Shown piece by piece: positions 1 to 64,000 of a DNA stretch of 64,000 nt. Made by a program: the position numbers and the translations under genes. Each line of letters opens with the position of its first letter. The first letter of the stretch is position 1. Origin of the DNA: Octopus vulgaris (Eukaryota); assembly GCA_951406725.2 (NCBI GenBank), contig OX597830.1, positions 17,732,001 to 17,796,000 on the forward strand, read 5' to 3'. Below the pieces are notes generated by a model that worked only from the letters and a program-made list of their open reading frames with translations, did not search any database and had not been told where the DNA came from.

Positions 1-47
1 CTCTCTCTCTTTCTCTCTCTCTCTCTTTCTCTCTCTCTCTTTCTCTG

Positions 48-78
<31 letters not shown>

Positions 79-520
79 GTATATATCATATATATGTCAT
101 ATATATATATATTATATATATTTATTTATAATATAACATGTATACATCTATCTATCTATCTATATATATATACATACATGCACCCCTGTACAAGTACACA
201 CACACTCACACACACTCGCCCATTCACACACATGCACACTCACACACGCGCGCGCACATGCACACAGGAAAAATCAGGGCGTCCAGAGAGAGATATTCTC
301 TATAAATGGGATTCTGGAGCAGATATCAGGATGTTACTTGCGTACGAGTACGACTACATTCCACCACGACCACCACCACTAACAACAACAACAGCAATGA
401 CAACACCCTCTACTATCATCTTCGATTATGTTTTCATCTGCTCAACACATCGTAGTTATGTAGTTCGATGGAATGTCGGAGAAAAGGATATATCTATTAA
501 TACGTTTAACCATCTGCCTG

Positions 521-917
521 TGTATGTATGTATGTATGTATGTATGTATGTATGTATGTATGTATGTATGTATGTATGTATGTATGTATGTGTGTATGTA
601 TGTGTATGTATGTATGTATGTATGTATGTATGTATGTATGTATGTATGTATGTATGTATGTATGTATGTATGTATGTATGTATGTATGTATGTGTGTGTA
701 TGTATGCATGTATGTATGTATGTATGTATGTATGTATGTGTGTGTATGTATGTATGTATGTATGTATGTATGTATGTATGTATGTGTGTATGTATGTATG
801 TATGTGTGTATGTATGTATCTATGTGTGTATGTATGTATGTATGTATGTATTATGTATGTATGTATGTATGTATGTATTATGTATGTATGTATGTATATA
901 TGTATGTATGTATATAT
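521..917. repeat. (TATG)n microsatellite
   Basis: Directly visible tandem TATG/TGTA; source of the MYVC/HTYI pseudo-ORFs. Confidence 0.97.
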
Positions 918-1063
918 GTGTCACGCTGAATCTCCTAGCGAACTACGTTTAGGGTACACGTATCTGTGGAATTCTCAGCCACTTGCATGTTAATTCCACG
1001 AGCAAGCTGTTCCGTTGATCGTATCACCTAGGACCCTCGTCGTCGTAAACGACGAAGTGCTCC
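918..1063 (+). mobile_element. SINE type A, 3' fragment
   Basis: gtgtcacgctgaat...gctgttccgttgatc...cctcgtcgtcgtaa matches the 3' part of the copies at 2188 and 22373. Confidence 0.85.
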
Positions 1064-1333
1064 TATGTATGTATGTATGTATGTATGTATGTATGTATGT
1101 ATGTATGTATGTATGTGTGTATGTATTTATAAATGTATCTATTTATCTATCTGTCTGACTCTGACTGTCTGTCTATCTACATGTTTATCTATTTATGTGT
1201 GTGTGTATACATGCATAATACACATATACATATGTACCCGAATGCGCATACTTAGCTACATTCATTATAAGCACGCACCCACACACACAGACACACAGAT
1301 ACACAGACATACCCACACACACACGCACGCACG

Positions 1334-1382
<49 letters not shown>

Positions 1383-1392
1383 TTAATATCAT

Positions 1393-1612
1393 ATGCGAAG
1401 TCGCGTAGCCTGGTGATTAGGTTGTGGCATTCATGATCACAAGTTCGTGGCCTCCATTTTGAGACTGACGAAGCAAGGTTCTCTTGAACAAAACTTCATT
1501 TCACGTCGCTCCAGACCACTCAGCTGGGTAACCGTGCGACTGACAGGCGTTCCAACAAGAAGAACATTGTGACCAGCGTTGTATAACAACATCCGATAGT
1601 CTGGTCGACACA
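1393..1612 (+). mobile_element. Diverged tRNA-derived SINE (type D-like)
   Basis: Degenerate tRNA head followed by cttgaacaaaacttcatttcacgtcgctccagaccactcagctgg, matching the 35222-35470 and 54097 copies. Confidence 0.6.
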
Positions 1613-1659
1613 GGAGTATTACATTATAATTTTATCATCCTATTTATATTTCTCTTATA

Positions 1660-1881
1660 GGCGGCGAGCTGGCAGAAACGTTAGCGCGCCGGGCGAAATG
1701 CGTAGCCGTATTTCGTCTTCCGTTACGTTCTGAGTTCAAATTCCGCCGTGGTTGACTTTGCGTTTCGGGGTCGATAAATTAAGTACCAGTTGCGTACTGG
1801 GGTCGATGTAATCGACTTAATCCGTTTGTCTGTCCTTGTTTGTCCTCTCTGAGTTTACCACCTTGTGGGTAGTAAAGAAAT
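1660..1881 (+). mobile_element. SINE type C, full length
   Basis: Head ggcggcgagctggcagaaacgttagc (A box), B box gagttcaaattcc, central gtcgataaattaagtaccag, tail ...gtaaagaaat; ~19-bp TSD tatttatatttctcttata / tatttatatttcttttata. Confidence 0.93.
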
Positions 1882-2187
1882 ATATTTATATTTCTTTTAT
1901 ATCTATGGTTTGAACATCAGAATACTCCCTTCACCAGCTGTTGACTGGTGATGATAATGTTTCCGGCTTCTTCAACAATATCACTCCTTCCGGCGTTGCC
2001 AAGCAACATTGAGGGTACCATGTAATATCTGGGTAAAAATGGCCCACATTTTAGCACACTGTCCCCTCATCATCTACGTAGCCATCACACGTTACCGTTG
2101 AAACCAAGACGTAGCACTTTGGTTTTACTATTCTCTGAGTATTTGTCGTTTATTCTCAATATTTAACTGTCTCCTACATACAACTGT

Positions 2188-2570
2188 GTGGAGGCGCAAT
2201 GGCCCAGTGGTTAGGGCAGCGGACTCGCGGTCGTAGGATCGCGGTTTCGATTCCCAGACCGGGCGTTGTGAGTGTTTATTGAGCGAAAACACCTAATGCT
2301 CCACGAGGCTCCGGCAGGGGATGGCGGTGATCCCTGCTGTACTCTTTCACCACAACTTTCTCTCACTCTTACTTCCTGTTTCTGTTGTACCTGTATTTCA
2401 AAGGGCTGGCCTTGTCACTCTCTGTGTCACGCTGAATATCCCCGAGAATTACGTTAAGGGTGCACGTGTCTGTGGAGTGCTCAGCCACTTACACGTTAAT
2501 TTCACGAGCAGGCTGTTCTGTTGATCGGATCAACCGAAACCCTCGTCGTCGTAACCGACAGAGTGCTTCC
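2188..2570 (+). mobile_element. SINE type A, tRNA-derived, full length
   Basis: A box tggcccagtgg, B box gtttcgattcc; near-identical copy at 22373; TSD catacaactgt. Confidence 0.93.
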
Positions 2571-2874
2571 TCATACAACTGTTTTATACATGATAACAGA
2601 TTATCAGCTTTCCTGTATAGGTCAAGAACAAACGTTTTGCTGGTTTTCCTAAGTCCGATTCCTTCCAAGAATCGAAAAACGTACAAATCAAAGCGAACAA
2701 CAGTGAAGCACAGGGCCGGATTGAAACCCCTAGAGGCCTTAAACGCCCTCATGTAATTCAAAATATAAACAATAATAAGGTATAAAATATATTTTTGTTT
2801 TTCACAATGAAACAAAACTAACAGTAAGGTGGAAAATAATGTTTATTTTTATATACATTATTTTATAAACATTA

Positions 2875-3046
2875 AGGCGCAGGAGAGGCTGTGTGGTAAG
2901 TAGCTTGCTTACGAACCACATGGTTCTGGGTTCAGTCCCACTGCGCGTTACCTCGGGCAAGTGTCTTATACTATATCCTCGGGCCGACCAAAGCTTGTGA
3001 GTGGAATTGGTAGACGGAAACTGAAAGAAGCCCGTCGTATATATGA

Positions 3047-3096
<50 letters not shown>

Positions 3097-3306
3097 TTGT
3101 GTGTATATGTTTGTCCCCCAACATCACTTGACAACCGATGCTGGCGTGTTTATGTCCCCGTAACTTAGCGGTTCGGCAAAAGAGACTGATAGAATAAGTA
3201 CTAGGCTTACAAAGAATAAGTCCTGGGGTCGATTTTCTCGACTAAAGGCGGTGCTCCAGCATGGCCGCAGTCATATGACTGAAACAAGTAAAAGCGTAAA
3301 AGAGTA
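2875..3306 (+). mobile_element. SINE type B with internal (TA)n(TG)n, full length
   Basis: tRNA-like head ggcgcagga..ggctgtgtggtaag...gggttcagtccc, internal microsatellite, gtaaaaga tail repeats; more than 10 copies in the window. Confidence 0.93.
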
Positions 3307-3739
3307 TACTTCCACTTTATATATATTTAAAATCTTTTTCCCCTACCATTTTAATTACAAAGTCTTTGGTCAGATCCTCACTATGACACTACGAACACTT
3401 TAAAATTATATTTCCGATCGTATAAACTACTTTGAATATAATTTTAGCAAATTTAATTATTTATTTATTTATTTTTGTGCCGTGAACTATTTGCCATTTC
3501 TATGCTACTTACCCTCCCTTGATGCCCTAAGCACGTGAAGCAGCTTCACGTATTTTTGGTTAGTCAGTTTATTTCGAACATTCCAGGTAATATAACCATC
3601 AAGACTTCTACTCAGTGATCCTAAAATCCAAGACTGTATTGAAAGAACAATTGATGCATTTGACTAGGTGTTATTTATAGTAATATGAATAAATCTAATG
3701 GGTGTCTTAGACACAGAGTGTATATATATATATATATAT

Positions 3740-4062
3740 AAACAAGAAGGGTAGTAATAATTAGTTACTACCAGGTGCCCAGCACAAAAGACGAATTAGT
3801 CATAAGACAAAATATTAATCATAGAGAAAAATATTATTCATGTAGTAATACAATTAAGGGCTCCTAAATACAAAAATGGGACAAGAACGCAAAAAATCCA
3901 GACAGGTGATACACAAACGGGGCAACAAAACATCCGGACAGACGATACAAAGAAAACAAGGGCGAGTCATTCGGAGTTTTCTATCCTCAGTCGAGTTCCA
4001 GGTTTACAATTTCGGCTGGTTATGCTCGAGATTGCTCCAATCTGACCAGCCCCAAGGAAAAA
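3740..4062 (-). mobile_element. (TA)n-adjacent interspersed repeat, possibly a Penelope-like terminal repeat
   Basis: 3868-3985 is homologous to 15306-15428; both lie next to TA tracts; contains GGCTGGT/ACCAGCC stem followed by GAAA on the minus strand. Confidence 0.5.
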
Positions 4063-4395
4063 TAAGTCAATTACATCGACTCCAGTGTTCAACTGGTACT
4101 TATTTTATCGAGCCCGAAAGTATGAAGACAAATTCAACCTCGGCGGAATTTGAACTGAGAACGCCGCCTTAGATGGTAAAATACTATTACAATATATTTT
4201 ATGTAGAACAAACATTATTGTGTTTAGAATGACAATGTGTTGAGCAGAATAAATAGATCTGTTTGTTATATCAAGCGCCGACTATCCTGATTTTGGCCTC
4301 AAGCTGGTTGTGGACGACAGTAAGGAAATACTGTAGCCTGGGTTCGAAACATTGAGCAGACTGTATGCATACACGAGTTCATATGTATGTTTACA

Positions 4396-4453
<58 letters not shown>

Positions 4454-4531
4454 GCTAGCTAGCTAGCTAGCTAGCTATCTTTTATCTATCTATCTATCTA
4501 TCTATCTATCATTCTATCTATTTATATAGAA

Positions 4532-4592
<61 letters not shown>

Positions 4593-4861
4593 TCACTGAA
4601 ACAGGTATTTAATTTTTTTTTTGTTTCTGTCGTATTTATTCACTTCTTTAGACTTGTGTCTCAATTTATAATTTACGTATAATTATCTAAGATTCATATT
4701 TCTTAATAATTATTTAGACTCATTAGTTGAACACTCAGTAACTTGTACTTCGTTCAAACAAATTTAGATGCAATCTTTGTAGTTCTTGCCAAAAACACTC
4801 GCGTACGAGCTCGCACACACACTCACACACTCACACACACACTCACACACTCACACACCCA

Positions 4862-4898
<37 letters not shown>

Positions 4899-5304
4899 CA
4901 CACACACACACACACACACATCAATATGTATAATAAGCTAAGGCAACGAGCTTGCCTGGATCGTTAGCGCACCGGGCAAATTACTTTGCCTTTCATCCTT
5001 TCTTGGTGGATAGAATAAGTTTCGGGGTGGATAGAATAAGACCCCAGTTCAGTATTGGGGTCAATTTAATCAACTTTCTCCCTCCTCTTGCTATGCAGGA
5101 GCGAGTAGAATCGTTAGCACGCCGGGGAAAACGCTTAGCGGCATTTCACCCGTCGTTACGTTCTGAGTTCAAATTCCGCCGAGGTCGATTTTGCCTTTCA
5201 TCCTTTCGGGGTCCATAAAATAAGTACTACTTGAATACTGAGGTCGATGTAATCCACTTACACTCCCACCGAAATTTCTGACATCCTAAAATTTCAAACC
5301 TACA

Positions 5305-5484
5305 CAGGGTGGTCCAGAATTAGGATTTGAAACATTTTATTACATTTAAATTTCTATCTTACAATTAACTAAATTAGCATAGAATAATGGTTTCATATAT
5401 TTTTATAATTAAGATCTAAACTGTTAATATATGAATGTGAAAGAGATATTTGAATAACTGTAAACCTACTTTTGGTCCACCCTG
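5305..5484. mobile_element. Tc1/mariner-type MITE
   Basis: TIRs cagggtggtcc... / ...taaacctacttttggtccaccctg|ta; same family as 26037-26270. Confidence 0.7.
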
Positions 5485-5518
5485 TATCCTTCATTGGAAT
5501 TTCAACATCAACAACAGG

Positions 5519-6244
5519 GTATGTATGTATGTATGTATGTATGTATGTATGTATGTATGTATGTATGTATGTATGTATATGTGCAGATTTGTATGCTTTG
5601 TTTTACGTATATATTCTCATGCGTATAGTTGCATTTCTAGAGATGCTCATATATATTCAAATGATAAACTTCTGGAAAGTTTTACAGATTTGTATAGTTC
5701 CAGTGATGGATTGGATCTGTAGTATTCCTATTGGCTTTCTCCCTCCTGGTTTTGAGAAGTCTAATTGGTATTCTGAAAAAGATTGGTATTCTAAAGATTG
5801 GCAAGATAGCAGAAGCGTTAACGCACCGGATAAAATGTTTAACGGCATTTCTACCGGTTGTTAACGTTCCGAGTTAAAATTCCCCGGAGCATGACTTTGT
5901 CTTTCGTTCTTACAGGGGAGATAAAATAAAGACCAGCCTAGCACTGGAGTTGATGAAATCGACTTCTTCCCTCACCCCACACCTAATTTCTGACTCTTCC
6001 CAAAATTTAGAATAATATTGGTTTCAAAATTTGGCGCGGAACCAGCAAGCGCGATGGAAGGTTGATAAGACGATTACATCGACCCAATGGTCCAACTGGT
6101 ACTTACTTTATCGACACCGAAAGGATGAAAGGCAAAGTCTAGGTCAGGGTCGGCCGAATTTGAACTCAGAACGTGAAGTCGGAAAACGCATTCTGCCCGC
6201 CGTGCTAACGATGATGCTAGTTCGCAGCCCTAAAAAGATTTTGA

Positions 6245-6310
<66 letters not shown>

Positions 6311-6366
6311 AACAACAACAACAATAATAATAATAACAATAATAATAATAATTAATAATAATAATA

Positions 6367-6397
<31 letters not shown>

Positions 6398-7100
6398 TGT
6401 ATGTATGTATGTATGTATATGTGCAGATTTGTATGCTTTGTTTTACGTATATATTCTCATGCGTATAGTTGCATTTCTAGAGATGCTCATATATATTCAA
6501 ATGATAAACTTCTGGAAAGTTTTACAGATTTGTATAGTTCCAGTGATGGATTGGATCTGTAGTATTCCTATTGGCTTTCTCCCTCCTGGTTTTGAGAAGT
6601 CTAATTGGTATTCTGAAAAAGATTGGTATTCTAAAGATTGGCAAGATAGCAGAAGCGTTAACGCACCGGATAAAATGTTTAACGGCATTTCTACCGGTTG
6701 TTAACGTTCCGAGTTAAAATTCACCTCTGGAAACATGGGTGGTTCTTTCAACATCCTTAAACAACCCTTATTCAGGGACCTTTTGAGCCGGATGGGCACT
6801 GGAGTTGATGAAATCGACTTCTTCCCTCACCCCACACCTAATTTCTGACTCTTCCCAAAATTTAGAATAATATTGGTTTCAAAATTTGGCGCAGGGCCAG
6901 CAAGCGCAATGGAAGGTTGATAAGACGATTACATCGACCCAAGTGTCCAACTGGTACTTACTTTATCGACCCCGAAAGGATGAAAGGCAAAGTCAAGGTC
7001 AAGGTCCGCCGAATTTGAACTCAGAACGTGAAGTCGGACGAAAGCATTCGGCCCGCCGTGCTAACGATGATGCTAGTTCGCAGCCCTAAAAAGATTTTGA

Positions 7101-7163
<63 letters not shown>
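5519..7163. repeat. Local tandem duplication, ~840-855 bp unit, 2 copies
   Basis: 5575-6248 recurs at 6415-7101; identical ORFs at offset 840 and similar ORFs at offset 855. The unit holds a LINE 3' end, SINE C fragments and (AAT)n. Confidence 0.9.
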
Positions 7164-7164
<1 letters not shown>

Positions 7165-7339
7165 TCTGAAATTCTTACTGTTTTGTGTGAATCTCATCTT
7201 ATGGGGTTTGAATATATTATCGTTATTTTTGGTTTACTTTTAAAGTATTTCTACCCAGTATCGAACACACATAAAGCTATATCAAAACAAATGTGTGTGT
7301 GTGTGTATGTGTGTGTGTATTTGCATATATATTAATATG

Positions 7340-8058
7340 TATGTCAGTGTTCAGTTTTTTTTTCAAGATTTCTTGTCAATAGAGAAAGAACCGGTTTCTA
7401 ACCCAGATACAAGGATCTTTCATTGGAATTTCAACATCAACAACAGTGTGTGTATGTATGTATGTATGTATGTATGTATGTATGTATGTATGTATGTATG
7501 TATGTATGTATGTATGTCTATATGTATATGTGCAGATTTGTATGTTTTGTTTTATGTATATATCCTCATGCATATAGTTACATATCTAGACATGCTCGTA
7601 TATATTTAAATGATAAACTTCTGGAAAGTTGTACAGATTTGTATAGTTCCAGTGATAGATTGGATCCGTAGTCTTTCTATTGGCTTTCTCCTTTCTGGCT
7701 TTGGGAAACCTAATTTCTCAAGATTAGTATTCAGGCAGTGTGTTACATATCCCAGGGCCCCAATAATTACAGATATAAACCTGAACTTGTAATCTGGATA
7801 GAGTAACTGCAGATTTCTCGATAGTTCAGCATAGGTGTTCTCTTTTTCACTTATCTTCAGCTTTATGTTAACATCCGCTGGGCAGCAAATTTTCACAACT
7901 GTGCAGAGTTTCTCTTCCTCATCCCAAATCATTATATCAGGTCTGTTGTGCTTACATTTTATTGAGGTCTTCACTGGGGCATTCCGCCAGTAATCCTTTT
8001 TATTATGAGTGGCTATGACTTCTACCATACTGTGGGTTCTTATTCTTTTGTCCTCGGG
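7340..8058 (-). mobile_element. 5'-truncated non-LTR retrotransposon with restriction-like endonuclease C-terminus (R4/Dong/Hero-like)
   Basis: Minus-strand ORF ending at 7606 reads ...KHNRPDIMIWDEEEKLCTVVKICCPADVNIKLKISEKENTYAELSRNL...ISVIIGALG, i.e. the RPD..(E)..CP.D.N..EK..Y RLE motif. A 3' UTR with (CATA)n follows. Shorter copies at ~5490-5775 and ~6368-6615. Confidence 0.85.
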
Positions 8059-8099
8059 GTGTATGTGTGTGTGTGTGTGTGTGTTCGTGCGGGCGTGCG

Positions 8100-8134
<35 letters not shown>

Positions 8135-9077
8135 ATGTGTGTGTGTGTGTGAGTCTGTGTATGTACATGTTTATATGAAAGAAGAAATACTCCGTAGATG
8201 GAAACAAACAGTGGCTCAGTTCTGGATGAAAGCACTAAAAAGAACTGAAACCTGTTGGGCCGATGTTTCCTTTTCTCTCAACGTAGATATTCTATAGGTA
8301 TTTATTCCCCGTTGCTGGATGTGTCTAATTACACATGTTGTGTTGGGTAAGCCTTGTACAAATACAATACATATAATATGTTAACAATTAGTTTACGAAT
8401 CACGCTGAGCTCATCAATATAATAAGGTGGTTTCACTAACTGCCACTAATACGCTATTTATGCAAATCAGGTCGTTTCGGCTTCATGAAGCCCCAAATTA
8501 TAGTCTTTACATAAACAATTTTCCCATACACAGATGTTTGGCAGGTAATCTGTTCTTGATGAGAGGCCGAAATAGATCCGAAGTCTGATTGCAAGAAGAT
8601 TGTAAAGACATGTCCTCACATTAGCCATAAATATCCATTTATCCACATTGTCGGTTGAAGTTTTGTATTTCTGGAGTAAATTTACTTCCTGTTGCCCCTT
8701 ATGTATCTATGTATATATATGTGTGTGTGTGTGTATATGTGTGTGTATGTCTGTGCGTGTGTGTATGTGTGTGTGTGTGTACACAATTCTATATGTAGCG
8801 TGAAATCATTTCAATAAATGAAGAATGTAATAAATTCCACAGATTGCCAGTTTTAACTCTGGATTCTTCAAATTGAGGAAAGGAGAATTGAGTCTGTCTG
8901 ATACTAGAATATACTGAAATTTTCAAATTCCCCTTATGCAAACGTACTTACATACGTACGTACTTACATACGTACGTACTTACATACACACGCACACACA
9001 CACGCGCGCAAAATCTCATATAAATATATTTATATAATTATATATATATATATATATACACACATATGTGTGTGTGA

Positions 9078-9213
<136 letters not shown>

Positions 9214-9793
9214 TATATATAATTATATATATATGTACATATATATATATTTAAAACATTGGCACAACGATAGTTTAGACCCCAGGTCATTATCGAGTTC
9301 AAAATCATATCTAAGTGCGTGTGCGTGTACATCTGTGTATGTTTGTGTGTGTCTGTGTTTGTATCTACTCGTGAAATATCTACATGTGTATGTGTGTGTG
9401 TGTAATGAGCAAATGTGTATTACAAACGATGACCATTATTAGACATGCTAGCTTGTATGTGTACGCGTATGTATGCCTCTGAGGAGAGCGTGCGTTGATG
9501 TACTCCAGTAGGTGTGTTTGTGTGTGTAGGCGTTGTTGTGTATATGGATAAGGGAAGAGTTTGGAGATGTTTTGTGTGCGTGGATGACTGTTGCTATTAT
9601 TAGGAAAAAGTTCCGCTAGCATGTGTGGGTGGAACAAGTCTGTACGCACAGTAAGTAGAGGGGAAGGTGAGTGCCTGTGTGTATGTGTGTGTGTCTAATT
9701 ATATATATATACACACACATTTATATACATCCATTCATATATATGCATTATCTATGTATGTATATACACACATACATACATACATAGACATAC

Positions 9794-9824
<31 letters not shown>

Positions 9825-9825
9825 C

Positions 9826-9894
<69 letters not shown>

Positions 9895-10207
9895 GTATAT
9901 ATATGTATATATATATAGACACACACTTACACACACGTGGTGAAGAGAAGGGAGACTAAAGGAATGACATACTGTGTAGAGCAAGTAGTAAAATAAAGAA
10001 AAAGAAATGTGAACATATATATGTGTGTGTGCGTTATGAGTTAGACACAGACACAAACAGATATATCAATATATATACAAGCTGATGTATGTATATATAT
10101 ATATATATATAAATATAGAGAGAGAGAGAGGGGGGGAGAGAGAGAGGGAGGGAGGAAGAGAGGGAGGGAGGGAGAGATACACAGCTAGACAGACAGTCCG
10201 ACGGAGT

Positions 10208-10256
<49 letters not shown>

Positions 10257-10298
10257 CTTGATAGACAAAGATAGATAGATAGATAGATTGATAGATAG

Positions 10299-10357
<59 letters not shown>

Positions 10358-10480
10358 CGTAGTGACACATCTCTTTCTCCTCTCATTTTTTTTTCTTGTG
10401 CTTCTCTGTTACCTTTTTGTTTCAAAAGTTTTTCTCCTCATCCTCTCCTTACTCTCATTTTATCTGTCCATCTCTTTTTC

Positions 10481-10511
<31 letters not shown>

Positions 10512-10893
10512 GTTCTACCCTCCCTCTCTCTCTCTCCCTCTCTCTTTGCCTGACTATCTCCAAGTCTGCCTGCTGTGTTACGATAGTTTTGTTGTTTCTC
10601 ACCCTCTTCATATGTGTATGTGTGTGCGTGTATGTGTATGTGCGCGCGCGTAGATGCGAGTGTGTGGATGTGTGTGGATGCGAGTGCATGAATATGTACA
10701 TATATATTTCTAAGTGTGTATATGTGTGTGTGTGTGTCCCTATACCAATCTCGTTTAGCTATTTTATCATTGTTGCTCTTACCTCTCCTTCTCTTCTTTC
10801 TCTCCCACACTCTGTACTTACTCGCATTCTGTATATAATTTCTTTCTTTCTCTCTTTCTTTTTATTCCCTCTTTCCCAGTTCTTCTCTCTCTT

Positions 10894-10924
<31 letters not shown>

Positions 10925-11060
10925 TCCTCTGTTGTACTCGCTCTTTTTCTCTTCTTTTTCATCTATCCTACGTTATTTTTTTTTCATGCTCTCCACCCCA
11001 CTTTCTCCCTTTCTCCTTTTCCCTTCTTTCTCTCTATTTTCCTTCACATGCCCGCTCTCC

Positions 11061-11081
11061 ATCACCACCACCACCACCACC

Positions 11082-11146
<65 letters not shown>
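11061..11146. repeat. (CAC)n(CAA)n compound microsatellite
   Basis: Directly visible. Confidence 0.9.
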
Positions 11147-11370
11147 ATACAGCAATAACACTTCCACCACCACTACCACCACCAGGATCTCCTTCACTGC
11201 CACCACCACTATCATTGCAGTGACTTGCAGCATCACGTGACGGACAGAGACTTAGTGATTGGCGGACAGCAAACTACTCTACTTCCCACGTTTATCGCAT
11301 CTGCTAAATCAACGCCTATATATTGATTGCCGCCTTTATACTCAAACATATATATACATATATACATACA

Positions 11371-11407
<37 letters not shown>

Positions 11408-12128
11408 GTATCTATCTATCTATATATGTCATACATATATATATGCGTGTGTTGGTTTATATATGTATGTCTGTGCATGGGCATACATATAAAGGGGGTG
11501 TTGAGAATATATAAGACCTACACAGAAAGTATATACGCGTGAATATATAGACATATAGTTGTAACGACAGTCATAGATGTACTTATATATATATATACAA
11601 AATATACATACACATTAAGATATAAATAAAGCTATATACGAGTGTGTATATGCGTATATATGTATATATACATGCATATTTGCAATGCAGGACCAGATCT
11701 GATCATTTGGACAGTAAGCAGACAACCTCTACAACTCTAATTTCTGCAGACGATCTTTTTTTCCGAACATACAAGCAGTTACATTTATTGAAAAAAAAAA
11801 GATATATATATAGAGAGAGAGAACAAAGAAAAACTTAAACACTTTTTTAAAGAACTGCATATTTTCATATTTATTTAATAACTTTCTTCACTTTCATCCC
11901 TGTCTCCACTTAGCTCTGCTTTTCCTTTGTTTTATTCTACATCATCTACCTATCTAGCTATCTCTCTACCTACTCAATGTATCTTTCTGTTTATCTGTCT
12001 GTCTGTCTGTCTATTTAATCAACACACACATATATTTACGCGCACACACACCCCAGTTTTCTTTCTTTCTAGCATTCCTTCTTTCTTTCTTTTCGTCTTT
12101 CTTCTTCTTCCCTCATGTATGCAATTAG

Positions 12129-12264
12129 AGTATCAAGCTCAAGGCGAATAAGCTGTTTTTTACAAGTATCCTTGCTACTTTCCGGACTTTTGAACACTTT
12201 GCAATGGGGTGCGTTTGCCAGTTATCTACCCAAGCAATTGGAACCACAGCAGAAGAACTATGAG
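12129..12264 (+). CDS. Candidate coding exon, unknown gene
   Basis: Long pyrimidine tract then attAG; open frame VSSSRRISCFLQVSLLLSGLLNTLQWGAFASYLPKQLEPQQKNYE; GAG|GTACTT donor. No homology recognised. Confidence 0.25.
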
Positions 12265-13224
12265 GTACTTTCACTTTCACTTTCTCTACCCCACCTATCT
12301 GAATATGTTTTGATATATTTTTCACTTGCTTCTTCACTTGTTTGTTTTATTTATTTTTACAAGTTTATCTTTCACACAAGTTTGAATGATTTCTTTCAAA
12401 GTTGTTTTTGCAAGTTACAAAGGTTTTTATAAAGACGTATATTATATAAGAAATTGATTATACGGTCTTTTGTTTAAATTGTACACGAAAACTTAATGAC
12501 ATGACAGATAAAAGAATGGAAGGAAAACAGGGGGGAAGTTGGAAATTTCGTGCCGCTCTTGTATTTCAATATTTCAATATATGACGTTCAGTATCTAAGG
12601 AATCTTACTCTCGACCTGGCACTATGCTGTCTTTAACAACATCTATTCTGTTTGTAAACACTGCAGCCAGGATCCCGTTCTTTGTCAAGTTTTACCCAGC
12701 CATTCGCAAGAGCTCTGAAAAGCTTTATGGATTCTAACCCACCCCCAGTAATTAAACTATTTAAACTACTAAAATTGAAACAGGAGCCACAGATTGTATA
12801 TCATTGCTGATATACTCTGTCGATTCACGCATGCGCTCTTAGTTATATATATATAAATATATATCAGAAAGTTATGATGTTCATGACTTTCAGAAGAACA
12901 ATAGTTTATCAGGGAAGTCATACAGAAATCGTAATGTTTTCTTTTAAACGTGCCTGACGTGTCAAAGTTATGTCCGTGAAAGAGGTGGAGGGGGAGGGGC
13001 AAAATAGGACGTGGTGGTATGCATTCCTTTCTTTTCCAATCCCCGAGTTGCTAGTATTGGGAACTATTACAAAATACAAGTTTGAACTGAATTAACAGAT
13101 CGCTTGTTTCATCTGCAATGTTGTGGCATTCATGATTAGATAGATTACATCAACAACAATATGCTTCTTTTTCAGTTACCTTTAGCGAATGGAGCAGTTA
13201 TTCAGGGGAAATATGGAAGTTTGT

Positions 13225-13257
<33 letters not shown>

Positions 13258-13312
13258 GCGTGTATATACACATATGTGTATGTATATATACATATATATA
13301 TATATCTATATA

Positions 13313-13487
13313 ATCGGTTTAAGTAATTGAGATTCAAGTGAATTCTAATGAATTCACATGAATATGGTCCTTAACTAGGATGCACCGGAAATCTATATGG
13401 TGTTAACCATACGACAAGTGGGGTGATTACAAATAGGAAAAAAGCAACAAGAATGGATTAAATCCATTCTTGTTGTTTTTTTCCTAT
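13313..13487 (-). mobile_element. (TA)n-flanked element with terminal 27-bp fold-back
   Basis: atgaatatggtccttaa...gcacc...ggtgatta...aagcaacaag is homologous to 55970-56075; hairpin at 13433-13487. Confidence 0.7.
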
Positions 13488-13603
13488 ATATATCTATATC
13501 TATATATGTATTATATATACAAACGTACATACACACACACACATAAATATATAGTTATACATACATGTGTACATATGCACGTACATGTGTGTTGCCTGTG
13601 GTT

Positions 13604-13664
<61 letters not shown>

Positions 13665-13719
13665 ATGTCTGTCCGTTTGTTCATGTTTACTTAAAGTCCT
13701 GTAAATTAGATAGATAGAT

Positions 13720-13833
<114 letters not shown>

Positions 13834-14872
13834 ACAACAACGATGAAATATGTATTTGAAACAAATTCAGGGATCGATAGGTCTGAAAGTAGTAAACGGA
13901 TTAAAGATTAAAATGGTATATCCAATCATTAGTCAAAATAATATTCTGAAGACCTTTCGTTAGTCTTTACTTTCTGAGTTCAAATTCCGCTGAGGTCGAC
14001 TTTGCCTTTCATCCTTTAGCGGTCGAGAAATTAAGTACCAGTTGCGTACCGGGTCGATCTAATCGACTAGCCCCCTCACCCAAAATTTCGGGTCTTTGCC
14101 TAGAATAGAAACTAATATTCTCAAGATCACCAGTAACGCCATCACACGTCAACTACGAATATCTAAGATACTAAATTTTCTACCACCAGCACAGACGATA
14201 TTGTTGTGGTTGTTGTTGTTTTGGCCCCGGGCCATCCCTAATCAAACAGGGCAGATCTTTAGGTCAATGATATACATGTTGTAACTGTCCTCTCATTTAA
14301 GGGTAATCTAGAACTTCATTAACAAGTATGTCCTTTCGTTATTTATGATGGGGAAGACGGCGAGCAGGAAGAATCGTTACCGCGCCCTGACAATATGCTA
14401 AGCAGCATTTTTTCCCCTCTTCACGTTCTAAGTTCAAATTCCGTCGAGGCCAACTTTGCTTTTCATTCTTTCGGTGACGATTAAATAAGTATCAGTCAAT
14501 CATTGGAAGTTAATATAATCGATTAGCTTCCCCCCTCCAAATTTTTAGGCTCTCTGCCTATAGTAGAAAGGACCATTTATGATGGACGAGTGCAGTTGAG
14601 TGGCCGAATCGTTAGAGTATCGGACAAAATGATTTGTGATATTTCTCCCTACCTTTTATGTTCTGAGTTCAAACCCCACTGAGGTCAACTTTGCCTTTCA
14701 TCTTCCCAAAATCGATAAAATATTGTACCAGGCAAGTAACAGAGTCGATGTAATCGGGTAATTTCTTTCCCCAGCAATTGCTGACATTGGGCCTAAAGAG
14801 AAACGACAACACGGCAGGGTACGATTTGAGGTAGATTTCGTTGTTATTTCTGGCAGACTGAACAGTTAAAAA

Positions 14873-15092
14873 CAGTCGTTCTCAACCGGGATCCACATCA
14901 CCCTTAGGGGTCCATATAAGATTTCGTTGTTAAAATTTGTGCAATAAATTGATTATACGTCTACAGTACACAAAATCCTAATAAGATTTAATTATAAAAA
15001 TAAAATAGGAATTTTGAAAACATCAAATATGATTAAGTAGGGATCACCAGAATAAAATAAAAATAAAACAAAGAGAACAAAGTGTACGCACG

Positions 15093-15167
<75 letters not shown>

Positions 15168-15471
15168 TAGGGAGTTATATGTTTTATAAAAATATATATT
15201 ATTTGTTATTTATGTATTGGTTTATGTCTGTAACTGTTTGAGTTGCATAATAGTGGTTTTATCTCTAATTTATATTTTATATATATATATATGCATATAT
15301 ATATATAATACAAAATGGGGCAAGAACACAAAACATCCGGACAGCTAGGTGATACAAAAAGGGACAACAAAACATCCAGATAGACGATACAAAGAAAACA
15401 AGGACGGGTCATTCGAAGTTTTCTTTCTTAAACAAAGAGATCTATTGCCAAAAAATGGTTACGAAACACTG
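14873..15471. mobile_element. hAT-type MITE (CAGT...ACTG termini) with nested TA tract and repeat
   Basis: cagtcgttctcaacc ... ggttacgaaacactg; related fragment at ~39040-39130. Confidence 0.55.
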
Positions 15472-15496
15472 ATTTGGAAGTTGCTGCTTGTTTATA

Positions 15497-16140
15497 CAGG
15501 GCAGCGCAAAATATAGGAAGACAATAAGTACCGCATCAATGTTATGATACTTAATTCATTAAAATTATTTGCACATTTGTAGCTTGCTTACCAGCCACAT
15601 GGTTCCGGGTTCAGTCCCACCGCGTGGCATCTTGGGCAAGTGTCTTCTGCTATAGCCCCGGGCCGACCAAAAGCCTTGTGAGTGGATTTGGTAGACAGAA
15701 ACTGAAAGAAGCCTGTCGTATATATGTATATATATATGTGTATGTGTGTGTATATGTTTGTGTGTCTGTGTTTGTCCTCCTAGCATTGCTTGACAACCGA
15801 TGCTGGCGTGTTTACGTCCCCGTCACTTAGCGGTTCGGCAAAAGAGACCGATAGAATAAGTACTGGGCTTACAAAGAATAAGTCCTGGGGTCGATTTGCT
15901 CGACTAAAGGCGGTGCTCCAGCATGGCTGCAGTCAAATGACTGAAACAAGTAAAAGAGAGTAAAAGAGAGTATTAGATTAGTTAGCCTCATTTTTTATAT
16001 TTTCACTGTCATTAATCATAATAATGCATTTATCATAACTATAACAATACTTTTGTCGTAACTTTTTTTGATAAAAATAAATGAATATTGTACGTGTTTT
16101 ATTTTTTTCATCAGTGTATACCTACTTTTGCACTACCCTG
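15497..16140. mobile_element. Tc1/mariner-type MITE interrupted by SINE B
   Basis: ta|cagggcagcgcaaaatatagg ... cctacttttgcactaccctg|ta. Confidence 0.65.
15579..15970 (+). mobile_element. SINE type B, 5'-truncated
   Basis: High identity to 2875-3306. Confidence 0.92.
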
Positions 16141-16527
16141 TAGGTATCTGTGTTAAAGTTTAATACCAAATAGGTTTACAATGGCCACTACTAAGTATAA
16201 CAGCTTCTGGGGAAGATACGAACTCAGAATCTATCGAAGAGAAACTAAGTGCTACAGAAAAGGCCAATTAGTCTGGTTTTAGCTATTCGAAGAAAATTGA
16301 CGGAAAGTTATGTTCTGAACTACCCGTGTTGTTCTAGTCCTAACTATACACATGCGGGGGTGCACGCGTGCACACACACGCACATACACACACACACGCG
16401 CATGTATATACACACATTTTATATGTGCATACAAATGAAAAAAACATGCATGCATACACACATACTCACACCCACACTAGGAGTAAAATATTTATTCATG
16501 AACTTGGTAGAAGGTTCTCTAACTTAA

Positions 16528-16756
16528 AGGCGAGCTGGCAGAAGCGTTATCACGCCGGACGAAATGCTTAACGGTTTATCGTCTGCCGTTATGTTCTCAG
16601 TTCAAATTCCGCCGAGGTCGACTTTGCCTTTCATCCTCTCGGGGTCGATAAATTAAGTACCAGTTACGCACTGGGGTCGATGTAATCGACTTAATCCCTT
16701 CGTCTGTCCTTGTTTGTCCCCTCTATTTTTGGCCCCTTGTGGACAATAAAGAAATA
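16528..16756 (+). mobile_element. SINE type C with 17-bp TSD
   Basis: TSD agaaggttctctaactt at 16509-16525 and 16757-16773. Confidence 0.93.
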
Positions 16757-17002
16757 AGAAGGTTCTCTAACTTCATGGCGACCAACAGTTTCCTAAGTAG
16801 TTACATCACGCGGTGTAGGGACCTTTAGATCAATCTGGAGACCCCCGTATTATTGATATCTACACTTATATATATATATATATATATATATATTTCTATA
16901 TATATATATATAGAGAGAGAGAGATCTATCTATCTACCTATCTTTCTATCTACCTATCTATCTATATGTCTGTCTGTCTATCTACCTGTCTGTCTGTCTG
17001 TC

Positions 17003-17044
<42 letters not shown>

Positions 17045-17650
17045 GAGACAGACAGACAGAATCAATCAGAGAGATATAAGGAGTCACAGAGGCAGAAGAG
17101 AGAGAGAAAGAGAGGTAGATAAATAGATAGATACACATAAATATATATATATACACACATATCTATAAGCATGCATATCTATACATGCACAGTAAAATGA
17201 TAACTTCATTTGTTGTTCCTCTTTAGCCCCAACATCAAAGACATTTCCTTCAATCTTTTAACAGTGATCATTAAACTATCTTATACATGGTTTTCCTTAT
17301 ATTAATAACAGTGTCATTTGAGTGAGATTTGGCTACTGTTCAACTAGATCTATCAGATAAACCTTCCTAAAATGACACCTCTCTATATCAAAAAACTAAA
17401 CCACTGTATTGGAAAATATGGTCTTAGATATACTGCTTAAATAGAAGAAAAGACAGGATGGTCTCAGCTGGAACACTTAGATCATAAGTTCGATATGACA
17501 CCCGTAGTCGATATTTCAAACAGCAGTTTTGCTGTCACACTGTAGATTATATCTAAAAATGCAGACTTGTTAATCTGTGTTACATTGGGAAACAGACTTC
17601 ACCAGAGATACGAGCAAAAGTGGCAATATATGTATGTTTGTATGTAAACG

Positions 17651-17679
<29 letters not shown>

Positions 17680-17681
<2 letters not shown>

Positions 17682-17880
17682 CTCTTTACTTGTTTCAGTC
17701 ATTTGACTGCGACCATGCTGGAGCACCGCCTTTAGTTGAGCAAATCGACCCCAGGACTTATTCTTTGTAAGCCTAGTACTTATTCTATCGGCCTATTTGC
17801 CGAACCGCTAAGTAACGAGGACGTAAACACACCAGCATCGGTGATCAAGCGATGTTGTGAGGACAAACAGAGACACACAA

Positions 17881-17945
<65 letters not shown>

Positions 17946-18148
17946 CATACATATATACACATACATACATACATACATATATACGACGGGTTTCTTTCAG
18001 TTCCCGTCTACCAAATCCAGTCACAAGGCTTTTGGCCGGTCCGAGACTATAGTAGAAGTCACTTGCCCAAGGTGCAATGCAGTGGGACTGAACCCAGAAC
18101 CATGTGGTTCGTAAGCAAGCTACTTGCCACAGAGCCACTCCTACGCCT
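17680..18148 (-). mobile_element. SINE type B
   Basis: Reverse complement of the 2875-3306 family. Confidence 0.92.
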
Positions 18149-19337
18149 CTATATGTGTGTGTATGCATATATGTGTGTGTGAATGTGTGTGTGTGTGTGT
18201 GTGTTTGTATGAGTGCATACATATTGAGATATGTGCAGTTGAGATGTTGATGCCTTTCTCAATGAAATAGATGACATAAGTGAAATGATATGCTTGCAAA
18301 CAAACTGGAAGTCATGTGTCAATGCGTTAAAAAACAATTTAAGCTGAATGGGAAAATGTGAAGGGCAAAAGCTCAATGACACAAGCGCTGGATTTGAAAT
18401 TAATATACTTCATTTCAAAAAGATGTACAAAACGTAGGTTTTTTTTTATATTCTTGTGAAATGGTATATTAGCATTTAGCCTAAGAACTTTCAGAAGTTA
18501 CAGAGCTGGCTCATTAGTTTTCGCAGTACGAGGTGGTGCTGCGTGTCATACGATACGGCCTCCTGTATAAAAATGGGCGGTGCGAATATACATAATATAA
18601 TTTATAATAACGAAAACAAATAATAGGATATCAAATGGCAAGACATCTAAATGAAGGCGTGATTGATTACTAAACTGGTATGTGATTTGGAAAATATAAT
18701 GAGATATTGCGAAATCTAAGCAACTGTGCGGCTTTACAAAACTGTTCTGGGATGGTTAAACTATGATGAGGTTATTAAATTCTATATACGGGGATGGGAA
18801 AACCCTCAGCCGCAGGCGAGATTCCGACTGCAGCTAAATTTGAAACCATTTCTAACGAAGTTGCTAAAGGCGGATATAAAAATAAATCAGTTTCCCCTTG
18901 AGGCCTATAAGACACGCTTAAGATACATATCTATGAATTTGTAAAATTATTGATTCAGTATTTTTCTCAACACGCACATTAATTAATCCCAAGTATTGAA
19001 GAGGCCATCCACCCCTCCTCTGTGATATTGTAAAATCGAAATATTATGTGGCTTAACTAAATATCATATCTGAAACATGACGTCATTATTAAAGTTTAAT
19101 ATAGACAGAACTTGTTAGAGTCTGCAAAATTATCTAAAATTATTGTTCTTTGCGTCTCTAGTTCAAATCTACCGAGCTCAACTTTTTTTCTTTTATACTT
19201 CTGTGGTCGATAAAACAAAGTACCAGACAAGTACTGTACTCGATTTAATCGACTGATTTTGTGTCTATATGTAATCAAAACGTCATGCCTAAATATAAAT
19301 CTGTGAAATTAGATATTTATTTTTTTTTTTAATACAG

Positions 19338-19397
19338 ATGGAGACTCACTCATTGCTATATACTTGCTATTCCCCCATTCAGTGCTTGGACACACCG
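19338..19397 (+). CDS. Candidate small exon, unknown gene
   Basis: Strong acceptor (T-run + aatacAG), unique sequence, possible donor CC|GTTAGT; all three frames are open, so the frame is unresolved. Confidence 0.25.
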
Positions 19398-20562
19398 TTA
19401 GTGTTGTTTCCTAGTGACTCTGAGTGTTTTAGGTCTTACAACATACACTTCCATCGTCGTAAATATAAAAATATTTATGATATTATGCGATATAATGTAC
19501 AATATAATGTGACTATTAAGTTGCCATGTGATATTTTGATATACTCTAATGAGATAACCTACAAGGGCGTTCCATTGGCAGAATCGTTAATGCAATGGAC
19601 TAAATGCCATGTGGTATTTGTTCCTCCGACTTTTTACATTCTGGGTTCAAATCTCGCTAAAGTCAACTTTACCACTCATCCTAACGGGCTCGATAAAATA
19701 AATTATCAGTGAAGTTCGATTTAATCGACTAACTCTTTCTGTACTAAATTTGTTGTATAATGTCCATGTGAAAAATTATCATTATTATTTAAACAATGAT
19801 AGCATTATTACATAAGATGTGATATGACGTGATACTTTAACTATGAATAAAATTATGATGTGATTGTGTGAGGTATTTAATTACAGAATTGTTTATGTTG
19901 GTGATATCTAATCTATGGTATATTTAATAAAATGTATATTGTGGTATATTTAATTTCTAGTGAGATTTTGTTATATATTACTGTTATAAATTATCCCTAA
20001 GTTAATCTCCAAACTAGCCCTGATCGAATAAAGCTATGATCATTATCCAATGTGATGTTTTTTTAAAGGTCTTAGTATGTACTTTGATGTATATTTGGAT
20101 GCTATTTTCAGTGATTCTCTGTGTTTCATAAGGGATGGATTCAGCCAGCACGTCGGTAAGAAATACAGAAAAACCAAAAGGAGTTACGTGAATATCAAAC
20201 GAGTTCCCCATTTAAAAACAAAACCTCACAATCCCCTTATGTTTAGAGAGGATTCCCGCACGAAGGACCCAAAACATTTTTGCTCCAGCTTCAGAAAATT
20301 GTTTTCTGGGGCTCAGGTCGTAAATCACAAAGTGATACATACATACATAGATACATACATAAATACATACATACTTACGCACATACATACATACATACAT
20401 ACATACATACATACATACATACATACATACATACATACATACATACATACATACATACATACATAGTAAGAATTTACAAAAACACAAAAGACGAAGACGG
20501 GTGTGTAAACAACAAACAGATGTATTAGTTTAACGCTCGGGAAGTGATATATATATATATGA

Positions 20563-20855
20563 AGGCGCATGGCTTAATGGCTAGGGTGTTACAATTGCGA
20601 TTGCGAGATCGTGATTTCGATTCCCAGACCGGCCGTTGCATTGTGTTCTTGAGCAAAGCACTTCATTTCACGTTGCTCTGCGATCACTTCGTCATATGAC
20701 AATGCGGCACGCAGTTCATCTGTACAGATAATGTCGATTTGAAAGAGGGAGTGAGCTTATGGGAACAAACAACGTATGATCACTATAAACAAATCATCAG
20801 TGTGATTGTTTGGTAAGAAATTAACCCTCATACGTCGTCTAACGATGGGAGAGTC
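20563..20855 (+). mobile_element. Diverged tRNA-derived SINE (type D-like)
   Basis: aggcgcatggcttaatgg...tttcgattcccagaccgg...ttgtgttcttgagcaaagcacttcatttcacgttgctc. Confidence 0.7.
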
Positions 20856-20867
20856 TATGATATATTA

Positions 20868-21648
20868 AGGCGGCGAGCCGGCAGAATCGTTAGCACGCCG
20901 GGCGAAATGCTAAGCAGTATTTCGTCTGCCGCTACGTTCTGAGTTCAAATTCCGCCGAGGTCAACTTTGCCTTTCATCATTTAGGGGTCGATTAAATAAA
21001 TACCAGTTACGCACTGGGGTTGATATAATCGACTTAATCCCTTTGTCCTTGTTTGTCCTCTTTGTGTTTAGCCCCTTGTGAGTAGTAAAGAAATAGGTAT
21101 TTCGTCTGCCGCTACGTTCTGAGTTCAAATTCCGCCGAGGTCGACTTTGCCTTTCATCCTTTCGGGGTCGATTAAATAAGTACCAGTTGAACACTGGGGT
21201 CGATATAATTAACTTAATCCCTTTGTCTGTCCTTGTTTGTCCTCTCTGTGTTTAGCCCCTTGTGGGTAGTAAAGAAATAGGTATTTTGTCTGCCGCTACG
21301 TTCTGAGTTCAAATTCCACCGAGGTCGACTTTGCCTTTCATCCTTTCGGGGTCGATTAAATAAGTACCAGTTGAACACTGGGGTCGATATAATCGACTTA
21401 ATCCCTTTGTCTGTCCTTGTTTGTCCTCTCTGTGTTTAGCCCCTTGTGGGTAGTAAAGAAATAGGTATTTCGTCTGACGCTACGTTCTGAGCTCAAATTC
21501 CGCCGAGGTCGGTTTTGCCTTTCATCCTTTCGGAGTCGATTAAATAAGTACCAGTTGAACACTGAGGTCGATATAATCGACTTAATCCCTTTGTCTCTCC
21601 TTGTTTGTCCCCTCTGTATGTAGCCCCTTGTGGGCAGTAAAGAAATAG
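20868..21648 (+). mobile_element. SINE type C concatemer: one head plus 4 tandem ~184-bp bodies
   Basis: Unit starts (gtattt.gtctg) at 20917, 21097, 21281, 21465; a single flanking TSD gtctatgatatat. Confidence 0.93.
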
Positions 21649-22372
21649 GGGTCTATGATATATGTATACAATATAAAAAGATTCAGGGGGTACCCAAAAC
21701 ATTTGTCAGGAGTTACATGTACTATTTACAACTGTTTGGTTCAATTCCATGCGACTTAATTAATTTTATGTGATACGAACTATGATGTGGTCAGTAAATT
21801 GTAAAGTGATATTTCGAATGCAGTGTACTGCCAACATATTCTAGCTGGATGAAATATAAGCTGAACTGTCAACTGCTACCCGTTAAACTGTGTATTATTT
21901 TAACAACATAGGTGGTGCATAAGCCGTGTGTTATTCTAACAACGTAGCATGAAATATCAACTATGTTGTTACTTCCCAACTCATTCGCTATCGTATTTAA
22001 ATGAGAAGATATGATATTTTTGATATTTAACCTCTGTAATGTGAAACCGAAATCGAATATGATATCATGATTGTTTAGTTACGAGACGTCACAATTTTTA
22101 CAAGCATTCTGTAATTTCTAAATTATTTTCTGTAATATCAAGATTGAGTTGTTATATTTATTTAAATGACGGTATGAAATCGAAACCCCTGTGTAACGTA
22201 CCAAGACTATAACCAGATGGCGCTAAATAAATACAGATGTAACACCTTAGATCAGGGATACAACAGAAGATTTTGGATCCCTGTTGTGTATTTAGCTACA
22301 ATATGACTGAGCGCATATTCTCACGTTTGAGCCTTATTGGACATACTTGCGTATGTATATGTATTGTAATAT

Positions 22373-22757
22373 GTGGAGGCGCAATGGCCCAGTGGTTAGG
22401 GCAGCGGACTCGCGGTCGTAGGATCGCGGTTTCGATTCCCAGACCGGGCGTTGTGAGTGTTTATTGAGCGAAAACACCTAAAAGCTCCACGAGGCTCAGG
22501 CAGGGGATGGTGGTGATCCCTGCTGTACTCTTTCACCACAACTTTCTCTCACTCTTACTTCCTGTTTCTGTTGTACCTGTATTTCAAGGGGCCGGCCTTG
22601 TCACTCTCTGTGTCACACTGAATATCCCCGGGAACTACGTTAAGGGTGCACGTGTCTGTGGAGTGCTCAGCCACTTACACGTTAATTTCACGAGCAGGCT
22701 GTTCCGTTGATTCGGATCAACCGGAACCCTCATCGTCGTAACCGACGGAGTGCTTCC
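22373..22757 (+). mobile_element. SINE type A, full length
   Basis: Near-identical to 2188-2570; TSD attgtaatat. Confidence 0.93.
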
Positions 22758-23144
22758 ATTGTAATATAATAGTTGTAAAATATACTGGTTTCTAAATTTG
22801 GCACAAGGCCAGGTGTTTCAGGGAAGGTGGTAAGTCGATTACATCGACTTTAGTACTCAACTGATACTTGCTTTATCGATCCCAGATGGATGAGTTGTAA
22901 AATACACGAAATATATATTTTACAACTCTATTCATTGCAACCTTCCTTCTTTAACACGGGTAAAATGTGATACTTGGGAGATGTAGATTGCTTCTAGCGG
23001 TTGAGTGATTGCAGGCCAAGATACGCTGCCTCGTTGTGGCGCAGGAAGCTATGATGTGGTATTTAAACAAGATTGGAATATTTAGACTAATTTGATATTC
23101 TTCATTCAGGGTCTGTGAAGGAAACCCTTCTCCATGAAATATCT

Positions 23145-23377
23145 TTACTCTTTTACTTGTCTCAGTCGAGAAAATCGACCCCATGACTTATTGTTTGTGA
23201 GCCTAGTACTTATTATATCGGTCTCTTTTGCCAAACCGCTAAGTTAAGGGGACGTAACCACACCAGCATCGGTTGTCAAGCGATGTTTGGGGTGACAAAC
23301 ACAGACACACAAACATATACACACACACATATATATACACACTCACACACACACACCGAGGCATACAAACACACACG

Positions 23378-23464
<87 letters not shown>

Positions 23465-23635
23465 TTATATACGACGGGTCTCTTTCAGTTTCCGTCTACC
23501 AAATCCACTTACAAGGCTTTGATCGGCCCGAGGCTATAGTAAAAGACACTTACCCACGGTGCCACACAGTGGGACTGAACTCGGAACCATGTGGATGGTA
23601 AGCAAGCTACTTACCACACAGCCACTCCTTCGCCT
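23145..23635 (-). mobile_element. SINE type B
   Basis: Reverse-complement match to the family. Confidence 0.9.
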
Positions 23636-24869
23636 CCTATAAAAATTACTCTGATCTGTTGTATGAAATCTAAGTTGTGTTATATCTAATTAAATTGGTG
23701 AGTGTAATATTATTACTCGGCAATTAAAGGTGGCTAACTGGAAGAACCGTCATTGCTCCGGACAAAATTCTTAGCGGCATTTTTTCCGGCATTTTATGTT
23801 CTGAGTCCAATCTCTCCAACGTCAACTTTGCCTTTCCTCGTTTTGGGGTCAACAAAGTAAGTACTAGTGAAGTACTGAGTCGATGTAGCCAACGTGTCCC
23901 GTCTCCCTGGCATTACTGGCCTTGTGCCAAAATTTGAAACAATTATTATTCGGCAGTTATGTACAAACTACCGGGTAATATCATACTCAGACCCAAAGGG
24001 GAAATATACAGCATCTTAATACAAGGCTTAAGAGGTAAGTTGAGTATTTCGAACCCGGAAGAGTAAAAGGCAGTGTTGACCTCCGAACGCAAAGAGACAT
24101 AACTAAATAGGCCAAAGATATTCTTAATCGACGGTCTAACGATTCTGCCATGGTAGCTATATACTGATGTGTTATTTAAACTAAGAAGAAATATGATATC
24201 TGCTAGATTAATATGATGTATAAAGTATCGTTTAAAAACATGTTATATGAAGTATTGTTTAAAAAAATCTCGTATCTACAGACGTACAAGGCTGGAGTTC
24301 GTCTTAAACGACTGGAAGTACAAGACTTACTCTTGTCTGTCGCAAGGTTAACCCGCAGCGGTAGTGGACACACATTCATCCGAAAGAAATAACGTGAAAA
24401 GTAGTGCTTTGTTCAAAGACACAATGCGTTCTTATGTCTGAATATCGAACCCAGAACATAATGAACGTTATCCCAAGATCAAAAGCACATTCTCTGCGTG
24501 CCTTTCAATGCGATATGTGATAGCACTATATATATATATATAATACAAATAAGATAATGAGAACATCAGCTTTTGAAGTTCTCATTTGTAAAATGAATAA
24601 ATAATCTAACATTATAATATCCGTAAGTTGATAAACAAACTGAATTTGTTTCTCCATTTTCTTTTTTGTATTGTAAATTTACGGCAAAAAATATTTCTTT
24701 ATCTTTCACCCGTTTAATACAATAAATGAATTAATTGCATTGCAATTAAAAACATTTATGTATTAAGAATTTGGGCACTTTACCAACAGTATATTGGATA
24801 AATGAAATCCCATAGTGGGTTACACCCATAACCCCTATCTTACTTTGTATATATATATTGTTTTATTAG

Positions 24870-25249
24870 CTTTCTTGATTCAATCATTTGACTGTGGTCA
24901 TGCTGGATTACCGCCTTGAAGGTTTTAGTCGAACAAATCGACCCCGGGGCTTATTTTAAAGCCTAATACTTATTCTATCAGTCTCTTTTGCTGTTTTAAT
25001 TAAGGGGACGTAAACACACCAACACAGATTGCCAAGCGGTGATGGGGCTGGAGACAAGCACAGGCACAAAGACACACACACACAGAGATATATACGACGG
25101 GCTTCTTTCAGTTTCCGCCCAATCACAAGGCTTTAGTCGGCCCGAGGCTTTAGTAGAAGATACTTGCGCAAGGTGTAACGCAGTGGGACTGAACACGCAA
25201 CCATATCATTGGAAAGCAAGTTTCTTACCACACAGCCACGCCTGCGCCT
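24870..25249 (-). mobile_element. SINE type B, diverged
   Basis: Reverse-complement match to the family. Confidence 0.85.
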
Positions 25250-25271
25250 ATACAAACACACACATATATAT

Positions 25272-25468
25272 TCGCCATGATAGATCGCTAGCTAACGCAC
25301 ATTCTTTATTTTCTCTCGTTTCTTTCTGTGTTCCTTTCTGTGGAAGAGCGTACGCTCGAAACGTTAAAAACCTTTTCACTACCAGAGCGTTATACTAATA
25401 CATCAGTTTGTTGTCTACACCACCTGTCTTCGTCTTTTGTTTTTGCTTTATTTTTTTGTGAATTGTCC

Positions 25469-25472
<4 letters not shown>
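25272..25472 (+). mobile_element. Penelope-like terminal-repeat element with variant hammerhead motif
   Basis: Homologous to 50411-50597(-) and 20465-20547(-); ttt-CTGTGGA-A-GAGC-gtac-GCTC-GAA-ACGT-T-aaa at 25335-25368; ends in (TA)n. Confidence 0.7.
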
Positions 25473-25521
<49 letters not shown>

Positions 25522-25524
<3 letters not shown>

Positions 25525-26034
25525 GCAGTATCGCCCGGCGTTGCTCGGGTTTGTAAGGGAAATAACTATATAAGCATTTTTAGAGAGTTACTTCCTTTAT
25601 AGATGCCAATTCGGGCTTTCTTAGCCATTTCTGTTTTGGTGTCTTCAAGCCATGAAGTCGTTGTTCTAAAAGAACGCTGGTCTCCTTGACAACACTTTAC
25701 GACATTGATTTCCTTACACTCCCTTCCCTACAGCTTCACGAGGGAGGGAAGAAGGGGGAGAAGCAAACACAGGTGCAGGTGTTTGAGCGTGGACGCCAAC
25801 TCCGCCGCCATCGACACACGAAAAATTATGCATTAAAATGGAATAAAAATGTTAAATTATTTTTAAAATCGTAGATTCATCGTAGACGCGCGCTTCTAGC
25901 CAGACGGGCTCGAAATTAATCACGACTATAAGATACCCGAATTTGGTTAAACTGCACCGCAAAATGTGGGAGGAGTTAGGAATCTAAATCGTAGGAGACA
26001 GACACTCACAGAACTACAGTTTTATATATATAGA
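25522..26034 (-). mobile_element. Non-autonomous Helitron
   Basis: Minus strand starts a|TCTATATATATAAAA and ends with hairpin cccgagcaacgccggg plus CTAC (CTAG variant)|t. Confidence 0.8.
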
Positions 26035-26036
26035 TA

Positions 26037-26266
26037 TGGGGTGGCCCAAAAGTAGGTTCACAGTTATTCAACTATCTCTTTCGCATTCATATATTAACAG
26101 TTGAGATCTTAATTATAAAAAATTTGAAATCATTATTGTATGCTAATTTAGTTAATTTTGTCAAGCTTCCTTTTCAGTTTGTCAGATAGAAATTTTTATG
26201 TAATAAAATGTTTTAAAAGAAATTTCAGGTGCCTATGTAATAACTGTAAACCTAATTTGGGGCCAC

Positions 26267-26270
<4 letters not shown>
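26037..26270. mobile_element. Tc1/mariner-type MITE
   Basis: TIRs ggggtggcccaaaagtaggttcacagttatt / aataactgtaaacctaatttggggccactc with TA flanks. Confidence 0.8.
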
Positions 26271-26314
<44 letters not shown>

Positions 26315-26329
26315 TAGAGAGAGAGAGAG

Positions 26330-26405
<76 letters not shown>

Positions 26406-27120
26406 GATATGAAATATATTATATATATAATATGGTATATATATATTATATATATATATATATATATGATATAATGTACACACCCGCATATATATATATA
26501 TATATTCACTCATATGTATATATTTCTTATGTAATATATATTTCAAGAACTTCTGTAATATCTAATAATAAATTTTGTAATAACTTTTGTAATATCGGCT
26601 TCTGATAGGATATCTGATACTATTTTAGGATATCAATTTAGTAGACCAATGTAGATATTTCAATTGTGAGCCAATATCCAAGATGCGTATTAGGTCTATG
26701 CTGTGAGTTATATATCGTAGAATGGGCGGTAGTATTTAATCATGTTTGTCTTTTTTCTTTTTCGAAAATTCTATAATATTGAATACATTCTCAATGATCT
26801 CAAAATAACTTATTAATTATGGAAACTAGTTTAGAGACTATGGTATACTTATATTATTGCAAATTTTAAACAAATGTAATAAACGGAATGTTTCCAACGC
26901 AGAAATAAAATTGCGAAAACGAAAAATAAATTAAAATATTTATTTCTTCATAACGATGATCTATTCCATATTCTGTCTTATGATGTAAACATATGACGTC
27001 ATAGCTATGACGTAACAGTGTGGAATATCCAAATAAGAACTGATATCTAAATTATATGATAAATAACGTGATAGCTAAACTATTTGGAAACTATGTAAGG
27101 TTTATAACAATTATATAAAT

Positions 27121-27342
27121 GGTTTCAAATTTTGGCATAAGCCCAATAGTTTTAAGGAACGGGGGTTGTCGTTTACATCGACCCTAGTGTTCAACTGCTA
27201 CTTATTTTATCGACCCCGGGATGTCGGCTTTACCATCCAGTCTTTGAGGGTCGATAAAATAAGTACCAGTCGAGTACTGGGGTCGATGTAATTGACTTAC
27301 TCCCTCTCCCGAAATTGATGGCCATGTGCCAAAATTTGGAAC
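27121..27342. repeat. Head-to-head pair of SINE C 3' halves forming an inverted repeat
   Basis: tacttattttatcgaccc (27199-27216) vs gggtcgataaaataagta (27248-27265); arms extend to aaattttggca / tgccaaaattt. Confidence 0.8.
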
Positions 27343-27404
27343 AATGTTTAAATACTGAAACCAGTGAAATAACGACTCCATCTATCTCTCTATCCTATAA
27401 TATA

Positions 27405-28335
27405 TCTTATATATAAAATAGACTTGTGTGTGTATTCGCTTTTCACGTGAAAACGGCTGCGCGAATTGGTTTCATACTTGGGGTGCATCAATAATTTGAT
27501 CCCGGATACATAATAGGGTCTTATTAAAAATAAATGATATTGCTTTATATATATGATTCACTTCTTTAAAAAGGTATTTCAATCTTAACTTCCGGTATTG
27601 ACTTAGCAACCGTTGCAGGCGACATTTTCTGTTTTCATTTGCGACATCTCTCACCCTCTATTTTAATGTTTACATTTCAAGTTTTAATTCGCTATTTACA
27701 AACAACTGAGATAAATTAGTAAAAGAAATATTCACTAAGCAAGTGAGATTTTTTATAAATTGAAGTTTTCAAGAAAATTTGCTTTCTGAACTAACTTTCA
27801 TTATTGAATATTTCAAGATAAATTTAAATTCGGTACAAGATGGTTTTTAACGAGTTTTTATTTATACGATTTTTTCATTTCATGTTTATTTCATTCATTG
27901 TTTGTAATGTTCTCTCCCCACCTCTCTCTCTCTCTCTCTCTCTCTGTAATATAAACACAAACACACATACACACACACACACGCACGCACACACACACAC
28001 ATGCACACACACACACACACACAAGAGGTTTGATTACGTTATCGCACAAATATCACATTAGAATTTTACAATTCAACATGGGGCGTCCAAAAAAATATGG
28101 GCATTCTTTCGCTTGAACCCGCACACTTTGTTAATTTCCGTAATTTTTTTTTTTTACTTTTTGTATGTACGCTTGTATATTATGTATGAGTGTGTATGTG
28201 TGCGTGAGAGAAAGAGAGAGAGAGGGGGGATAAAGAGTGTGAATAAAAGGGTGTGTTATCATGTATACGCACATACATAAATACATATGCACACATCTTT
28301 TTGTATGTATGTGTGCGTGTGCATCTGTGTGAGAC

Positions 28336-28370
<35 letters not shown>

Positions 28371-28401
28371 TGTCTAAATGGCACTCACTTTCTCTCTATC
28401 A

Positions 28402-28436
<35 letters not shown>

Positions 28437-28859
28437 GCACACATACATACAAAAAAGATGCATTCATATTCATTTGTGTATGTACATATACATGACAACA
28501 CACCCCCTTCACTCACTCACTCTCTCTTTCTCTATTTCCCTCTCTCTCTCTCTCTCTTTCTCTCTCACGTCCATTTCATATACACGTACATACATCTTTC
28601 ACTTTCTCCTCTCTTTGACTTTAAAACAAAAGTAAATAAATATAAAATAAACGTCACGGAAATTAACGAACCACAAGCTGTTCATTTTGACATTTCTGCG
28701 GGTTCAACCGAAAGAACACCAAAATATGCGACTGGAAAAGAGCATTTAGCAGCAAAAACACGACGGCAGACAATATCATAAAAATTATTAGAACTGTGAA
28801 TTAAATGTGGAAATATTGTAGCTAGCAGAAAACCGCCCGGAGGGTGGTCCTTCTGCTAG
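27405..28859 (+). mobile_element. Non-autonomous Helitron
   Basis: a|TCTTATATATAAAA 5' end; 3' hairpin accgccc-gga-gggtggt followed by CTAG|t. Confidence 0.75.
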
Positions 28860-29463
28860 TATATATGTGTGTGTGTATGTATATGTGAGTGTGCGTGAGT
28901 GTGTGTGTATGTACGTATGTGTACATGTATGTATGTACATATGTATCTCTCTATCTATCTATCATCTATCTATACACACACACACTCACACACACATATA
29001 TAGGTAAAATTGATATATACGCACACACATATATACATATTCATACATGCACATACTTACACACATACATGAAGACATACACATACATATACTCATACAT
29101 GCATACTTACGCATACATACATACAAAAATACGCGCGTACGCAAAAGAGAGAGAGAGATGGATGGATGGATAGATGGATGGATGGATGGGACAGACAATG
29201 CGTTGGCAATTTACATATGATAATTTTCGTTATATGTAGATATGCATGTATGAATATAGATTCAGTATATGCATATAATCATATATTTATGCGTTATGAG
29301 ACAATCCGTTCATCATCTATCGACTAAAAAGATCTTTGCAATTTCACTCTTTTCCGGTTATATGGCACCATAGGTGCTGCCAAGGGACATCGATATTATT
29401 AGAGAATCTTTTCTCGGTTTTGGCTTTTAACCTCTTCCCAATCATTCTTTTTACATTTTTCAG

Positions 29464-29632
29464 AATTATTTTGATAGAGAGAATGAAATAGATTCAGCCA
29501 TTCTCTTACGTAAATCTAAACATCTGTTTCTTCAGCTTCTACGCAAGCCCCTCGCCCATATGTTTAAAGAATGTGGTCGGATTTATGTTCCGAGGGAATT
29601 TGCAGCTCATAAATTGAATTGGTTTCAACTGG
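29464..29632 (+). CDS. Candidate coding exon (or mariner-derived relic)
   Basis: Strong acceptor (cattctttttacatttttcAG); only one open frame: NYFDRENEIDSAILLRKSKHLFLQLLRKPLAHMFKECGRIYVPREFAAHKLNWFQL; weak donor G|GTACTG. Confidence 0.35.
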
Positions 29633-29835
29633 GTACTGAAACCTCATCGCATTTGTACATGTTATATTTTATTCAGCTATTCTTCTTTATGAGTTTTCAT
29701 TTTGCAATTCCCCCCACAAAAAATTTGTTTAGTTGTTGCCTAGACTGTAGGAAACTATATCTTAGAATTATGGTGAATTTTTAGAGAGAATAGCTCTCTC
29801 TTTCTCTGTCCCCCACTATCTCGCTCTCTTCCTGC

Positions 29836-29880
<45 letters not shown>

Positions 29881-29964
29881 CGCGTGTGCGTGTGTCTATG
29901 TGTGATGACCCGTTTGTCTTTTTGTTCGTCCCTTCGTGTATTTCACGTTATTTATTTACGTAAA

Positions 29965-30040
<76 letters not shown>

Positions 30041-30084
30041 TGTATGAATACATTTACGTATATATATATATGTGTGTGTGTGTG

Positions 30085-30159
<75 letters not shown>

Positions 30160-31033
30160 CTGTATATATTTGTCTGTGCGTGTGTTGCGATATGTATATA
30201 TAAGTAAGCTGTAGCTTGCTTGAAGCACTGCAAAATATATAAAAACTGTTATTGTATAACACTACAACAGCTGAAGATAGAACATAAATAAGAACAAAGA
30301 CAAAGATTGAATTGCTACCTTGAAAATTTTCAACAGCCCCGATATTTCGAGTAAAAGCTTCTTTCAGGAAAGCACAAGAGAAAAAGAGAGACAAAGAGTG
30401 AGAGAGAGAGAGAGTGGGTGAGAGTGAAGTGAGAACCAAAATGCAGTTTAGGTTGGCGCGTTGGGTTGAGTGAAATTAAAGTGAACACGAATATTGAAGT
30501 GTGGGAATTGAGCAACGTTCTATGTACTGCTGGTTTCAGCGTATGGATGTGATGTGTACGCGAGGAGGAATCGGGTGAAGTATCGTAATGCCGGGTGGCT
30601 ACTGACAGTGACTATTATAACCCCTGGATGCCATTTAATACATAAATTTTCTTGGCATTTCAACAGCTCCATCAACGACACTTCAGAAATTGTGATGTCT
30701 GCTTTTCTGAACTGTCGGCACCAGTTAAATTTATGTAGCTACTCGTATTCTTGAAATACGTGTGTTCTAGTTTTAGGGAAAGGCATCTATATGGTCACCA
30801 GGCTTGGTGGAAATAGCAGCTAAGGTCTCATTTGAATAGCATCCTATCACCTTTAAAATATATAGTTCTAGGTGCACTGCTTGGAAATAGGAACGAAGAC
30901 GGGATGATCACGGAAAAAACAAGTTTCGATTAGAGGTGACCAACATCTTATTCCAACAATACACACACGCGCATACAATCACACACATACACACACACAC
31001 ACACACGTATGTATATATAAAGAGAGGAGGAGA

Positions 31034-31175
31034 ACGCGTGAGTGAGAGAGAAAAGAGGAGCGAACCCTACGTACGCGTGAGGGAGAAAGAAAAGAGGAGC
31101 GACCCCTACGTACGCGTGAGTGAGAGAGAAAAGAGGAGCGACCTCTACGCACGCGTGAGAAAGAAAAGAGGAGCG
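31034..31175. repeat. 39-bp minisatellite, ~3.6 copies
   Basis: acgcgtgag..gaga.agaaaagaggagcga.c.ctacg. starting at 31034, 31073, 31112, 31151. Confidence 0.9.
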
Positions 31176-31636
31176 GCCTCAAATCAAACTCTTCCCTTCT
31201 TAATGAAGTATTGCTTTGGCTAATGTAGTCAGTGATGTCCCTAAAAATGATGAGATGGTCACAGGCGGAACGTCTTTGGTGATAGATCTGCTTGATGAAG
31301 TCCAACTTGTATAGGACACCGCCATTCTATCTTTTAGTCAACGAGAGACTAATGGCCGGATCCGATACATAGTAATGTTTAGTCATGTTTTCGACTCGCT
31401 TTTACAAGAAAATAATATTATTATTTCTTTTAAACCTTTGTATGCTACGCAATGTGTCCCTTCTTTTACATTGTATACCGTGTATACCTTTTTTATCATT
31501 TCATTATATGTAAACCCCAAAACTTTATATCTCTCTTTGTATTGCCCCCCTCATCCTTCACTCTTGTGGAAAATAAATGAAATCATCGTCATCATCTTTA
31601 TCATCATCATCATCATTATTATTATTATTATTGATT

Positions 31637-31895
31637 GAGAGAGCAGTGCATGCCATCAAAGTGACGCTGGGGTAAAATATACGAAGCCCAGTATACTCAT
31701 CATGACTACCCGTCTGATAAGGGTACACCAGATACATGCATCACAACCATGTGTGCGCGACATGGGGATCTCATATCAAGACAAACAGCACATGGCCTTG
31801 CAGGTTGGGCCCAATTAGAATTTTCTTCTGGTCGAGTAACCCATCCCGTTCAAAAGGTCCCTGAAAAAGGGTTGTTTAAGGATGTTGAACGAAAA
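31637..31895. mobile_element. (ATT)n-flanked interspersed element, fragment
   Basis: Overlaps 51745-51785 (aggtccct...tttaaggat.ttgaacgaaa) and 6722-6796(-); both ends lie in ATT tracts. Confidence 0.7.
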
Positions 31896-31945
<50 letters not shown>

Positions 31946-32535
31946 GGCGGCGAGGTGGCAGAATCTTTAGCACGTCCATCTTCACATTCTGTGTTCAAAT
32001 TCCGCCAAGGTCGACTTTGCTTTTCATCCTTTCGGGGTCGATAAATTAAGTACCAGTGAAACACTGGGGTTCCATGTAATCGACTCATCCTTTCGCCTAA
32101 AATGTCTACCCCTGTGGCAAAATTTGAAGCCATTATTATTATTAATCAATTTTAAAAGATTCTGTAAGCATGCGTTCCTAACCGGAGCTCGACTAGAGGC
32201 AAAATTAATATCGGTTCTGATTGGTCAAATCAATGCATTTTAGAGAACCTTTTCTTGTCTCAACCATTGAAAAGGAAACTTATAAACTCATATATTTAAC
32301 ATGACGTATTCCTCTTCACTTTCGCTGTACATGCGAGCCAAACGGATGTTCTTTCTTTTTTTATTTTACATTCTTTTCCAAATGCGTTTGATCGAATGGA
32401 TTCTAGCGTAATGGACGATAGTGTAACATTTTGCAGAAGGTTATCTTTCTATCAAGTATTGGTCTTCTCGAAATCTGTATGCGTTTATATGGATAATTTC
32501 TATCTCTGTTCTCAATTTAAGGATTTAATATCACG

Positions 32536-32575
<40 letters not shown>

Positions 32576-32628
32576 ATGTATGTATGAATGTATATATATA
32601 AATTTATATATATATATATATATATATA

Positions 32629-32663
<35 letters not shown>

Positions 32664-32708
32664 CATACATGCATGCATACATACATACATACATATATAC
32701 ATACATAC

Positions 32709-32811
<103 letters not shown>

Positions 32812-33343
32812 ATCTCAAACATCTCATATTCTTACCTTTATTTAGTATAAATAAAGTTGTTATAATGTATATTGGCCCTTTATTCATTTATCCATTTTGA
32901 TCTACATTACGAATAAGGTTTTGAAGTATAATTGCTTCTATCCTGCCTGCAATTCCGGTTTAAACTGCAATTCGGCACGCAAAACCAAACGAGTTAAACA
33001 CTTTGATGTTAAAAAATGTAGCCAATTCTTTAGAAATAATAGAACATGTATAATCTTTAAAAGGGTTAGACTATCAGCGTAAGAGCGCTTTCTTTATAGA
33101 TCTATTGAATCTGGGATAACTTACATCACACGTAATTTGTTTTCAACTTTTTTTTCTGATATCACATCATCTGCACTGATTAAATCCTGTCATTACTGCC
33201 TAATCAAGGCTATCGTGCTAAAGCTAAAACATGAAAACATCTCCCGATCTCTCCTTCTCATCCCCGCTACTTGCGCAATGTTGTCAAGTGCGGAAATCCT
33301 GAATCTTGCTAGGCCCTGGCACTATTAGGCCACAAAACCAGTG

Positions 33344-33462
33344 CTTACCAGCCACATGGTTCCGGGTTTAGTCCCACTGCGTGGCATCTTGGGCAAGTGT
33401 CTTCTACTATAGCCTCAGGCCGACTAAAGCCTTGTGAGACGGAAACTGAAAGAAGCCCGTCG

Positions 33463-33529
<67 letters not shown>

Positions 33530-33780
33530 ATGTGTGTGTGTGTGTATGTGTGTGTGTGTGTGTGTGTTTATATGTTTGTGTTTGTTCCTCCCAACATCGC
33601 TTGACAGCCGATGCTGGTGTGTTTACGTCACCGTAACTTAGCGGTTTGGCAAAAGAGACCGATAGAATAAGTACTAGGCTTACAAAGAATAAGTCCTGGG
33701 GTCGATTTGCTCGACTAAAGGCGGTGCTCCAGCATGGCTGCAGTCAAATGGCTGAAACAAGTAAAAGAGTAAAAGAGTAA
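33344..33780 (+). mobile_element. SINE type B, 5'-truncated
   Basis: Family match. Confidence 0.92.
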
Positions 33781-33899
33781 ACTTTTCCCTTTTATTCTAC
33801 GGAGATCCCCCCTAAGGGGAATAATGTGCCATATTGCCCTCAGAGGTAAATTTTGTTACAGTGCCAATTTCTGTCGACGTCATTTCCAGCGTCTCAACG

Positions 33900-34600
33900 A
33901 TATTTAATACAGAAATCTTAAGGGATCTACTCTTTCGTTACCCGGAGTTTCTCTCCCTTTTCACTAATCCGTTGCTGAGACAGATCTACTGCTGACTCGA
34001 ACTTCTACCAACTACACCAGTTGTTTTAAACTTTTGAAACCTTCAACGAAGTCAATGCAAAATTTTTCGATTATATATGGAATGTGAATGCCAAAACGAT
34101 CCATCCATCACCAATGTTTTTTGATAGGAAGTTACCTTTCAGCTTACTTCAGAAGAAGGAGCTTTGATTGTCCTGCTTTCTTCTCCCTCCTGTCTGTTTT
34201 CTTCCCGCTTTCTGTCAAGTCTACGGCGCCTAATGGTTTGGTTATATCTCCACTACTTCTTTATTCTAACGATTTTCTTGTTCGCACTTCTAACAACACT
34301 TTATTGCAGATGCTTTAGCACATCATTCCTTCTTAGACTTTCACTCACACAGACGTAATATCTATTTAACCTGACACCTCATGTCAAACTTACACCACCT
34401 TCAGGAAGACACTTCGACCCCATCTTTCAACGAGGACATGTCAAGTTGCCCGTTTCCTTCAACATTACAAGCACACAATCAGTTGTTAGGATGTTTCATT
34501 GATGCATTATTCTGTTGTTCATACAACAGAATAATGCATCAACGAACGCATCTCTACGTAGTTGTTCAACTTACTATAAACAGCAATCTTAAGTCCCTCA
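33900..34600 (-). pseudogene. Highly decayed LINE reverse-transcriptase relic (RTE-like)
   Basis: Minus-strand fragments QDNQSSF (~ENQAGF) and FCIDFVEGFKSL (~FVDFKKAFDSV) occur in RT motif order; many stops. Confidence 0.35.
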
Positions 34601-34785
34601 AATCAAATCATAATATCTTAGAATATGGAAGGATAAATTGAATGGAGAATTATACAATTTCTCAGGAGAGGACGGCATCGTTGAGGCTGGCGCCTTTGGT
34701 GGTAAACCTGCTGTCAGATTCGATATTGTCTCTAAACAAGGGCAATGACAACGACAATAGCAGAAAAAGCAGAAGCACAACAGCA

Positions 34786-35152
34786 TGGAGGCGCAATGGC
34801 CCAGTGGTTAGGGCAGCGGACTCGCGGTCGGAGGATCGCGGTTTCGATTCCCAGACCGGGCGTTGTGTGTGTTTATTGAGCAAAAACACCTAAAGCTCCA
34901 CGAGGTTCCGGCAGGGGGTGGTGCCGACCCCTGTTGTACTCTTTCGCCCCAACTTTCTCTCACTCTTTCTTCCTGTTTCTTGTCCCCGACTTCCTACGCA
35001 ACCGCTGAGCCTTTATGCGCATTCATCCATCCGTCGATGCTCTCGGTGTCGGGGGTTGACCTGCTTTCTCTTCTGCGGGTCTTACGAATAGCAAAGGACC
35101 ACGTTTCGGACTTCTCTCATCTTGCGAGCTCTGGGACGAAGACCGTTCGCTC
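34786..35152 (+). mobile_element. SINE with type A head and a different 3' half
   Basis: Matches 2188 up to ...cctgtttct (~34980), then an unrelated tail. Confidence 0.85.
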
Positions 35153-35221
35153 AACAGCAATAGCAACAGCAACATCAGCAACAGCAACAATAACAACAAT
35201 GCATCAAGATAAAAAATAATA

Positions 35222-35470
35222 AATGCGCCTTTTTAAAGCCTAGCCAGGCTCATGATCCCGGTTTCCAGTTTCTATGGCGTATGTTCCCCCAGCTGGACGG
35301 GACGCCAGTCCATCGCAGCGTTATGCATTTTTGCCAGTTGAGTGGACTGGAGCAACGTGAAATGAAGTGTTTTGCTCAAGAACACAACGCGTCGCCCGGT
35401 CCAGGAATCGAAACCACAATATTACAACCATGATGCTGACACCCTAACCACTAAGCCACGCGCTTCCACA
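35222..35470 (-). mobile_element. SINE type D, tRNA-derived
   Basis: Minus strand: gtggaagcgcgtggcttagtggttagg...gtttcgattcc...ttcttgagcaaaacacttcatttcacgttgctcc...gcgatggactggcgtcccgtccag. Confidence 0.85.
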
Positions 35471-35629
35471 ATACATCAAGAAGACAACTAAAATCTTCAA
35501 AGTTACTACAAATGACAGGTTTTAAGGTTTTATAATTCTTCACATTACCTTCCTCACCTCAAAATTTCGGGCTTTGTATCTAAATCAGAAACCCTTATCA
35601 CGCAGCGACTAACATCTATAGTATTACCA

Positions 35630-35857
35630 AGGCGGCGAGCTGGCAGAAACGTTAGCGCACCGGGCTTAGCATTATTTCGTCTTTCTTTACGTTCTGAGTT
35701 CAAATTCCGCCGAGATAGAATTTGCCTTTTTATTCTTTCGGGGTCGATAAGTTAAGTACCAGTTACGCACTGGGGTCGATGTAATCGACTTAATCCCTTT
35801 GTCTGTCCTTGTTTGTCCCCTCTGTGTTTAGCCCCCTGTGGGCAGCAATGAAAAATA
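35630..35857 (+). mobile_element. SINE type C
   Basis: Family match; TSD tattaccaa. Confidence 0.9.
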
Positions 35858-36977
35858 TATATTACCAAAAGCGTCAATTTTGTCTTCCGATCCACAAAAT
35901 AGTTCAACTTTCAACAACTGTTGACCAACTACAAATATGTGAGGATACTTATTACACCGTATTTGACCTGGTGCAGATACTCTGTACTCTACCATTGCTG
36001 GCTAATGTATATTTTACCACAGTATGGCCACTGATCGTTAGTTAAATTGGGGAGCCTTTACATGGTTGCTAAATGATGACAGAAATAGCTATCGTATCTC
36101 TCTGGAAACGCGCTTAAGAAATAAAATAGTACATTGTATAATACACGGTCTAAGACGGGATGGTCATAGTTGGAATACTTTTCATCAAAATTCTGATGAG
36201 TTATGGATGACCTGGGGCTTGACAATAATAAACAGCAAACCAGCAAAAGTTCATGAAAACAAATGCAATTACCAGCTAGAAATAGCAGCTAAATTTTACC
36301 ATACATCACCTAATCCTAGATTTCCAATATAGGTAATATTGACATGGCTGTTATACGCGGCATTGTATGATCGCAATCCCTTACAAACTCTGGTTCACAA
36401 AGTCATTGACTTAACATTCTGTCTCTTCTATGGATATTACGAATAATAGAACAGAAAGCAATGGAATAATATGGGAGGGTTTGTAAAGGTTATAGGCGCC
36501 TCTTTTCTTCCTTGGACTAAAATATCAATGAAAAAAAATACCGACTACTATGCTATATGTTCGTGTGTGTGTATGTATGTATATGTCTAAGTAAATCTGA
36601 ATTTATATACATATATATATATATATATATAAATATATAGATAGATAGAGACAGATAGATAGATAAATAGATGGGTAGATAGATAGGTTTATAGATGTGC
36701 GTGGATGTAAGCATGTATAGTGTGTGTTTGTGTGTTTGTGTGTGTGCATGCATGTATGTATGTACTCATAAAGACAGAGAGTGAGAGATGGTAGGAGAGA
36801 GTGCTGGAGCGATTTTTAACTTTTCACCCTGTAAGCACATGCATATATAGTCACCCACACACACACATATACACACACACACACACACATACACACTAAC
36901 ACGCGTGCGTACACATAAGTATGTGTGCGCATGTAGCTCTTTGGTTTTAGCCATCCTCTCTAAAGCAATATTCTTTA

Positions 36978-38283
36978 TCCTAGATAATATTTTATTAATA
37001 GGAATAACCTTTATAATGAACAGATTTTTTTGCTTGTAACAAACATTTCTTCTGAAAGCATAGAATTTTGGAGTTCTGAAACTGATGAATTTTTCGAAGA
37101 CGTTCTCTGCTGCAGCTTGGTTATTGAAGACACTCTTTCGCAACAAGTTATCAAGGAATCGTGTTAATCGGTCTGAGAGAGGCTTGGAGAGTAAGCTGGT
37201 AAGCGGAATAACTTCGTTTAGGTAATGTTCTGTAACCCCGATCGCTCAATTTCTGCAGTGACGTTCGTTTATACGTTGTCGATCGACTAATGGTGGATGC
37301 GAACGACGCAATTGTCGAGGCATTTCGTCGATTTCGTGGCAAGCCTTTCTAGTGTTCAAGAAAGAGTAGTCGAGAATACCAGTAGCCAGCGTCCAAGTAG
37401 TGACCAAAACCTTCTTTCGATGTAGCTTCGGCTTATAGAAGTGTTCTGGTGCTTCATCTTCTCTCAGTTATTTGCACAGAACGCAGTCTCTTATTTCTTT
37501 ATTGCCCAGAAGGGGCTAAACATAGAGGGGACAAACAAGGACAGACAAACGGATTAAGTCGATTACATCGATCCCAGTGCGTAACTGTTACTTAATTTAT
37601 CGACCCCGAAAGGATGAAAGGCAAAGTCGACCTCGGCGGAATTTGAACTACCGCCTTCATATCACGAATCCATTTTCATTTCATGTCACAATGTGATCAA
37701 GAAATGAATAATTCCATTGCACAAAAGAAACCCTGAGCAGACTTCATGAAACATCCATCTGTCGAGCACCTTTTGATTATCCATGGCAAAGTAAATATCA
37801 ACTGTTGAATGGCAAATGTTTCTACGACCCTCGGCTGTATTCTGCTTCAGAAATGGCACTAAATTGACACTCACCTGTTATCTCCCTTATCTTCAAGACT
37901 CTCCATTCCATCACGAAGTTATGGGAACCAGCTAAACAATGAATGCATTCATTGACAGTCCCCTGGTCAAATACTCAGTTGATATTGCGAGCAGTTTCTG
38001 TTGTTTGGGATGTCATTATGAATTCAAACAATAAAATCACTCGAATCGTTTCTTTTTTCGTGTCCATATTTGTTTTCTTTTTATGTTGTTTTTTGCATCT
38101 TTAATTTAATAGTCTAAAATAAATAAGAACAAACAGCGAATGTAAGCTATTAGCATAAATCAATAGACCGAAACTTACGTCGCAAAACTGTAAATTACAT
38201 GAATATATTTAAAAGAGGTTTATTTCAAAAGAAGCATCAAGGTTTAAAATAACAAAAACTGCAATCAAATTTGTACAACTTTA
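36978..38283 (-). pseudogene. Decayed mariner element (Hsmar1/cecropia-like transposase), interrupted by SINE C
   Basis: From ATG at 38067: MDTKKETIRVILLFEFIM..ETARNIN; then LDRWMFHEV (~WVPHEL); FLDHIVT; EAPEHFYKPKLHRKKVLVT; LQKLSDRGY; YSPSLSQTD (~YSPDLSPTD); LRKSVFNNQAAAENVFEKFI..RTPKFYA..INKILSR. TIR-like acaaaaactgcaatcaaatttgtacaacttta at ~38252-38283. Frameshifts and stops throughout. Confidence 0.9.
37492..37657 (-). mobile_element. SINE type C (internally deleted) nested in the mariner
   Basis: Reverse-complement family match. Confidence 0.9.
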
Positions 38284-38425
38284 TATATATGTGTGTGTAT
38301 GTGTGTGTGAGTGCGTATGGGTATGAGTGTGTAAATAGTCGTATTCATAAATACATATACATGCACAAACACACACACACACACATGCCTATATGTAAGA
38401 TAGCACAAATGTAATTGCTCTTTCG

Positions 38426-38474
<49 letters not shown>

Positions 38475-39145
38475 TATACATACTTACATACATATATAAA
38501 TATATATATAGACGTATATGTGTACATATATATATATATACACTATATTTATATACATATACGCATATAAATATACACATATATACATGTATATATATTC
38601 ATATATGTGTATACGGCGATATAATATGCTAAATGTAAGAAACTGCTCTCTTCAGCTTGTAATATACATCTATTTTTTTTCTTGTGTATTCCGTCGTGTG
38701 TGTTGTGTGTGTGTTTCGATCGGAGATAGCGCTCTAAGCGAATTCGGTGAACAATCGATCTGTTGAATTACAGAGTGAATAGGGATGCGTTCCAAGTGTC
38801 CAAAAATGTGTTTCCACCAAAAGCCTATCAGCACTAATGATTATAATAGAAACATCTTTTGCACGTATATAGTTGTTGTTTTCATATGTAAAATAAACAA
38901 ATAATAATTCGAACGCTACCTGGATTCCTAAGAATAACGTAAAATAAACAGTGCTTTCCTAATGATTTAGAACCGAAATGTTTGATGCAATTTCTATAGC
39001 CCTGCTGTGCTGATCTCCTTCCACAACGACGCTGCTTACATATGGCCCTTGGAGGTCCATGTAAGATTTTGTTGTTAAAATGTATGTGCAATGAATTGGT
39101 TATGCTTCTATATTTCACAAAATGCTTTCAACAATTTTAATACAT

Positions 39146-39585
39146 AGACGTGGTTGTGTGGTAAGAAGCTTACTTCCTAACCACATGGTTCCAGGTTCAC
39201 TCCCACTCTGTGGCTACTTGAGCAAGCGTCTTCTATTATATATTTCTTTATTGCCCACAAGGGGCTAAACATAGAGGGGACAAACAAGAACAGAAAAAGG
39301 GATTCAGTCGATTAGATTAACTCCAGTGTGAAACTGGTATTTAATTTTCTGTTGTTTGGGATGTCATTATGAATTCAAACAATAAAATAAAGGATGAAAG
39401 GCAAAGTCGACCTCGGCAGAATTTGAACTCAGAACGTAACGACAGACGAAATACCGCTAAGCATTTCGCCCGGCGCGCTAACGTGTCTGCCAGCTCGCCG
39501 CCTTCCACTATAACCTCAGCCCGATCAAAGCCTTGTGAGTGGATTTGGTCGGCGGAAACTGAAAGAACCCTGTCGTATATATATA
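39146..39585 (+). mobile_element. SINE type B 5' part interrupted by a minus-strand SINE C (39241-39503)
   Basis: B head to cttctattata, then the C copy, then B resumes at cttccactataacctcagcccgatc. Confidence 0.85.
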
Positions 39586-39639
39586 TATGGAGCAACAATG
39601 CACTATAATAACAACAGTGGAATATAATAGCTGTTATAA

Positions 39640-40300
39640 TTTAATTATCCAGAGTCTGATATAATAATGATATTTCGGTATACAAAAATTCCTTCTTCAG
39701 ATATCGCTAGGAATTGGTCAAGTCACTACGACAATCGGTTTCGAACGGTTGCTAATTTTTTTATTCCGCAAGCGTCTCTGTACTGGTCTCGCGAAGCTCC
39801 TTCCGGGATTCCTCATGAGAAGTGCGTGAGCGGCCATGTGTCTCAGGCTCGTATGTGTTGGCACATCCTCAGTGCTGCTTCTAAGTTATGTATTATACGT
39901 GCAGTTCCTTTTTTTCCCTCTTTTTCTTTTTTAATAATTAATGAGCATGTTATCAATAATGGACCTACACGCATCCAGATGTAGCTAAATAATATATTGA
40001 TCACCAACCTCCAGCCGGCTGCTAATTTGGTCCTAGTCTGTCTATGAGGATAGATTCCTTAATTCTTAGATTACCCAAATTTCTTTCACTAGTCTCAATT
40101 CTGATTGTTATGCTTTTGTCGGTGTTCCGGCATCTATCTTGATGTTTCCTGAAGGAGGAGGTTCTCCGTATATAAACTTTTATTTACGTGTATTGTTTAA
40201 TGACAAGACTTCAGAAGCACAAATATGCAAATATCCACTGCGATGCTATCCTAATTCATGACTGCTTTATAAGCAGCTAAGCTTCATAATGAAGCTTAGC
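39640..40300 (-). mobile_element. Penelope-like element 3' relic: GIY-YIG endonuclease tail plus downstream hammerhead motif
   Basis: 40168-40022 translates to RRTSSFRKHQDRCRNTDKSITIRIETSERNLGNLRIKESILIDRLGPN* (L.IKES..I..L.P.. end of PLE GIY-YIG); CTGAAGA-A-GG..CC-GAA-ATAT-C at 39700-39669. Confidence 0.72.
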
Positions 40301-40708
40301 GCGTCTTCTCTGAGGAGTGATTAATTCACTATCAAACGCTCCGCCAAGAGACTCAGTTTTATCCACACATCGGTAGTTTAGAAAGAACATTTTAAAATTC
40401 ATATTTAACCTACAGAGAGAATTTATATTTAAAATTATTTCATATATTTATGTGTGTATGTGTGTATGCGTCTTTGTGTGCAAGTGATTTGATGCTGTGT
40501 GTATGAGTGCTGTGCCTGTACGTGTCTATGTATGTATGCTTATGCACTTGTATGTATGTAAGCTTGTATGCATGTAAGTATGTATTTTGCATTCTATACG
40601 AGAGTATGTTTTTTTGTTTCTGATCCCTTCTGTAACTGTTTGTTGTTGGGAAGTAAACAGAATTCTACTTAAATACATAAATACATACATACATACATGC
40701 ATGCATGC

Positions 40709-40763
40709 GGGTCGGCCAAAGCCTTGTGATTGGACTTGGTAGACGTAAACTAAAAAGCCCTTC

Positions 40764-40849
<86 letters not shown>

Positions 40850-41089
40850 GCATGTATGTATGTATGAATGTATGTATATATATATATATGTATGTATGCA
40901 TTTATGTGTCTCTGTCCCCCCACCATCGCTTGTTGGTGTGGTCTCGTAACTTAGCGGTTCGTCGACAAGAGACCGATAGAATAAGTACTAGGTTTACAAA
41001 CAATAAGTCCTGCGGTCGATTTGTTCGACAAAGGCGGTGCTCCAGCATGGCTGCAGTCAAATGACTGAAACAAATAAAAGAATAAAAAA
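40709..41089 (+). mobile_element. SINE type B, 5'-truncated
   Basis: Family match. Confidence 0.88.
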
Positions 41090-41106
41090 ATATGTAGCTG
41101 GCGATT

Positions 41107-41166
41107 TATCGTTACTCAGGGTTTCACACATATATAACTTACACATGTGATATCCGTCAGACAATA
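41107..41166 (-). ncRNA. Hammerhead-ribozyme-like motif (A9G variant)
   Basis: TATTGT-CTGACGG-atat-CACATGTGTAA-g-TTATATATGTG-t-GAA-ACCCTGAGT-A-ACGATA; 6-bp stem I. Confidence 0.5.
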
Positions 41167-41833
41167 TACCACTCACCATATATTGCCAGACAGATCTTTC
41201 GTGTAATTTACGTGCTTAAAACCCTGAGTAAGATCAGAGTGAATGTACCATCAATTGATTGCCAGTAACTGTACGTACTCAATATTTTTAATTCGTAATT
41301 ACAAATGTCGGTGTGCATATGTGAGTGTACGTGTACTTTTGTGGGTGGGTGTATAATTGTGTATATGAATGTGCGCGTGTATGAGTGTTTGATTTGTTCC
41401 AAGGCGACACTATGTCTCGAATGTCGCCAAGTATTTCTAACCGAAAGTAATATTCAGACATAACATCTTTTCTTATGGCAACAAACCATTGTTCGTGATT
41501 TCTCAGCATATACCATTGATTGACTGTTTTGTACAATAAAGTGAATGGAATTGTATATAGCAGCAGTAAATCTCATACATTGCGTGTTGAATGAGAGAAA
41601 ATTTAAAAACTTCGTAATAAGTGATAAATGAGCAAAAAGTTAACAAAAGTATTTTGTGTGAATCCTATACATATGTTTATAATTCCTAGGTTTTAAATTC
41701 AAATTTCTAATCCCAGCAAATATTATAAAGAAGTGGTGATCTTCCTTGATTTATCTGCTACCATTAGGAGAACTACACGCGAATGGAAAGTATTGCTAGC
41801 AATTCTCGAAACTATTTTGCGATTGTGATATTA

Positions 41834-42150
41834 CATCTTTCGCTTGCTCATGAGTGGGATAACGCATCTTTCGCTTGCTCACCAGTGAGATACCGCATCT
41901 TTCATTTGCTCACGAGTGAGATACCACATCCTTCGCTTGCTCACGAGTGAGATACCACATCCTTCGCTTGCTCACGAGTGAGATACCACATCCTTCGCTT
42001 GCTCACGAGTGAAATACCACATCCTTCGCTTGCTCACGAGTGAGATATCGCATCTTTCATTTGCTCACGAGTGAGATACCACATCCTTCGCTAGCTCACG
42101 AGTGAGATACCGCATCTTTCATTTGCTCACGAGCGGGATACTGCATTTTT
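41834..42150. repeat. 31-bp minisatellite, ~10 copies
   Basis: catc(c/t)ttc(gc/at)ttgctcacgagtgagatacc(a/g), period 31 (41834, 41865, 41896, 41927 ... 42144). Confidence 0.95.
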
Positions 42151-43544
42151 CCTATGGTCCCACCGCAACTCATCAATAGCGACGTTCCGTCGCGGACGCG
42201 AGACACGTGTCACAATCGATTGCTACACTCATTCGAGCCCATCGAGGGTACATCCGAGCAGTCGGAGCCGATACTGTTTTTTAAGGTGGACGGTGCCACG
42301 CCTCAAGAGTAGTAAGCTCACCACGCACGAAACGACGTCCAAAACCCGTGCGGCAGCCAAGTTTCGTAAAGGTGGTGGGCCCCTCGCGTAAAGCCCTCAG
42401 GTGTTGCTCTTGCTGTTGCTGGCATTTAGTTCCAGATCAACTCTGTCTTAGCTAGTCTATAATATTCCAACTGTGCTCATATGTTTTATTCCAGAAGGAA
42501 TAGTATACCTCGAGCTACATTATATAATGTGACAGAAATCGAGGGGTATTTCTACTGCTGCTTCTCGTAGCTTCATCGATCCCATAAAAGCACCCTGAGT
42601 CGTACTGTTGCTACTGCTCCTGTTGTGATTCAATTGTTTATTTCTAGATCAGCCCTAATCTAGAAGATCTCGTATAATTAAATGTATTCCATCTGTTGTC
42701 CTTTTATCCTTTATTCAGGCACAGTATATCTAGGACTATAATTATCAAGTGTGTCCAATTTAAAGCAGTAAGATATGATTTGAGGAAGATTTGCCTGTTC
42801 TATTTGGTGTTTATGTTGGTGTTAGTGGTGTTGGTGTTGATGTTGATGTTACCATCTCGACTATTAATAGATGTTCGGGACTACATTTACCTTCATTCTT
42901 TAAGACTGCGAGTTTTGAATTGAGGGAAATTTAGGCTGCTATTTCTTGGAGATCTGATCATGTAATTACTTCTCCGTTTACTCGTTTGTGTTAACAGTTT
43001 TTGCGTTAAGGATAATTGAGTTCGTGGATGGATTGGTGCAGGGTAGGGAAAATGGCGGCTTGAATTTTTTGCAGCTGCTGTTGCAGATGATGACAGCAAT
43101 GTTGTTCATGATGATGGTGATGGTAATGGTGGTGGTGGTGGTGGTAGTGGTGGTGGTGGTGGTGGAAGTAGTGGTTATTGATGATGATAATGATGATAAT
43201 GATGAAGATGATGGGAAAGGCACTAATTAAAGTTTGAGGTTGTACACTTCTATATTATAGTCAACGCTATTTCATATTTTCATGAAAAAAAATATACCTT
43301 TTCCTAATTGGACTGGGTCTATAAGCGTATGTATATATGTATGTATATAAGTATGTTTCCATATATGTACGTATATATATATATATATGCATGTTCGTAC
43401 GCAGATATGTATGCATGTATGTATGCATGTATGTAAGTATGTATGTTTAAGTATCTTTGAAAGTAAATTTTCATATATTTGTGTACTTACATCACCTCTA
43501 CCCAGAAACAAGTTGACAGCAGCATTGATCATTGATTTTTCTGA

Positions 43545-43613
<69 letters not shown>

Positions 43614-43646
43614 CGTGTGTGTGTATTATGTATGTATGTATGTATG

Positions 43647-43689
<43 letters not shown>

Positions 43690-43707
43690 CACACACACAT
43701 ATATATA

Positions 43708-43764
<57 letters not shown>

Positions 43765-44102
43765 TATCAATCTTATTAGAAGCTGAAGTTCTTTGATTCG
43801 TAATCCCGAGTTTCACGTTACCGATTATACAAACGATTGATTATTTTTTACGATCAATATTGTGAAACTGAAAGTAACGACCCGAAAAATCTCAGCTTCT
43901 GATAAAGTATATATCCTCTCGGCTGTTTCTTCTCATTTATAAACATAAACGTTTGCCCATCCATATACGGTCTACCACGATTTTCACCGGTTTGTCTGAC
44001 ATCAATTGACAATACTCTTGCTTAAAATTTAACCTGTGCAATCCAGTAGTAGTATTATAAGTACTCCCAGGTTTGCGTTTGAACATCTGTCGTATGTGAA
44101 TA

Positions 44103-44558
44103 TATAATTGAAAAAATTGGAATCAACATGAAAAAATTGGAATCAAATTGGACATTTATTTTTTAATCACTGCAATTGTTTCCACGCAACATAGTTCTCC
44201 AAGCGCGCAGGTACTTGATTATGCAACCGTTTCCCAGCATTATGAGATCTAGTCGTGTTTCGTCAGGCGATATGTAACTATTGTCTCCATAAGTTCAAAT
44301 TCTCGGCTACAAGGACATCCTCTCTGTCGTGGCCTGAATTTTATCAGGGCATGTTGTCGCTGAAGGACAGTTGGCAAAATTACAGAGACAATATTTACAT
44401 ATCATCTGACGAAACACAACTAGATCTCATAATGCAGGGAAACGGTTGCATAATTATGTACTTGAACGCTTGGAGAACTACGTTGTGTGGAAACAATTGT
44501 CGTGATTAAAAAATAAATGTCCAATTGTACTCTTTTTCTCTCCAATTTGTTCAATTAT
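44103..44558. repeat. Long imperfect inverted repeat (~180-bp arms), TA-flanked
   Basis: 44103-44287 is the reverse complement of 44385-44558; each arm carries CTGACGA...GAAACGGTT and an AATAAA reading outward. Confidence 0.88.
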
Positions 44559-44832
44559 ATATATATATATATATATTTTCAATTATATATATATATATAT
44601 ATATATCAAACGTATAGAAAAGTCAATAACTGAAGTAAAGTAGATATTTTTTAATAAAGTTGGTCACATTTCGTTACACCAACTTTTCAAGCTGGAACTG
44701 GAATTTTAGCTTCCTATGATAATAAATATTTGCTCTATATTGGTATTGAGAACTTATAAATTAGTATGTGAATTTATATGTATCCATGTATCCATCTGTA
44801 ATTATCTCTAATGATGATGTTGATGATGACAA

Positions 44833-45210
<378 letters not shown>

Positions 45211-46001
45211 CATAGTAATAATTTGATATCGTTAAGTACATTGTGTATTGTGTATTAATACATACCTACATACGCTGACACTTGTCTTCCTCTTTATCAA
45301 TCTTCCTTCCTTGTGTTGACAGAAAGCCACTGATTTTCTTTTAATGAATTAAACTGCGGAAAAATAATACAGTACATGACTGGTTGTCGTTTTATCGATC
45401 TCGAGGAGGGCAGGAGGTCAATGAAATACAAATTCGAAACCAACAGAATATAAACACGGAACAATAATAAAAGGAAAAGAACCTAAAATCTATGACCATT
45501 CAATCTGTCACTCGGGGTCTGTCTGTGTGTATGTGTGTGAATATTACACTTTTACCATCTTCCAGGATGTCGTATTTATTGTAGTATTTAGCAGAGTGTC
45601 TTAACAGACTGATTTAATTCCCCATTGTTCTTCCCTCTGGGGCCTATAAAACTAATTAAGAGCCAAGTGCCAGGAATCGATAAAATTGATTCTTCTTCCC
45701 AAAATGTGTACAGAAATCTACAGAAATCAATATTAGCTTCCAAAGTGTAGCCCAATCGGTCATTGAACCCCTGCTCAAGAATTTATTGTGTCTAGGGTGA
45801 GTCAGTTTAGCATAGCTTCATATTCAATATTTTGCCTAAAACTATTGCTTACCTCGTTTTATTAATCACAGTTGTGCAAAACAAAATTGTTGATGACGAA
45901 GATACGAATAAGAACGGAAACATGCTTGTACAACTATTTCTTCTTTTCATTGTCCACGAACATGTATAGGTGTGACGTGTTGGGCCGCTGATCTTAGACG
46001 C

Positions 46002-46480
46002 AGGCGCGGTTGTATGGTTAAGAGGCTCACTTTGCAGCCGTGTGTTTCCAGGTTCGGTCCTAATGCGTGGTACCTTGGCCAAGTGACTTCTATTATAGCC
46101 CCAGACTGAACAATAACTTGTGAGTGAATTTGATAGAAACTGAAAGAAGCCGGTCATATATATGAGTGTGTGTATGTGTCTGTGTGCGTGAACGTGTGTG
46201 TGTATGTATGTGTGTGTGTGTATGTATGTGTGTGTGTGTTCGCGTGCACCTGTGTGTGTGTGTGTGGCTTTTAGTTTGTCGCCATACCGCTTAACAACCT
46301 ATATTGGTTCGTTTACGTTCCCGTATCCTTGCAGTTCAACAAAAGAGGTTGTTTGAATACGAATCAAACGGGGATCAATTTGTTAGAATAAGAACCAGTT
46401 CAGGGGTCAATTTGCTTGACTAAAGTTTTTAAGGCTGTGTCCCAGCATGGCGGCAATCAAATGACCGAAAGAAGTCGAAA
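46002..46480 (+). mobile_element. SINE type B, old diverged copy
   Basis: Degenerate family match. Confidence 0.75.
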
Positions 46481-47869
46481 GTTGTATACCATCAGCAATG
46501 AAAGAAAACACTGCTGTCCTACCAATAAATTTATGTTCGATCAGCCAGCAACAAAATTATGACTAACACTTTTTCCACAACACTCTAGTACTTGTATGGA
46601 TTTTGTAAAGCAATAAATAGCATTTTAAAAATCCTTGTGCCGCATCATTGCACTGTAGCTCTACAACACAAGATAATGAATCACTTGTCATTCTCTTTTT
46701 CAATCTAATTCACAAGAATCAGCGCTGCAAGAAGCATTGGGATGTCCCAATGCTATTCCGCACCTATTTATAATAAAGTGGGTTGGACCATTTGTAAGAT
46801 ACGTGGACAGTGACGTAATGCAGTACCCTTGAGAGGACATGAACTGTCGACTTCATACTGGCTTACTCATTATACTCCAACCAATTTCAACCATCTGTTT
46901 TCTGTACCATCAATATTTTATCTATAAAAAAAATTATACACCCTAGTTGAGTTATTGTTTTTAATATTGCTTAGCCCCTTTTGTTCAATGGAGTTCAAAC
47001 TTTTGATCAAAGGAGTTAGGCTTCTTTTTTTTCTTTCAAACATAATGTACCTAGGACGACAGTATTGAGTACGTTCTTTCTTTTTAAGATAGTATATTGT
47101 GATTTGAGGATGATTTGGCTGCTACTGCTTGCAGGTCATGTGGACCTGTTAAGTAGCAGTTCCCAAAGTATGAATCCTCCCCCATATTCTGAAAGGGCCT
47201 CGGAGACAAAATTTTAAAACTTAATACGATGTAAAAAATATTAAATTACACCCGCGTATCACACGGTATCATCTTTACAAAAAATAACACATTAGATGAC
47301 GTGCTCTTAGCTATACCATTAATGAAAATCAAAAGACAAATAATCAAGTCTGACCTGGTATTCAGCAAGGACAACAACAACAACAAGAGCAATGGTAACA
47401 TATGGTTATTGTATTTTTTCCTTGCCACTGGACAAGTCAGTATAAAAACTCTGCTAATAATTAAGGATCTCGAGAAGAAATAGAAGTCAACAAAGCCTAC
47501 CAGCTCTGATTAAAAATACGAATGGTCAAATTAGTTCCAGCCATGATTATCTCGCCTTTTAAAAAGAGGCAGTAAGGTGTGATTGGATGAGGGTTTGTTT
47601 GATAACTTTAACAGTAAGGGTGGCCATGAGGAAATGGATCTAACCAAACAGATATATAGAGAAAGGAGGATCGTTAGTGAGGGTGTACCGTCTTTTACCA
47701 AACTCATCCTTCCTTCTTTCTGAGCAGTATGGTGTAATTTAAGATAAAAATTCGGTTGCTCAGTATAGCAGATCTATATACCACACACAGTCAAAACCAG
47801 AATCGAAACCGACAGACGATCAATTTAGGTGAATATGGATTCGTACATATGATCTGTGTCTGTACGAAG

Positions 47870-47908
<39 letters not shown>

Positions 47909-48387
47909 AGAGATTCTGAATAAATTAGTACATACATTATTCCAACAACCAACAGCAAAAACAACAACAATATTGGTAGAAAGAACAACTACAACAGCAG
48001 CAGCAGCAGCAATTACATCATCAATAGCAACATCACCATCAACAACAACAACAACAACCACAACAACAGAAATTGCAAAAACTGACAGATTTCATATTGG
48101 GAGAATTAAAACAATCCAAATGATTTAAGCTCAGATGATATCTTGCATATTTCTCTGTCTCTTTGTCTGTCTGTCTGTCATCATCTCTCTTTCTCTCTCT
48201 CCCTCTCTCTCTTTCTCTTTCTCTCTCTCTCTCTATCTTTCTCTCTCTCCCTTGCTTTCATTCCAATCTCCTTCTGCTCACGCCCCCGCCTCCGCCTTGT
48301 TTCTGTTTATACGGCTTCCACATTGATGCTAATTAATTTTTTTTACAGTCTGCGTATGCATGCGCATGTATGCATATATGTATATGC

Positions 48388-48500
<113 letters not shown>

Positions 48501-48704
48501 TTTGTTTACGCATAAGTAGGTATTTATTGATCTCTCTCTATATGTGTGTGTTTATAAGTGTGTGTGTATGTATACATATATATATGTCCATGTATGTATG
48601 TACTTATTTACATATGTATGTATGCATGTATATATATATTTACATATGTATGTATGCATGTATATATATATATTTACATATGTATGTATGCATGTATATA
48701 TATG

Positions 48705-48745
<41 letters not shown>

Positions 48746-49284
48746 ATGCATGTATACATGTGCGTACGTATGTATGAATGTGTATGTATGTGTGTGTGTA
48801 TGTACGTACTTACGTATGTATGTATGTATGTATGTATGTATGTATGTATGTATGTATGTATGTATGTATGTATATATGCGTGTGTATGTATGTGTGTATG
48901 TATGTATGTATGTATGTATGTATGTGAGGAGAGTTGGCAAATTCTGCGCTCAGAATTGCAATCACTTCGAGGTCAGCTTCATCTTCCATCCTGGAGCTGT
49001 CGATTAAAAAGTACCAATCGAAGAAGATGGATTCGCAGATAATTACAGGGTCGGGTAACACATCTTGCGATGTTTTCTCCAGCATTGAACATTTTGATAA
49101 GAACGCTTGCGGTAACAAATAGTAATTTGTATATTGAACAAAGTCAAAGGTCTTTATTTTGCATATCACTAATAGCGGCATGGAGAACGGAAATTTGCAT
49201 TCATTGGTATCTGCATTCATTGGTCTTTCCTAATATGTGTGTGTGTGTGTGTGTGTACGTGTATGTGTGTGTGTGTTTGTGTGC

Positions 49285-49593
49285 AGGCATAGATGTGTGG
49301 TAAGTAGCTTTTCTTTCCAACCACATGATTCCGGGTTCAGTTCCATCGCGTGGCATCTTGGGCAAGTGCCTTCAACTCTAGCATCGGGCCGACCAAATTC
49401 TTGTGAGTGGACTTGGTAGACGGAAACTGAAAGAAGTCCGTCCCATGTACGTGTGTGTGTGTGTATGTGTCTGTGTGTGTATTTATGTGTGTGTGTGTGT
49501 GTGTTTTTTTTGTCTTTATTGGTGTGTCTTACGTTCCCGTAACTTGGCGGTTCGGCAAAAATAAAAGATAGAATAAGTACCAGGTTTACAAAG
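49285..49593 (+). mobile_element. SINE type B, 3'-truncated
   Basis: Family match; an opposite-strand diverged copy follows at ~49740-50040. Confidence 0.82.
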
Positions 49594-49598
49594 ATAAC

Positions 49599-49649
<51 letters not shown>

Positions 49650-50051
49650 TACATGCATATACATACATATACACACACACACACGTGTGTGTGTGGGTGT
49701 GTGTGGGTGTGTATGCATACGTATTTTTTACCTTTCCTTCTATTTGTTTCAGTTGTTAGACTGTGGCACACTGAGGCCCCGCCTTGAAGTATGTTAGGCG
49801 AACGAATCGAACCCACTTCTTTTGTAAAGCCTGATACACCTTCTCTCGATTTCTATTTGCCGAAGCTTTAAGTTACGAGGTTGTCAAGCAATATTTGGGG
49901 TGGGGTGGAATCACAGGCTATAGTAGAAGACATTTGCTCAAGGGGCTACACAGTAGGACTGAACCAGAACCGTGTGGTTAGGATACAAACTTCTTACCAC
50001 GCAGCAATACCTGCGCCTATACGGCCATGCCTGCGCCTACACAGCTATGCC

Positions 50052-50139
<88 letters not shown>

Positions 50140-50171
50140 TATGTATGGATGTGTATGTATATATATATATA

Positions 50172-50383
50172 GTTAATCCAAACATGAAAACACAAAGAGA
50201 AAACACAACAACGCGAGGACGTGGAACAAGTGTAGTGTTATTGGACGCTCAGGAAGGAAGGGAAGAAGGAGGGTTTAACGTTTCGAGCGGAGCTCTTCGT
50301 CAGAAACATAGGAAAAGGAAAGATCCAAAGAAGGGAAGACGGAGAAAAAAAATCGCCAACTGTACACATGCGGTCACATTTTA
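50172..50383 (-). mobile_element. Penelope-like terminal-repeat element between TA tracts
   Basis: Carries an intact hammerhead core; same layout as its neighbour (core, cctgagcgt, pyrimidine/GT-rich 3' end, aactatatata). Confidence 0.75.
50273..50307 (-). ncRNA. Minimal type-I hammerhead ribozyme
   Basis: GUUU-CUGACGA-A-GAGC-UCC-GCUC-GAA-ACGU-U^AAAC: full catalytic core, stems I and II paired, palindromic stem III. Confidence 0.75.
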
Positions 50384-50410
50384 AATGTATATACATATAT
50401 ATATATATAT

Positions 50411-50597
50411 AGTTGGAATTTACAAAAAAGAAAAGACAAGGACAGGTGTGTAAACAACAAACAGGTGTATCAGTTTAACGCTCAGGAAGATGAGAAAGTA
50501 TTTTACATTTCGAGCCTACGCTCTTCAACAGAAAGGAACACGAGAAAATAGAGAGAGAATAAAAAAGCTTTAGCGGCTAACGGTAGATCATGGCGAT
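50411..50597 (-). mobile_element. Penelope-like terminal-repeat element with variant hammerhead
   Basis: UUU-CUGUUGA-A-GAGC-GUAG-GCUC-GAA-AUGU-A^AAA at 50534-50501; homologous to 25272-25472. Confidence 0.7.
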
Positions 50598-50602
50598 GGA
50601 TG

Positions 50603-50675
<73 letters not shown>

Positions 50676-50954
50676 GCACACACGTACATAAATACACACA
50701 CACACACACACACACATACACACATATATATATATAAATGTGTGTTTACTTACATATATATACACGCATTCGTACACACAAACACACACATACGCACAGA
50801 GCGGGAGAGATATTCATAGATAGAAGTAGATATAGAGAGCTAGATGCATATGTATGTGATACATGCATATCTGTGTGTGTATATATATATGTGTGTGTGT
50901 GTGTGTGTATGTATATGTGTATATATGTGTGTGCGTTTCTTTCAGACATGTGTG

Positions 50955-51047
<93 letters not shown>

Positions 51048-51237
51048 GAAATAAATCACGTCTACCTTCACTCACGTGCTCACGCGCACATGTCTTACAT
51101 GAATATGTGTATGTGGGTGTTTGTTTTTCTCCTTCATTTGTTTAGAGTTGTTTTTTATCTCATCATTTGGTAGTTCTTTTTGTTTTCTAAATCTTTTTCC
51201 ATCACAAACAATATATTTCTTTCTTTCTTTCGCTCTC

Positions 51238-51289
<52 letters not shown>

Positions 51290-51506
51290 TATCGGTTGTT
51301 TTCTTCTCTGGATTAACTGGAAATTAATATGAAGATTATTAAGAAATTAAATAATTATTGCAACAACGACGATGACGATGATATTACCAATGCTTCTTAT
51401 GATTGTGATAATGATGGTGGTGCTTGTGCTTGTGGTGGTGGAATAGCAGGGACACATCTCATTATGGTGTTGGTGATGATGGTGATGGTTGTGGTGGTGG
51501 TTTCGG

Positions 51507-51564
<58 letters not shown>

Positions 51565-51744
51565 GGTAGTGGTGGTGTTGCTCGTGATGATGGTGATGCG
51601 TCGTCGGTAAAGGAAAGATTCTTAAAGTGAAAAAAGATGGAAATGTGGATAACATGATGATGATCATTACCACGACGAGGAGGAAGACGAGGAAGGGCGC
51701 GATTTATTATTATTATTATTATTATTATGCTTGGAGAATCGTTA

Positions 51745-52505
51745 GGTCCCTAAATATAGGTTATTTAAGGATATTGAACGAAACACCCATGTTTCTAGAG
51801 GTGGATTATTCAAACCCCAAAGAATCCCTCTCAACACATGGCTATGATGCTCCCCCACTACCTCTGCTCGTTATCAGAGATGCACATATCGTCAGCCACT
51901 AAGGGACATAATCAACTGGTTAAGGTCAAACAACTGACAAGCAAATCTTTGGATTGAGCAGAATATTTGCTGTAGCCCGTCTTTTATATCTATTTCTTTA
52001 CTACCCACAAGGGGCTAAACGCAGAGAGGGCAAACAAGGACAGACAAACGGATTAAGTCGATTATATCGACCCCAGTGCGAAACTGGTACTTAATTTATT
52101 GACTCCGAAAGGATGAAAGACAAAGTCGACCTCAGCAGAATTTGAACTCAGAACGTAAAGACAGACGAGCCAAAAGCCTATTTCTTTACTACCCACAAGG
52201 GACTAAACGCAGAGAGGGCAAACAAGGACAGACAAACGGATTAAGTCGATTATATCGACCCCAGTGCGTAACTGGTACTTTATTTATCGACCCCGAAAGG
52301 ATGAAAGGCAAAGTCGACCTTGGCGGAATTTGAACTCAGAACGTAACGGCAGACGAAATACGGCTACGCATTTCGCCCGGCGTGCTAACGTTTCTGCCAG
52401 CTCACCGCCTTAAATACCAAGACAAAACAATGTACATGATATCACTTCCAATCAGTTAAGATCAGAAGCCACGAAAGCCACTGCCTGGTACTGCGTCAGA
52501 GCATA
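51745..52505. mobile_element. (ATT)n-flanked interspersed element interrupted by a SINE C dimer
   Basis: Overlaps the 31637-31895 family; unique sequence resumes after 52410; ends in attattatt. Confidence 0.7.
51990..52410 (-). mobile_element. SINE type C dimer (head plus 2 tandem bodies)
   Basis: Two tatttctttactacccacaagg...cagacga units; junction at ~52168-52180. Confidence 0.92.
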
Positions 52506-52934
52506 TTATTATCATTATTATTGTTTTTGTTGTTGTTGTTGTCGTCGTCGTCGTCGTCGCCATCGCCGTCATCATCAGCAGCAAAAAAGGTAGAACGATG
52601 TAGAGATAAGTCAATGGAAATTGGAAGTAATTTTCCTCTTCATAGATAAAATAAATCAAATTTTGATACTCATTAATTATTGAGTTTATTATTGTTTTTA
52701 ATATATGGAATTATCTCTTATCTGTGTGTGTTTGTTTACCTGTATATATACATATGTATGTGTGCGACCGTGTGTGTGCAAGTTTGCGCGTGTGTGTGTG
52801 TATGTGTGTATATAAGGAATACTCACAAGTAATAAAAATACATAACAGACAAAATAAACGAAGAGATACGAGAAAATTCGTCCTTCATCAGCTGTTTTCC
52901 GAAGGATTGTTGCAGTATCGACACAATCTCAGTA

Positions 52935-53150
52935 TTGATTTCCAATTTTGACACAAGGCCAATAAATTCGGGGCAGGTGATAAGTCGATCCCATCGACCT
53001 TAATGTTTAACTGGTACTTATTTTATCGACACCGAAAGGATAAAAAACGAAGACGATCTCGAAGGAATTTGAACGCAGAACGTAAAGACAGACGAAATAG
53101 CTCTAAGCGTTTTTTCCCGGCGGTGCTAACAATTCTGCCAGCTCACCACT
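52935..53150 (-). mobile_element. SINE type C, older tail variant
   Basis: Tail ggccttgtgtcaaaattggaaatc instead of the ...aataaagaaat tail. Confidence 0.8.
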
Positions 53151-54096
53151 TTTAGCAATTATATTTAATATTTTAATATTAAGTTCCTCAGTTTTTTCCA
53201 CTGTTAAAATTTATAATTAATTAATTAATTTGTATATATTTGTACGTGATTTGTATCTGAGAAGATATCATTGTTGAGTATGCGTATCCAATGTCTGTAA
53301 ACTGCGTATGTTTAGTATATGCGTATAGGTATGCTTGGTTATGCATATATACGTATGTATGTATGTATGTATGTATGTATGTATGTATGTATGTATGTAT
53401 GTATGTATGTATGTATGTATGTATGTATGTATGTATGTATGTATGTATGTATGTATGTATGTATGTATGTGTTGGTGGGTGGACGGATGGATGGATGGAT
53501 GGATGAATGCATATATGTAAATAATAAATCAAACTCCAACGGATTCGACCTGTACATATTCCATTTGTTCGACGAACCGTACTACCTGTTCCATATGTTC
53601 GACTAAACATTCTCCCAGGCGGTGCTCCAGCATGGCTGCAGCCTATTGACTGGAACAAGGAAAAAGTTTAAAAAACGTTTGCAAATTTGTTTCAATTATT
53701 TTTGATATCTACAGAATGGATATCAAAAACAAAAAAACAACAACTAATTATTAAATTACTGATATAATATATAATTATTAAATTATCTTACAATTTAGAA
53801 AGAAAAAAACAGGAAAGCAAGGAACAGAGAAAGATAAAACTTTCGATATTTAAACATTCACGGTAAAAGGTATGCTAGAATATGACCTAGTTATAGACCC
53901 CCCCCACACACACACACACACATGATATTTGAAGTTTACGTCAGTTAATTAATTCGTCCATGAGAACATAATTTTCTTTTCGATTGTATTTATGCAGAAA
54001 TCATTCATCTTCTAACACTTTTTTTCTCGGCATGCTTAGGTATTTAGCTATGACCTTTCCTTTTTTCTTACTTGGTTTCTAGCTTACGTTTTTCTA

Positions 54097-54422
54097 GGCT
54101 CAGTGGTTAGAGCGTCGAGCTTACGATCGTGAGGTTGTGAGCTCGAATCCCGGACCGGGCTGCGTGTTGTGTTCTTGAGCAAGGCACTTTATTTCACGTT
54201 GCTCCAGTTTACTCAGCTGTAGAAATGAGTTGCGACGTCACAGGTGCCAAGCTGTATCGACCTTTGTCTTTCCCTTGGATAACACTGGTGGCGTGGAGAG
54301 GGGAGGCCGGTATGCATGGGCGACTACTGGTCTTCCATAAAAACAACCTTGCCCAGACTTGTGCCTCAGAGGGTAACTCTCTAGGTGCAAACCCATGGTC
54401 ACTCATGACCGAAGGGGGTCTT
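54097..54422 (+). mobile_element. tRNA-derived SINE (type D-like head and core, different tail)
   Basis: ggctcagtggttagagc...gctcgaatccc...ttcttgagcaaggcactttatttcacgttgctcc. Confidence 0.82.
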
Positions 54423-54891
54423 TATTACATAGTTTACAACGATGGGTGTATACACACACAAACACACACACACACACACACACATACACACGCACACAGA
54501 TAGATAGATATTTAGATAGATAGATAGATATATAGATACATACATACATACATACATTTTTTTTCAAAATGCAACCACATATGAATTGTTAGTGAATTGT
54601 TTTGAAGCTACATAAAAAATTTCTAATCTCACAGCAGAACAAACACCGCAAGTTTCCTTTAGCTAAAACGTTTCGCCGTAAGTTATATCGTTTATTCGTA
54701 AACTTGAACTACCTGATGTACGTGGATAATTACGTGTAATTTCTTTGAAGTGGATTTCGGAAAGGGGGTATGTTGATGTTATATGATTTTGAATAGATTG
54801 CAGATGAGTCTAATGTATGTCTTAGAAAAATTATTGCAATGGACGGTACATGGGTTAGCAATATTTTTAGTTTGATATGAAATTTAGGAAT

Positions 54892-55057
54892 AGGCGCAGG
54901 AGTGGCTGTGTGGTAAGTAGCTTGCTAACCAACCACATGGTTCCGGGTTCAGTCCCACTGCGTGGCATCTTGGGCAAGTGTCTTCTGCTATAGCTCCGGG
55001 CTAACCAATGCCTTGTGAATGGATTTGGTTGACGGAAACTGAAAGAAGCCCCTCGTA

Positions 55058-55116
<59 letters not shown>

Positions 55117-55288
55117 TTTATTTTAAGCAGCAGAAAATTCAACAAAATCTGTTACTCTGAGTTTCTCGTTGCCGTTCATCAGACAGATTTTGTTGAATTT
55201 TCTGCTGCTTAAAATAAAGCATATTACTCTACCACTGGTATTTGAGTACTCTTTTTTCCACCTTGTTTCACATTTATGTGTTTACTCC

Positions 55289-55369
<81 letters not shown>

Positions 55370-55562
55370 TTGTGTGTCTGTGTTTGTCCCCCTAGCATTG
55401 CTTGACAACCGATGCTGGTGTGTTTATGTCCCCGTTACTTAGCGGTTCGGCAAAAGAGACCGATAGAAGTCCCGGGGTCGATTTGCTCGACTAAAGGCGG
55501 TGCTCCAGCATGGCCGCAGTCAAATGACTGAAACAAATAAAAGAGTAAAAGAGTAAAGAGAG
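54892..55562 (+). mobile_element. SINE type B, full length, with an element nested in its TA tract
   Basis: Family match on both sides of 55112-55290. Confidence 0.92.
55117..55218 (-). ncRNA. Type-I hammerhead ribozyme motif closed by a perfect 36-bp stem
   Basis: ...UCUGU-CUGAUGA-ACG-GCAA-CGA-GAA-ACUC-A-GAGU-A^ACAGA...; arms 55117-55152 and 55183-55218. Confidence 0.72.
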
Positions 55563-56055
55563 TTAATGCAATTAGAATTATTAGTAATGAGACTGAGTTT
55601 AGGCTAATTCAAATCAGAACGGCTTGATGAAGCAAGTAATTTAGTGGAGTAAAAGATTTCAATAAACTTATAGTGAAAGTTTTATAATATTTATGCTGTA
55701 GTGGAAAGCGATTCTTAAGTAACTTAAGAATACACGGTTGCTACACTGATTAACGGATTGAACTAGCTCATATTTCTTTCATATTTCAATGATTAACCAG
55801 ACGTACAAGTTCATTGATGTGCATAATTTTTGCATTAATTTTTTATATAAAGTTATTATTATTGCATGGCGGCGATTTGGCAGAGCTGTTTGTTTGTATA
55901 TACATATAACATACACACACAAAAAAACCAAACGTATAGACTTGTGAGCTCATATAGATACACACATATATAGATTCAGATGAATATGGTACTTAAGTTG
56001 AGGCACCAGAATTTAGTACGGTATTATCCATACAATTTCAAAATAAGGTGATTAA

Positions 56056-56368
56056 AATCAAAATAAGCAACAAGGATATCCAGAGGTAATGCAGTACGAT
56101 CGTTTCATGCAACTCCATTTCATTGAACAATGCAATCATTTCATTACATCAATTTAAAATGTAGAGCAATCTTCAGCTACACAAAGACATAGAATTTAAT
56201 TAAATTAGTTTTGTTCTAATTTAATTAAATTCTATGTCTTTGTGCAGCTGAAGATTTCTCTACATTTTAAATTGATGTAATGAAATGATTGCATTGTTCA
56301 ATGAAATGGAGTTGCATGAAACGATCGTACTGCATTACCTCTGGATATCCTTGTTGCTTATTTTGATT
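56056..56368. repeat. Near-perfect palindrome: 153-bp arms, 7-nt loop, 2 mismatches
   Basis: 56056-56208 is the reverse complement of 56216-56368; loop ttttgtt; part of an element extending left to ~55970. Confidence 0.96.
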
Positions 56369-56488
<120 letters not shown>

Positions 56489-57648
56489 GTATGTATGTAT
56501 GAAAAATTAAAATAAGAAATAAAGAAATTATTCAACTTCAGGACATTATATGTGTGTGTGTGTGTGTGTGTTTGTGTATGTATGTATATTCATACTTATT
56601 TAAACATCTTTTGTTGGCGTCTTTCATTAAATTGTGGCCATGCTGAAGCACCATCTTTTAGAATATATTCGATTACTTCAATCCCAATGCTTATGGATCT
56701 CGGAAAGAAGAAAGGCAAAATCGACTTTGATGGGATTTGAACTGAGAACATAGAGACCCAACCCAATACCACAACGTATCTTGTCCGATGCTTAGCCAAT
56801 TTATTTGATTTTTGTTCATTTTTTTTTTGTACATTTTCGGCTATTGCTTTTTCCAGATTTTTATTTGGTATGTATGACGTGTGACATTTTTCGCTCAATA
56901 GCAATCAATTAATTCTATTAATATTATAGAAAAGAATCATAAATGTAATCTTAAAGAGGACAGAAAAAAATTAAAACATGTAATTTAAAAGAGAACTATA
57001 ACAACAAAAGAATCTAAAGGAGAGTAAAATATGTTTACTGAGATTTATGAGTTGAAATGTGTTTTGTGCTCGCGCTTAATACGTTGATATTTAGTTAAGA
57101 AGTAAAAATAGGAAACGTCGCATAGCCTCAGCGAAGGTTGTCTAGCTACGCTAAAGTCTTGCTAACTTCAAACGATGCTACGCAAGTCAATATGTTTGTA
57201 TCTGCAGACCATATTCTAAATCGGTATGGCATTCCTATATGTACATATGCATTATGGTTATCATCATCAAAATGCTTAGTGGCATTTCGGCCGTCTCTAT
57301 GTTCTGAATTCCGCCGGGTCGATTAAATAAGTACCAAGTTTCGCACTGGGGTTGATGTAATCGACTTAATCCTTTCCCCTAAATTTGAGGCATTATGCTT
57401 CTAGTAGAAAGGATTATCATTATTACCATTATGGTGGTGAGTAGTTGGCAAAATCGTTAGCACCGCCGGGCAAAATGCTTAGTGGCATTTCGTCCCTCTT
57501 TACGTTCTAAGTTCAAATTCAGCCGACGTCGATTTTGCCTTTCATCCTATCGGGATCAATAAATTAAGTACCAGTGGAATACTGGAGTCGATATAATTGA
57601 CTATTCCTCTTCCCCAAAACTTCACGCTTTGTGCCTTTAGCAGAAAGG

Positions 57649-57736
<88 letters not shown>

Positions 57737-57873
57737 CTATTGAAACAAATATTGCTAAATATGAGGAGTTACTACAAAATGAATGTCTACGAAATGTTAT
57801 TACGAATCACTAGGAAAGGGTCGATTATCAAAATTTAGCAGAGTGATGAAGGAAATTACTTGTGACATATATA

Positions 57874-58470
57874 TCCAGCCAGCCATTTATCTTATCCGCC
57901 CACTGTTCCTGATAGCGTCGTGGGGTTTGAGTCTTCAGGTACCTCCTTCAGTGGGTCCTTTCAGAGATAACTGACATTACGCTGTGTGGATGGACCCCCA
58001 AGCGAGGCCAACTAAGTCTATGGTGATTATCCAGCCATCCAACCCTTGGTCTACTCCTAGAACTCCTGCCGGTTGACTTGGCTTTAAGAATTCGTCTTGA
58101 GAATCTTCCTTGCGGTATTCTAATCACATGTCCGTAATACTGGAGTTGTGATCTGTCAATGCGGAGAAGTGGCGGCTCGACCCGGAGAGACCTCTCCGAG
58201 CTACGCACCCAGTCGAATAACGTTATTCCAGAAATTCTTCGGAAGATCCTTATTTCGACCGCTTGTGTTTGCGATCGTATTCTTTCGGTCATTACCCAAC
58301 ATTTCTTACTATTGGTGAAAAAAAAAAGGCACGGAACCCCGAATTGAAGACAGTGAGTTTAGCTTTTTCACCAACTTCTCCTCTTCTGAGGATCGAACGC
58401 TGGATCTGGTGCATTACTGTGCCTGCACTTGCGATTCTAACCTCCCGATTCCCATCACCCGTGAATATGA
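57874..58470 (-). mobile_element. RTE-clade LINE 3' fragment (Rex3/Expander-like)
   Basis: MTERIRSQTQAVEIRIFRRISG...LRVEPPLLRIDRSQLQYYGHVIR...GRSSRSRPRVGWLD; upstream EVGEKAKLTVF; tggc/tgga tail repeats. Confidence 0.88.
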
Positions 58471-58564
58471 ACCTCTTTCATATTGCAATTTTTGGTAGTT
58501 GTATTCACGCCAGGCACCAATCTGGTATTTATATTTGATCCACAAATAAATGCATCCACGCACA

Positions 58565-58602
<38 letters not shown>

Positions 58603-59100
58603 CACACGCACACACACACATTTAGCTACTTTTTTTTATGCTTCCAAGTTCAAGCTTCGCCGACAGTCAACTTTGATTGGTATCTTTCCATAGCTGATAA
58701 AAGTCAAACTCTAACACTAGTTACTTTATCAGTTTCTTTTGGTATATTGTTCATACGGTTTTTTTTCTCTCGTTCTGTTTTGAGACAAACTACATCAATA
58801 ATCCATAATTGCTTGTTGTTTTTTTTATATATATATTTATGATTATTCACACAAATTAAATAAATCTTATCATATGATATCAAATATTACTATATCATAT
58901 TAAGTATTATCGCGTAGAAATCGTGACGTATGCAATAGAGTCAATAAGCCACTCTAACATTTTTGTTTCCACGTTTATACGTCTTTCATTCATTCAATAG
59001 CCAACACCATTTCCATTCTTCATCCCATGATTTCTCTTCTTGTAGAGCAGGAAGTTCTCTTAACGATCTCATCGTCGTCATTAACGTCGTCGTTAACGTC

Positions 59101-59197
59101 CTCTTCTTCTTCTTCTTCTTCTTCTTCTTCTTCTTCTTCTTCTTCTTCTTCTTCTTCTTCTTCTTCTTCTTCTTCTTCTTCTTCTTCTTCTTCTTCT

Positions 59198-59231
<34 letters not shown>
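59101..59231. repeat. (CTT)n(CTG)n microsatellite
   Basis: Directly visible. Confidence 0.95.
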
Positions 59232-59232
<1 letters not shown>

Positions 59233-59444
59233 GATTTCTCCTTATGGGGTTGATAAAATAAGTAGCAATCGAGTGCTGGTTGCTAAAATAAACGACTAAA
59301 CTCTATTGCAAAACGTGTCGCCTTACGACTATCTTAGAAATAATAATCACAAGAAGAAGAAACAGCAACGCCACCATAGGTTACTTTGAAACGATGAACG
59401 TGTTTTCAAGGGAGATAATCAAAGAACGTAACATTGTAATACTT

Positions 59445-59657
59445 CATGTAAAGTAAATATAACAAATGAAAAATCCTTCAAGAATCCATAAAAATTCCCA
59501 GATCACTACCAAAATTTCATCATCTATTCCTTGTGGCATTACCAACTTTTTCTGCAAGTTTCTGTTCACAACTTTTTGAGTTATTTTGTACACAGACGGA
59601 CGGACGGACAAACCAGCGCCGTTGAAAACATAACCTCCATCCTTGGCAGAGGTAATG
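59445..59657 (-). mobile_element. DINE-1/Helentron-type non-autonomous element, 5' fragment
   Basis: Minus strand attacctctgccaagg..ggaggttatgttttc...tttgtccgtccgtccgtctgtg...ataactcaaaaagtt (sub-terminal IR plus GTCY microsatellite). Confidence 0.7.
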
Positions 59658-60654
59658 AGATGATACTGGAACTTTCTCATGAAGAGATGCCTACCTCCGC
59701 AAAATTCCTGACGTTAAGAATAATTCAAATGGGAAATCCTGCCTTACTTGATTTTATACAAAACCTATAAAAGATAATGGAAAGACAAATGTACTGAGTA
59801 AGGAAAAGCTGAGTGACGAGTGTTTGTGTGTATGTGCATGTGCATGTGCGTGTGTTTATGTTCTTGTAAGTGTGTGTGTGAGTGGCCTTGTGTGAGTGTC
59901 TTCGTGTGTATGTGTGTGTCGTTGAGTGTGTCTGTCTGCGGGTGTCCCTGTGTGTATCCTTGTGTGTGTGTCCTTGCGTGTGTGCGTGTCCACGAGCGTG
60001 TGTGTATGTCCTTGCGTGTCTGTGTGTGTCCTCCTCTGTGTGTGTGTGTGTCCTTCTGTGTGTGTGTGTGTGTGTCCTCCTCTGTGTGTGTGTGTGTGTG
60101 TGTGTCCTCCTCTCTGTGTGTTTGTGTGTGCGTGTCGGAAGGAGATACTCATGAGTGTAAATAATCCAGAGGTGAAAAGAATTCAATAAAAGCTGTAATA
60201 TAATTAGTATATTTTACTTCAAGTTGAAATTTAATAGATTTCGATTACTCATTTCATGATTTTCATGCAATCACTGCAATAAATGAAATAAAATTAGTAT
60301 TCTTTACGATATGAATTACAAAAACCATTGAATCAGCACGTTAACGGTATAAAACTATTTTATGTTAGCCGCCATGTTATTTGTTTAAAGCTATCAATCG
60401 TCCATTCGCTTACCTTTTTGATAAAAGATAACAAAAATATCGAAATGAAGAAAATATTTGAATTTTCTTTAAATCGTGAATGAACGTCTTACGTGACTAT
60501 CCACTTTTCACTTGTTAGGTGAATCAAAATACTTCAACAAATATTTTGATTTGGGACTACAAAAAATATTTCATATTTGAAAGAGTGTTTATTTTCTCTG
60601 AGAGGCAACGGTCACAGACCATATTATCCTGTTTGTAAGGTTTTGTAGGTTGCA

Positions 60655-60685
<31 letters not shown>

Positions 60686-61066
60686 TGTATGTATGTATAC
60701 ACAGAGAGATAAATACAAATACACACATACAGACATGCGAAAATTGTTAATGTTGTTTTCTCAAGATTTTGTCCAAAGATCCTTCCGAATTTTTAAAAAA
60801 TGATGTTGATAAAAATCTTTGATTAAGCACATTCTCATTAAACCTAATTAGTATAGCAAATAGCAATTAGTTACAGGTAATGGGCTGGATTAAGAACTAT
60901 ATCTCTCTATACAGAATACTTAACATTGTGCTTAAGTGAAATATTCTCGCTTATATGGCGTCATTCTATGTTTCGTACACCTAATGGTCCCCGTATTTCT
61001 CCCCCTTTCTCTCTAATACATATACATATACATACATATACATACATGCATACATACATACATACA

Positions 61067-61150
<84 letters not shown>

Positions 61151-61155
61151 GAAAA

Positions 61156-61253
61156 ATCTCTGACGAAGCCTAGAGAAACAACCATGTACCTTAATTTTTT
61201 GCCTACTAGAGTAATAAAGGTAGAATGAGGTATGGCTGAAACAGCTGTAAGTT
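61156..61253 (+). ncRNA. Hammerhead ribozyme motif with large stem II insertion
   Basis: CU-CUGACGA-AGCC-[63 nt]-GGCU-GAA-ACAGCUGU-A^AG immediately after a (TA)n tract. Confidence 0.62.
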
Positions 61254-61485
61254 ATTTTCCCAATTTATATTCATTTATGTTATATTGTAATAATTACTGG
61301 TATCTTTATCTTTATATATCTTTATAAATTAATATATTTTATATCTTATATGTAAAGCATAATATGTTATACATATACGTATATTCTTGTAATTGTCACT
61401 TTAATAAATAAATAAATAAGTTGACATAATATAATGTCTAAAATCTAATGAACCACCTATTGATATCCCCTCCATTTTCTTATTG

Positions 61486-61538
<53 letters not shown>

Positions 61539-61577
61539 TACAGATAGATAGATAGATAGACAGACAGATAGATAGAT

Positions 61578-62003
61578 AACTTACTTTATTGGCCACACAG
61601 GGCTGGACACAGAGGGGACGATTACAAATGTAGAGCTTTTCTTTTCGGGGGGTGGAAAAGGAAAAAGAAGAAAAAAAGGAAACAAATGTAAAATTTCGAT
61701 CGAAAGGGATCGGAAGAAAAAAAGCGATCAAAAGGGATCGTATATCACAGAAAGAATTTTTTTTTTCAAAGTAACAGACAAGATTAGGTTCATCCGTGGA
61801 AAGAAAAGCCTACAGAAAAGACCACGGTAACCTCAGGCAGGGAGGAAAAAAAACACACGAGAGCAAAGTGCTCTCTCTCTCTCTCTTTTACGATTTACAG
61901 GATCATGCTCAAAGTGGTTTCGTCACTCGCACGCACCATCTTTGCTACATTCACCCACCTTTTTTTGAAACTTTCACGAGACAAAACCTGCCTCTCCATT
62001 CTC

Positions 62004-62004
<1 letters not shown>
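61578..62004 (-). mobile_element. Tx1/L1-like LINE 3' end inserted in (TAGA)n
   Basis: ORF2-like tail MERQVLSRESFKKRWVNVAKMVRASDETTLSMIL* (stop at 61895), T-rich 3' UTR, AATAAA; shorter copy at 62938-63045(+). The clade assignment is inference. Confidence 0.65.
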
Positions 62005-62075
<71 letters not shown>

Positions 62076-62831
62076 GCACACATCCATATGTATCCCTGAA
62101 CACTTTCTTTACAATTACCTACGCACATTTCTGTGTTTATCAAATCATTTATCCGGGTATTTCTGCTCTTAACATGCACAAACAAACTCAGCCAACTCAA
62201 AATAACACACAGTTGAAATAACTCTGATTTGGCGTAATAGTGAAAGTAGGCAGCGAAGTATTTGTTGTTGCAGTTCTGGTTTTACTGCTGTCGTTGTTAT
62301 TGTCGCTGGTAGTGGTGGTGGTGGTGGTGGTGGTGGTGTCTTAACTGTTCAACTTACATTAGTGTTGAGAAGACTCTTTGTTCTTAAGTCCGATTAATCG
62401 AACAGAAACAAACGACACTCGCACGCCATGATGCAGCAACAGATTTTCTCTTTGAAGTCGTCAAGAAACCGTAATTGTCCCGTCTCTTCTCCATTTCTTT
62501 GGATCATTTTGATTGCCGTCAATTCTAAGCAATGAACTTAATAATTGGCTCGATTTTCGTCTCTTCTTCTTCGAAACTAATGCGTTGCAGTTTCGGTTTC
62601 CAGATAAAATAACACAAAGTCTTATTGTTGTTTATTGTCGTCATCGTCGTCGTCGTCGTTGTTGTTATTGTTGTAGTAATTTACGGAGATTTACGGATGT
62701 CGTAAGTAACTATCCATTGATGTGACCAGCAGTAAATTGTCACCAAATGTTAGGCTACTTATGATAAAAATATTCACTAGTTTACAGATATTCTGAATGT
62801 GTTTGTTAAGCGGTCTTATTCCTGTGCGTCA

Positions 62832-62930
<99 letters not shown>

Positions 62931-62937
62931 AATCTAT

Positions 62938-63045
62938 CGAAAATCTATCCCCTTTTTTCTTTTCTTTTTTTTCCCCAAAAAAGAAAAGTTCTACTTTCTA
63001 ATTTGTCCCCTCTGTATTCAGCCCTGTGTGGCTAATAGAGAAGCA
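62938..63045 (+). mobile_element. Short 3' fragment of the same LINE within (TCTA)n
   Basis: aagaaaagttctac...gtcccctctgtattcagccctgtgtggctaatag matches 61578-61650(-). Confidence 0.75.
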
Positions 63046-63066
63046 TATCTATCTATCAATCAATCA

Positions 63067-63124
<58 letters not shown>

Positions 63125-63961
63125 ATGTCTGTCTGTCTGCCTGTCTGTCTGTTTGTCTATCAATCTGTCTGCCTGTCGGTCTCTGCCCCCTCCTCTATCT
63201 ATCTATCTATCTATCTATCATCTGTCCGTTCTCCTTCCTATCTATGAATATGTGAAATTATACGAGGCTCAAACTAAAGCACCTTCTAGTTATTATCTAA
63301 AGACGGTCCACAATGCTGTGGCTTGCCTCTACTAACAACTAACTTCACTTACAGCGTTGCATGCGACACCTTACAATAGCATCGTTGATTGAAAATTGGA
63401 AAGAAATCTTTACAGTAGATACACACAAAGACACAAACCGGACACATATCACACACATTGAAAAGCACTTCCAGATATACATGTATACTCCTCTCCATTT
63501 CTCTCTATTTCTCTCTCTCACACACAGGCACAGACACACACACATGCACTCACATACACATGCGTATATAGACAGAACCTTCTGTTTTAGCCAATTATAA
63601 TTATAAGAATTATTGCTGTTGTTATTGTTAGTGTTACTTTTTTTCTACTGTCCTTCGTGTAGCTGAATATGGGAACAACAATGGTGGAATTAGATCTGCG
63701 GCAGAAATTTATCAGAGTCTCATAAAAGTAATAAAGAGAAAAAATATAAATTAAGAGAGGACAGGCTGAAAATGGCTGCACGTTTTAACTAATTCGCAAA
63801 GAGCTCGTTATGGCCGCTCATTCATCGGACTAGTAAAGCTGATTAGGACCATACTAATCCCTATCTCTGATAGTCACATCAAAGACGCGGCAGCGTAGGC
63901 CAAACACTTATTTTAGTAACCTTATTGATTCCACACATCGATATATACGTTTATATATATT

Positions 63962-63992
<31 letters not shown>

Positions 63993-64000
63993 GTGTGTGT

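Follow-up and report, generated by a model that had tools for sequence, protein, structure and literature searches.

Two cDNAs, copied from the uncleaved RNA of one Penelope-type element, primed 71 nt apart (at +37 and +108) and joined through stem I of a hammerhead motif, are the probable source of a hairpin insert in the Octopus vulgaris genome; we assign this reading a probability of roughly 0.7. Family numbering takes the base after GTA as +1. The plus arm of the hairpin starts right after the predicted cut of the hammerhead, and the hairpin does not count as evidence of ribozyme cleavage of the RNA ahead of insertion. Junctions in the family follow microhomology.

The insert and its element family

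The window is the whole 64,000-nt stretch of DNA that was analyzed. Its insert is a 174-bp, 5′-truncated, head-to-head pLTR remnant of a Penelope-type element seated in (TA)n, with target tracts on the left (positions 55064–55112) and right (55291–55355). Comparison with other copies places the insertion in the internal TA tract of a common host repeat (54889–55568, plus strand). The site is empty in other copies of the repeat and carries a different junction type in one of them (L011); shared ancestry of the window copy and L011 was ruled out, since the two have the host repeat in common and no unique flank. By sequence comparison, the untailed pLTR arm lies on the minus strand (55117–55186, family positions −34 to +36) and the tailed arm on the plus strand (55183–55290, +1 to +108), where the last 71 nt (55220–55290, +38 to +108) form an optional tail found in one arm only. 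The untailed arm carries a motif read as a type I hammerhead core (55153–55182, minus strand) with CUGAUGA, a 2-bp stem II and GCAA loop, unpaired A10.1/A11.1, GAAA, a palindromic stem III and a GUA triplet. The candidate cut predicted from this motif lies between 55153 and 55152 on the minus strand.

The minus strand reads CUGU-CUGAUGA-ACG-GCAA-CGA-GAA-ACUCAGAGU-A^ACAG, exactly as the initial annotation had it, and the 36-bp stem described there is indeed perfect: 55117–55152 pairs with 55183–55218 without exception and encloses a 30-nt loop (55153–55182). The hairpin energy is −53.9 kcal/mol (z −11.65), and 0 of 200 shuffles were equally stable. The plus arm had been described as starting with the sequence that follows the cut and continuing through AATAAA into (TA)n. 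It does start with ACAG at 55183, but it does not run from AATAAA into the repeat; it extends 71 nt further to 55290, and the arm that stops at AATAAA is the minus arm. The claim that the junction sits at the cut holds in that the plus arm starts after GTA, but a single-base placement is impossible because ACAG (55183–55186) belongs to both arms. This microhomology is the inner 4 bp of stem I, and the inversion junction lies within it. Native stem I is a 12-bp helix with mismatches that starts at the cut, so a junction made by stem I begins at the cut by construction.

The genome holds 4,478 exact matches to a 27-mer taken from the arm. Long copies show a tandem unit with a period of 3,362 bp (L066) that includes a long 3′ UTR and a single ORF with RWK, DKT, YRDD, CxCX5C, GVVY..YTG, CxxC and CxH motifs; GNKY is also present. 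The ORF copy that was read carries a frameshift and gives two pieces. P0001 has YRDD at 62, CNCKNESSC at 280, GVVY..YTG at 298–318, CRLC at 385 and CRH at 413, and lacks CX2-5CxxC; P0002 has RWK at 53 and DKT at 129. The Atlas neighbors of the protein are RT-domain clusters (score 0.98) and RT/GIY-YIG clusters, while Pfam returned 0 matches for four frames of the ORF and the PDB returned 0 matches for the ORF. An RT and, at the C terminus, a GIY-YIG-like motif in one ORF are what define endonuclease-positive Penelope-like elements, and the layout is also Penelope-like, with pLTRs from partial tandems, an inverted 5′-truncated copy and a tail at one end. This layout and the hammerhead are already known for Penelope-like elements.

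By its motifs, the element matches the description of the Hydra clade in the available portions of Craig et al. (2021, PMC8557442), which suggests a Hydra-clade-like Penelope element. The common traits are RWK, DKT in place of DKG, a CxCX5C linker replacing CX2-5CxxC, CxxC and CxH in the endonuclease in place of CCHH, the C-terminal GIY-YIG-like motif, a pLTR hammerhead, (TA)n insertion and the inverted 5′-truncated copy with a one-sided tail. The octopus element differs in its 3,362-bp unit, compared to generally <3 kb, and in the presence of GNKY, compared to an unconserved GxKF/Y, although both clade features are tendencies rather than rules in the same source (PMC8557442). Its 71-nt tail is longer than the usual 30–40 nt and its copies number in the thousands; the likeness is one of motifs.

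The window also holds a second, unrelated head-to-head repeat (56048–56376) with 161-nt arms that are 97% complementary and separated by a 7-nt spacer. Each strand has a hammerhead motif (56248–56329, plus; 56095–56176, minus) with a CUGAAGA core, a very long stem II, a palindromic stem III and a GUA triplet; its junction lies upstream of stem I, away from the cut. Two tandem repeats were noted, a 184-bp unit in four copies with 94% matches (20917–21649) and a 31-bp unit in ten copies (41833–42141).

The native hammerhead motif and the two 3′ ends

The hammerhead was called by a core pattern match and reading by eye. The pattern has 2 matches in the window compared to 0.21 expected; the second (61160–61188) was dropped because it lacks stem I. 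Rfam returned no hammerhead match for the whole window at the gathering score, nor did a native copy match any hammerhead family at E ≤ 10. The type I features are present, namely the CUGANGA core, GAAA, NUH and stems I–III. In intact copies, the 12-bp native stem I contains an A-A mismatch (+5) as well as a G-U pair (+11), and stem III has 3 bp as a monomer and 8 bp as a predicted dimer. Base frequencies were taken from 109 intact arms, a non-random sample. At +5, 98 arms have A, 11 have G and none has T; at −35, T is found in 14/109, where stem I then pairs perfectly across 10 bp. Position 11.1 is occupied by A in 99 arms, by G in 8 and by T in 2; the 10.1-11.1 pair at the base of stem II is therefore A-A in 99/109, A-G in 8/109 and A-U in 2/109, and most arms lack this pairing feature. 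The suggestion that A10.1-A11.1 is a late mutation of the window copy does not stand, because it is the state of the family.

Two copies are predicted to pair through the palindromic stem III (−7.4 kcal/mol), and the monomer hammerhead fold (−5.5 kcal/mol) is predicted to be less stable than an alternative fold (−10.3 kcal/mol). The predicted pairing and folds fit the dimer-type, weakly active hammerheads of Penelope-like elements in the available text of two reports (PMC4209133; PMC6765202). As in the metazoan hammerheads surveyed by Cervera and de la Pena (2014, PMC4209133, in the part available), the octopus motif is type I, resides in a pLTR, has a palindromic helix III suited to dimers and belongs to a family with opposite-strand pairs 100–700 bp apart. 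It is unlike them in its very short stem II, which lacks the highly conserved G10.1-C11.1 pair. Other subfamilies (L303, L304, L309, L310 and others) have a CCGAUGA or CCGACGA core and U or G at 11.1, and in them the A10.1-U11.1 pair occurs naturally alongside the changed core. The hammerhead core loses its 3′ half through small deletions between 3–6-nt direct repeats, which recur in the family (L119, L125, L160, L116, L122, L140 and L157).

The 3′ ends of 100 position-ordered arms fall at two sites, with 48 at +37, 39 at +108/109 and 13 scored elsewhere. Here and below, samples of 100 are the first listed places rather than random draws, and several short arm ends were scored by local alignment. 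These arms include 33 head-to-head pairs. A second set of pairs has exactly one tail in 58 of 59 cases, and the +29 allele is identical within the pair in 120/120 pairs, which shows that both arms come from one source element. A fold-back of a single cDNA is excluded by sequence for the window copy, because neither arm contains the other. The inverted 5′-truncated copy and the one-sided tail are known in Penelope-like elements (PMC8557442, available text). In vitro, as given in the accessible part of Frangieh et al. (2024, PMC11167929), the tail corresponds to the interval between two sites of RT initiation, cutting and extension take place on both strands of the target, and insertion is normal for hammerhead mutants.

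A similar sequence of events would account for the window insert. The endonuclease of the element would nick both (TA)n strands, and each nick would prime reverse transcription, one at +37 and the other at +108. Both cDNAs would have the same polarity and so could be joined only where the RNA is self-complementary. Stem I would be the longest such stretch, and a microhomology join would form there. Flap trimming would then leave one arm starting inside the 3′ strand of stem I and the other inside the 5′ strand, and stem I would grow into the 36-bp clamp.

Copy 5′ ends at the cut and at −47

The initial annotation had a different template, an RNA whose 5′ end is the ribozyme product. In such a model, a first cDNA would reach the end of the cleaved RNA at +1 and pair through stem I with a second cDNA that had read past the uncut site. 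The annotation asked whether junctions in other copies cluster at GTA^ACAG and took unrelated junctions as evidence against the model. We did not find a peak at this site. The 5′ starts of 100 position-ordered arms number 0 at −1 to +2, 1 at −9 to −2, 3 at −19 to −10, 9 at −29 to −20, 10 at −39 to −30, 34 at −49 to −40, 2 at −60 to −50 and 4 at −200 to −61, with 37 further upstream. Genome-wide, 487 arms start between −10 and +14 under a three-base filter. Removal of 18 same-strand deletions or indels from the first 100 left 82 junctions, and 8 of these fit +1 under a generous rule, compared to 6–18 (mean 11.5) at 21 other positions.

A similar result came from arms that abut (TA)n directly at the cut. 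Their 22 rows represent 18 places: a start at +1/+2 suits 8 of them, 9 are compatible with either −2 or +1, and the last carries an additional base. The number at a control site that matches the repeat over 2 nt is 23, compared to the 18 at the cut. About 200 such arms are estimated at −47 by extrapolation from 42 scored by eye in the first 100 of 477 rows. Scoring by eye of the first 100 of 143 rows gave (TA)n-joined starts of 6 at −10, 4–5 at +1 and 4 at +3, and every other (TA)n-joined class near the cut is smaller than the ambiguous −2/+1 class, with 10–11 of these rows. The very short palindromes at 34 loci, also scored by eye, are centered at +1 in 4, +3 in 3, −1 in 3 and the stem III palindrome in 4, and 4/34 have arms at +1/+2. 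The junction of the window copy is absent from the first 50 of 83 loci with a 31–60-nt gap. There is no excess of copy 5′ ends at the cut, and these data leave the proposal that the template was a ribozyme product unsupported.

The copies pile up upstream of the cut. Filtered starts at −49 to −34 number 1,066 over 16 positions, compared to the 487 over 24 positions around the cut. The arms that reach exactly −47 number 477, and 1,909 arms read through −52. The pile-up spans −47 to −43, and the 34/100 arms at −49 to −40 stand against 4/100 at −200 to −61. Hundreds of copies start at −47, and many of them are solo pieces of 84 nt or 155 nt that abut (TA)n (L284–L313, L013). The −47 site is CCATTCT, which fits the initiator consensus. 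The pile-up likely marks a transcription start. An internal promoter is present in Penelope (PMC2377424, available text), and Inr-like motifs occur in Adineta pLTRs (PMC3846280, available text). If an internal promoter starts transcription at −47, most short copies would record RNA with the ribozyme kept uncut. A cap-derived G before −47 is not claimed; it was seen in 12 of the first 100 rows, and the partner arm accounts for most of these cases. A 3′ splice site at −41 (TTCTAG) was rejected as the cause of the pile-up, because the starts lie upstream of −41; there is also no recurring exon before −40 in the rows seen, and A occurs at −41 in 21/109 arms.

Junctions through stem I

The strand switch through stem I complementarity proposed in the initial annotation is supported by 16 independent copies in the same register. 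An exact pattern identified 13 of them and L002, L007 and L117 add three, where L002 and L007 came from a search biased to the form of the window copy. The flanks of these clamps are unshared, which indicates that they arose independently. The 5′-strand base T is found at +5 in 10/13 clamps and places the visible crossover beyond the cut. Stem I segments of 4:5:1 nt hold crossovers in the ratio 3:8:2 (test against proportionality, p 0.44, n = 13). Microhomology of at least 3 nt is found in 16/51 filler-free inverted junctions compared to about 4.5 expected, and the stem I register is found in 4/51 compared to 0.38 expected; fillers are present in 24/75 junctions. A functional RNA device or an assembly artefact is a highly improbable account of the clamp. 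The hairpin is very stable, as a device might be, and the public contigs of four runs showed no start or end sites and none that spans the whole stretch. However, graph contigs break at repeats, so these contigs are uninformative, and the predicted lowest-energy fold lacks the catalytic core. The 16 independent loci share the register with different subfamily alleles and different flanks, and the junction of the window copy is one type among hundreds.

Cut and uncut templates cannot be told apart by the clamp class on its own, because flaps are trimmed on both sides and mismatch repair may set +5 either way. The window copy and five others (L002, L007, L117, L208 and L209) carry the 3′-strand base at +5 and fit a +1 start, and the palindromic stem III, through which two copies are predicted to pair at −7.4 kcal/mol, also favors the ribozyme-cleaved template. 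Against it are the 5′-strand base in 10/13 clamps and the lack of a start excess at +1 outside stem I (0/100; 8/82 against a mean of 11.5; 18 against 23 at the control). Published data point the same way: metazoan hammerheads of Penelope-like elements cleave weakly and not as monomers (PMC4209133), and no reads of the anole element began or ended at the cut (PMC11167929), each in the available part of the report. We consider a cleaved template for the window copy unlikely.

One-tailed clamps have a directional bias. The tailed arm starts in the 3′ strand of stem I in 13/15 (binomial p 0.007), and this 13:2 ratio differs from the 21:18 of other short-arm junctions (Fisher p 0.03), although it is one unplanned test. 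The 21:18 ratio also rejects the idea that the tailed arm is generally shorter. Pure microhomology does not predict the 13:2 bias, and a cleaved template would fit it if cleavage fell between the first and second cDNA. The bias, like the ambiguous −2/+1 class, allows for a small fraction of cleaved RNA. It is doubtful that a minority of insertions records in vivo cleavage, with the RNA cut between synthesis of the +37 and +108 cDNAs, but this would explain the 13/15.

The same bias bears on an origin after insertion, in which a longer two-hammerhead palindrome lost 54 bp by slippage between ACAG(T/A)TTTTG direct repeats, which stem I creates in a head-to-head pair. Such slippage yields exactly the sequence of the window copy and the same crossover spread. 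Two-hammerhead precursors are the commonest short form (L009, L021, L022), microhomology deletions are frequent in the core (18/100 rows are same-strand deletions or indels), and deletions of this kind are reported in Penelope copies (PMC3846280, available text). Equal loss of either hammerhead is expected from slippage, yet the bias is 13:2, and no precursor allele was seen at the locus of the window copy, where L011 shares the host repeat only and not the unique flanks. This origin has a small but real chance of being correct.

The proposed joining of two cDNAs through stem I of uncleaved RNA can be compared with two systems described in the available portions of the cited reports. Poseidon_Ac of the green anole (PMC11167929) likewise has two fixed 3′ ends that define the tail, an AT-rich target, a hammerhead near the pLTR-ORF junction and uncleaved RNA as the apparent template. 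In contrast, the first ATG of the octopus element is at +176, downstream of the tail, rather than inside the hammerhead, and the octopus case is known from genomic sequence alone. The Penelope palindromes of Adineta vaga (Arkhipova et al. 2013, PMC3846280) have the same head-to-head inverted junctions with an optional tail, an Inr-like motif in the pLTR, and microhomology joins and deletions. Self-priming on an antisense template was proposed there; the window copy differs in needing two products, because neither arm contains the other.

The role of the hammerhead in Penelope-like elements and the origin of their inverted ends are open questions (PMC8557442, available text). We found no study that tallied pLTR junctions relative to the hammerhead cut in a literature drawn mostly from papers outside subscription, and the supplementary files of Craig et al. 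may already list this family. The family census is in line with uncut RNA as the main template, the result obtained in vitro (PMC11167929, available text). It indicates a probable transcription start 47 nt upstream of the cut, and it suggests an origin of inverted ends from a pair of products, both of one source element, that are joined at microhomology. A warning also follows: stem I by itself leads one to expect a junction at a hammerhead cut site. If minority cleavage is true, the junction census, together with the −47 start, would for the first time map the sites of start, cut and priming in vivo in a Penelope-like element.
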